From: Chthonomonas calidirosea | Lineage (GTDB): Bacteria; Armatimonadota; Chthonomonadetes; Chthonomonadales; CAJBBX01 | Reading direction: 5' to 3' | Assembly (NCBI GenBank): GCA_020722705.1 | Contig: DYKI01000026.1 | Coordinates: forward strand, 9,220 to 34,994 | Length of the DNA: 25,775 nucleotides | Shown here: one piece after another, positions 1 through 25,775 of the stretch | How the letters are laid out: each line of letters starts with the position of its first letter | Numbering within the stretch: the first letter of the stretch is position 1 | Translations under genes and position numbers: made by a program | The notes under the pieces: generated by a model | Told to the model about the DNA's origin: nothing | The model's database searches: none | What the model saw: only the letters and a program-made list of their open reading frames with translations

Positions 1-119
1 TGACGGCGAGGACGCCGTCCCTCCCGCTGACGGCGAGGACGCCGTCCCTCCCGCTGACGGCGAGGACGCCGTCCCTCCCGCATGACGGCGAGGACGCCGT
101 CCCTCCCGCATGACGGGCG
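1..119. repeat. Tandem array of a 27-28 bp palindromic unit TGACGGCGAGGACGCCGTCCCTCCCGC(A): four complete head-to-tail copies (1-27, 28-54, 55-82, 83-110) plus a degenerate fifth start (111-119). The array is cut by the window edge and may continue upstream.
   Basis: Seen directly. Units abut with no spacers. Each unit contains the hairpin GACGGCG/AGGA/CGCCGTC followed by CCTCCC. The same core recurs at 2675-2699, 3363-3387, 9858-9882 and inverted at 9997-10020. Confidence 0.9.
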
Positions 120-123
120 TACG

Positions 124-150
124 GCTCTTCGGAACACTCCCGAAGGGCCG
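124..150 (+). promoter_or_regulatory. Stable hairpin: 10-bp stem GGCTCTTCGG / CCGAAGGGCC with one G-U pair, 7-nt loop AACACTC. Lies just 3' of the tandem array; function unknown. A possible -10 TAGAAT at 223-228 precedes the kinase gene.
   Basis: Seen directly: the arms are complementary. No U-tract follows, so not a classic intrinsic terminator. Confidence 0.3.
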
Positions 151-270
151 GGCGTCATATCATGCGCGTCCTGCAGGCCCTCCGAAACCGTCCGATCAGC
201 GCGGCGCGCCGTCGCAAGCGGGTAGAATAATCTGTCGCGACGCGAGTCTGTAACAGCGCGGTAACATTGC

Positions 271-1452
271 GTGTCACTTACCACCGAAACCTACGGCTAT
301 ATTGCGGCCGGCCTGTATTGGGTTCTCATCCTTTGCTGGCTGACGATCCTCACCTTCTACTGGCGTGAACATCGCCGCCTGCGCTCGCTTGAGACGATCG
401 TCGGCACGATGCTTGTCGTGGTCTTCCTCGACGGCGCGCGTACGCTGCTGGAGAGCGTCTATTTCGGCACCGTATACACCGCGCGAGCGGGGATACTTCC
501 CGCGTACGTCTACGAACTGCTTTCCGAGCCTCAGCTTGTCCTCGTCCCCAAGACCGTCAATCTGGCCGCAGCCGTCACGATCATCATGGTGCTTGTGCGG
601 CAGTGGTTCCCGGCCATGCGCGAGGAGTTGGACCGGCAACGGCAGACAGCAGCTCTGTATGAGGAACTCCAGCATGCCCATGAGAAGATGCAGACCACAC
701 TCGATGAGCTGACGGCCGCTCACGACGAACTGAAACGAACCCACGAGGAGCTCCGAGCCGCTCGTGAGGCACAGGACGCGCTGACCCACATGATCGTGCA
801 CGACATGCGCACGCCCTTGACGAGCATCATCACGGGACTGCAGACGGCGCAGCAGGCAGACTATGACAGCGAGCTGACCCCTGAGATGGTGGATCATGCG
901 CTGGCCGGCGCCAATCGGCTGCTGCTGATGGTCAACGACCTCCTCGACATCTCGAAAATGGAGTCGGGAATGATGACCCTGACTCCGGAGGTGTTCTCGA
1001 TCAGACAGCCCATCGAGGTGGCGGTCACGCTTGTCGGGCCCCTGGCTCGCGACAAGGACATCACGCTGGAGACAGCCTTTGTCGAGAACGACGAGGTACA
1101 GGCGGATCGCGAACTGGTGCGCCGCATTATTGTTAACCTGTTGGGCAACGCGCTCAAGTTCGCGCCCAGGGGCAGCGCGATCCGCATCGCCGTGTCGCGT
1201 GTCGGTCGAGCTTCGCTGCGGGTGAGCGTGTCCGACAGCGGTCCAGGGATACCGCCGGAGCACCAGCAACGCATCTTCGACAAGTTCCATCAGGTCGCGA
1301 ACGGCGGCACGAATGGCATACCGTCAACCGGCCTCGGGTTGACGTTCTGCAAAATGGCGGTCGAGGTTCAGGGCGGCGAGATCGGGGTCCAGAGCGTGCC
1401 CGGAGAGGGCAGCACTTTCCATTTCACCCTGCCCGCGGCCGTGACCAACTGA
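271..1452 (+). CDS. Membrane sensor histidine kinase with 3 predicted N-terminal TM helices, a coiled coil, HisKA and HATPase_c. No response regulator adjacent (orphan). GTG start at 271.
   Basis: H-box HDMRTPLTSI, N-box NLLGNALKF, D/G-box SDSGPGIP, G2 STGLGLTFCK. Hydrophobic N-terminal segments YGYIAAGLYWVLILCWLTILTFYW and VNLAAAVTIIMVLV. Confidence 0.85.
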   Translation: MSLTTETYGYIAAGLYWVLILCWLTILTFYWREHRRLRSLETIVGTMLVVVFLDGARTLLESVYFGTVYTARAGILPAYVYELLSEPQLVLVPKTVNLAAAVTIIMVLVRQWFPAMREELDRQRQTAALYEELQHAHEKMQTTLDELTAAHDELKRTHEELRAAREAQDALTHMIVHDMRTPLTSIITGLQTAQQADYDSELTPEMVDHALAGANRLLLMVNDLLDISKMESGMMTLTPEVFSIRQPIEVAVTLVGPLARDKDITLETAFVENDEVQADRELVRRIIVNLLGNALKFAPRGSAIRIAVSRVGRASLRVSVSDSGPGIPPEHQQRIFDKFHQVANGGTNGIPSTGLGLTFCKMAVEVQGGEIGVQSVPGEGSTFHFTLPAAVTN

Positions 1453-1468
1453 ACCTTGCCCGAGCCCG

Positions 1469-1999
1469 TCAGGGCGACGGATGCTCGTCGGGTCTGGACC
1501 GCTCCATGGACCAACTGTCGTTGCGACGACGGAATGTGGCCTGCCCCGTGATGACGAAGCCCATGCTTCGGTAGAGGCGCTCGGCTCGCGCGTTGGTCTT
1601 GACGACATTCAGCGACACCACGGGCACCTTGAGACGGTCGGTCTCGTGCAGCAGCAACTGCATCAGTCGTCGACCGTGACCCTGGCCGATCACGGAATCG
1701 TGGAGGCCGATCCCGAGCATGGGGCGTGAACATCCGATGCCCTGGACAAACGCGTGGCCCAGTATCCGTCGGCCCCGCCCGAAAAGCCCCAGACTGATGC
1801 AGAGCCCCGAGCGGACCATGTCGAAGTGCTCTCGAATGGCGTCGGGCGAGACGTAGTCGGTGGGCAGGAACATGCGCGCTACGGGCGGGGACAAGGAGCG
1901 GTAGAACGCCAGCAGCTCCGGCGCGTCGTCAGGCGCCAGACGGCATATGCTCAGGTCTGTTTCAGGCAGCAATGCTTGTACTTGCGTCCGCTGCCGCAC
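1469..1999 (-). CDS. GNAT family N-acetyltransferase. Start uncertain: GTG at 1999 would overlap the anSME 3' end by 49 nt.
   Basis: Acetyl-CoA binding motif A (QGIGCSRPMLGIGLHDSVIGQGHGRRLMQLL). Size about 170 aa. No in-frame ATG before residue 42. Confidence 0.7.
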   Translation of the reverse strand: MRQRTQVQALLPETDLSICRLAPDDAPELLAFYRSLSPPVARMFLPTDYVSPDAIREHFDMVRSGLCISLGLFGRGRRILGHAFVQGIGCSRPMLGIGLHDSVIGQGHGRRLMQLLLHETDRLKVPVVSLNVVKTNARAERLYRSMGFVITGQATFRRRNDSWSMERSRPDEHPSP

Positions 2000-3357
2000 G
2001 GGCAGGGGGCATTGCGGCCAACGGCCCGATTGGCAACGGGTATCGGGGATGCGCCGCCGCGGCGATCGGCCATGGCGTACATCCCCATGATCTCGGCTGG
2101 AGCGCGCTGAGCCTCCAGCAGTTGTGTCATCAGCCGCATATCTCTGTCAATGTGGTTGAAGAAGCGCTTGTACGACGGGCACAGGTAGTTGAGCCCGGGC
2201 TCACCATCGGGGGTCCGGCAGAAACGGTGCTTCGGGCACTCGCCGCGACAGGCAAAGAGAACCTCGCATGAACGGCAGTGGGCGGGCAGGCTGTCGCGCT
2301 TGGCATCGCCGAATGCGGTCTGCTTGGGTGAGATCACCATTGTGCGGATGTTCTGCTCCATGATGTTGCCGAGCCGGTGCTCCGGATACACGTAGTGATC
2401 GCATGCGTACAGGTCGCCGTTGTGTTCGAGAGCCATGCCGCGCCCGCACGTTTCGGCGAAGACACAGAGGGAGGCGCCGGCTCCGGCCCATATGCCCAAC
2501 GCTGTGTCGAATATCTGCACGAACACGCGCGCTACATCGTTGCGGACCCACTCGTCGTAAATCGCGCACAGGAAGATGCCAAACTGCTCGGCCTCCACGC
2601 TCCAGTCGGTGACCCTTGGGGCGGCCAGGTCGTCATCCACATCGGGAGGGCCTGCGAGCACATGCCCGGGTTTCGGACGGCGAGGACGCCGTCCCTCCCC
2701 ATCGGGAGGGTCACTGTCCTCGGTGACCGGTTTTGCGGACGGCGGCAGCCGTTCAACCAGTGGGATGAACTGGAGGAAGCGCGATCCGGCCTCCTTGAGG
2801 AACCGGTAGACCTCGAGCGGATGGTGGGCGTTGAGGCGGTTGACAACGGTCAGCGTGTTGAACTCGACGCGGTGCTTCTGCATGAGTTCGAGGCCGCGCA
2901 TGACACGGTCGAAGGATGGCCTGTCGCGCTTGTCGCGGCGATATGCATCATGCAGCTCACGTGGTCCATCCAGGCTCAGGCCGACCAGGAACTCGTGGTC
3001 ATGCAGAAACGAGCACCACTCATCGTCGAGAAGGGTGCCGTTGGTTTGAATCGCGTTGGTGATCCGCTTGCCGCGTGCGTGCTTCCGTTGCAGTTCCACG
3101 ACCTTGCGGAAGAAGCGAACCCCCAACAGCGTGGGCTCGCCCCCCTGCCAGGCGAAGTTGACCTCCGGAACTTCCTGAGCTGCGATATAGTCTCGGATGT
3201 AGCGCTCCAGCACCTCATCCGACATTGCCCATCGCCGATTGCCCGGAAAGAGATCCTCCTTCTGCAGATAGAAGCAGTATCGGCAGTCAAGGTTGCAGAT
3301 CGGCCCGATGGGCTTCGTCATTACATGAAACGCCAGCGGGCTCTTGGGAGCGGTCAT
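1951..3357 (-). CDS. Anaerobic sulfatase-maturating enzyme (radical SAM / SPASM). Carries a 20-aa repeat-derived insertion and a C-terminal SEC-C motif extension.
   Basis: CNLDCRYCFY (CxxxCxxC radical-SAM cluster), GGEPTL, multiple C-terminal Cys clusters (CRSCEVLFACRGECPKH, CPSY) typical of SPASM. C-terminal NAPCPCGSGRKYKHCC is the SEC-C metal-binding motif. ATGA overlap with the upstream sulfatase stop at 3354-3357. Confidence 0.85.
   Translation of the reverse strand: MTAPKSPLAFHVMTKPIGPICNLDCRYCFYLQKEDLFPGNRRWAMSDEVLERYIRDYIAAQEVPEVNFAWQGGEPTLLGVRFFRKVVELQRKHARGKRITNAIQTNGTLLDDEWCSFLHDHEFLVGLSLDGPRELHDAYRRDKRDRPSFDRVMRGLELMQKHRVEFNTLTVVNRLNAHHPLEVYRFLKEAGSRFLQFIPLVERLPPSAKPVTEDSDPPDGEGRRPRRPKPGHVLAGPPDVDDDLAAPRVTDWSVEAEQFGIFLCAIYDEWVRNDVARVFVQIFDTALGIWAGAGASLCVFAETCGRGMALEHNGDLYACDHYVYPEHRLGNIMEQNIRTMVISPKQTAFGDAKRDSLPAHCRSCEVLFACRGECPKHRFCRTPDGEPGLNYLCPSYKRFFNHIDRDMRLMTQLLEAQRAPAEIMGMYAMADRRGGASPIPVANRAVGRNAPCPCGSGRKYKHCCLKQT
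2644..2700. mobile_element. MITE/RPE-like insertion of the palindromic element inside the anSME ORF. Net 60 bp (in frame), flanked by a 10-bp direct repeat ATCGGGAGGG (2641-2650 and 2701-2710). Imperfect terminal inverted repeat GGGAGGGCC ... GTCCCTCCC.
   Basis: Seen directly. The core GGACGGCGAGGACGCCGTCCCTCCC sits at 2675-2699. The protein shows a duplicated PPD flanking the 20 inserted residues GEGRRPRRPKPGHVLAGPPD. Confidence 0.6.
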
Positions 3358-4715
3358 TTTCTGGACGGCGAGGACGCCGTCCCTCCCGTCGCTCTAACGG
3401 GGAACTCCGAGCTTTCGGTCCTTGCATCGCGGAGGAACGCCGCCATCCGATCGGCCACGTCCGGGTGTCGGTCGGCGATGTTGTCGCGCTCGCCCGGATC
3501 GTTGTTCAGGGCGTAGAGCTCCAGACTGGTCTGCCCTGCACGCCGGACGGCCTTCCACGATCCCATCCGGGCTGCCTGGCTGAATCCGCCTTCGTGGAAC
3601 TCCCAGTACAACGGCGGTCTGTACAGCAGCTTTCGCCCGAGCATGGCCGGCAGGACGGACACGCCGTCGGTGTTCGCCGGCACGGGCTTGTTGAGGAGTT
3701 CGCAGACGGTGGGCAGGAAATCCCAGAATGCCCACGGTTCATTGCTGACGCTGCCTGACTTGATCCGGTCGGGCCAGCGCACGATCATCGGAACCCTGAT
3801 GCCGCCCTCGTAGAGATCGCGCTTGATGCCGCGCAGCGGGCCGCTGCTGTCGAAGAAGGCGGGGTTGTGGCCGCCTTCCCTGTGCGGCCCATTGTCGCTG
3901 GTGAAGAAGACTATCGTGTTGCGCGTCAAGCCAAGCGCATCGAGCCGCTGGAGGATCGTGCCGATGCCCCGATCCATCCGGGTGATCGCTGACGCGAAGA
4001 GCTTCTCCGTCTCGGGCCAGTCGGCGTCCCTGTACTCGGGCTCGATGCGCGGAGCCTCCATCGTTCGGGCTGTGCTGTTGGCGTGCGGGGCGGTGTAGGC
4101 CAAATAGAGGAAGAAGGGCCGATCGGCGCTCCGCTCGACGAAACTCAGGGCCTCACGCGTGAACAGATCGTTGGAGTAAGCGCCTCGACGGTTCTGATCG
4201 TTCTCGTAGATGGCTTCGACAGAATCGTTGCGCCAGAGCTGTGTGGGAAAGCTGTTGTGCGCGAGCGCCTGATTCAGGTATCCGAAGAAGAAGTCGAAGC
4301 CTTGTCGGTTTGGAATGCCTGTGGTTGCCGGTTCGCCGAGCCCCCACTTGCCGACGAGAGCAGTGGCGTAACCGGCGGATCGGAATATGCCTGCAACCGA
4401 GTTCTCGCCTGGGCGCAGAGGAACGAGCGCGTTTCCGCGCACGAATGCATGCCCGGAATGCAGACCAGTCATCAAACAGCACCGGGATGGTGCGCAGACC
4501 GTGCTGCCCGCATAGCATTGGGTGAAGCGCAGGCCGCGCGTGGCCAATCTGTCAATGTTGGGCGTTTTGATCCTGGTCTGCCCGTAGCATCCCAGGTCGC
4601 CGTAGCCAAGATCGTCGGCGAGGATGAAAACGACATTGGGCGGACGGCTCGGCGGTTCGCCTGTCGTTGAAACGTGTATCGGCGTGGCGGCAAGCATGGT
4701 CGCGATAGGCAGCAT
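3354..4715 (-). CDS. Cys-type sulfatase of the arylsulfatase / N-acetylglucosamine-6-sulfatase family, probably secreted. Likely ATG start at 4715 with an upstream GGGAG; the track's 4751 start is GTG.
   Basis: Sulfatase signature CAPSRCCLMTG (C-x-P-x-R), N-terminal FILADDLGYGDLGCYG, GKWGLG. Hydrophobic N-terminus MLPIATMLAATPIHV. The stop overlaps the anSME start (ATGA). Confidence 0.85.
   Translation of the reverse strand: MLPIATMLAATPIHVSTTGEPPSRPPNVVFILADDLGYGDLGCYGQTRIKTPNIDRLATRGLRFTQCYAGSTVCAPSRCCLMTGLHSGHAFVRGNALVPLRPGENSVAGIFRSAGYATALVGKWGLGEPATTGIPNRQGFDFFFGYLNQALAHNSFPTQLWRNDSVEAIYENDQNRRGAYSNDLFTREALSFVERSADRPFFLYLAYTAPHANSTARTMEAPRIEPEYRDADWPETEKLFASAITRMDRGIGTILQRLDALGLTRNTIVFFTSDNGPHREGGHNPAFFDSSGPLRGIKRDLYEGGIRVPMIVRWPDRIKSGSVSNEPWAFWDFLPTVCELLNKPVPANTDGVSVLPAMLGRKLLYRPPLYWEFHEGGFSQAARMGSWKAVRRAGQTSLELYALNNDPGERDNIADRHPDVADRMAAFLRDARTESSEFPVRATGGTASSPSRK
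3363..3387. repeat. Solo copy of the palindromic element, lying inside the last 9 codons of the sulfatase and immediately 5' (on the mRNA) of the anSME start codon.
   Basis: Exact 25/25 match to the core GGACGGCGAGGACGCCGTCCCTCCC. Its minus-strand translation gives the sulfatase C-terminus ...TGGTASSPSRK*. Confidence 0.85.
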
Positions 4716-4806
4716 GGCGGCTCCCGTGCAATCGGTGGCGGTTGCGCGCACCTCTGCCGAAGCATCCGCGCGGGCCTGCAGTGCGACGGCGTCGGCGACA
4801 CGTGCG

Positions 4807-4835
4807 TATTATAGCCCGTAACCGTATGCTACAAT
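4807..4835 (+). promoter_or_regulatory. AT-rich patch (TATTATAG ... TACAAT) in the divergent intergenic region between the sulfatase and DUF951 genes. Candidate -10 elements.
   Basis: TACAAT at 4830-4835 lies 31 nt upstream of the DUF951 ATG. AT islands are unusual in this GC-rich sequence. Confidence 0.25.
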
Positions 4836-4865
4836 CCGTGGTTCTCTTGGTGTGGACACGCGTCT

Positions 4866-5081
4866 ATGAGCATGGTGCATATCCAAATCGGTGACCGTGT
4901 CCGGTTGCGCAAGGCACACGCGTGCGGCGGGGATGAGTGGATCGTCCACCGGACGGGTGCCGACGTCGGTCTGACATGCGCAACGTGCGGCAGACGGGTC
5001 ATGCTGGACCGCGAGGTGTTCGAGCGGCGCGTCCGGCCCAACCGTCCGTCGGCGGCGACAACGCCGCGGGAGGAGTCTTGA
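4866..5081 (+). CDS. DUF951 family small protein (zinc-ribbon-like).
   Basis: IQIGDRVRLRKAHACGGDEWIVHRTGADVGLTCATCGRRVMLDREVFERRV matches the DUF951 pattern (hxCGxxxW ... GADxxxxCxxCxRxVM...R..FE) as I recall it. 71 aa. Confidence 0.65.
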   Translation: MSMVHIQIGDRVRLRKAHACGGDEWIVHRTGADVGLTCATCGRRVMLDREVFERRVRPNRPSAATTPREES

Positions 5082-5116
5082 GGGTACACCGCAACTTGCG
5101 AGTGGGCGTAGCCGAG

Positions 5117-6301
5117 ATGGCGTCCGCTCTCGTACTCGCGCTCGCCCTGAGCGCGTTTGTCAGGCAACTGAGCACACCCGAGCCGGAAGACGGCAGCACG
5201 GCTCAGGCGGTGCAGCCTATCGAGGCGCAGGTCACCGCTATTCATACCACGGCTTCGAGCATTCCCGACGGTGATGCGGTCGGCGATCTTGGATTGCCCC
5301 CTCAGGACGACGGAGTTCCGCAATGGTCTGGGTGGGCCAACCTGGACACCAAACGAGTTACCGCCCGGAGCACGCACGAAGCGGTTCGAGCCGTCGCATC
5401 CCGCATTCCGGACGGCCTGGCGATCGGCATCGGCAACACCGCCGAAGCGCCTGCTCTGCTCCGCTTGGAGGTGCGGCTGCCGGCAGGCAGATACACCATT
5501 GATCGTCTGGTGTACGGTCCTGGCCACGTGCACCTTGAGAGGCTGCAGTCTTCGGCGCCTGATGGCGGAGGTTTCATACGTAAGCCCGGCTATCTCGCGC
5601 CGAAATCCGGCGCGGTATACCGGTTCGTGAACCATGCTTCACGCGCGTCAGCGACCTACATGCGCGCCGCACAGCAGGCCCGTGCCTATGCATCCGTGAG
5701 CTCAAGGAACAGCGCCCGCCTGATGGCAGCCCTTCGGGAGTGTCCATGGATGCTGACCCAGGCGGCAAGACTGATCGCGCGCAAGAACCCCGGGGAGGCA
5801 CTGCGGCCGATCCACCGTGCGCTTCTGGGCATACGGCATGCGCAAGCGGTGTGCGGCAACATGACCGCCCCGGGTGAGGCCGCTGCCCGTCTGCGGAGCA
5901 GGATCGCGACGGAACTGGATGCCCTCGAAGCATCGCTGGGTGAATGCAGCGTTGCCGCGCTTGGTCTCGTACCGTCTGCAGATGTAGAGGCAGGCGAAGG
6001 TCGGACCCGCATCCGCCTGGGTGTCCGGAACTCGGGATCGCAGAGCATCTCAGCGGTCAAGCTCTGGCTGACAGGACCCCGCGGCTGTGTTGTCGAACCT
6101 TCATTGCAGGCGGTCTTCGACACGCTGCGGCCCGGACAGACGGTGACCGCCGAGTTCACGGCGAAGACGCCCGGAGCATCTGCGGACACTCAGGCATCGG
6201 CGAGGCGCGCGCCGGGTGATCGAACCGATGGTGATTTGTGCGGCCACCTGTCATACTTCCGCGATCAGGCGCCGGCGCACGTCCGCATCGCAGTTCGGTG
6301 A
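5117..6301 (+). CDS. Hypothetical secreted protein with a C-terminal beta-sandwich resembling NEW3/CARDB-like domains. The track ORF starts at 4937, but that overlaps the DUF951 gene; ATG 5117 gives a signal-peptide-like N-terminus MASALVLALALSAFV.
   Basis: Hydrophobic N-terminus. C-terminal TRIRLGVRNSGSQSISAVKLWLTGPRGCVVEPS...LRPGQTVTAEFTAKTP has the NEW3-like pattern. No other motif recognised. Confidence 0.5.
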   Translation: MASALVLALALSAFVRQLSTPEPEDGSTAQAVQPIEAQVTAIHTTASSIPDGDAVGDLGLPPQDDGVPQWSGWANLDTKRVTARSTHEAVRAVASRIPDGLAIGIGNTAEAPALLRLEVRLPAGRYTIDRLVYGPGHVHLERLQSSAPDGGGFIRKPGYLAPKSGAVYRFVNHASRASATYMRAAQQARAYASVSSRNSARLMAALRECPWMLTQAARLIARKNPGEALRPIHRALLGIRHAQAVCGNMTAPGEAAARLRSRIATELDALEASLGECSVAALGLVPSADVEAGEGRTRIRLGVRNSGSQSISAVKLWLTGPRGCVVEPSLQAVFDTLRPGQTVTAEFTAKTPGASADTQASARRAPGDRTDGDLCGHLSYFRDQAPAHVRIAVR

Positions 6302-6353
6302 CGTACAGACCGCTTCAGCCTCGATCACTTGCTCATGATAGGAGATGCACTGC

Positions 6354-7979
6354 ATGACTGACATAGCGCGCGCTTGCCGGTGGATGGTCACGTTCGCAGC
6401 TTTGTTTGCGCTCGTACGCAGCGCTCATGGAGCTGAGGTAACGCTCAGTGTGGCCGATGGCGAGCGCCTCGCCGATCGGGTCACCATCACGGCGCGGGTC
6501 ACCGGCTTCGAGGAAACCGGGGTTCGGCAAGTGGCATTCAGTGTTGACGGTGTCGAGCGTGGCACCGACAGCAGCATCCCCTATACCCTCGATTGGGATA
6601 CTGTGAACGAGTCCGACGGCCGGCACCGGCTGGCTGCCGTTGCTACCGATATGGGCGGCGCTGCGGCACGAACCGAAGTGACCGTCGTCGTGGACAACGA
6701 ACTGAGCAAGGGCGCCGAGCATCATGGGCGCATCGCACTCGAGGCGCTCAAGGCGGGCGACCTACCGCGTGCCACTCGCCATGCCCGTCGCGCCGTCAAG
6801 GTGGACCCAACCAACCTCAGCGCCGCACGCGCCCTGGCTTCCATCCATCGGCTGGCTAAGGAGTATGACAAGGCGATCGGGGTACTGGAGCAGGCACAGA
6901 TACCTGAAGACAACGTCCCCGTTCGGACCGAGCTGGCGGCCCTCTACGTCCTTCGCGGTGATGCCGGCGAGACGATGGAGGCCCTCGTCATGGGCGCCAA
7001 CACCGGTCTGGAGCAGCATCGAAAGGCTCTGTTGGCCAGTCGGGACGCCTTGAAGTCGGATGCGCCGCCCGAGCAGCGGGGCGATGCGGCCTTTGCACTG
7101 CGAGATTGGGCCGGGGCCATACGGGCTTACCAGATGGCGGGCGATGCCTCCACGGCATCATTGGGCTCTGTCAATCGGCTGATGGTGGCCTACGCCAGAG
7201 CGGGCCGGAGACGCGATCTCGATGTGCTTCTGCGTACCTTGAAGCGCGAGGAGCGTGGTGACGACATCACCAGGGCGGCACACGCGTACTGCCTCCTGGC
7301 GTCGCACAAGCCGAATGAGGCGCGAGCGCTGATCGAGCAGGGCGTCCAGAATCGTGTGTATCCGTCGCTCTATCTTGCGGCCTGTGCTGACCTCATCATC
7401 GGCAACAAGAAGGTGGCGGGCGAGGAGATCACGGCACTGGCCGAGATGCGGCCCGGCTCTCCCGAAGTGCTGCTCCTGCAGTCTCTGGTTGCCAAGGAAC
7501 CCCTCGATGTTCGAGCCCACATCGTCGGCGCGATGGCCCTCATGCCGTCGTGGCCCGAGGCGTATGTGCGGATGGCCGGCGACCTTATCGGAAGCAACAG
7601 GCCAAAGCGCATGGAAGATGCCGAGACCATGCTCGGTATCGCTCGGAAAGCCGACCGGGACGCTCCCGATGCCCTGATGGTGACAGCCGCCCTCCTGATG
7701 GTTCAGCGTCGGCCAGAGGAGGCGCAGCCCATCCTTGCACGTGTGTTGGAACTCGATCCGGAGGCCCCGGACGCTCTCGTAGGCATGGCCCTGAACTGCA
7801 GCATGCTGGATAGGACACGCGAGATCACCGACCTGCTGGCCAGGGCCATGAAGGTCAGTGACGTGCTGTGGAACGATGTCTTCGTGCCCAAGCCGCTCGA
7901 CTTTCTGAGGCGGGTGCTGCAGTATCGCATACCGATCCTGATGACGCCGGACGTCCTGTATCCGACCGGCACGAGGTAG
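6354..7979 (+). CDS. Secreted protein with an N-terminal bacterial Ig-like domain followed by TPR repeats. ATG at 6354 is preferred over 6345 on AGGAG spacing.
   Basis: Signal peptide MTDIARACRWMVTFAALFALVRSAHGA. Ig-like segment ...VAFSVDGVERGTDSSIPYTLDWDTVNESDGRHRLAAVATDMGG...VVVDN. Helical repeat region with TPR-like A/L/Y periodicity. Confidence 0.7.
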   Translation: MTDIARACRWMVTFAALFALVRSAHGAEVTLSVADGERLADRVTITARVTGFEETGVRQVAFSVDGVERGTDSSIPYTLDWDTVNESDGRHRLAAVATDMGGAAARTEVTVVVDNELSKGAEHHGRIALEALKAGDLPRATRHARRAVKVDPTNLSAARALASIHRLAKEYDKAIGVLEQAQIPEDNVPVRTELAALYVLRGDAGETMEALVMGANTGLEQHRKALLASRDALKSDAPPEQRGDAAFALRDWAGAIRAYQMAGDASTASLGSVNRLMVAYARAGRRRDLDVLLRTLKREERGDDITRAAHAYCLLASHKPNEARALIEQGVQNRVYPSLYLAACADLIIGNKKVAGEEITALAEMRPGSPEVLLLQSLVAKEPLDVRAHIVGAMALMPSWPEAYVRMAGDLIGSNRPKRMEDAETMLGIARKADRDAPDALMVTAALLMVQRRPEEAQPILARVLELDPEAPDALVGMALNCSMLDRTREITDLLARAMKVSDVLWNDVFVPKPLDFLRRVLQYRIPILMTPDVLYPTGTR

Positions 7980-7987
7980 GGCCCGAG

Positions 7988-8884
7988 ATGAGCCGGGCCG
8001 GGCCACCCCGTGTCGTCTGCATCGGAGAGGTGCTCTGGGATGTCTTTGGCGGTGTTCGTCGGCTCGGGGGAGCGCCGTTCAATGTCGCTTGCCATCTCCG
8101 GGCGATGGGGCTCGATGCCTCCATGGTCAGCCGGGTTGGAGACGATGCTCTTGGCGCCACGATCCTTGAAGAGGCCCGAACGCGGGGACTGCCCGTAGAG
8201 CTTGTTCAGATTGATCACAGACTTCCGACTGGTCAAGTCGTGGTTACGCTGGATAGAGCGGGCATTCCGGGCTATGTCATCTGCGAACCCGCGGCGTGGG
8301 ACGCCATCCGGGCAACGCCGGCATCGGTGGAGGTTTCGAGATCGGCGGATGTCGTCGTGTTCGGGAGTCTGGCCCAGCGCCGGGAGCCGTCGCGCTCTTC
8401 GATCCGCACGATGCTGCGAACGGCCGCACTCAAGGTGTTCGATGTCAACTTGCGGCCGCCACACGATGACCGTATCGCGGTCGAGCACCTGCTGCACCTC
8501 AGCAACATGGTGAAGCTCAACGACGACGAGATACGGCGTCTGGCCGCATGGTACGGCTTCCGAGGCGCCGGTCTGGCCGATTGGAGCGCTGACATGGCTC
8601 GGCGGTACGGTCTGGCAACCGTCTGCGTCACGTCCGGTGCGGAGGGTGCGTCGCTCTGGCATCGCGGGGCCTGGGTGCAATCCCGGGGGCATCACATCAC
8701 CGTGGCCGATACGGTCGGTGCGGGCGATGCTTTCCTCGCCGCCTTGCTTGCGAAGCTGTTGACAGGTGCGCCCGCTGCCGAAGCGCTTGAGTGGGCCAAT
8801 GCGGCCGGCGCCTATGTTGCATCCCAGGAGGGGGCGATTCCGAACATGGATGCGGGGGCGGTGGAAGCCTTGATGGCGTCATGA
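7988..8884 (+). CDS. PfkB family carbohydrate kinase (fructokinase / ribokinase-like).
   Basis: N-terminal VVCIGEVLWDVFGG...GGAPFNVA and C-terminal DTVGAGDAF anion-hole motif. The in-frame upstream extension in the track (from 7868) overlaps the TPR gene and lacks homology. Confidence 0.8.
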   Translation: MSRAGPPRVVCIGEVLWDVFGGVRRLGGAPFNVACHLRAMGLDASMVSRVGDDALGATILEEARTRGLPVELVQIDHRLPTGQVVVTLDRAGIPGYVICEPAAWDAIRATPASVEVSRSADVVVFGSLAQRREPSRSSIRTMLRTAALKVFDVNLRPPHDDRIAVEHLLHLSNMVKLNDDEIRRLAAWYGFRGAGLADWSADMARRYGLATVCVTSGAEGASLWHRGAWVQSRGHHITVADTVGAGDAFLAALLAKLLTGAPAAEALEWANAAGAYVASQEGAIPNMDAGAVEALMAS

Positions 8885-8924
8885 CGCACATCGCCGCGGC
8901 GCGCATCCGATACGTACATCAGCC

Positions 8925-9812
8925 ATGATCGTCTGGATATGCACCGATATGGAGGGGTTGGCCGGCATCTCGTCCTGGGACCAGTGTTATGATCCTGACG
9001 ACGACTCGCCCGTATACGCCTTCGGCAGGGAGCAGCTCACCGCCGATGCCAATGCGGCCATCGCCGGATGTTTCGATGCCGGAGCCACCGAGGTCCGCAT
9101 TCTTGACGGCCACGGGCGCAACCAGAACCACGGTTTTATGCTGGATCGCCTGGATGCGCGAGCCAGGCGGGTGTGGATCGCCCAGCGCAATCCGCTCCGA
9201 TGGGAGGGACTGGACGCCGACGTCAGCGCTCTGGCCATCATCGGCCAGCATGCGCGGGCCGGCACGATCGGCGCCTTCCTCGACCATACCCAATCGGCCA
9301 AGGTGATCTGCCGCTACCGGATCAATGGCTGTGAGCATGGCGAGATCGGGCAGATGGCCCTGTATGCCGGGGCGTATGGCGTTCCTCTGGTCTACGTCTC
9401 TGGCGACGAGGCCGCCTGTACCGAATCACGGTCCCTCTACCCGGGAGTGATCACGACGCCCACAAAGCGCGGCCTTGCGTGGGATCGGTGCGAGCTGTAT
9501 GAGCCCGACCTGGTCCGGTCCCATATCCGGCGCGACATCGCCGAGGCCCTTCGCAGAGTGGAAGGCGCCGGCTCGCCTGAAACGATGTCCCCCGAACGCG
9601 AGCGGGGCGGTGAGCGCGGTGCGGGCCCCCGTCCGTGGCGGCCTCCTATGCCTGTGGAGGTCTGTGTCGAATGGGCCTGGACGGGCGCCGCCGACGGCAT
9701 GGCCGGGGTGCCGGGCGTTCGGCGGCATGGAGCCCGAACGGTATCGTGGTGTCTCTCCGATCCGCGGGACGTATTCTGTTGGCCGTCTGATTCCTGGCAT
9801 CCGAAGGTCTGA
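8925..9812 (+). CDS. Peptidase M55 D-aminopeptidase (DppA-like), with a low-complexity insert (SPERERGGERGAGPRPWRPP) near the C-terminus.
   Basis: N-terminus MIVWICTDMEGLAGISSWDQ matches the M55 DppA N-terminus (MKIyISaDmEG). C-terminal PVEVCVEWAW...GVRRHGARTVSW resembles the DppA tail. Confidence 0.7.
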   Translation: MIVWICTDMEGLAGISSWDQCYDPDDDSPVYAFGREQLTADANAAIAGCFDAGATEVRILDGHGRNQNHGFMLDRLDARARRVWIAQRNPLRWEGLDADVSALAIIGQHARAGTIGAFLDHTQSAKVICRYRINGCEHGEIGQMALYAGAYGVPLVYVSGDEAACTESRSLYPGVITTPTKRGLAWDRCELYEPDLVRSHIRRDIAEALRRVEGAGSPETMSPERERGGERGAGPRPWRPPMPVEVCVEWAWTGAADGMAGVPGVRRHGARTVSWCLSDPRDVFCWPSDSWHPKV

Positions 9813-9857
9813 GCTGCCTGCCGCCGGCAAAGGAGAGGATCGGCCATCATTGATGCC

Positions 9858-10020
9858 GGACGGCGGGGACGCCGTCCCTCCCACATTCGAAGGAGAAAGG
9901 GGCAGGACTGCAGCGTCGTGTGCCCGAATGTATCCCCATGACGCGGGTACCATCCTGCGAAATGTGGGGCATTGGGGACGATGACCCACCCGATCCGGGA
10001 GGGACGGTGTCCCCGCCGTC
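9858..10020. mobile_element. Composite MITE-like element. 25-bp terminal inverted repeats (left GGACGGCGGGGACGCCGTCCCTCCC at 9858-9882; right GGGAGGGACGGTGTCCCCGCCGTC at 9997-10020) are variants of the palindromic core. They enclose a 114-bp structured core with internal inverted repeats ACATTCG/CGAATGT and CCCCA/TGGGG.
   Basis: Seen directly. Sits in the DppA-to-isomerase intergenic region, 37 nt upstream of the isomerase GTG start. Confidence 0.7.
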
Positions 10021-10056
10021 GTCTGCGGATGCGCAGATCATGATCTGGAGGCATAG

Positions 10057-10854
10057 GTGAAACTAGGAGCGAACTCGGTTCTCTTCGGCGGCTACGATAT
10101 GGAGACCGCCTTCAAGTACACGGCCATGTCCGGCTATGATGGCATCGAGCTGTCGGCCATCGGCGGCATGAGCGAGCATCTCGTGCTCGAACGCTGGAAG
10201 GAGCTCGTGCCGGAAGTCAAGCGACTGGCGGCGGAGTACGGACTGGCGCTTCACGCCATGGAGCAGCCCTCGCGCGATCCGGCGATCATGGAGACCGCCT
10301 TCCAGGCAGCCGTCGAGATCGGCATTCCGATCGTCAACTGCGGACCAGGCGGCAAGAAGGACGACGAAAGCTCGCTCAACGAGGTGATCGATTCACTCGG
10401 CAAGCTTTCGGACATGGCCGAGCGCTACGGCGTCACCTTGTGCGTGAAGGCCCATGTCGGGGCCGCCATCTGGAACACGGAGACGACGCTCAAGGCGATG
10501 GCCGCCATCAGCTCGCCCGCGTTCGGCATTGACATGGACCCGTCGCACATCTACCGTGGCGGCGAGAACCCGGTCGAGGCCATCGCTGCCGTCATCAGCC
10601 GCGTCAAACACGTGCACATCCGCGACTGCAAGGGCCGCCAGATGAACCCCGGTCTGCCGCCGCTGCAGGCCAACGGACGAGGCGACATTGACCTCGTGGG
10701 CTACATCCGCGTGCTGCACGAGCACGACTACTCCGGACCGCTCGACCTTGAGATCATCGGCGCCAAGGAGCTTCCCCTCGAGCAGTGCATCGTCATTGCC
10801 GCCGAATCGCGGGGACACATGCAGGCATGCCTGCAGGCCTGCGGCGCGAGGTAG
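10057..10854 (+). CDS. Sugar phosphate isomerase/epimerase (xylose isomerase-like TIM barrel, AP endonuclease 2 family). GTG start with a GGAGG 5 nt upstream.
   Basis: Conserved layout ...GYDGIEL..., ...GVTLCVKAH..., HVHIRDC, DLEII typical of the family. Confidence 0.75.
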   Translation: MKLGANSVLFGGYDMETAFKYTAMSGYDGIELSAIGGMSEHLVLERWKELVPEVKRLAAEYGLALHAMEQPSRDPAIMETAFQAAVEIGIPIVNCGPGGKKDDESSLNEVIDSLGKLSDMAERYGVTLCVKAHVGAAIWNTETTLKAMAAISSPAFGIDMDPSHIYRGGENPVEAIAAVISRVKHVHIRDCKGRQMNPGLPPLQANGRGDIDLVGYIRVLHEHDYSGPLDLEIIGAKELPLEQCIVIAAESRGHMQACLQACGAR

Positions 10855-10879
10855 CTCGTCCCTCAATCCGCCGTCGTCG

Positions 10880-11961
10880 TTATCGCCGCCGGTCGAGCAC
10901 GGTCAGCTCCCCGGCGGCTGTTCGTTCGCGGATTTCGTCGCTGACTCGGGCAAGGAAGACCTGCGGTATGCCGGTCGCGTCCGATGTGAAGACGACCGAT
11001 CGGCCATCGGGGCTGAACTGCGGATGGGGATGGCTCCACTGGGGGTGCCCCATGCTTGACTGCGGGAAGCAGAGGGTGCCAAACCGGCCGGAGGGCACAT
11101 GGACAAGCTGAAGCCCCACATCCGGCCAGTTCGTATCTGCCACGATCCACTCTCCATCGAGCGTCGAAGCCGAATGCCAGAAGTAGGGTCCGCAGGCGAC
11201 GCGGCGTGGCTTCTCTTGGCCGACAGCGAGACGCAGTATCGCCCGGTCGGGCGGCAAGGCACAGCCCTGGATCTCGGGCGACCGACCGAGGAACGTCGAG
11301 TGGGCGAAGTCGTGGGTTCGGGTGAAGACGCCCACACACCGGAAATGATAATCCAGCAAGCGGTACTCTTTGACTCCGCCGCGTATCGCTATGGCAAGGA
11401 TTCCATGGCCGCCGGGTGACACTGAGTGGAGCGTCCAGGGGTCGTCAGGCTCACAATGATGGACAACGACCTCGGAGCCATCGGTGCGAATGCGACAGAC
11501 GAAGGCGGCCTGGCCCGGCGCAATGCGTCCGCTGTTGCCCGGTGTGTGACTGGCCGTGAAGCAGTACTGCCCGTCCGGTGTGATGAAGCAGTGGCCACCC
11601 GCCGATACGGGGAGATCGCAGGTTTTCGCCTGCTCCAGCGTCTCCATGTCAACGCGCCATACGGATGCTCGACGTCGAAACAGGACCGCGCTGCCGTCCG
11701 GGAAAAGGGCGTAGCCGGCGTAGTATTCGCGGTGGGGCTAACCCTGGCCGGAGGTTGTCGGCCAGTCGGACGGATGGGACGGATGGGACGGATCGGACGT
11801 TGGGCCATCAGTATCAGGCGCTCGCTATCGGGAGTGAAGTTGGCCGCAGCGTAGAAGAGCGACATGGCGGGTGTCGGGTAGCTCGTGAGCTGGATTACCC
11901 TGGCCCCGGTCCGAGCATCCGTGTACTCGATGCGCTCGTTGGTCGTGTAACCTCTGGTCAT
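10880..11961 (-). pseudogene. Oligogalacturonide lyase (Ogl/PL22-like) beta-propeller gene, disrupted. The N-terminal part is in one frame (track ORF 11389-11961); the C-terminal part is in another frame (10880-11737) with an in-frame TAG at 11738-11740. The break coincides with a 9-bp tandem repeat.
   Basis: N-terminus TNERIEYTDARTGARVIQLTSYPTPAMSLFYAAANFTPDSERLILMA resembles the Ogl N-terminus (IPLTFDTYQDAATGVRVTRLTPPDV...YFYQKCFTRDGSKLLFGGA). C-terminal HPQFSPDGRSVVFTSDATGIPQVFLARV resembles the Ogl C-terminus. Frame 1 reads ...SGQG*PHREYYAGYALFPDGSAVLF across the stop. Confidence 0.6.
11768..11799. repeat. Tandem 9-mer GGACGGATG x3.5, encoding PIRPIRPIRP in the N-terminal frame of the Ogl-like gene.
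   Basis: Seen directly: GGACGGATG GGACGGATG GGACGGATC GGACG. Shares its GGACGG start with the palindromic element family. Confidence 0.85.
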
Positions 11962-11976
11962 TTCGTTCCCCCCTGT

Positions 11977-12903
11977 CTATTGCTCGTGCCCCTGTACCAA
12001 CCGCCCGACTTCGACGGGCGCTCCATTGCGGCGGGCTGAGGCCAGCGCCCCGTAGAAGATGGCCGTCTTTTCGAGGATCACCTCCCTCGGGATCGGCTCC
12101 ACCCCGGTCCTGAAGAAGCGCGCCATTTCCTGCAGAAGGAGATCGTAGGTCACTTCGAAGTGCACAGGATCCATCTCGCCCCTGGCTCCGAACAGGGCCA
12201 TCGTGAACCCATACCACGTGGCCGCAGGCCCGATCATGTTGACGGTCCCGCGGACAGGGCCTAACCGGGCCTCCGGCGCATACTCGATATAGACGACGAC
12301 AGGCGCAGCGGCTCGTTGCGGGTCCTCGGGTATGGCCTTCAGGCTCATCGCTCGCACGATCCTGACGCCCGTGCCGAGCACGCTGACCATGGCCGCAATG
12401 GCATGCGGCAGATAGAAGCCGAGGTGGTCCGATGCTCCAGTGACGCTGAACAGGCGGATCGGCTCGACCGTCTTGACCATTTCGCGGGCCTTCTGCCCGG
12501 CCTGGGTGTGGTACAGCGCGGATGCAGAGTAGATCTTCGCTCCGTGTCGCTCCGAAAGGCGCACGATCTCGTGGGCGTCGGCCATGCTGCCCGCAAAGGG
12601 GCGATTCAAGAACACGCGCATACCCCGTTCGATGAACGGCTTTGACAGGGCGAGGTACCGGTCAGGCATCGACTCTGTGATCATCACGCCGTCCACATCG
12701 GTGCCGGCCTCGTCGGGGCGCGAGACCACCTTCGCACCGGCAACCTTCGCCAACGCTTCAGCCGCTCGATGGTCACGGTCCCAGACCGCCACCGGCCTCA
12801 TGCCATACCGTGCCCCAGCCTCGGATGCGAGCAGCTCGCCCCATACCTTGCCGTGCGTATGCTCCGCGCATCCCACAATGCCGATCCTGAGCGCATCCGC
12901 CAT
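11977..12903 (-). CDS. Gfo/Idh/MocA family NAD(P)-dependent oxidoreductase. ATG at 12903 with an upstream GGAGGAG.
   Basis: N-terminal Rossmann LRIGIVGCAEHTHGKVW. Size about 310 aa. The track's upstream extension to 12999 lacks homology. Confidence 0.75.
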   Translation of the reverse strand: MADALRIGIVGCAEHTHGKVWGELLASEAGARYGMRPVAVWDRDHRAAEALAKVAGAKVVSRPDEAGTDVDGVMITESMPDRYLALSKPFIERGMRVFLNRPFAGSMADAHEIVRLSERHGAKIYSASALYHTQAGQKAREMVKTVEPIRLFSVTGASDHLGFYLPHAIAAMVSVLGTGVRIVRAMSLKAIPEDPQRAAAPVVVYIEYAPEARLGPVRGTVNMIGPAATWYGFTMALFGARGEMDPVHFEVTYDLLLQEMARFFRTGVEPIPREVILEKTAIFYGALASARRNGAPVEVGRLVQGHEQ

Positions 12904-12924
12904 GGTGCCTCTCCTCCCCCTGAT

Positions 12925-12956
12925 GTCGCCGATATATAGCGACTTGGCGATATGGA
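12925..12956. promoter_or_regulatory. AT-rich palindromic or half-site element GTCGCCGATATATAGCGAC ... GGCGATATGG in the divergent region between the Gfo/Idh/MocA and PQQ-propeller genes. Candidate operator and -10 region.
   Basis: Seen directly: GTCGC/GCGAC arms flank GATATATA. A second CGATAT half-site lies 12 bp downstream. The only AT island in the 236-bp intergenic region. Confidence 0.25.
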
Positions 12957-13139
12957 TGGAAGAATCCTCCGCGTTGTCCGGCGATGAATCACCGGGCATT
13001 TGAAATGAATCCCGCTGCGCGGGATGGTTGTGAAGCCGCGGATGTGGGTTTGGTCTTGGGTGCCCGGCAGTTCATTGCCGGGGTAGAGTATCCTCCGTGT
13101 GTGTTGACGGCTGCAGCAGTTCTCAGGGGAGGGCGGAGG

Positions 13140-14396
13140 ATGCGGGGGACATTGATCGGCGCGATAGCGCTGTGTGTGCTGGGAACCGGGAGTCTTGCCG
13201 ACTGGCCGCGGTTCCGAGGGCCGTTGGGCAATGGGTACGTTCCGAAAGGCGTGGCGGTTCCCAAGTCGCTGCCGGCGGAGCCCGGCGTGCTGTGGCAGCG
13301 TGAGGTGGGCTTCGGCATCGGGGCGCCGGTTGTTGCCGGGCAGACGACGTATTTCCTCGACAACCGCGAAGGCAAGGAGGTTGCGGTTGCTGCCTCGCTC
13401 AAGGATGGGCGCGACATTTGGGCGGTGCCGCTGGACGAACTCCTGGGAGACAGCGGCTCGCCTCCGGGACCTCGCGGGACGCCGACGGTGGATGGCGACC
13501 GCGTCTATGTTCTTTCGTGCCGCGGGGAGTTTCGGTGTCTGAACGCTCGGGACGGACGGCAAGTCTGGAGAACGCACTTCGTCAGAGACTTCGGGGCAAT
13601 GCCGGTGCAGGAGATCGGCGACACTCCTGGAGCGGCCCGGCATGGCAACACGGCCACTCCGCTGATCGAGGGGAACCGCATGTACGTAGCCGTAGGCGGT
13701 CGGCATGGTGCCGGCGTGGTGTGCTTCAACAAAATCACGGGGGCAGTGATCTGGAAGTCGCAGGACGACATCCCGGGCCATGCCGGACCGGTATCGGCCA
13801 CGATCTGCGGCGTTCGGCAACTCGTATGCTACATGGCCGAGGCCGTGATCGGCCTGTCCCCGGCCGACGGCAAGCTCCTGTGGCGCGTAGGCATCAAGAC
13901 GCTGTATGGTCGGCATGTGACGACGCCGATCGTCATCGGTGATACGGTCGTTGTCGGCTCCTATACGTACGGGTTGGCCGGCATCCGCGTCACTCGCGGC
14001 CCCAACGGAATCGTCGCCGAAGAGGCCTGGCGCGACCGATCTCTTCCCGTTGACTTCTCCGACATGGTTGCCATCGGCAATCACGTCTGCGGCCTTGGCC
14101 CGGGAGGGCGGCTTTTCTTCGTCGAAGCGGCCACCGGCAAGCGGACGTGGGTAGAGGAGCGCTTCTTCCAGGGCATGCTGGACACCGGCTTCGCTTCATT
14201 CCTTGTGGCGGGAAAGAACCTTCTCATTCTGGCGGAGCGCGGGCAGTTGCTGCTCGCCACACCCTCCATGACCGGATGCAAGGTTGTCGGTCGGTCCACG
14301 GTGTGCGGACGCAACTGGTGCAATCCGGCCTATGTTGACGGGAAGCTGATCGTGCGGGACAACAAGTCGCTCAAATGTGTCCGGATCGTGCCTTGA
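13140..14396 (+). CDS. Secreted PQQ-like beta-propeller repeat protein (BamB/PQQ-repeat family). ATG at 13140 gives a signal peptide.
   Basis: MRGTLIGAIALCVLGTGSLADWPRFRGPLGNG is the classic propeller start after a signal peptide. Recurrent ...G.VY..S.DG.L.AL.A.TGK..W motifs. Confidence 0.75.
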   Translation: MRGTLIGAIALCVLGTGSLADWPRFRGPLGNGYVPKGVAVPKSLPAEPGVLWQREVGFGIGAPVVAGQTTYFLDNREGKEVAVAASLKDGRDIWAVPLDELLGDSGSPPGPRGTPTVDGDRVYVLSCRGEFRCLNARDGRQVWRTHFVRDFGAMPVQEIGDTPGAARHGNTATPLIEGNRMYVAVGGRHGAGVVCFNKITGAVIWKSQDDIPGHAGPVSATICGVRQLVCYMAEAVIGLSPADGKLLWRVGIKTLYGRHVTTPIVIGDTVVVGSYTYGLAGIRVTRGPNGIVAEEAWRDRSLPVDFSDMVAIGNHVCGLGPGGRLFFVEAATGKRTWVEERFFQGMLDTGFASFLVAGKNLLILAERGQLLLATPSMTGCKVVGRSTVCGRNWCNPAYVDGKLIVRDNKSLKCVRIVP

Positions 14397-14421
14397 GGAT
14401 ATCCTGATCTGCCAGATGATA

Positions 14422-15210
14422 TTATGAGCGCTTCGCCATGAAGAGGACCGTGACCCACTCGCGCGTGATCCGCCCGCCGAAGCGCTCGTCTATGAGGCGG
14501 CGGATGGCGTTCAGCAGCTCGTCCCGTTGCTGCGGATCGAGCGTGGCGTGATCCGAGTAGGTTGACAGGAGTGCGGTGTAGGTCTCGCCCGTGAAGTCGA
14601 GCTGCCTGCTCATCTGGATCGCGGTGACCGAACCGAAAAGCCCGGATGCCTGAATCTCCCCAACGTATTCGGTGCGCATCCGCTGGGGGTGCGAGAGGCA
14701 CTCGTAGCGGTCAAGGAGTTCCGGCGCCTCCCCAGCGTAGATGGCCTGCAGTGCATCGAAGAACCTGTCATCACTCTTGGCGCGGACCTGACGGTTCCAG
14801 AAGAGGGCGAGCGTTCCGCCCTGCCGCAGCGCGGCCGCCGCTTTGACGCACCGAACTTCGGGCTGGACCCAGTGGAACGAACTGCCCGCGTAGACCAGGT
14901 CGAACGGCTGGGTGGAGAGGGGCCAATCCTCGAAGGCGGCGCAATGGATGCATACATTCCTGCCTGCTGTGGCGCGCTCGGCGTAGGCGGCCATATGGGG
15001 CGAGAGTTCTACAGCGGTGATGACGAGGCCGCGTGCGGCCATCGGGACCGTGGCGGTTCCGGGACCACAGCCGATCTCCAGCGCCCGAGAACCCGCGCCG
15101 ACGCCGGCGAACCGGCAGATGTGGTCGAACAACGCCTCAGGGTAGCCTGGACGTGCCCGAGCATACAGGTCCGGTATGCCATCGAAGCTGTCGCGCCGCT
15201 TGGTATCCAT
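14422..15210 (-). CDS. Class I SAM-dependent methyltransferase (small-molecule type, Methyltransf_11/25-like).
   Basis: Motif I LEIGCGPGTAT, motif II/post-I DLVYAGSSFHW, motif III LRQGGTLAL. No DNA-methyltransferase DPPY/NPPY motif. Confidence 0.8.
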   Translation of the reverse strand: MDTKRRDSFDGIPDLYARARPGYPEALFDHICRFAGVGAGSRALEIGCGPGTATVPMAARGLVITAVELSPHMAAYAERATAGRNVCIHCAAFEDWPLSTQPFDLVYAGSSFHWVQPEVRCVKAAAALRQGGTLALFWNRQVRAKSDDRFFDALQAIYAGEAPELLDRYECLSHPQRMRTEYVGEIQASGLFGSVTAIQMSRQLDFTGETYTALLSTYSDHATLDPQQRDELLNAIRRLIDERFGGRITREWVTVLFMAKRS

Positions 15211-15266
15211 GGTCCGGCCATCAGTGTACCGTTCGTGTGGAACGGAAGCTGCTGTCCTGCCTCAGG

Positions 15267-15686
15267 CTACAGCTCGGCCTCGACTTCCTCTATGAGGCGA
15301 GGAATGCCCGGCTGACGAAGGGTCATGGCAGGAGCCGGAATCCGGTTGTGCTTGATGTTCGGGTGAACATGCTTGTGGTGCGGCATCGTTTCAGCGAGCG
15401 TTGGATCGTTCGGAGGGGGCTGCGAATCGTACCAGCAGATGATGGTATCGCCGTGCCATATCTCGTAACCGTACTTCACGATCTCGGCCGGAATGCGGTC
15501 CGCGAAGATCACTTCTCGGACGCGTATGCGCCAATCGTCAAGCAAATAAAGGTCGCCTCGGACAATCGCGGTACTGCTCACCCGGCGCTCCAATGGGAGT
15601 GTCGAAGCGTCAACGGATGCGTAAGTGCCCGCCAATGAGTAGATGAACCACTCGTAATCCGCTATTGTTCGCAGAGGGTTGCTCAC
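15267..15686 (-). CDS. DUF6516 / TumE-like protein (putative toxin-antitoxin toxin component). GTG start overlaps the stop of the upstream small gene (GTGA).
   Basis: KYGYEIWHGDTIICWYDSQPPPNDPTLAETMPHHKHV matches the DUF6516 signature as I recall it (...Y.YHW.....rYDNAPHHP...FPHHKH). The long N-terminal extension in the track (to 15818) looks non-coding. Confidence 0.5.
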   Translation of the reverse strand: MSNPLRTIADYEWFIYSLAGTYASVDASTLPLERRVSSTAIVRGDLYLLDDWRIRVREVIFADRIPAEIVKYGYEIWHGDTIICWYDSQPPPNDPTLAETMPHHKHVHPNIKHNRIPAPAMTLRQPGIPRLIEEVEAEL

Positions 15687-15979
15687 GGGGCCACCCTGAC
15701 GAGCGACGCAAGGCCCGGGTGATGTGCCTGTTCTTGCTGAACGAGGTCGCGATATTGCGCTTGACGAGCCATCCAGACGCCATAGATGCCGGCCCACTCT
15801 GCGAAGTCGAGAACCCACTCTTCTTCGGCAGGCTCCTCGCCGCTTGCATAGGCCGCGTAGAATGTCTCAGAGCGAACGCCGAACTTGCGCTCAAACGCCA
15901 TCAGGTCCTGTTTCAGACAGTGGATGTCCGTCAGCAACTCGTGCAGTCTTATGGTTTCACCTCCGTGGCCATTATGCAT
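15683..15979 (-). CDS. Small acidic hypothetical protein (about 98 aa), co-operonic and translationally coupled with the DUF6516-like gene. Candidate partner or antitoxin.
   Basis: Clean ORF on the same strand ending 4 nt into the next gene. ...FERKFGVRSETFYAAYASGEEPAEEEWVLDFAEWAGIYGVW... No family recognised with confidence. Confidence 0.4.
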   Translation of the reverse strand: MHNGHGGETIRLHELLTDIHCLKQDLMAFERKFGVRSETFYAAYASGEEPAEEEWVLDFAEWAGIYGVWMARQAQYRDLVQQEQAHHPGLASLVRVAP

Positions 15980-16034
15980 CTCGGCCGCTGGAGGCAGATC
16001 GCACTGGAGGTCGGGCACAATCGGCGCTGATGAC

Positions 16035-17012
16035 CTACAGCCGGACGCTCTGCCCTATGCCCATGGCTATGGCGCGACTGACAGCGGCCGATGCCGCCGC
16101 GAGGTCCTGCACAGCGACTCCGACGGACTTGTACAGGGTGATCTGATCGCTGGAAGTCCTTCCGGGTTTGCGTCCGAGCAGTATCTCGCCGACCTCGGCC
16201 CGGATATGTTCCGGACCGCATAGGCCCTGAGCCATCGGAATGAGCAGGTCGCCGGGCTCGGAAAGGGCTCCGTCGCGGAAATCCACAACCACATGGGCAC
16301 GTGCGACCGTCGCGGCAGGCAGTTCCTGAACGTGGGGCTTGTAGGAGCCGATGGCATTGATGTGCATGCCGGGGTGTACATCGGCGTCGCTGAACACCGG
16401 CGTGTGCGAAACCGTTGCCGTGCATACGATATCGGCGCCGTCCAATGCGGTGGACGGGGTGCGGGCCGCTGTTACGGCGATGCCCAGTTTCTCCGTCATC
16501 TCCCGTGCGAAGCGCTCCGCGGCTGCGGCTTCGGGATCATAGACGCTCGCTGACGCAATGGGCCGCACGCAGCAGATGGCCTCCAGTTGCGTCCGCGCCT
16601 GATGTCCGGCACCGAATATCGCCGCATGGCGCGCATCGGGCCGGGCAAGAGCATCGGTGGCCACTCCCGAACCGGCCCCCGTTCGGATCGCCGTGAGCGT
16701 TGCGCCATCCATCATCGCCAGCGGCGAACCGTTCGTTGCATCGAAGAGCAGGACGACGGCCTGGATGCGTGGCAATCCTCGATCCGGGTTGCAATCATAC
16801 AGAGTGATGACCTTGATGGCCATGCGCTCCTCGGCAGGCACGTAGGACGGCATAACGAGAGCGACGCCGGCATGCTCGGGCGCGTCCACGTGCGCTCGTT
16901 CCGGAACGGTGCACTCCCCCGCCGACAGACGTGCCAGGGCCGTGCGCATCGCCTCGATGGCGTCGCGCATGGGCAGCGCGCGCCGCACATCATCGCCGGA
17001 GAGGATCACCAT
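16035..17012 (-). CDS. Ornithine cyclodeaminase / mu-crystallin family protein.
   Basis: Family-typical layout: N-terminal ...LSGDDVRRALPMRDAIEAMRTA..., Rossmann AIFGAGHQARTQLEA, ...INAIGSYKP... Confidence 0.8.
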   Translation of the reverse strand: MVILSGDDVRRALPMRDAIEAMRTALARLSAGECTVPERAHVDAPEHAGVALVMPSYVPAEERMAIKVITLYDCNPDRGLPRIQAVVLLFDATNGSPLAMMDGATLTAIRTGAGSGVATDALARPDARHAAIFGAGHQARTQLEAICCVRPIASASVYDPEAAAAERFAREMTEKLGIAVTAARTPSTALDGADIVCTATVSHTPVFSDADVHPGMHINAIGSYKPHVQELPAATVARAHVVVDFRDGALSEPGDLLIPMAQGLCGPEHIRAEVGEILLGRKPGRTSSDQITLYKSVGVAVQDLAAASAAVSRAIAMGIGQSVRL

Positions 17013-17043
17013 GCCATTTATCCCATTGGCCCCATCGGTCCCA

Positions 17044-18381
17044 TCACCGCCTTGCCCTCATCGCCAGCGCGGAAGGCGCAACGGCAATGCCGCCCCGCGA
17101 GGTGACCCGCAACTCCTCGGGCATCATCTTGCCCACGGCCAGCACGGCGTCAATGGTCTCGTCGAGGGGTATGGGATTCCGGTAGCCGCCAAGAACCAGA
17201 TCGGCCACAACGAACGCCGATGAGGCTCCAACCGCATTCCGGGTATGGCACGGGATCTCGACCACCCCCTGAACGAGGTCACAAACCGACCCCATCGTAT
17301 TCTGCAACGACACGGCTGCAGCGTCGCACGCCTGGGACGCCGTGCCATGGGCGAACTCGACCACCGCCGCCGCAGCCATTGCCGTTGCCGCCCCGATCTC
17401 CACCTGACAGCCGGCTACCTCGGCCGCGAACGTGGCACGTTCGGCGATGAACGCGCCGATCAGGCCCGCCGCGAACATGCATCGGACGATGTCGGCATCG
17501 GAAGCGCCCATCTCCTCGGACAGCGTCACCAGGACTCCAGGCAGCGCTCCTGCCGATCCTGCGGTCGGGGCCGCACAAACCATGCCCATGCCGCAGTTGG
17601 TGTGCATGGCCGCCATCGCGCGGGCTGCGGCGCGGGTATGCAGGCCGCCGATGGCCACGCGTCCGGCGGCCTCCGCCTCATAGACGGAACCGGCGGACCG
17701 ATCAAGGAGGATCATGGGATCGCCTGCGGATCGCAGTCCCTCCTGGACTGCATTGCGCATGACCAGGCAGCGCTTCAGCATTTCGGCTTGTACGACCGAC
17801 GCATCCAGTCTCAGGAGCGCAGTCTCGTACATCAGACCCACCTCGCCTGCGCCGATCCGCGTTCGGCCCATCCATGCGGTCATCTCGGCGGCGGAGCAGA
17901 ATGGCGGATCGCCGTGCTTCGGCAGCGGCTCCGGCCCGCGCACGTGAACAGGCTCGCCATCCAGCGAAGTGATCTCGAACATGCCGCCGCCGACGGATCG
18001 AGCCATGATCTCGAGCTGCCGACCGGACGCCCCGATCAGGTTGAGACGGACGGCGTTGGGGTGATCATCGTCCTGCAGCTCTGCAGTACCGAAGGTAATG
18101 TCCAGGCCGCAGCCCGGGGCAAGGTCCAGGGCGCTGCGAAAGCGGGGGTCTGTCATCTCCCATCCGAGCAGCCCCGACGCGAAACCGAGATCGGAGCCCT
18201 GCCGGTGATAGCAGACGGCATAGGAACTGCCCTCACGGAAGGTGACCACAGCCGATCGCACCTGTTCGCCCAACGACGCGCGTGCGAACGCTCCGATGGC
18301 GTACGATGCGGCCGTATGAGAGCTTGACGGCCCGCGCATGATGGGGCCGAGGACATCGGTCAGGATGCTGATGCGCTTCAA
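17044..18381 (-). CDS. sdaA: L-serine ammonia-lyase (Fe-S L-serine dehydratase), single-chain beta-alpha fused form. Apparent TTG start.
   Basis: N-terminal ISILTDVLGPIMRGPSSSHTAAS matches the SdaA N-terminus ([21 protein letters not shown]). About 445 aa, the size of fused SdaA. Cys residues present for the 4Fe-4S cluster. Confidence 0.8.
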   Translation of the reverse strand: MKRISILTDVLGPIMRGPSSSHTAASYAIGAFARASLGEQVRSAVVTFREGSSYAVCYHRQGSDLGFASGLLGWEMTDPRFRSALDLAPGCGLDITFGTAELQDDDHPNAVRLNLIGASGRQLEIMARSVGGGMFEITSLDGEPVHVRGPEPLPKHGDPPFCSAAEMTAWMGRTRIGAGEVGLMYETALLRLDASVVQAEMLKRCLVMRNAVQEGLRSAGDPMILLDRSAGSVYEAEAAGRVAIGGLHTRAAARAMAAMHTNCGMGMVCAAPTAGSAGALPGVLVTLSEEMGASDADIVRCMFAAGLIGAFIAERATFAAEVAGCQVEIGAATAMAAAAVVEFAHGTASQACDAAAVSLQNTMGSVCDLVQGVVEIPCHTRNAVGASSAFVVADLVLGGYRNPIPLDETIDAVLAVGKMMPEELRVTSRGGIAVAPSALAMRARR

Positions 18382-18388
18382 GTCAAGC

Positions 18389-20212
18389 TCAATCCGACTG
18401 CACCACCGACACGACGGACCGTGCCGGAACCACGACGTTCATCGCGCCATCGGCGCCCACTTGCGACGTTGACGAGCGCCGCTGAGTCTGCGCGGTGCTG
18501 ACCTCGACGTGCGCCGGCTTGCCCGCCCTGAGGCCCCGAACCATGGCCTTGCCAGGTCCGGCAGGGTTGACGATCAATACAGCCGCTTGACCCGGCTTCG
18601 GGCCGATCGTGGCCAGCGCGCGGATGTCTTCATGGTCCGTGGAAACACCGATGACGGTCGAGCCGCGTGCGAACACGCGCTCCATCTGGGCCATCACATG
18701 GAATACGGGGTAGGGTGTCTTCCCGTCGGGACTGACCAGCGGATAGTTGTTCTGGTAGGTCCAGTAGTCCATGATGGTCGCGCCTGTCAGCCGGATGGTG
18801 CGTTCGTAAGCGAGCGCTGTGCGCAGGGCGTTTTCCCATGATTCCCAGGGGGACGGCAGCCGCCAGAGCTGGGCATCGTGGCCGGCTTCGAGACACCAGA
18901 CAGGCTTGCCGAACTCCCGGCCCAACTCCGCGATGGCGGCGTATTGCTTCTCCGGCACCCATAGGGCGTCCCAACAATGGAAGGCGACGGGTCCAAGATA
19001 GGGCGAAAGGGTCTTGTCCGTCAGCAGCGGACGGCAGTAGCCCACGGTTGCCATGCCATTGGCGGTGTCGCCCACGAGGAACTTCGTCTTCAGCCCGAGA
19101 TCGCGAAACCGCGGTCCGGCTCGACGGATGAACTCGGCGATCTGGGCCGAGCTGAACCTGAAGTTCACGCCGATGTCGGCCTCGTTGAACGAGAAGTGCT
19201 CGACGGTCACGCCGTACGTGTCCCGCGCGGTCACGAGGTACTTCGCTATGGCCTCAATGCAGATGTCGTACTTGTCGGCGGGGAGTGTGCGGCCCATCTG
19301 CTCGCGCTGCCCTCCGAGCATCCACTCAGGCCCTTCCCATACCGATCCGACGATGGGGATGCGACGCTTGCTGAGCTCCTGCATGAGCAGGAAGCCGGCA
19401 TGCGCCTGTGCTTCATCCTTGTAGATGCCGGGCTCGGGCGTCCACCAGTTCAGAGGTATGCCGACGCGCGCATGGGCCACGTTCAAATGCTCAAGGTTCC
19501 ATTGGCCGACGGCGTCCATGGGCTCCGTCTGGCCGTACCTCGGCTGACAGAAGTTGCCGCCGAGGCCGACCATGGTTTGCGCCTTGCGCGTCGGCATGAG
19601 CCGGATGGCCACCGTGCCGATCGGGCTTTGGGCAGAGGCCATGGCTATCACCTCGTCCAGCGTGCGCGACTTCCCGTAGTTCCGCACGTCGAGGCCGCCG
19701 ATCTCGACCGTCTGCGGCCCGAAAGCAAAGCGCAGCGAGACCATGGCCTCGCCCGGCGCATAGCTCTCGGCGGCGCGGAAGGGGACATGAACCGTGCGCC
19801 ATTTGCCCGCTTGGTTCGGTGCCGATGCCCCCAGCGAGGCGGACTTCGTCCACGGGCTCGCCGCACGCTCGAAGAGGAACATGACCTGGGCCGGATCCTT
19901 GCCGGATGCCATGCGGCCTCTGATGGAGAACGATGCGAGCATTACGTCGCCACGTTGGACGGCAGCCACGTTTGGGATCGTCAACTGCGTCACGTTGGTG
20001 TCCGGCGCGTCGCGACCGATGACCACCCTCAGCGCCTTCGTGAACGGCATTCCGCTGACGTCAATGATCTCCGATCGAGACGCCGTGCGTTCGAGGCCGC
20101 CGACGGGCTTGGTGAACAGGGCATCGCCGGCAATGACCGGGGTGCCGTCAGGCTGTGGCGAGGCCAGGATCATCGCGGCGGCACATGCCGCCAGAGCAGC
20201 CAACCGGCCCAT
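18389..20212 (-). CDS. Secreted clan GH-A glycoside hydrolase (GH30/GH39/GH79-like TIM barrel with beta-sandwich). ATG at 20212 with an AAGGAG upstream.
   Basis: Signal peptide MGRLAALAACAAAMILASP. Candidate acid/base FNEADIG (NE motif) and nucleophile WCLEAGH. Exact family not determinable by eye. Confidence 0.55.
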   Translation of the reverse strand: MGRLAALAACAAAMILASPQPDGTPVIAGDALFTKPVGGLERTASRSEIIDVSGMPFTKALRVVIGRDAPDTNVTQLTIPNVAAVQRGDVMLASFSIRGRMASGKDPAQVMFLFERAASPWTKSASLGASAPNQAGKWRTVHVPFRAAESYAPGEAMVSLRFAFGPQTVEIGGLDVRNYGKSRTLDEVIAMASAQSPIGTVAIRLMPTRKAQTMVGLGGNFCQPRYGQTEPMDAVGQWNLEHLNVAHARVGIPLNWWTPEPGIYKDEAQAHAGFLLMQELSKRRIPIVGSVWEGPEWMLGGQREQMGRTLPADKYDICIEAIAKYLVTARDTYGVTVEHFSFNEADIGVNFRFSSAQIAEFIRRAGPRFRDLGLKTKFLVGDTANGMATVGYCRPLLTDKTLSPYLGPVAFHCWDALWVPEKQYAAIAELGREFGKPVWCLEAGHDAQLWRLPSPWESWENALRTALAYERTIRLTGATIMDYWTYQNNYPLVSPDGKTPYPVFHVMAQMERVFARGSTVIGVSTDHEDIRALATIGPKPGQAAVLIVNPAGPGKAMVRGLRAGKPAHVEVSTAQTQRRSSTSQVGADGAMNVVVPARSVVSVVQSD

Positions 20213-20291
20213 GTTCGCTGTCGCTCCTTTCGGGTACGAAGTACGGGGACGACGGGTCCCGACCCGGCGCAATGGGACGCGCCGGCGGGCA

Positions 20292-23132
20292 TCAGGGTAC
20301 CTCGACTTCGTAGGTCATTCTGGCTTTGCCCCCGGCATCCACAGACAGCGGGATGACGAGCGCGCCGTCCTTCACCGTGGCCGGCACCCGGGCGAGGCGT
20401 TTGCCGCTCATGCTCAGCGCCCATACCTGCGCTTTGTCGGCGCCCTGCATGCGGATGGTCACCGTGGCCGAGCCGTTCAGCACCAGATGCGGCAGGCCTC
20501 CCCATGCGAGGAGCAGACGGCGATCCATGTCGCCATAGCGGATGCCGGAGTTCTGCAGGTCGGTCAGATGGGTGATCAGCAGACGTTTGCTGGACGGGAT
20601 GGGGTCGGCGTCGAGGCTCGATACCCACACCGTGGCGTCGGTCTTTTCGATCGTGACCGCAACGGCGTCGGTCGTGATCGTCGAACCTTCGGGCGCATAG
20701 CCTCCCGCCGTCCGCGGTGTGTTGATGGTCAGCGTGTCGGCAGGCGCATCCACGGTTAGCTGCCCGTTCTCGCTCTGGAAACGCGGACCTTCAAACGAAG
20801 TCGGGTTGGAGGGCTTGATCCATCCGCGCCTGCGCATCTCCGTCACGAGCTTGTCGCCCGCGTCCGGTGCGAACGGGTCGGCGAGACGCCCTTGTGTCCG
20901 CGCAGGGTCGGCCCATCCCAGCGGGAGCGTGATCGTGGCATTGCTCGGAGCCGCGGCTTTGGGCAGGTAGCCGACCTTCGAGACCCAGGCGAGGCCGTTC
21001 CATCCAGTGACCGCGCTCCTGGAGGACTCGGGCTTCTGAAGCACGTCGGCCGGGGCAGCCTCGATGGCGATGGTGTTGCGCGCCGATGCGAGATCGCCGC
21101 GGAGGAACATGCAGAGCGAGGCACGCTCGGCAGCCAGGTTGAGCGGGTCGGTGACGATGTCAAAGTAGCCCATGGTGGCCGGAGTGAATAGCGCGTCGCG
21201 ATTGTGCCCCCAGGCGAAGCGCCAGATCACGCCCCAGTCCTGAATGGCGCCCAGGGCGCCGGTCAGTATGCCGCCCACGCCTCGGAAACGGCCCGGCCCT
21301 GAGTAGTTGTATTCGCTGACCGTGAACGGGCGGTCCAGGAGCCGCAGCGAGGCGCAGTTTCGTCCGCCGGGCGCGCCGGCGGCCACGGGGCTGGTGTTGG
21401 GGCAGCGCGATGGGAGCTGCCATGGCCGCTCGACGAACTCGGGATGATCCACATAGAAATGGTCATCCACGTAGTCATAGCCCGCCCTGACGGCCTGCAT
21501 CTGCACCGGATTGGTCCATGCGTTCTGGTTGGAGAGCAGCGCCGCGCAGTGGATCTCTTTGAGGAAAGCGGCCACCCGTTGCTGCAGTTGGGCCTGGTTC
21601 TCCGCGAGGAACACGTCGAAGGTGACCCGCGCGCGTGCGTTCGTCGGTGGGAATGGGGCCGCCGGATCGCTCTGCCCGCCCAGGGCTTCTGCCCTTGCCG
21701 CAGGCGACGGATACTTCCGATCCAGCCATGCTTGCCACGCCCGTATCCAGTCGGCCTTGCACCGATCCGGCAGGCGGCCAATGAAGTTGCCCGGGTTGCC
21801 CTCGTTGATGAGGTTCAGCCACGCCAGAGCGGGGTCCTCTCCCCATCGGGTGTGGGTGTAGGGGTTCAGGTGGGTCAGGAGGGCGGTTGTGAACGCCCGG
21901 TAGTTCGCAAAAGCCCGTTCGTTGACCGGCACCGCCATCTTATATTCGTCCATGCCCACATCGCCGCTCTCGCCCGGCCATACCTCGGCGGCAAAGACCG
22001 GACGCGAGACGAAGAGGTCGGTGGTCATGTAGATGCCGCGCTTCTTCAGGGCAGCGAACAGGTAGTCGAGTTGGTCGAGCTTCTGATGGTTGAGCGTCAC
22101 GCTGTTGCCGCCCGAGCGGTCAATAAGCTCGCCTTCGTAGTGGTGGAAGCGCACGGCGTTGTAGCCCATGCGACGCAGACGGTCGGCCAGTCGATCGGAT
22201 TGCTCGTGGGTCAGGTACTGGGCGCTAAAGCACAGGTTGACGCCGTAGAAACGAACTGGTTTGTTGGGCTCGCGCTCGAACACAAAGTGGGGCCCGGATG
22301 CCTTGACGCGGCCCAGCTTGCCGGCAGGCTCATGCCAGGGCACGAGGCTGCTGAAGTCGAGCGCCGACCCGGGTTCGATGTTGGTCTCAACGTCGAGCGG
22401 AATCCAGTCGGGACCCGCTGTGAGCGTGATGGGACGGTCCTGTTCCACTTTGACACCTCCGGACGAAGTGAGCGTGAACGCCAGATCCAGCGACCGACCG
22501 GCGGGCCATGGCTCCGCGCCGTTCATCTGTGGGCCGATGCGGATGGTGAACGACGGTCCCCACTGTCGGTCATCCTGCAGCAGCGCCGGTGTTGGTGTAT
22601 CGAAGCGGAGTGTCAGCTCCAATCCTGACGGCGACCTGAGCGTCAGCTCCGATGTGGGCTGTGAGCGGAGATGGACGGCTCCAAACTGCGACGGGAAAAC
22701 GCCGTTCTCTCCATCGGCCGTATAGGAACCGCCGGCGAGGTTTGCCGCGGGCACCGACATGGCAACGTGCAGGCTGTTGAGCCGGATCGCCGAGCGCGGC
22801 GTGAGGCGATATTCGAACCTCGCTCGGACGCCGTCCTGCTTCACGCGCGTCTCGCAGTCAACGACGGTTCCTCCGGGAGCGCGGATCGTGCCGCGCAGGA
22901 CGTCGGACCCATCGTCGGAGCCGGTCCCACCCATCGTGGCGCCCTGCCACTCGACCTCGAATAGGCCGGGGGCCATGCTCGCGAAGCTCCGGCGACCGAG
23001 GCGCACATCCACGGAGCCCGATGCCGATACGCGGAGCGTGCATTGTTTCGCTTTGGCAGTCTGTCCCCAGGCGCTCACAGCGGCAACGGGGACGAGCCCG
23101 CCCAATAGGAAGCCGACCATGGCCTTCATCAT
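20292..23132 (-). CDS. Large secreted glycoside hydrolase (946 aa): clan GH-A TIM-barrel core (GH5/GH42-like) flanked by N- and C-terminal beta-sandwich domains.
   Basis: Signal peptide MMKAMVGFLLGGLVPVAAVSAWG. VRFYGVNLCF...RRMGYNAVRFHH (R..G.N.VR TIM-barrel start). Candidate acid/base LINEGN and nucleophile TVSEYN. GGGAGG Shine-Dalgarno upstream. Confidence 0.55.
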   Translation of the reverse strand: MMKAMVGFLLGGLVPVAAVSAWGQTAKAKQCTLRVSASGSVDVRLGRRSFASMAPGLFEVEWQGATMGGTGSDDGSDVLRGTIRAPGGTVVDCETRVKQDGVRARFEYRLTPRSAIRLNSLHVAMSVPAANLAGGSYTADGENGVFPSQFGAVHLRSQPTSELTLRSPSGLELTLRFDTPTPALLQDDRQWGPSFTIRIGPQMNGAEPWPAGRSLDLAFTLTSSGGVKVEQDRPITLTAGPDWIPLDVETNIEPGSALDFSSLVPWHEPAGKLGRVKASGPHFVFEREPNKPVRFYGVNLCFSAQYLTHEQSDRLADRLRRMGYNAVRFHHYEGELIDRSGGNSVTLNHQKLDQLDYLFAALKKRGIYMTTDLFVSRPVFAAEVWPGESGDVGMDEYKMAVPVNERAFANYRAFTTALLTHLNPYTHTRWGEDPALAWLNLINEGNPGNFIGRLPDRCKADWIRAWQAWLDRKYPSPAARAEALGGQSDPAAPFPPTNARARVTFDVFLAENQAQLQQRVAAFLKEIHCAALLSNQNAWTNPVQMQAVRAGYDYVDDHFYVDHPEFVERPWQLPSRCPNTSPVAAGAPGGRNCASLRLLDRPFTVSEYNYSGPGRFRGVGGILTGALGAIQDWGVIWRFAWGHNRDALFTPATMGYFDIVTDPLNLAAERASLCMFLRGDLASARNTIAIEAAPADVLQKPESSRSAVTGWNGLAWVSKVGYLPKAAAPSNATITLPLGWADPARTQGRLADPFAPDAGDKLVTEMRRRGWIKPSNPTSFEGPRFQSENGQLTVDAPADTLTINTPRTAGGYAPEGSTITTDAVAVTIEKTDATVWVSSLDADPIPSSKRLLITHLTDLQNSGIRYGDMDRRLLLAWGGLPHLVLNGSATVTIRMQGADKAQVWALSMSGKRLARVPATVKDGALVIPLSVDAGGKARMTYEVEVP

Positions 23133-23234
23133 GTTTCCTCCCTAAAGCGACGTCCGGCGCGATCAGGCGTTCGAAAGCGACTGTACCGCGGCATCACTTG
23201 CCGACGCCGGCGCGGCACCCTGAGTGTCCCCGTT

Positions 23235-24014
23235 CTACTCACTCTCGACGTTCTCCTCGTCATCGGGTGTCGGCGTGGGGCCAGGAGACCGTACGGGGAT
23301 TGGGCCTGCTGACTGCGTGCCGAGTATGACCGTGTTGCCGCCTGCCTGGACCGCGGCTCGCGCCACTTCCAGTTCGCGCAGGCGCAGCAAGGCGGGATGG
23401 GCCTCGATCAGGCGCGCGGTGTTGAGCAGCGAGCGCATCGCAGCCGCCTCCTCACGCGCGGAGTTCAGGGCAGCGTGGGCAAGGCGCTTCACCTCGACCT
23501 CCTTCATCAGCAGGTTGCGCACATGGGGCGAGAAAATCACATCCTTGACACCGACGGAGTGCAGTGTCAGACCGTACTTTGCGGCGGTCGGGGCGACGGT
23601 GCGTTGCAGTTCTTCTCCGAGACCGCCATGGTCGCCGAGAACCTGTTCGAGCGTGATGCCGGCCACGGCGTTGCGGGCCGCAAGCTGCACGTCGGCGTAA
23701 AGCTGATCCGCGTAGCTGTCCACGGTAAGGACTGCCGCCTGCGGGTCCGTTACCGAGTAGGATGCGATCAGGTTGAGGGTCACCGTCACGTTGTCCGATG
23801 TCAGCATCTTCTGGTTGGTCAGTTGAAGGTTGGTTCGGCGAATGTCCACAACGTGTATGGTGACTCCGGTGAAGGGCCAGATGCGGTATTTGCCCGGTTC
23901 AATGAGGCGGCTGAACACGCCGTTCCGGAACAGGATGCCGCGCTCGCCCTCGTAGACGATGACCTTCCCGATCCGTCGGACTCGGGGCCGGATGTCACAA
24001 AAGCCTGTACGCAT
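23235..24014 (-). CDS. SPFH / band-7 (stomatin/slipin-like) domain protein. ATG at 24014.
   Basis: GERGILFRNGVF...IEPGKYRIWPF..V..VDIR...Q.MLTSDNVTV...A....V.DP..A...V.D......L is the SPFH core. Coiled-coil tail and an acidic Pro-rich C-terminus. The track's extension to 24578 is unsupported. Confidence 0.75.
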   Translation of the reverse strand: MRTGFCDIRPRVRRIGKVIVYEGERGILFRNGVFSRLIEPGKYRIWPFTGVTIHVVDIRRTNLQLTNQKMLTSDNVTVTLNLIASYSVTDPQAAVLTVDSYADQLYADVQLAARNAVAGITLEQVLGDHGGLGEELQRTVAPTAAKYGLTLHSVGVKDVIFSPHVRNLLMKEVEVKRLAHAALNSAREEAAAMRSLLNTARLIEAHPALLRLRELEVARAAVQAGGNTVILGTQSAGPIPVRSPGPTPTPDDEENVESE

Positions 24015-24135
24015 CGAAGTCCCCTCTCGAAGAGATTTCCGGCCGGGCGGCGGTCGGCCTGCCGAGAGACGCGGGAAACGCACCAGAGGGCCGCTTCGCA
24101 TGGCGCCTCCGGCACCTTGCCGACCTCTCGCCCGG

Positions 24136-24160
24136 CACACAGCATCGGAGTCGAACCGAT
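24136..24160 (-). other. tRNA 3'-half-like fragment: T-arm ATCGG-TTCGACT-CCGAT plus a 7-nt acceptor 3' strand and discriminator, with no matching 5' acceptor strand, D-arm or anticodon arm nearby. Candidate integration-site (att) remnant.
   Basis: Seen directly on the minus strand: GATCGGTTCGACTCCGATGCTGTGTG. GGTTCGANTCC is the canonical T-loop. No sequence within about 110 nt upstream can pair as a 5' acceptor strand. Confidence 0.35.
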
Positions 24161-24389
24161 CAACCTCTGCCGGGACCAAACGCGGGACGCTCCCAGCGCC
24201 GCAGGTCTCCGACAGCAGAGTGTAGCACTCCGGCAAGAGGCAAGAGGCCAGAGACCAGAGACGACTCAGGCAGCCATGGGGCGGTACAATCAAGCTCTGG
24301 GCAGCGTTTGGACCGGACGACCGAACGTCTGTCTCGTCCCAATAGTGCCCATCCGGAAAGCTGCCTACGTGCCGATATGATTGGAGACA

Positions 24390-24423
24390 GTCCTTCAAGA
24401 GTTGTCCATCCCCTTTGAAGGAC
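24390..24423. promoter_or_regulatory. Perfect 9-bp inverted repeat GTCCTTCAA ... TTGAAGGAC (16-nt spacer), 20 nt upstream of the HTH ORF. Candidate operator, terminator or IS terminal structure.
   Basis: Seen directly. Lies in the AT-richer 24240-24480 segment. Confidence 0.3.
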
Positions 24424-24442
24424 GGGAAAGGCACAAGAGAGC

Positions 24443-24751
24443 TTGTCTGAAAACAACAACAATAGCGGCACTCGGTCGGATGCAGTTCCGACGACGGAGC
24501 TGCAGATCGAGAGGATCGGTCCGGACCCACACGTGGTTGCGGGCGTCTCGATCTATGGCACGCGCTACACGAGGGCATTCAAGCTCCAGGTGCTCAAGGA
24601 CGCGGACGCCTGCGCGGAACCCGGCGACATCGGCCGCATGCTGCGGCGGCATGGCGTCACCCACACGACGCTGACTTCGTTTCGTCGGCAGCGCGCATCG
24701 GGCGCTCTGTCGCCGGCTCGCACCGGCGGGCCTTTACGTCTCAATGCTTGA
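24443..24751 (+). CDS. Small HTH protein resembling an IS3-family transposase OrfA (HTH_Tnp_1-like), truncated with no OrfB. Probable IS remnant or domesticated regulator. TTG start.
   Basis: ...GTRYTRAFKLQVLKDADACAEPGDIGRMLRRHGVTHTTLTSFRRQ matches the OrfA pattern (Y..EFK...V......g.s...ia...Gv....l..WrkQ). No DDE-domain ORF follows. Confidence 0.45.
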   Translation: MSENNNNSGTRSDAVPTTELQIERIGPDPHVVAGVSIYGTRYTRAFKLQVLKDADACAEPGDIGRMLRRHGVTHTTLTSFRRQRASGALSPARTGGPLRLNA

Positions 24752-24772
24752 TTGTGGGAAGGAGCCGCAGGA

Positions 24773-25775
24773 TTGCATACAGATGCATCGTCAGGATGGG
24801 CAAACGACGAGCTGACCCTGGTGCTTATCGGGATCGTGCTGGCGCTGACGCTGATAGCCGGCGGCATCAGGTGGTTGCGGCTTGAGAGCTTGAGGCGGGC
24901 GGCCCGCATGACGTTCTCTCATGGGGGAGCGCTCCAGGAGGGACCTGACGGACCGGCACCGTTCGGTCCGGGCAACACGGCCTTGGCTACAGAAGACACC
25001 GTCGTTCCGCACTGGGTGGATGGGTCCGACTCGCATCAGTGGCTTGACAGAGGCGAGTACGCCACCTATGGAGCGATGAGTGCCGCAGCCATCGTGTGGG
25101 GATGGGCGAGCATTGATCCCGACATCGTGGCGGCCGCCGACTTCGCTTCCGAAGCGGGGATCCGCAACGGGTTCGACTTCGCGCAGTATATCCACGCTCA
25201 TATGGACGGGCTCAGGGAGGCTGCGAAAGAGGGTTTCCTCTCTCGCTTGCAGGGCTACATCGGTGAGCGCCAGGTTGCCGACATTCTGATGGCCCAGGGG
25301 CACACCGTGGAGCTTGCCGCGACCGCGAATCAGCCGATCTGGGACCTGCTGATGGACGGGCATGCCGTCAACGTGAAGACGGTGGCGGAGACTGCCTCCG
25401 TCCTGGACGTCGCGGCGGATCATCCCGACGTCACGTACATCGTGCCTGCCGATGCTCACGGCGAAACGGCGCACAACGTGCTTCGGCTGGAGGGCTTCAG
25501 CCACGAAACAGCGAAGGAGGCCGTCCATGAGAGCATCGCCGCTGCTCACGGCGATACGGCGCTTCAGTGGATCATGCATAACGTGCCGTGGGTGACGCTG
25601 GGGTTCTCGGCTTTGAGGCAATACCACGCGGTGGAGAAGGGGAAACCGATCGGCGTCGCTATCCATCACGGTCTGGCCGACACAGTAGGCAGGGGAGGCG
25701 GGGCTATCCTCGGAGCGAAAGCAGGGGCCGCCATCGGCACGCTCGTCGGACCAGTGGGCACGCTTGTCGGCGCTG
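24773..25775 (+). CDS. Partial ORF (more than 334 codons, no stop before the window end). N-terminal single TM helix, a central region with a NERD/YraN-like PD-(D/E)xK-type motif, and a C-terminal glycine-zipper segment. Start tentative: TTG at 24773 with an AGGAG 8 nt upstream; first ATG at 24908.
   Basis: TM LTLVLIGIVLALTLIAGGI. GYIGERQVADILMAQGHTVELAATANQPIWDLLMDGHAVNVKT resembles G..GE..A..L...G......(D)L.......V.VKT of YraN/NERD nuclease folds (E replaced by N). C-terminus GRGGGAILGAKAGAAIGTLVGPVGTLVGA is a GxxxG glycine zipper. Third-position GC is high; the antisense 292-aa ORF is Arg-rich junk. Confidence 0.55.
   Translation, partial: MHTDASSGWANDELTLVLIGIVLALTLIAGGIRWLRLESLRRAARMTFSHGGALQEGPDGPAPFGPGNTALATEDTVVPHWVDGSDSHQWLDRGEYATYGAMSAAAIVWGWASIDPDIVAAADFASEAGIRNGFDFAQYIHAHMDGLREAAKEGFLSRLQGYIGERQVADILMAQGHTVELAATANQPIWDLLMDGHAVNVKTVAETASVLDVAADHPDVTYIVPADAHGETAHNVLRLEGFSHETAKEAVHESIAAAHGDTALQWIMHNVPWVTLGFSALRQYHAVEKGKPIGVAIHHGLADTVGRGGGAILGAKAGAAIGTLVGPVGTLVGA

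Follow-up and report, generated by a model that had tools for sequence, protein, structure and literature searches.

A GGAGG-tagged family of REP-type palindromic repeats associated with RayT genes, represented by ten copies in an Armatimonadota contig

The closest described counterparts of the repeats reported here are the REP, BIME and REPIN sequences of Proteobacteria with their RAYT enzymes, exemplified by the E. coli REPtron and the Pseudomonas REPINs (PMC2817692, PMC3116915, PMC6006769; structure 4ER8). In E. coli REPs a GTAG tag stands 5' of the hairpin (PMC6006769), and the mobile unit described in the work on REPINs is the dimer (PMC3116915). GTAG- and CGTC-tagged repeats form a further described set, to which some Rickettsia RPEs belong as CGTC-tagged REPs (Di Nocera et al. 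2013, PMC3733652). We have analysed a palindromic repeat in a 25,775-nucleotide stretch of Chthonomonas calidirosea DNA, referred to below as the window, and compared it with these systems.

The repeat unit and its copies in the window

The window was searched with GACGGCGAGGACGCCGTCCCTCCC, allowing at most three mismatches, which returned eight matches, against none in 100 dinucleotide-preserving shuffles. An earlier note, made from the sequence alone, had claimed at least eight copies, and all eight were located where it had placed them, including those within the coding sequences of the maturase (2676-2699) and the sulfatase (3364-3387). Two variants which that note had missed bring the total to 10 copies within the first 10 kb and 0 in the next 15 kb (Table 1). 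A generic scan for a hairpin followed by CCTCC found no convincing copy beyond 10.1 kb, giving three weak matches where about 2.4 are expected by chance.

Table 1. Positions of repeat units, insertions and host genes in the window
Feature	Position	Strand	Basis or location
Tandem array, four exact head-to-tail REP units	1-110 (2-25, 29-52, 56-79, 84-107)	+	GACGGCGAGGACGCCGTCCCTCCC search and TRF
Anaerobic sulfatase maturase (Radical_SAM + SPASM + SEC-C), host of the intragenic dimer	1951-3357	-	Domain match
In-frame insertion DPPDGEGRRPRRPKPG, ~48 nt, in the radical-SAM/SPASM linker of the maturase	2665-2712 (approximate)	-	Protein and DNA alignment
REP unit GACGGCG-AGGA-CGCCGTC-CCTCCC, exact	2676-2699	+	In the sulfatase maturase gene
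Variant REP unit GGGAGG-GTCACTG-TCCT-CGGTGAC (+ strand letters), different stem	2704-2727	-	
Sulfatase, C-terminus 10 codons longer through the REP unit	3354-4751	-	Domain match and alignment
REP unit, exact	3364-3387	+	Last codons of the sulfatase gene
REP unit with GGGA loop, one mismatch	9859-9882	+	Intergenic, between M55 peptidase and TIM-barrel genes
Decayed variant REP unit GGCATTG-GGGA-CGATGAC-CCACCC	9968-9991	+	Read from the sequence
REP unit GGGAGG-GACGGTG-TCCC-CGCCGTC (+ strand letters), two mismatches	9997-10020	-	GACGGCGAGGACGCCGTCCCTCCC search

The unit, with the core letters GACGGCG-AGGA-CGCCGTC-CCTCCC, is 24 nt long and consists of an 8-bp G+C-rich stem, an RGGA loop and a CCTCC(C) tail that never varies; on the opposite strand GGAGG comes first and the hairpin follows. 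The GT[AG]G tag that is canonical for REPs is absent, and every copy has the GGAGG (CCTCC) tag instead. Matches to Rfam families at the gathering score were lacking throughout the window, and no T-run was seen 3' of the hairpin in the window copies.

The start of the window falls within the tandem array, in which the units recur with a period of 27/27/28 nt and are separated by GCT or GCAT spacers (4.2 copies with 98% match by TRF). The unit at 2676-2699, which reads EGRRPRRP on the strand of the maturase gene, had been taken for a solo copy; since it has a partner at 2704-2727, with which it forms a tail-to-tail dimer, it is not solo. As DNA, the region 2670-2732 folds into three hairpins (-19.5 to -20.9 kcal/mol, z = -3.6 to -4.4). 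The sulfatase copy is translated as GGTASSPS, folds as DNA with -11.3 kcal/mol (z = -3.3) and, with its GGGAGG and hairpin, precedes the maturase ATG (3357-3355) by 6 nt. A second tail-to-tail dimer is formed by the units at 9968-9991 and 9997-10020, and both dimers (2676-2727 and 9968-10020) are inverted dimers of the REPIN/BIME type. The GTCAYCG-type stem of the 9968-9991 unit is also found as the partner hairpin in a Planctomycetota MAG. The 9997-10020 unit has a T.G wobble on its GGGAGG-first strand, and 114 nt separate it from the 9859 copy. The whole region 9850-10030 folds as DNA into a long hairpin (-54.1 kcal/mol, z = -5.6).

The pattern RGGA-N7-CCTCC occurred 178 times in all the DNA examined, and the flanking 7-mers were Watson-Crick complementary at all seven positions in 98 of these cases and at six of seven in another 10. 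The paired units comprise 25 distinct stem versions which covary, with the RGGA loop and the CCTCC tail constant across units. In a covariation test with 29 distinct units, 95.3% of the cells were paired and both sides had changed in six of the eight pairs, a result reached by none of 500 shuffles. DNA folding, arm complementarity and stem covariation thus all describe a short imperfect palindrome, as in REPs, and the hairpin is kept by selection as a structure. Of 10 single stem mismatches, seven read C.A or A.C when the hairpin-CCTCC strand is taken, i.e. G.T wobbles on the GGAGG-first strand, and none of the 10 is a wobble in the reverse direction. This asymmetry, seen in seven cases some of which may share a common ancestry, suggests that the folded strand carries the tag 5' of its hairpin, as E. 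coli REPs carry GTAG (PMC6006769).

Empty sites in relatives and occurrence in other genomes

In two syntenic relatives (L040 and L041) all four sites are without the element. Judged from these alignments, the element is an insertion in the window lineage at the four sites, and this lineage has gained copies at no fewer than four sites within 10 kb. The linker of the maturase is 14-16 residues longer in the window protein only, in a protein alignment with 14 homologues, and the insertion is also seen in the DNA alignment with both relatives; its ends can be placed to within a few codons, and its size is ~42-48 nt. The sulfatase has 453 aa in the window versus 443 aa in L040 and L041, with a 30-nt in-frame insertion containing the 3364-3387 unit. 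Between the M55 peptidase and TIM-barrel genes there are 244 intergenic nt in the window versus 94 nt in L040, and neither relative has an array at the site of the tandem array. A public contig from the same population (L039) is 99.88% identical to the window and likewise stops inside the array, which there has at least 4.6 units and a different order of spacers.

The comparison of orthologues thereby bears out the proposal that the element inserts in frame into genes. The intragenic landing places are a flexible linker in the maturase and the C-terminus in the sulfatase, and the two copies survive within genes because all six frames of the unit are free of stop codons and the inserted lengths (30 and ~42-48 nt) are multiples of three. 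Overall, the inserted pieces are singles of 27-30 nt and tandem units of 27 nt. No target-site duplication was found in the alignments with L040 and L041, where no direct repeat abuts any of the insertions; a 10-bp direct repeat at 2641/2701 was considered as a target duplication and rejected, as it does not adjoin the insertion.

The suggestion that the repeat represents a dispersed family of small palindromes, not confined to one locus, was also borne out. Besides the Armatimonadota window, the exact 24-mer occurs at 38 loci in eight unrelated MAGs labelled as seven phyla, with taxon labels as deposited (the one that was checked, L017, carries FabA and FabB). These loci have no other DNA in common at E <= 1e-10, save for one 330-nt match. 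The Verrucomicrobiota MAG STL-VER8 alone has 18 exact copies in 15 loci, and a crude coding test suggests that copies in the other MAGs are mostly extragenic. Paired units have their tags pointing inward in the window but outward in other genomes, and the spacing within pairs is 4-114 nt; tags-outward heterodimers were found in STL-VER8, in the Planctomycetota MAG and in RayT loci. The stems of the two arms in a pair usually differ, each of them compensated internally. In the Planctomycetota MAG a longer repeat has the core at one of its ends. The presence of an identical 24-mer in several labelled phyla departs from the species- or genus-specific, vertically inherited distribution of REPs. 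As for the sequence itself, which the earlier note did not recognise, the exact 24-mer was not found in the searchable literature.

Hairpins beside RayT genes

One MAG locus (L002) has two 148-nt dimers with exact cores on either side of a RayT gene fragment carrying GRYVIMPDHVHLF. It is the sole RayT flanked by the exact core, and it is truncated, next to a 100-N scaffold gap. Homologues of this fragment have 145-180 aa, bear the JGI name 'REP element-mobilizing transposase RayT', match Pfam Y1_Tnp, and score 73-102 bits against NCBIfam NF047646 REP_Tyr_transpos, three of five being above the cutoff of 80. The best solved-structure match of the associated RayT proteins is E. coli TnpA-REP (4ER8, E = 3e-14), followed by ISDra2 and other TnpA proteins of the IS200/IS605 family. 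The HUH motif (seen as PDHVHLF) and the WQ and YVxxNPVR motifs are conserved. By HUH motif, catalytic Tyr, size and homology, the associated proteins, all encoded outside the window, are of the RAYT / TnpA-REP kind.

This clade was sampled as the 80 metagenomic loci nearest to the L002 fragment. In 39 of the 80 loci a hairpin with CCTCC stands no more than 250 nt from the RayT ORF, on both sides in 30, whereas a strict scan detected none in 41. Such units number 4.4 per kb near RayT versus 0.44 per kb farther off, the random expectation modelled on the window being ~0.09 per kb. The units at these loci form heterodimers and head-to-tail arrays with a period of 35-48, the latter resembling the array of the window; in the closest REP types (L083, L106 and L078), a 7-bp stem, an AGGA or GGGA loop and CCTCCC stand beside RayT, as here. 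The tag is oriented about evenly, with 42 + / 47 - upstream and 40 + / 32 - downstream of the gene, and no tnpB adjoins the associated RayT genes. This hairpin class is physically associated with RayT genes. The REPtron layout, in which RAYT is flanked by repeats, is found in other genomes, and the 25.8-kb window contains no RayT gene.

Origin of the repeats and comparison with known systems

How could such repeats have arisen? The earlier note favoured a MITE with ~25-bp TIRs and derived solo hairpins, served by an autonomous partner with the same TIRs. In its classical form, this would mean TIRs of ~24 bp moved by the cut-and-paste DDE transposase of a full-length IS, with the solos as decay products. 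The inverted pair at 9859-9882 / 9997-10020, enclosing 114 nt in a region that can fold into a long hairpin, agrees with this. Nevertheless, it is highly improbable, given that what was inserted is the 24-nt hairpin itself, as 27-30 nt singles and tandem units, that TIRs do not bound every copy, and that no duplication accompanies the insertions, the 10-bp repeat at 2641/2701 lying off the insertion edge. The orientation and spacing of pairs are inconsistent, the arms differ and are compensated within the arm and not against the partner, and the enzyme whose genes are flanked by the units is RayT and not a DDE transposase. The hairpins could also be subterminal left- and right-end structures of an IS200/IS605-type element (TnpA with or without TnpB), or of a miniature derivative, which would fit the common HUH/Y1 superfamily, the structural matches to ISDra2 and its relatives, the weak matches to NF033573 transpos_IS200, and the longer repeat of the Planctomycetota MAG with the core at one end. 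However, the end hairpins of those elements share one orientation and strand, whereas the dimers here are true inverted repeats; the proteins are matched best as REP_Tyr_transpos and reach 20-40 bits as IS200 against a cutoff of 55; tnpB is missing beside the associated genes; and arrays flanking one short gene on both sides are the layout of a REPtron. We consider this very unlikely.

A role for the host would be an explanation of another kind, i.e. a regulatory hairpin that selection maintains site by site, without spread by a transposase, as a terminator, as a stabiliser of mRNA 3' ends or as a Shine-Dalgarno/anti-Shine-Dalgarno device. Effects of REPs on mRNA stability, on termination and on translation are on record (cited in PMC6006769), GGGAGG / CCUCC resembles Shine-Dalgarno / anti-Shine-Dalgarno sequences, and the sulfatase copy has such a motif just ahead of the maturase start codon. 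A Shine-Dalgarno reading of GGGAGG had indeed been offered for these repeats, but it is not needed, as the whole RayT-associated family has this motif for its invariant tag, kept in both orientations beside RayT. Moreover, one dimer lies in the middle of a coding region, the hairpin has no following T-run and no Rfam match, and the same operon in the relatives does without the element; site-by-site regulation is therefore unlikely as the origin of the repeats, though individual copies may have secondary regulatory effects. In the window as in the public contig, the sequence ends within the tandem array, which might raise the suspicion of an artefact of assembly or sequencing (an adapter, for instance, or a chimeric repeat where contigs end). 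The chance of this is practically negligible, considering that internal copies sit in intact reading frames, that the two assemblies are 99.88% concordant, that stem changes among variants are compensatory, and that the unit recurs in eight independent MAGs in otherwise unrelated DNA (E <= 1e-10, bar the 330-nt match).

We conclude that the window repeats are very probably REP/REPIN-type units of a GGAGG-tagged family spread by RayT. What is new is the tag, which sets the family apart from known REPs; the kind of element, REP, is already known. We infer that catalysis by RayT, an HUH/Y1 tyrosine transposase whose gene would lie elsewhere in the genome, would act on the GGAGG-tagged REP and on one chosen strand: the enzyme would bind the folded hairpin in single-stranded DNA, take the foot tag as a guide or cleavage determinant, then cut and rejoin. 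Units, dimers (REPINs) and tandem arrays would thereby be copied to new sites without target duplication. The genome of the window organism presumably contains a RayT gene, which may be located just past window position 1. Several observations count against this reading: the window has no RayT gene, the sole RayT flanked by the exact core is truncated, 41 of the 80 RayT loci gave no hairpin with CCTCC in the strict scan, single units were apparently inserted alone, unlike the dimers of REPINs, and the canonical GT[AG]G tag is missing.

The family resembles the Proteobacterial REP/REPIN systems in its short G+C-rich hairpin with an unpaired foot tag, in the occurrence of singletons, clusters and inverted dimers made of two different stems, in the single short HUH/Y1 gene flanked by repeats, and in the lack of target-site duplication; its copies, too, may be mostly extragenic. 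It differs in the tag (GGAG(G) versus GT[AG]G), in its hosts, which are uncultured Armatimonadota, Verrucomicrobiota, Planctomycetota and others, and in having an identical 24-mer common to several phyla, whereas REPs are described as species-specific. The RayT clade, with DHVH / WQ / YVxxNPVR motifs and ~150 aa, fits none of the motif rows accessible from the subclass table of PMC6006769. With the GTAG/CGTC-tagged repeats (PMC3733652) the family shares the grammar of tag, stem and loop, head-to-head, tail-to-tail and head-to-tail dimers among which heterodimers predominate, in-frame REPs within coding regions that are spotted via shorter homologues, and occurrence in Planctomycetes and Verrucomicrobia. 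Neither of the two tags fits the present family, GGAG being absent from the GTAG degeneracies (GYAG, GYRG, GTRG, GTMG, GTGG), and CGTC repeats have no dedicated transposase, in contrast to the RayT-adjacent family described here (PMC3733652).

Rickettsia RPEs and Neisseria Correia elements, with which the earlier note compared the repeat, are likewise small palindromic repeats able to lie in frame in genes. Both measure ~100-150 bp, and Correia elements also have TIRs and duplicate a TA; at 24-30 nt, with a GGAGG tag and an association with RayT, the unit found here is different. Unlike IS200/IS605 elements, the family is not an insertion sequence: it has no tnpB, forms inverted dimers and arrays, and is associated with a gene that is not repeated along with the units. 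The subterminal hairpins of IS200/IS605 elements (IS608, ISDra2), in which an HUH/Y1 enzyme acts on a hairpin and a guide tetranucleotide in single-stranded DNA, are nonetheless the likely model for its mechanism.

Copies in the window and their insertion

The 24-mer GACGGCGAGGACGCCGTCCCTCCC has eight matches in the window at no more than three mismatches, and none in 100 dinucleotide-preserving shuffles of it. A wider hairpin scan added a variant and a decayed copy, and returned no convincing copy past 10.1 kb in the window. All 10 copies lie within 10 kb of the contig end at position 1.

Copies of the repeat unit found in the window
Feature	Position	Strand	Remark
Head-to-tail array, four exact copies	1-110	+	period 27/27/28
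Exact copy	2676-2699	+	
Variant GGGAGG-GTCACTG-TCCT-CGGTGAC	2704-2727		wider scan; tail-to-tail with the copy at 2676
Exact copy	3364-3387	+	
Near-exact copy	9859-9882	+	
Decayed copy	9968-9991		wider scan; tail-to-tail with the copy at 9997
Near-exact copy	9997-10020	-	

In the first 10 kb lie genes for a histidine kinase, a GNAT acetyltransferase, an anaerobic sulfatase maturase (radical SAM plus SPASM), a sulfatase, a TPR protein, a PfkB kinase, an M55 peptidase and a TIM-barrel protein; the remainder of the window is ordinary metabolism. No transposase was found in Pfam scans of 20 ORFs of the window, and no RayT, the REP-associated HUH/Y1 tyrosine transposase. A protein of GCA_975218785.1 matches the maturase at 100% identity, and the closest named relatives of the maturase come from Chthonomonadales/Armatimonadota MAGs. 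At its C-terminal end (window 1951-2010) the maturase has a SEC-C metal-binding motif, CPCGSGRKYKHCC, conserved across the homologue family and an unusual feature for an anaerobic sulfatase maturase of the textbook kind.

In two syntenic relatives, L040 and L041, the gene order is kept and the maturases are 83% and 82% identical to that of the window, but none of the four sites carries the element. Comparison with these loci indicates that the window copies are insertions, and at the maturase and sulfatase sites it bears out the proposal of the earlier note that the element inserts in frame into genes. In the maturase, 14-16 extra residues (DPPDGEGRRPRRPKPG) are present in the window protein alone, within the variable linker that joins the radical-SAM domain to the SPASM domain. 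The sulfatase carries a 30-nt (10-codon) insertion just before its stop codon, which overlaps the maturase ATG; this copy, which stands 6 nt before the maturase start codon, may have a local effect. The M55 peptidase/TIM-barrel intergenic region measures 244 nt in the window versus 94 nt in L040, and the array upstream of the histidine kinase is absent in both relatives. The insertion boundaries hold to within a few codons, since maturase identity to the nearest relatives is only about 83%. Annotated enzymes gain 10-16 residues from these repeats, and annotators should regard the added segments as derived from the repeat, not as functional. Between its lyase-like and TIM-barrel genes, L040 (1422-2621) has an extra AAA_14/DUF4143 ATPase gene that is absent from the window.

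The elements had also been read as a MITE with terminal inverted repeats. This is not supported: no direct repeat abuts an insertion at any site, and each hairpin of a pair is compensated internally. The 10-bp direct repeat ATCGGGAGGG (2641-2650 and 2701-2710) was considered as a target duplication and rejected, because native codons (HVLAG) stand between the insertion and the copy that specifies the conserved maturase residues GPPD, the other copy being part of the insertion. The native site of this repeat itself contains CCTCC, which might hint at an insertion preference for tag-like target sequences.

Translated in frame 2 (window 1-116), the array reads (DGEDAVPPA)x3, followed by a TGA at 83-85 formed by the first bases of unit 4. 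Since the S41 peptidase gene of the relatives terminates exactly at this position, the array may add an in-frame C-terminal stretch to an upstream gene lying off the contig. A CRISPR or type III antitoxin array was rejected as an explanation of the tandem repeat, as the units abut without spacers and the adjoining gene is a histidine kinase. Both available assemblies, the window and the public contig L039 from the same population (13240-13376), terminate within the array; the two are 99.88% identical, with the array separators in a different order. Directly past the array, the native TGACGGGCG (111-119) resembles the start of a unit. The hairpin in the adjacent CGGCTCTTCGGAACACTCCCGAAGGGCCG region (111-160) is conserved in L040 and L041; it probably serves as terminator for the upstream peptidase gene or belongs to the kinase gene leader.

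Anatomy of the unit

The unit, G-GACGGCG-AGGA-CGCCGTC-C-CTCCC, has an 8-bp stem closing a 4-nt loop, plus a single-stranded tail. It folds as DNA at -11.3 kcal/mol, and, read directly, contains no stop codon in any of the six frames. The stem was assessed on sequences chosen by loop and tail only (RGGA-N7-CCTCC) across all DNA examined here. Among the 178 occurrences, the flanking 7-mers were perfectly complementary in 98 and matched at 6/7 positions in 10, and these comprised 25 different stems. Across 29 distinct units, 95.3% of cells were paired and six of the eight pairs changed on both sides, a level reached by 0/500 shuffles. The constant parts are RGGA in the loop, CCTCC in the tail and G-N-C at the stem foot, and free variation is limited to about four stem positions. 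Of the ten single stem mismatches, seven appear on the hairpin-CCTCC strand as C.A or A.C and on the opposite strand as G.T wobbles, and none are the reverse; these few cases are weak evidence that the folded strand would be the one reading 5'-GGAGG-hairpin.

Inverted dimers with the tags outward are frequent in the other MAGs that carry the exact unit. Their partner stem is different and internally compensated: GCCGGCG in the Verrucomicrobiota MAG STL-VER8, and GTCAYCG in a Planctomycetota MAG, as in the window. Because the partner stem differs yet is compensated internally, selection is on each small hairpin and not on a long arm-to-arm hairpin.

Association with RayT genes

A link to a transposase came from L002, a locus of a Nitrospiraceae MAG, in which a gene fragment with GRYVIMPDHVHLF is bracketed by two 148-nt dimers carrying exact cores. 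The fragment matches Pfam Y1_Tnp weakly and abuts a 100-N scaffold gap. Its homologues (145-180 aa) bear the JGI name "REP element-mobilizing transposase RayT", keep the HUH, WQ and YVxxNPVR motifs, match NCBIfam REP_Tyr_transpos and Pfam Y1_Tnp, and find their best solved-structure match in E. coli TnpA-REP (4ER8, E = 3e-14). In the first homologue loci compared, related hairpin+CCTCC dimers flank the gene on both sides. We then examined the closest 80 of 470 relatives from a metagenome scan with the family alignment. A hairpin followed immediately by CCTCC occurs within 250 nt of the RayT ORF in 39 of the 80 loci, and on both sides in 30. The density of such units is 4.4 per kb near the RayT gene compared with 0.44 per kb further away; chance density in random sequence modelled on the window is about 0.09 per kb. 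The tag is constant across these loci, and stems and loops vary from locus to locus. Three loci (L083, L106, L078) have the same form as the window, with a 7-bp stem, an AGGA or GGGA loop and CCTCCC. Beside RayT genes the tag occurs about equally in both orientations, which speaks against the suggestion that it serves as a Shine-Dalgarno motif.

Head-to-tail arrays with a period of 35-48 nt are common beside the RayT gene (L059, L103, L106, L119). As such arrays directly flank RayT genes and the contig ends within one, the cognate RayT may, by analogy, lie just beyond window position 1. The 114-nt segment 9882-9997 was rejected as a RayT remnant, having no tblastn match even at E = 10. A tblastn alignment over 146 aa that seemed to carry the L002 RayT on past the downstream dimer was likewise dismissed, as the added part crosses a stop codon with weak similarity. 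In the 38 loci with the exact core, a regex for HUH plus Y..NP detected no full-length RayT, tblastn recovered only the L002 fragment, and no intact RayT with the exact core on its flanks was found. Repeat-flanked genes tend to drop out of short-read MAGs; the contig end of the window and the L002 fragment at its scaffold gap illustrate how these repeats break metagenomic assemblies. In a Kiritimatiellae RayT gene (L126), a hairpin+CCCTCC unit separates the HUH motif from the Tyr motif and so interrupts the gene itself, and a separate tandem repeat with a unit of about 60 nt, GGTTCAAGGGTTCAAACGCGGCTKGCGCCGCTG, lies just upstream of that gene (250-390).

Modelled on E. coli TnpA-REP and IS608, the enzyme would likely recognise the hairpin in single-stranded DNA, the tag would guide cleavage, and the enzyme would then rejoin the strand.

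Distribution across phyla and relation to known REPs

In an exact-match scan with one genome per species, the 24-mer was found at 38 loci in eight other MAGs, confirming a dispersed REP-like family as the earlier note had supposed. The MAGs are deposited as Verrucomicrobiota (two), Planctomycetota, Nitrospiraceae, Hydrogenedentota, Gammaproteobacteria, Sumerlaeota and Chloracidobacterium, so that the identical 24-mer occurs in MAGs labelled as seven phyla besides the Armatimonadota window. FabA and FabB, encoded on the same contig, fit the Gammaproteobacteria label. The family is not confined to this locus. Rfam gave no match in the window at gathering thresholds, and the core or its halves are absent from the searchable full-text literature, in keeping with the view that the sequence had not been printed before. 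The majority of copies in the other MAGs appear to be extragenic. In the Planctomycetota MAG JAKPII (L021, L027), GTTTCAATGGGCTCCTATTCGCCCGGAAC recurs upstream of the core at about 66-nt spacing, resembling a CRISPR array. In the same loci, classical GTAG-tagged hairpins (GTAGGGGCAACCCCCTGTGGTTGCCCC and GTAGGGGCAGGCCCCTGTGCCTGCCCC) adjoin the GGAGG-tagged unit; given the two kinds side by side, this genome seems to hold two REP systems.

Such identity across phyla is unexpected, since REPs are described as species-specific in PMC6006769, and REPIN-RAYT systems, in published abstracts, as mostly inherited vertically. Mis-binning is unlikely to be behind it: at E <= 1e-10 the core loci have no other DNA in common except one 330-nt match, and in each MAG the core is embedded in its own longer repeat. 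REP-RayT systems may have moved horizontally between phyla, or the lineages may have converged on the same 24-mer. Convergence gains from the small sequence space allowed, with so few stem positions free to vary, and from the use of an exact word in the search, which biased what was found. As to a vehicle for transfer, there is no sign of phage or plasmid, as the exact core had no match in viral contigs and blastn against plasmids gave only chance-level matches in G+C-rich genes.

Taken together, it is tempting to speculate, though we would sooner bet against it than for it, that GGAGG hairpins and the RayT clade with DHVH/YVxxNPVR motifs make up a large REP super-family, the third after GTAG and CGTC, widespread in uncultured non-proteobacterial phyla, in which whole REP-RayT systems spread horizontally to give the shared 24-nt unit, against the current view of vertical inheritance and species specificity, and single units of 24-30 nt are mobile on their own and remodel proteins by inserting in frame. 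To our knowledge, work on REP-RAYT systems has dealt almost entirely with Proteobacteria and with GTAG-type tags. The GGAGG clade offers a natural experiment on guide reading by an HUH/Y1 enzyme, and the host range of REPtrons, RayT genes flanked by REP repeats, is extended to Armatimonadota, Verrucomicrobiota, Planctomycetota, Hydrogenedentota and others. The identical unit in several phyla also bears on the strict verticality of REP-RayT systems.

The family described here is a REP family with the REPtron organisation found in Proteobacteria: its units stand as singletons, in head-to-tail arrays, or in heterodimers of the head-to-head and tail-to-tail types. In-frame intragenic copies have been described for GTAG- and CGTC-tagged REPs (PMC3733652), and REP insertions in flexible linkers and in RayT genes themselves are reported in PMC6006769. 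The canonical REP tag is GT[AG]G, and the degeneracies listed in PMC3733652 and PMC6006769 do not include GGAG; the tag of this family is, in contrast to GTAG and CGTC, GGAG(G). Its RayT proteins, of about 150 aa with the DHVH / WQ / YVxxNPVR set, fit no motif row compared in the subclass table of PMC6006769. As the tag lies outside the listed forms and the motif set outside these rows, what is new is the GGAG(G) tag with its RayT motif set, in a REP of an otherwise known kind.

Follow-up and report, generated by a model that had tools for sequence, protein, structure and literature searches.

What was inserted into the coding sequence of a radical-SAM maturase, and by what kind of event, is the question raised by a 25.8-kb stretch of DNA from an Armatimonadota-like MAG, referred to below as the window and analysed over its whole length of 25,775 nt. 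The gene had been described in an earlier note as carrying an in-frame, 60-bp MITE insertion with a 10-bp direct repeat. It lies beside the gene of its partner sulfatase:
1951-3357, minus strand: anSME gene, an intact ORF of 468 aa with radical SAM, SPASM and a C-terminal SEC-C motif
3354-4715, minus strand: gene for a Cys-type sulfatase of 453 aa with a CAPSR motif, adjoining the anSME gene

The product of 1951-3357 is an anaerobic sulfatase-maturating enzyme (anSME), as identified by its motif, its SPASM cysteines, its similarity to anSMEcpe and its Cys-type sulfatase neighbour. Pfam domains PF04055, PF13186 and PF02810 were found in it, the sequence matched the anSMEcpe structures 4k36-4k39 at an E value of 1e-65, and the same structures were the top PDB fold matches of its AlphaFold model. 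The cysteines of the CX3CX2C motif and of the SPASM domain occupy invariant columns in a 24-sequence alignment. The stop codon of the sulfatase overlaps the anSME start (ATGA), and the insert leaves the anSME reading frame and all the catalytic cysteines preserved.

When the gene was codon-aligned with its five nearest orthologues (L001-L005; 81-86% identity in alignment A1, with conserved synteny at the five loci), a net gain of 16 codons was found next to a conserved motif:
2665-2712, minus strand: net gain of 48 nt, placed by the codon alignment with L001-L005 and encoding DPPDGEGRRPRRPKPG, residues 216-231
2641-2667, minus strand: native codons G-H-V-L-A-G-P-P-D, a conserved motif that contains the first copy of the direct repeat (2640-2650)

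The 16 codons were absent from all 23 aligned homologues, that is, the five orthologues and 18 more distant sequences, and the peptide encoded by the unit was present in a single one of 120 homologues (P0001), among which the length of the linker varies from 4 to 30 aa. Therefore, the comparison supports an in-frame repeat insertion into a variable linker, as had been claimed, with an element copy that every orthologue examined lacks. The size once given to the insertion does not stand, although its frame is kept: the net gain is 48 nt instead of 60 bp, and the orthologues lack 16 codons and not the 20 that had been predicted. Likewise, the PPD duplication is real, whereas the inserted residues are not the 20 of GEGRRPRRPKPGHVLAGPPD but the product of a gain of 16 codons.

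The motif H-x-L-A-G-P-P(D) is native, with L234, A235 and P237 invariant in 24 of 24 aligned sequences, and its codons GGC CCT CCC GAT are identical in L003 and L004, both of them element-free. No near-identical empty-site allele was found in the protein database, where P0001 is alone in its cluster and the next protein shares 83% identity with it by BLASTP (86% in the 24-sequence alignment); the exact native flank GGGAGGGCCTGCGAGCACATG gave 0 matches in metagenome contigs.

To locate the insert in the protein, the AlphaFold model was examined, which is of moderate quality (mean pLDDT 69.6, from a 24-sequence alignment). The linker is predicted as coil, with block-mean pLDDT values of 49-67 over residues 201-250, and DSSP assigned neither helix nor strand from residue 204 to 248 of the model. 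In anSMEcpe, the counterpart of residues 204-251 is a stretch of about 9 residues, a short connection after residue 197. According to the model, then, the insert site is a low-confidence coil that follows beta-6 of the radical-SAM barrel and is directly N-terminal of the conserved HxLAGPP motif.

The inserted sequence itself is made up of the following parts:
2675-2699, minus strand: REP unit B, reading on the minus strand as a GGGAGGG tag, an 8-bp stem GGACGGCG/CGCCGTCC and a 4-nt loop, with the exact 24-nt core
2700-2703, no strand assigned: CATC, the spacer that separates the dimer's two tags
2704-2728, plus strand: REP unit A, GGGAGGG-TCACTG-TCCT-CGGTGA-CC, with one T.G pair and with a tag that is the second repeat copy
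2700-2710, no strand assigned: second copy of CATCGGGAGGG, made up of the dimer spacer and the unit A tag; not a target-site duplication

The anSME insert is a tag-to-tag REP dimer, with two units in opposite orientations whose tags face each other across the 4-nt spacer, an arrangement called a 'TT' dimer in the nomenclature of Di Nocera (PMC3733652). Both units are predicted to form hairpins. Unit B is preceded on the plus strand by the flank C(C/A)CGGGTTTCG (2665-2674), common to a copy in another genome (L031), and unit A is identical at 23 of 25 nt to a unit of L014. A search for other CATC tag-to-tag junctions gave 5 metagenome matches, all of them unrelated small hairpins lacking REP units, so that the membership of the dimer in the element family rests on the unit A hairpin and on a paralogous B-spacer-A dimer in the window (9969-10020, spacer GGATC).

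A further unit was found in the neighbouring gene:
3361-3390, minus strand: single REP unit B in the last sulfatase codons, with the exact core at 3364-3387

This unit, also a predicted hairpin, ends 7 nt ahead of the anSME ATG and adds 10 codons (TGGTASSPSR) to the sulfatase, in a different frame, as determined by codon alignment with L001, L002, L003 and L005. It was probably put there by the same process as the anSME dimer, and both genes are intact, otherwise conserved ORFs with an in-frame repeat that is lacking in orthologues. Neither this coding insertion nor the second hairpin unit of the dimer (2704-2728) had been remarked on in the earlier note.

The element is a REP family defined by a GGGAGGG tag, a covarying stem of 6-8 bp and a TCCY loop. 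Its 24-nt core, GACGGCGAGGACGCCGTCCCTCCC, has 8 occurrences in the window, where 0 would be expected. Nine units were counted in the 25.8 kb, in a fourfold tandem array, an inverted pair and the tag-to-tag dimer, and three of the nine are inside genes. Those outside the operon are:
1-110, minus strand: tandem array of four REP units (periods 27, 27 and 28 nt), upstream of a HisKA gene and at the end of the contig
9858-10020, no strand assigned: intergenic REPIN-like inverted pair, with a unit B (plus) at 9858-9882, a degenerate unit A at 9969-9991 and a unit B (minus) at 9997-10020

The inverted pair, placed between Peptidase_M55 and AP_endonuc_2 genes, folds as RNA at -104.9 kcal/mol (z -6.8), and the tandem array differs only in register in the L006 assembly. 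The units are short GC-rich stem-loops, each about 25 nt long, in which an 8-bp stem closes a 4-nt loop, and in all of them the stem is preceded by the unpaired tag. This tag, GGGAG(GG), is outside the GTAG and CGTC consensus of the described REP superfamilies. A CRISPR was discarded for the tandem array, as its units are only 3-4 nt apart and leave no spacers; a terminator and an attC were also discarded, since the array has no T-run and no R'/R'' boxes. Two stretches of coding DNA, at 21839 and 22826, match the insert over at least 11 nt by chance and are not units.

Outside the window, 115 copies with their flanks were gathered from other genomes, including dozens of copies in the STL-VER8 MAG. 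Among the stems other than ACGGCG, in a set of matches for which tag and loop were the sole selection criteria, 65 of 68 pair at no fewer than 5 of 6 positions despite having many different sequences; therefore, the stems show compensatory covariation. The exact 24-nt core was also obtained from MAGs whose labels place them in nine other phyla (Verrucomicrobiota, Planctomycetota, Kiritimatiellota, Nitrospirota, Hydrogenedentota, Bdellovibrionota, Sumerlaeota, Acidobacteriota and Gammaproteobacteria), the host of the window being itself Armatimonadota-like, and a single match was obtained in 2.9 million viral contigs. A permissive Rfam scan of the whole window matched no family, the core and its sub-strings retrieved two unrelated primer matches only from the searchable literature, and the string GGGAGG is absent from the text of PMC3733652. 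The REP family appears widespread and uncatalogued. A bolder proposal, which we hold as speculative and rather unlikely, is that the GGGAGGG hairpin represents an undescribed REP/RAYT superfamily, identical in its core in at least 10 phyla, that spreads horizontally and enters coding sequence with ease, perhaps directed to tag-like GGGAGGG targets (Pro-Pro codons). If this were true, a REPIN-RAYT system would be moving across phyla, in conflict with the accepted view that REPINs are inherited vertically and are lineage-specific.

A transposase gene flanked by units was found in other genomes. Positions 62-505 of L015 match the NCBIfam model NF047646, 'REP-associated tyrosine transposase' (RAYT), with 81.9 bits and an E value of 4e-23, over a cut-off of 80 bits, and units flank the gene; Pfam failed to recognise the same transposase (PF01797, E 0.16). 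The RAYT of STL-VER8 (P0166, L067 1501-1977) has tag-to-tag dimers on both sides, and in L008 the exact core flanks a RAYT-like ORF and also interrupts and disrupts it. As no RAYT gene is visible in the 25.8-kb window, mobilisation by a resident RAYT can only be inferred.

Taking these data together, we think it probable that the anSME linker holds an in-frame REP dimer of a RAYT-copied hairpin family, acquired without target-site duplication. A RAYT, being of the HUH/Y1 type, would be expected to copy the units as single-stranded hairpins and to make no such duplication. The units could have been mobilised by a RAYT in the source genome, and selection would then have kept only insertions with a net length multiple of three in a length-tolerant loop, the 16 extra Pro/Arg/Gly-rich residues being presumably neutral or nearly so.

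The boundaries of the insert leave room for a different event. Sequence that resembles the element covers 64 nt or more (2665-2728, possibly to 2745, the right-hand boundary being ambiguous), which exceeds the net gain of 48 nt; either the native linker was partly replaced, or neither plain cut-and-paste nor plain copy-in describes the event. Part of a REP array (B-A-start of B') could have been copied in by microhomology-mediated template switching, or by illegitimate recombination at stalled hairpins, replacing part of a native linker of 12-14 aa with no RAYT-catalysed transposition. This would agree with the order of unit A, a 9-nt spacer and then GACGGCGG, like the A-spacer-B dimers of L014, L009 and L030, with the merging of GACGGCGG into a native CGGCGG (Pro-Pro codons, also in L002), and with a native tag-like sequence 14 nt from the left junction. 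However, these are similarities of 5-8 nt in GC-rich DNA, the TEDS of the window resembles the AEAS and TEAK that orthologues have at this point of the alignment, which would favour a clean insertion of 48 nt, and no donor array with a CATC spacer was found in the metagenome search. We consider this event unlikely.

It is appreciably less probable that the insertion has been co-opted, so that the basic Pro/Arg loop beside HxLAGPP, or the mRNA hairpins, would now have a role, for instance in modulating the ratio of sulfatase to anSME, the stability of the mRNA or pausing during translation. The two-gene operon carries two units of one family, stable mRNA hairpins are predicted, and the unit at the gene junction, whose tag contains GGAGG and which ends 7 nt ahead of the ATG, would put that tag and an 8-bp hairpin directly ahead of the codon at which anSME translation starts. 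However, conservation is confined to one genome and the orthologues function without the insert. As REP density is high throughout the window, with 9 units in 25.8 kb, two units in one operon need no selection.

The original proposal, in which a MITE-type element of about 50 bp entered a single ATCGGGAGGG site and generated a 10-bp target-site duplication with a 60-bp, 20-aa insertion, is now very improbable. The direct repeat itself is real: ATCGGGAGGG is present exactly twice in the window (2641-2650 and 2701-2710), with copies 60 nt apart, a multiple of 3, and the 24-nt core lies between them at 2676-2699. The identity even runs one base longer, as the 11-nt CATCGGGAGGG (2640-2650 and 2700-2710). 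Nevertheless, the codons H-V-L-A-G are found between the copies and are contiguous with P-P-D in every orthologue, with three positions invariant in 24 sequences, so that on this proposal the element would have had to bring its own HVLAG. In addition, the net gain is not 60 nt, the second copy serves as the tag of a further, well-formed hairpin unit, and the transposase associated with the family is of the Y1/RAYT type, which makes no target-site duplication. The copy at 2641-2650 is ancestral, and at the insert boundaries, as set from the orthologues and not from an empty-site allele, there is no flanking duplication; the units are tagged REP hairpins and not a MITE.

For a 65-nt insert at random window positions, a direct match of at least 11 nt within +-100 nt is expected by chance in about 2% of cases, and the CATCGGGAGGG repeat is in this respect unusual, not compelling. 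Seven of its 11 bases are the GGGAGGG tag of the family, and its duplication is a coincidence of native Pro-Pro-Asp codons with the spacer and tag of the element. Because the chance expectation is only about 2%, the element may nonetheless prefer tag-like targets.

Repeats do disturb assembly here, as the contig terminates in a REP array whose register differs between two assemblies. It is nevertheless scarcely credible that faulty assembly of a repeat-rich MAG produced the insert, or that it is a native lineage-specific linker resembling the repeat by chance, since an independent record (L006, GCA_975218785.1) carries the same gene sequence, both coding insertions are in frame with native sequence on either side, and chance cannot give rise to an exact 24-nt match and, besides, a complete second unit. 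The orthologue loci contain zero such units over about 40 kb.

The locus provides a clean, datable case of a REP dimer turned into protein sequence, with a solved homologue, a neighbouring conserved loop motif and element-free orthologues, while another unit has reshaped the C-terminal end of the partner sulfatase together with the translationally coupled gene junction. It is a natural experiment on the insertion tolerance of the beta6-alpha6 loop of a radical-SAM/SPASM enzyme, and an entry point to the REP family. The known picture of how such insertions arise is unchanged.

MITEs such as Correia/CREE and Nezha are small non-autonomous repeats that can enter or fuse to ORFs, and they have IS-derived terminal inverted repeats and fixed-length target-site duplications made by DDE transposases. 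The REPs of the window are likewise small non-autonomous repeats that land in ORFs, but they have neither IS-derived terminal inverted repeats nor a target-site duplication, and their partner gene is of the Y1/RAYT and not the DDE type. Rickettsia palindromic elements (RPEs) are tolerated because they land in surface or loop regions, those of the RPE-1 type are about 100-150 bp long and AT-rich, and we know of no dedicated transposase for RPEs. Ogata et al. reportedly described them in 2000 as in frame in protein-coding genes and absent from orthologues, and PMC3733652 cites these elements under refs 13 and 14. RPEs and the window REPs are thus alike as in-frame palindromic repeats in genes whose orthologues lack them; in contrast, the window family is RAYT-linked, RPE-1 is longer and AT-rich, and a sequence relationship is not expected.

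The in-frame REP insertion is of a kind already documented, in the Rickettsia RPEs and in Opitutus terrae. Intragenic REPs with GTAG and CGTC tags, for example in Opitutus terrae and Rickettsia conorii, were described by Di Nocera et al. 2013 (PMC3733652), as singletons and as dimers that encode 20-30 aa. Both sets are short GC-rich stem-loops with an unpaired tag, found as singletons or close inverted dimers within conserved ORFs, sometimes with two insertions per gene or operon, and for both a flexible-loop position has been proposed. They differ in the tag, which is GGGAG(GG) in the window, in the host, here an Armatimonadota-like MAG, and in the targets, which are an anSME and a sulfatase instead of DNA repair or RNA genes. 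With the REPIN-RAYT systems (Nunvar 2010, PMC2817692; Bertels & Rainey 2011, PMC3116915) the family shares inverted hairpin doublets, a single-copy Y1 transposase gene flanked by units and an apparent lack of target-site duplication, whereas classical REPINs are almost exclusively extragenic and lineage-specific, and here three of the nine window units are intragenic and the core extends to MAGs of nine other phyla.

The insert lies in an open reading frame whose product carries Radical_SAM and SPASM domains and a C-terminal SEC-C motif, and which matched the anaerobic sulfatase-maturating enzyme (anSME) anSMEcpe (4k36-4k39) with an E value of 1e-65; the best fold matches of an AlphaFold model of the protein were likewise 4k36-4k39. 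The protein retains an intact CX3CX2C catalytic motif and intact SPASM cysteines, and the anSME start overlaps the stop codon of a Cys-type sulfatase gene (3354-4715). The gene and the parts of its insert, which contains two oppositely oriented units of a small tagged hairpin repeat (REP), are the following.

1951-3357, minus strand: anSME gene, ORF of 468 aa
2665-2674, plus-strand reading: CCCGGGTTTC, a flank also present beside the copy of contig L031 (CACGGGTTTCG followed by GACGGCG)
2675-2699, plus-strand reading: unit B, GGACGGCGAGGACGCCGTCCCTCCC, with the tag at its right end
2700-2703, plus-strand reading: spacer CATC
2704-2728, plus-strand reading: unit A, GGGAGGGTCACTGTCCTCGGTGACC, with the tag at its left end and one T.G pair

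The SEC-C (SecA-type zinc-binding) motif at the anSME C-terminus, GRNxPCPCGSGxKxKxCC (window 1951-2040), was kept in 24/24 aligned anSME homologues, and the solved anSMEcpe is without it.

A search covering 5.8 billion proteins with the window anSME as query retrieved the identical protein (P0001), followed by homologues labelled as Chthonomonadales/Armatimonadota with 75-83% BLASTP identity (78-86% in the alignment). The DNA of five homologues (L001-L005), in which the genes for sulfatase, anSME, acetyltransferase and histidine kinase follow in this order, was used for codon alignment; a sixth locus, L006 (GCA_975218785.1), was the same sequence as the window. Compared with 5/5 of these orthologues, the window anSME gains exactly 16 codons (48 nt). 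The inserted segment was absent from 23/23 aligned homologues, and the repeat-encoded peptide was found only in P0001 among 120 homologues. No near-identical empty-site allele was detected in the protein database or in metagenome contigs. The in-frame insertion of a repeat in the anSME gene was confirmed as real.

The decamer ATCGGGAGGG is present at 2641-2650 and 2701-2710, and the match is one base longer (CATCGGGAGGG, 2640-2650 and 2700-2710), this 11-mer occurring only at these two sites within the window. The 24-nt core GACGGCGAGGACGCCGTCCCTCCC lies exact at 2676-2699, between both copies; the window holds eight copies of it with up to three mismatches, six of them exact, with none expected. 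The earlier note had described the repeat pair, the core between its copies and their location in the anSME ORF correctly, and had proposed from them a 60-bp in-frame insertion with a 10-bp direct repeat, predicting orthologues that would lack exactly 20 aa. The in-frame insertion and the orthologues without it stood, the latter missing 16 codons instead of 20. A target-site duplication must directly flank the inserted DNA, but the first copy is separated from the insert by 14 nt of native HVLAG codons. This refutes a reading of the repeat as such a duplication, together with the size of 60 bp and the proposed insert of 20 residues, GEGRRPRRPKPGHVLAGPPD.

The alignment gap is located directly upstream (protein sense) of H-x-L-A-G-P-P(D), in which L234, A235 and P237 are invariant in 24/24 sequences, and L003 and L004, two loci in which no repeat units were found, carry the codons GGC CCT CCC GAT without any nucleotide difference. 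Because the motif is conserved and its codons are identical in these unit-free loci, G-H-V-L-A-G-P-P-D (2641-2667) is native and the copy at 2641-2650 ancestral coding sequence, only that at 2701-2710 being in inserted DNA. This second copy consists of spacer (ATC) and tag (GGGAGGG). That it matches the native Pro-Pro-Asp codons, which by an empirical estimate would happen by chance in about 2% of cases, was treated as a coincidence; alternatively, REP insertion may prefer tag-like targets.

With its tags inside, the insert fits the "TT" dimer of Di Nocera et al., and unit A is identical at 23/25 nt to a unit of contig L014. Single-strand folding predicts three successive hairpins, in DNA and mRNA alike: unit B, CCCTC/GGAGG over the spacer, and unit A. 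Outside this locus, searching for the CATC junction gave unrelated hairpins only. The left boundary is well defined, as the alignment of orthologues and the flank of the element agree on 2665 ± 2. On the right, the net gain ends at 2712 (2665-2712, 48 nt), yet the complete unit A reaches 2728, and after it come 9 nt of spacer and GACGGCGG, an arrangement that resembles the A-spacer-B dimers of contigs L014, L009 and L030. GACGGCGG merges into native CGGCGG, two Pro codons that L002 has as well. A clean 48-nt insertion is very unlikely, as native sequence would have to complete the unit A hairpin. Alternatively, a piece of REP array of 64-80 nt may have taken the place of 16-32 nt of the native linker of 12-14 aa, perhaps through microhomology.

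The native ERLPPS codons (window 2729-2757, plus strand GGACGGCGGCAGCCGTTC) form a 5-bp hairpin whose first 8 nt are common to unit B and which, 9 nt from unit A, mimics an A-spacer-B dimer. This likeness could be due to chance in GC-rich DNA or to a microhomology junction.

In the protein, the insert is located between the last radical-SAM core strand (FIPLVE, E194-199) and helix 256-273. In the AlphaFold model (24-sequence alignment, mean pLDDT 69.6), residues 204-248 have neither helix nor strand, with block-mean pLDDT of 49-67 over 201-250. The equivalent connection has around 9 residues in anSMEcpe (197-207), around 32 in the orthologues and 48 in the window, and the stretch from PLVER to xLAxP spans 4-30 residues among 120 homologues, in agreement with the variable linker suggested earlier. 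The added sequence DPPDGEGRRPRRPKPG is of disorder-prone composition, and its predicted effect on the enzyme is most likely neutral. Nevertheless, the insert may affect anSME, because the loop comes directly before the conserved HxLAGPP motif and after a beta-strand that, as is general in TIM-type radical SAM folds, lies on the catalytic side of the barrel.

Of the nine units in the window, three are within genes. An exact core (3364-3387) falls among the final sulfatase codons, where the orthologues end in ...EFPV-R/P-x-(x)-stop and the window in ...EFPVRA-TGGTASSPSR-K-stop. This gain of 30 nt (10 codons, TGGTASSPSR) corresponds to a single unit at 3361-3390, which is read here in a different frame. 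Sulfatase and anSME still overlap by the stop/start sequence ATGA. As its tag contains GGAGG and its predicted 8-bp hairpin ends 7 nt before the overlapping anSME ATG, this junction unit could affect the translational coupling of both genes. Other units of the window are as follows.

1-110, contig end: fourfold tandem REP array with periods of 27, 27 and 28 nt
9858-10020, between the Peptidase_M55 and AP_endonuc_2 genes: intergenic REPIN-like inverted pair, units 114 nt apart
9969-10020, minus strand, included in this pair: paralogous dimer of the anSME insert, in which GGATC separates unit B from a degenerate unit A (GGGTGGGTCATCGTCCCCAATGC)

The pair at 9858-10020 was predicted to fold as a single long hairpin, at -104.9 kcal/mol and with z -6.8. 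The array at 1-110 probably breaks the assembly, since the L006 assembly differs from the window only in the register of this array.

Alignment of 115 copies with their flanks revealed a common architecture of GGGAGGG tag, 6-nt stem, TCCT/TCCC loop and complementary stem, the stem reaching 8 bp where CC follows it and pairs with the GG that ends the tag; units were often in inverted doublets and arrays. For a non-circular test of the stem, matches were selected by tag and loop only, leaving out the ACGGCG stem used to fetch the loci. All six stem positions were complementary in 49 of these 68 matches and five in another 16, with many stems in use (CCGGCG, TCGCCG, ACGCCG, TCATCG, TCCGCG and TCACGG, among others). 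As such diverse stems stay complementary, the conserved feature is the hairpin and not its sequence, and the tagged-hairpin anatomy is that of REP/REPIN elements. Rfam had no family matching the element, and no occurrence of its sequence was detected in the searchable literature. Among 2.9 million viral contigs, L066 (IMGVR_UViG_3300014205_001333) was the sole carrier of the exact core, at 7358-7381.

In contig L015, a unit-flanked ORF matched NCBIfam NF047646, "REP-associated tyrosine transposase" (RAYT), with 81.9 bits (cut-off 80) and an E value of 4e-23. Its homologue P0166 (63% identical), from the copy-rich STL-VER8 MAG, is flanked on both sides by dimers CCCTCCC-13 nt-GGGAGGG. A RAYT-like ORF in a Nitrospiraceae MAG (L008, 2867-3397; phmmer E value 5.5e-29) is truncated by a REPIN bearing the exact core and interrupted at both ends, the REPINs being core-bounded and around 150 nt long; its C-terminus, ...EGRRPRRPK..., is a unit-encoded peptide also present in the window anSME. 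In L008, the element appears to have broken up the gene of its own putative transposase. From these contexts, its link to a RAYT transposase is direct. The assignment as a MITE made earlier was rejected, as the target-site duplication test fails and the associated transposase is of the Y1 type.

A core scan of one genome per species (GTDB) gave at least 59 loci. The exact core was present in MAGs of at least nine labelled phyla besides the Armatimonadota-like lineage of the window (L007-L065); among the matches listed, core-bearing MAGs were labelled as Verrucomicrobiota, Planctomycetota, Kiritimatiellaeota, Nitrospiraceae, Hydrogenedentota, Bdellovibrionota, Sumerlaeota, Chloracidobacterium and Gammaproteobacteria. 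As REP cores are normally lineage-specific, this wide distribution suggests either horizontal spread of the RAYT/REP system or mis-binned contigs. That it represents an uncatalogued, horizontally spreading REP/RAYT superfamily colonising coding DNA, a reading based on MAG taxonomy labels and the loci of the scan, we consider unlikely.

Genes with palindromic repeats inserted in frame are known from the Rickettsia RPEs onwards. For several species, Di Nocera et al. (2013; PMC3733652) catalogued REPs within genes that bear GTAG or CGTC tags, including, in the verrucomicrobium Opitutus terrae, REP dimers with a spacing of 1-2 bp and a coding length of 20-30 aa, as well as double insertions per gene, and these authors argued that such insertions occupy flexible linkers. 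The window anSME case agrees with them feature by feature, and differs in its tag, GGGAG(GG), which is neither GTAG nor CGTC, in its host lineage and target operon, and in a core that is identical over an unusually wide distribution. The in-frame REP insertion in the window anSME is a further example of a known phenomenon.

Follow-up and report, generated by a model that had tools for sequence, protein, structure and literature searches.

SNIPE (PD-lambda-1) is a nuclease, bound to the membrane, which cleaves phage DNA in the course of injection. It is a single-pass, N-out transmembrane (TM) protein in which membrane anchoring keeps the cytoplasmic nuclease off self-DNA (PMC13190303). SNIPE is the only membrane-resident defence nuclease that we found in the literature searched, and with it came the idea that self and non-self DNA can be told apart by spatial confinement. 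Among nucleases more broadly, the PD-(D/E)xK motif is known to be variable, and Q replaces E in the active enzyme BtgZI (PMC4081073), while (D/E/Q)xK has been taken as the NERD signature in the work that also put forward PDC-M72 as a candidate system (bioRxiv 10.1101/2024.01.29.577857). That candidate came from 'guilt-by-embedding', an approach by which 7/9 tested candidates were defensive (bioRxiv 10.1101/2024.01.29.577857).

Here we describe a gene at the end of a 25,775-nucleotide stretch of bacterial DNA (the window). The 508-aa product starts with a TM helix at its N-terminus, continues with a PD-(D/E)xK-fold domain and a hairpin formed by a double GxxxG zipper, and finishes with a helical C-terminal domain of about 160 aa. 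A previous reading of the window from its letters alone (the sequence-only reading) had noted the first three of these parts and could not match their combination to a described family. Our searches of Pfam, NCBIfam and the literature agree: no model in either database covers the nuclease-like domain, the protein as a whole gets no NCBIfam match, and no description of a TM + PD-(D/E)xK + glycine-zipper family was found.

Results

The plus frame from a TTG codon at 24773 stays open for 334 codons, up to the end of the window. A Shine-Dalgarno-like GGGAAGGAG (24756..24764, plus strand) can be read 8 nt 5' of this start, which the gene callers of public collections also pick. The coding sequence in the window (24773..25775, plus strand) gives residues 1-334 and continues past the window end. 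The sequence-only reading had called for the downstream sequence, and an NCBI contig (L049) supplies it: identical to the window end over all 1003 bases (100%), it carries the whole gene at L049:8440-9966 and completes the ORF at 508 aa. The plus-strand protein has 23 homologues (E from 7e-217 to 2e-18), and a profile search retrieved 925 cluster representatives at E<=1e-10, of which 456 reach E<=1e-30.

A 292-aa ORF is present on the opposite strand (24791..25669, minus strand), and the sequence-only reading had named its conservation as a check on the plus-strand ORF. Homologues and a host-like GC3 were found for the plus frame only (GC3 0.757 vs 0.669 in the antisense ORF), and the antisense ORF has no Pfam match. 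The longest antisense stop-free run in homologous genes falls from 403 aa (64% GC) and 330 aa (67%) to 135 aa (55%) and 94 aa (46%). Since stop codons interrupt that frame in homologues of lower GC, we regard it not as a gene but as a shadow ORF that arises from a coding region with 64% GC. The homologue search, GC3 and the frames of low-GC homologues together make it practically negligible that the antisense ORF is the gene or that the region is non-coding. The plus-strand ORF is a real, conserved gene.

The N-terminal TM helix spans residues 13-32 (24809..24868, plus strand), as indicated by Kyte-Doolittle hydropathy, charge bias and AF2, and is followed by the basic stretch RWLRLESLRRAAR. 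Residues 14-32, LTLVLIGIVLALTLIAGGI, have a Kyte-Doolittle mean of 2.64 over 19 residues, in agreement with the single N-terminal TM helix read earlier. Across the family, the mean number of K+R is 0.16 in the 15 aa preceding the TM helix vs 3.97 in the 15 aa after it. By the positive-inside rule, the sole basis of this call, the predicted topology is N-out, C-in, with everything after the TM helix cytoplasmic. The full-length AF2 model has a pLDDT of 82 and is helical over residues 8-54. The protein is predicted to reside in the inner membrane. A linker at residues 54-84 (24932..25024, plus strand) separates the anchor from the nuclease-like module. It is lineage-specific, as it aligns only in the three closest homologues, and is modelled with low confidence (pLDDT < 50 at residues 54-57 and 59-84).

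The nuclease-like module begins with a helical N-terminal subdomain, residues 85-148 (25025..25216, plus strand), delimited by the AF2 models and the alignment, in which W109 and S126 are invariant. The core follows at residues 149-240 (25217..25492, plus strand), bounded by the helices and strands of the model: a helix at 149-174, strands at 179-181, 192-194 and 197-201, a helix at 208-216, and strands at 221-225 and 236-239. Modelled by itself, the domain has a pLDDT of 83.6 and the order alpha-beta-beta-beta-alpha-beta, and Foldseek gives a local match to I-Ssp6803I with probability 0.97. The sequence-only reading had proposed a restriction-enzyme-like fold and suggested structure prediction as the check; what the prediction returned is, as modelled, the alpha-beta-beta-beta-alpha-beta core of the PD-(D/E)xK superfamily.

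The motif GYIGERQVADIL...PIWDLLMDGHAVNVKT (residues 161-203, nt 25253-25381) is the most conserved part of the protein, and G161, E165, D191, D195, G196, N200 and K202 are invariant in 22 homologues. E165 (25265..25267, plus strand), the acidic residue that helix 1 contributes to the predicted active site, is E in 163/163 aligned family representatives. D191 (25343..25345, plus strand), the 'PD' aspartate that opens strand 2 (QPIWD), is D in 164/164. N200-V-K202 (25370..25378, plus strand) forms a variant (D/E)xK triplet closing strand 3, by the family counts: K202 is K in 164 of 165 representatives, and position 200 is N in 112, Q in 47, D in 5 and S in 1 (N/Q/D in 164/165). Judged by this conservation, N or Q at position 200 is a conserved variant site rather than decay. 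The sequence-only reading had seen Asn in place of the catalytic Glu and offered an inactive or a variant site; of the two, the variant site is by far the likelier, since the Asn belongs to a family-wide N/Q change and E165, D191 and K202 are all but invariant. MspI was considered as a D...NxK precedent and dropped, because its Asn is assigned to the Lys position (PMC4081073).

Assignment to a NERD or YraN type, as first suggested, did not hold up. NERD (PF08378) gave no match at E<=1 for the window fragment or at E<=0.1 for five full-length members, and YraN/UPF0102 (PF02021) gave no Pfam match at E<=1 for the fragment, nor any for full-length members. YraN/UPF0102 proteins are small and soluble, about 120 aa, unlike the 508-aa, membrane-anchored protein here, and the nearest structural neighbours of the domain are other branches of the superfamily. 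In sequence searches of the PDB, neither the protein nor the domain profile found more than chance matches to ribosomal proteins, and a word-indexed homology search with the domain profile gained only fragments. The one model with resemblance to the domain was that of the PADLOC candidate PDC-M72B, which matches it weakly in 15/22 members (E 1.4e-6 to 2.1e-8); in a model of 193 positions, the stretch aligned with residues 140-258 is 26-149. Four neighbours were scanned (L001 downstream; L006, L007 and L021 upstream) and none matches a PDC-M72 model, and literature searches on PDC-M72 found nothing. These E-values indicate a related domain, by sequence, and not membership of the system.

The first arm of the predicted glycine-zipper hairpin falls in the window (residues 306-334; 25688..25775, plus strand) and is seen by Pfam, the glycine ladder, AF2 and the alignment. 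From residue 306 (nt 25688), where the G-rich stretch starts, glycines recur at i+4 (G306/310/314/318/322/326, then G329/333/337/341), and a five-glycine i+4 ladder arose in 2/2000 shuffles of the protein. Pfam Gly-zipper_Omp (PF13488) scores 29.0 bits on the full-length protein (P0001), above the gathering cut-off of 25, and 14.1 bits on the window fragment, which is cut. In the P0001 allele the zipper reaches about residue 345 with a turn at P327, and AF2 places its helices at 293-325 and 327-349. G308, G310, G318, G322, P327, G329 and G341 are invariant. Two near-identical alleles differ by an indel of four residues, equal to a single GxxxG unit. The hairpin is moderately hydrophobic, with a Kyte-Doolittle value of only about 1.9, and contains Lys residues. 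A GxxxGxxxG zipper follows the nuclease-like domain in 165/165 representatives examined, a figure that is biased because the profile used to pick this set included the zipper. The sequence-only reading was right about the zipper itself and wrong about its C-terminal place, which is central: it seemed C-terminal because the window ends there, and about 160 residues follow, forming a helical domain with a conserved WWLWPDF motif. DUF6861 (PF21724) scores 22.7-26.4 bits, under its 28-bit gathering cut-off, on the zipper part only. LeoBC weakly matches only the zipper and the following helix (4/22 members, best E 2.4e-4), and the protein has no dynamin-type GTPase domain of the Eleos/LeoBC kind.

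Upstream of the gene lies a 102-aa ORF (24443..24751, plus strand) with a transposase-type HTH below threshold (HTH_Tnp_1, E=4.7e-4, 20.8 bits vs a cut-off of 24.1; IS66 TnpA, E=0.043). What had been called an IS remnant is therefore an HTH ORF under threshold; it is a neighbour rather than a conserved partner, as it is missing beside the closest homologue (L010). The search for a downstream immunity-like gene, also suggested earlier, turned up none that is conserved. Neighbour clustering across 24 distinct lineages found no partner or immunity gene, with nothing common to more than three (DUF4407 in three), and neither the 102-aa ORF nor a 184-aa downstream ORF is shared with a 62%-identical homologue. 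That no neighbour family occurs in more than 3/24 lineages suggests a stand-alone, single-gene module. No tRNA gene that could border an island was found in 20000-25775. The interval 23900-25775 has no promoter-like site, and its terminator-like sites are at chance level only.

Elsewhere the gene keeps varied company. Defence neighbours occur in many lineages (CRISPR-Cas, McrBC, type I RM, PDC-M60, Hma/DISARM-like embedding). Individual loci carry a complete PDC-M60ABC (L002), DUF1848/PDC-S02/HsdM (L006), a GajB-like UvrD plus McrB (L007), two dynamin GTPases (L024), an AAA_21 ATPase (L027), McrBC (L043) and CRISPR-Cas plus RtcR (L046/47). A DUF1156 methylase and a PLD-SNF2 helicase enclose the gene in L032-L036, which is the arrangement that 'guilt-by-embedding' looks for. 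At many other loci the neighbours are purely housekeeping genes (pyruvate kinase, transaldolase, ATP synthase epsilon, DivIVA). The gene adjoins IS110, rve, resolvase or relaxase genes at several loci, and in several its GC3 lies below that of neighbouring genes (0.55 vs 0.82 in L014; 0.45 vs 0.71 in L019); together these observations suggest horizontal acquisition. The spread of the family is patchy, reaching Armatimonadota, Acidobacteriota, Bacteroidota, Acinetobacter and a Paracoccus plasmid. As no relatives were found among INPHARED phages or IMG/VR viral contigs, a phage-borne origin is unsupported.

Discussion

Considering the site, the anchor and the genomic contexts together, we infer that the protein is most likely a stand-alone, membrane-confined defence nuclease, a reading to which we give about an even chance. 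Under this proposal the domain would be a metal-dependent nuclease whose metal is held by the Glu of helix 1 and the Asp of strand 2, with the Lys and the N/Q making up the rest of the site. Attachments on either side of its catalytic domain would tether the enzyme to the membrane's cytoplasmic face, and this tethering may keep it away from the nucleoid. It would need no partner to act against phages or mobile elements, as an effector whose target is nucleic acid reaching or crossing the membrane, with its activity controlled by the C-terminal helical domain, by zipper-mediated oligomerisation, or by both. An Asn at a metal-ligand position of (D/E)xK could weaken or alter catalysis and counts against this proposal, as do the many loci with housekeeping neighbours. 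The universal glycine zipper is unexplained by a pure nuclease model.

That zipper is the starting point of a rival explanation, which we think unlikely: an abortive-infection membrane effector whose hairpin oligomerises into a pore or depolarising lesion, with the PD-(D/E)xK-like domain acting mainly as sensor or trigger and not as killer. Tde1 (PMC10240207) and TelE (PMC10434224) require their glycine zippers to permeabilise membranes or to be toxic, and the zipper here, with its next helix, bears a weak likeness to the membrane paddle of the dynamin-like proteins LeoBC and DUF3482; one homologue (L024) even lies directly upstream of two dynamin GTPases. The presence of the zipper behind the domain in every representative would fit such an effector, yet that figure carries the selection bias noted above, and the Lys residues and modest hydrophobicity make the hairpin look more like a monotopic anchor than a classic pore helix. 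The swap of the middle acidic residue for N or Q favours a sensor, but E165, D191 and K202 are conserved almost absolutely across clusters that share less than 50% identity, as one would expect where a site hydrolyses its substrate and not where a domain only binds it.

A non-defence host role, as a membrane-attached nuclease or DNA-binding protein engaged, for example, in DNA processing at the membrane during uptake, repair or segregation, would also account for the conserved catalytic residues and for the gene being inserted on its own between housekeeping genes, as it is in roughly one in three of the lineages examined. We consider it improbable given the patchy distribution across phyla and on a Paracoccus plasmid, the GC3 atypical of the host, the mobile-element and defence genes found repeatedly beside the gene, and the lack of any conserved operon partner. 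More improbable still is an interbacterial or polymorphic nuclease toxin, paired with an immunity gene, whose zipper aids crossing of the target-cell membrane. Pfam scans of members gave glycine-zipper-type matches only and no recognised secretion or delivery domain, with the DUF6861 scores under cut-off and confined to the zipper. The Pfam-annotated neighbours examined belong to defence, mobile elements or housekeeping, none being a recognised secretion-system component. No downstream gene is conserved, even against the 62%-identical homologue, and the 184-aa downstream ORF has three relatives only, none linked to the family. An N-terminal anchor with its charges on the C-terminal side would, moreover, hold the protein in the membrane of its producer. 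The sequence-only reading had listed toxin, effector and defence component together. Defence or effector, still to be taken as a suggestion, fits the contexts of the homologues, and the missing delivery domain and context count against toxin.

We more tentatively propose that the membrane-confined nuclease is a second, independently evolved form of membrane-localised nuclease immunity, in which a PD-(D/E)xK domain clamped to the inner membrane face by a TM helix and a zipper either destroys entering foreign DNA or couples DNA detection to zipper-driven permeabilisation, with no partner gene needed. If true, a large family built of unrelated parts would follow the principle of SNIPE, and the strategy would have arisen more than once. 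If the zipper is the effector, nucleic-acid sensing would be tied directly to membrane damage within one polypeptide. Neither Pfam nor NCBIfam has a model for the family, which at 50% identity comprises at least 456 clusters and would offer a compact single-gene system for testing. With its conserved N/Q-x-K site it would also add a new branch to the PD-(D/E)xK superfamily, which should be useful for annotation, since homologues bearing a source name are labelled only as hypothetical proteins.

Among solved PD-(D/E)xK folds, the nearest are the influenza/Thogoto PA-N cap-snatching endonucleases, CdiA-CT of B. pseudomallei, Hjc, XisH and I-Ssp6803I. The domain described here has in common with them the alpha-beta-beta-beta-alpha-beta core, the helix-1 Glu, the Asp opening strand 2 and the x-K closing strand 3. 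It differs in having no sequence-level match to a solved or Pfam family, in its N or Q at the middle acidic position, and in being flanked by a TM helix on one side and a glycine-zipper hairpin on the other, as none of those relatives is. PDC-M72 is a multi-gene system whose protein B models have 168-193 positions, whereas the 508-aa protein here also carries the TM helix, the zipper and a C-terminal domain. GxxxGxxxG ladders stand beside a nuclease or toxin domain in Tde1 (N-terminal zipper), TelE (C-terminal zipper) and DUF6861, as they do here, but our family has no secretion context, a different domain order and an N-terminal anchor.

Like SNIPE, the system consists of one protein, with an N-terminus that is short and periplasmic, one TM helix and a nuclease that lies in the cytoplasm (predicted here). 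The two also have in common a non-catalytic domain that probably sets specificity, and membrane tethering as the proposed safeguard between self and non-self. The function of SNIPE has been shown experimentally, whereas that of the present family is proposed. SNIPE is built of DUF4041 and GIY-YIG domains, to neither of which the protein here has a Pfam or PADLOC match, and it has no glycine zipper, which our protein does. By this analogy the family would resemble SNIPE in its working principle, with unrelated domains.

The plus-strand ORF is a conserved gene

From a TTG at 24773, with GGGAAGGAG as a ribosome-binding site 8 nt 5' of it, the plus frame runs for 334 codons without a stop up to the end of the window, and its translation starts MHTDASSGWANDELTLVLIGIVLALTLIAGGIRWLRLESLRRAAR. 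The sequence-only reading had allowed that an antisense ORF of 292 aa (24791-25669, minus strand) might instead be the true gene. Homology searching with the plus frame returned 23 homologues (E 7e-217 to 2e-18), and its GC3 of 0.757, compared with 0.669 for the antisense ORF, is like that of the other genes in the window (0.75-0.80). Over the homologous genes, the longest antisense stop-free run shrinks with GC content, from 403 aa at 64% GC and 330 aa at 67% to 135 aa at 55% and 94 aa at 46%. We conclude that this ORF is a GC shadow and that gene behaviour is limited to the plus frame.

The sequence beyond the window came from an NCBI contig (L049; GCA_975218785.1, CDHNLD010000180.1) that is identical over 1003/1003 window bases and agrees with the window in its upstream genes; on it the ORF completes as a 508-aa protein (L049:8440-9966). 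A Logan contig, L001, differs by 1 base in the window part and encodes a 504-aa allele, P0001 (L001:472-1986). The 508-aa and 504-aa alleles are near-identical, differing at residue 244 (E244D) and in four inserted residues, AAAG, within the glycine zipper just past the window end; the insertion is exactly one GxxxG unit and thus preserves the i+4 zipper register. L001 matches the window near-perfectly from ~24327 on, and its first ~25 bases deviate (window 24300-24325 vs L001:1-25), which might reflect either noise at the assembly end or the edge of a mobile segment.

Domain architecture and membrane topology

Residue numbering follows the 504-aa P0001 and is the same in the 508-aa allele up to residue 333. 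In an AlphaFold2 model built on 22 homologues (mean pLDDT 82), a long helix (residues 8-54), strongly hydrophobic at residues 14-32 (KD 2.64), leads through a low-confidence linker present in the closest relatives only (54-84) to a helical subdomain (85-148). The core that follows comprises a helix (149-174), strands at 179-181, 192-194 and 197-201, a helix (208-216) and strands at 221-225 and 236-239. Helices at residues 244-290 then lead to a helical hairpin with a glycine ladder (293-325 and 327-349), and a C-terminal helical domain runs from the hairpin to the protein end. The glycine zipper noticed earlier is thus present, the full-length protein exceeding the Pfam Gly-zipper_Omp threshold (29.0 vs 25 bits), but it is central rather than C-terminal, since a helical domain follows it in the 508-aa protein.

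A hydrophobic 19-mer (KD >1.6) lies at the extreme N-terminus in 106 of the 146 members with enough N-terminal sequence. Mean Lys+Arg rises from 0.16 over the preceding 15 residues to 3.97 over the following 15; under the positive-inside rule, this charge pattern is the reverse of a signal peptide. We therefore predict an N-out/C-in orientation with a cytoplasmic nuclease-like domain. With its moderate hydrophobicity (KD up to 1.89) and its lysines, the zipper hairpin fits a monotopic re-entrant anchor; so placed, the C-terminal domain is predicted to be cytoplasmic likewise and the catalytic domain to have a membrane tether on either side.

A predicted new branch of the PD-(D/E)xK superfamily

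The structure prediction gives a restriction-endonuclease-like fold. By our own classification of the proteins listed, 9 of the 12 best structural matches and roughly half of the first 60 are PD-(D/E)xK proteins. Matches include bunyavirus and arenavirus cap-snatching endonucleases, the R2 restriction-like endonuclease, the restriction enzymes NgoMIV, PaqCI, HindIII, Ecl18kI, Cfr10I and BsaWI, and XisH, YaeQ, Hjc, a tRNA-splicing endonuclease subunit and I-Ssp6803I. Searching 1.84 billion cluster representatives with a profile, we obtained 2730 hits at E<=1e-3, of which 925 have E<=1e-10 and 456 have E<=1e-30; 165 available members were then aligned against the domain profile. Position 165 is Glu (163/163), position 191 Asp (164/164) and position 202 Lys (164/165), while position 200 is Asn in 112 of the 165 members, Gln in 47, Asp in 5 and Ser in 1. 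Tn7 TnsA likewise has E, D and Q-x-K. The PD-(D/E)xK motif is variable, and BtgZI, an active enzyme, has Gln instead of Glu (PMC4081073); (D/E/Q)xK is taken as the NERD signature (bioRxiv 10.1101/2024.01.29.577857). Since the three catalytic positions are invariant across clusters <50% identical, the site is unlikely to be decayed. Asn in place of the catalytic Glu had been read as an inactive or variant site; E165/D191/N200-x-K202 is, as judged from the alignment, probably a functional variant.

Assignment to the NERD/YraN type is not supported, as neither model matches the protein. No Pfam model matches the nuclease-like domain, whether in the window fragment, five full-length members or ten distant ones; Pfam matches are of zipper type only (Gly-zipper_Omp and, below threshold, DUF6861, C19orf12 and DUF3482), and NCBIfam gives none. 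PADLOC models of PDC-M72B, a protein of one of the 145 candidate defence systems from 'guilt-by-embedding' (bioRxiv 10.1101/2024.01.29.577857), align to residues 140-258 (E 1.4e-6) and match 15/22 members (best E 2.1e-8). However, these models span 168-193 positions and come from a multi-gene system, whereas the family protein has 508 aa, and no PDC-M72 partner lies beside the family gene in the loci scanned with PADLOC; we therefore take the match as a sign of a related domain and not of membership. The gene is real and conserved and belongs to a large family for which neither Pfam nor NCBIfam has a model. We place this family in the PD-(D/E)xK superfamily as a predicted branch that is new and undescribed, with an unusual architecture that would clamp it to the membrane.

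Genomic context of the family

We compared 41 distinct homologue loci (L001-L048 minus L023, L041 and the duplicates L026, L029, L030, L045 and L047), counting apart the window's own contig L049 and a Paracoccus plasmid (L023), where a 767-aa relative adjoins an IS110 transposase. The taxa given for genome contigs belong mostly to Armatimonadota (Chthonomonadales, Fimbriimonadales, Capsulimonadaceae), with Acinetobacter, Acidobacteriota and Bacteroidota beyond them; a search of phage genomes and viral contigs found no relatives. Neighbour clustering across 24 lineages (<70% identity) gave no partner common to more than three, the sole one reaching three being DUF4407 at position -1, so the family gene appears to work alone.

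In many lineages, the neighbours are defence or mobile-element genes. These include a complete PDC-M60ABC candidate system with a resolvase and a relaxase (L002); DUF1848, PDC-S02/NucS-like, GIY-YIG and HsdM genes (L006); Cas6, a Csx1-like protein, Cas1, Cas2 and RtcR (L046:239-11977 and L047); a GajB-like UvrD helicase and McrB (L007); McrBC (L043); an AAA_21 ATPase (L027); and an rve integrase with two dynamin-family GTPases (L024:1817-7798). In the L046/L047 lineage, the family gene lies 11 nt 3' of a DUF1848 gene, beside RtcR (a CARF-type regulator) and the CRISPR-Cas locus. In L024, the dynamin-family genes (894 and 593 aa) begin 18 nt downstream of the homologue; the family zipper and next helix weakly resemble the LeoBC/DUF3482 membrane region, and the family may be connected in function with bacterial dynamin-like (Eleos-type) systems.

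In L032-L036, where the family gene is of a ~600-aa class, a DUF1156/N6_N4 methylase lies on one side of it and a PLD-SNF2 helicase on the other, all closely packed and in one direction. On these metagenome contigs, as at L035:1147-9660, the order is DUF7680 protein, methylase, family gene, helicase. We take a DUF1156 methylase with a PLD/SNF2 helicase to have a putative Hma- or DISARM-type look, and the family gene here looks embedded in such a defence system. Other loci have housekeeping neighbours only. At several of these (L014, L019, L016 and L011), the GC3 of the family gene is well below that of flanking housekeeping genes (0.55 vs 0.82 at L014, 0.45 vs 0.71 at L019), as expected for an acquired gene, which suggests recent horizontal acquisition of the lone gene.

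In the window itself, the IS remnant reported beside the gene is a 102-aa plus-strand ORF (24443-24751) with a sub-threshold transposase-type HTH, which is weak evidence. Ahead of it lie ~430 nt of non-coding sequence, as the 447-aa minus-strand ORF at 23235-24578 is over-extended and the real gene, per the identical NCBI contig, encodes a 259-aa SPFH/Band_7 protein (~23235-24014). Adjacent large minus-strand ORFs at 18389-23132 (627 and 946 aa, the latter starting signal-peptide-like) lack Pfam matches at E<=1e-5. A sulfatase gene and a radical-SAM/SPASM gene with an unusual C-terminal SEC-C motif (1951-4751, minus strand) are probably an anaerobic sulfatase-maturase pair. Downstream on L049, a 184-aa ORF without a family match precedes ORFs of 147 and 124 aa, 10 nt apart at the contig end (L001:2763-3590 / L049:10743-11570). 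The 124-aa ORF scores 23.5 bits against DUF5615 (PIN-like; threshold 23.8), and the two may form a toxin-antitoxin pair.

A proposed membrane-held nuclease as a candidate defence

What the sequence-only reading observed is confirmed, and its interpretation is supported with four corrections, to the nuclease type, zipper position, active site and IS remnant. The domain order, PD-(D/E)xK fold, invariant E/D/K, ubiquitous zipper and N-out signal are predicted from sequence, models and the family alignment. We propose that the protein may be an active nuclease anchored on the cytoplasmic side of the inner membrane, a placement that would restrict its access to the chromosome; its target would be incoming phage or plasmid nucleic acid, and the C-terminal domain and/or zipper oligomerisation may be the control element. 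In the main rival explanation, the zipper is the lethal part, causing abortive infection by membrane damage, and the nuclease-like domain is a sensor; in Tde1 and TelE, toxicity is known to depend on the zipper. A secreted toxin or a housekeeping role is less likely, and the links of the family to defence loci are circumstantial but repeated.

For the membrane-held nuclease, SNIPE offers a working precedent, although it is not homologous to the family protein. SNIPE crosses the membrane once, in an N-out orientation, and uses a cytoplasmic GIY-YIG nuclease to cut phage DNA as it is injected; without its TM helix, SNIPE turns toxic (PMC13190303).
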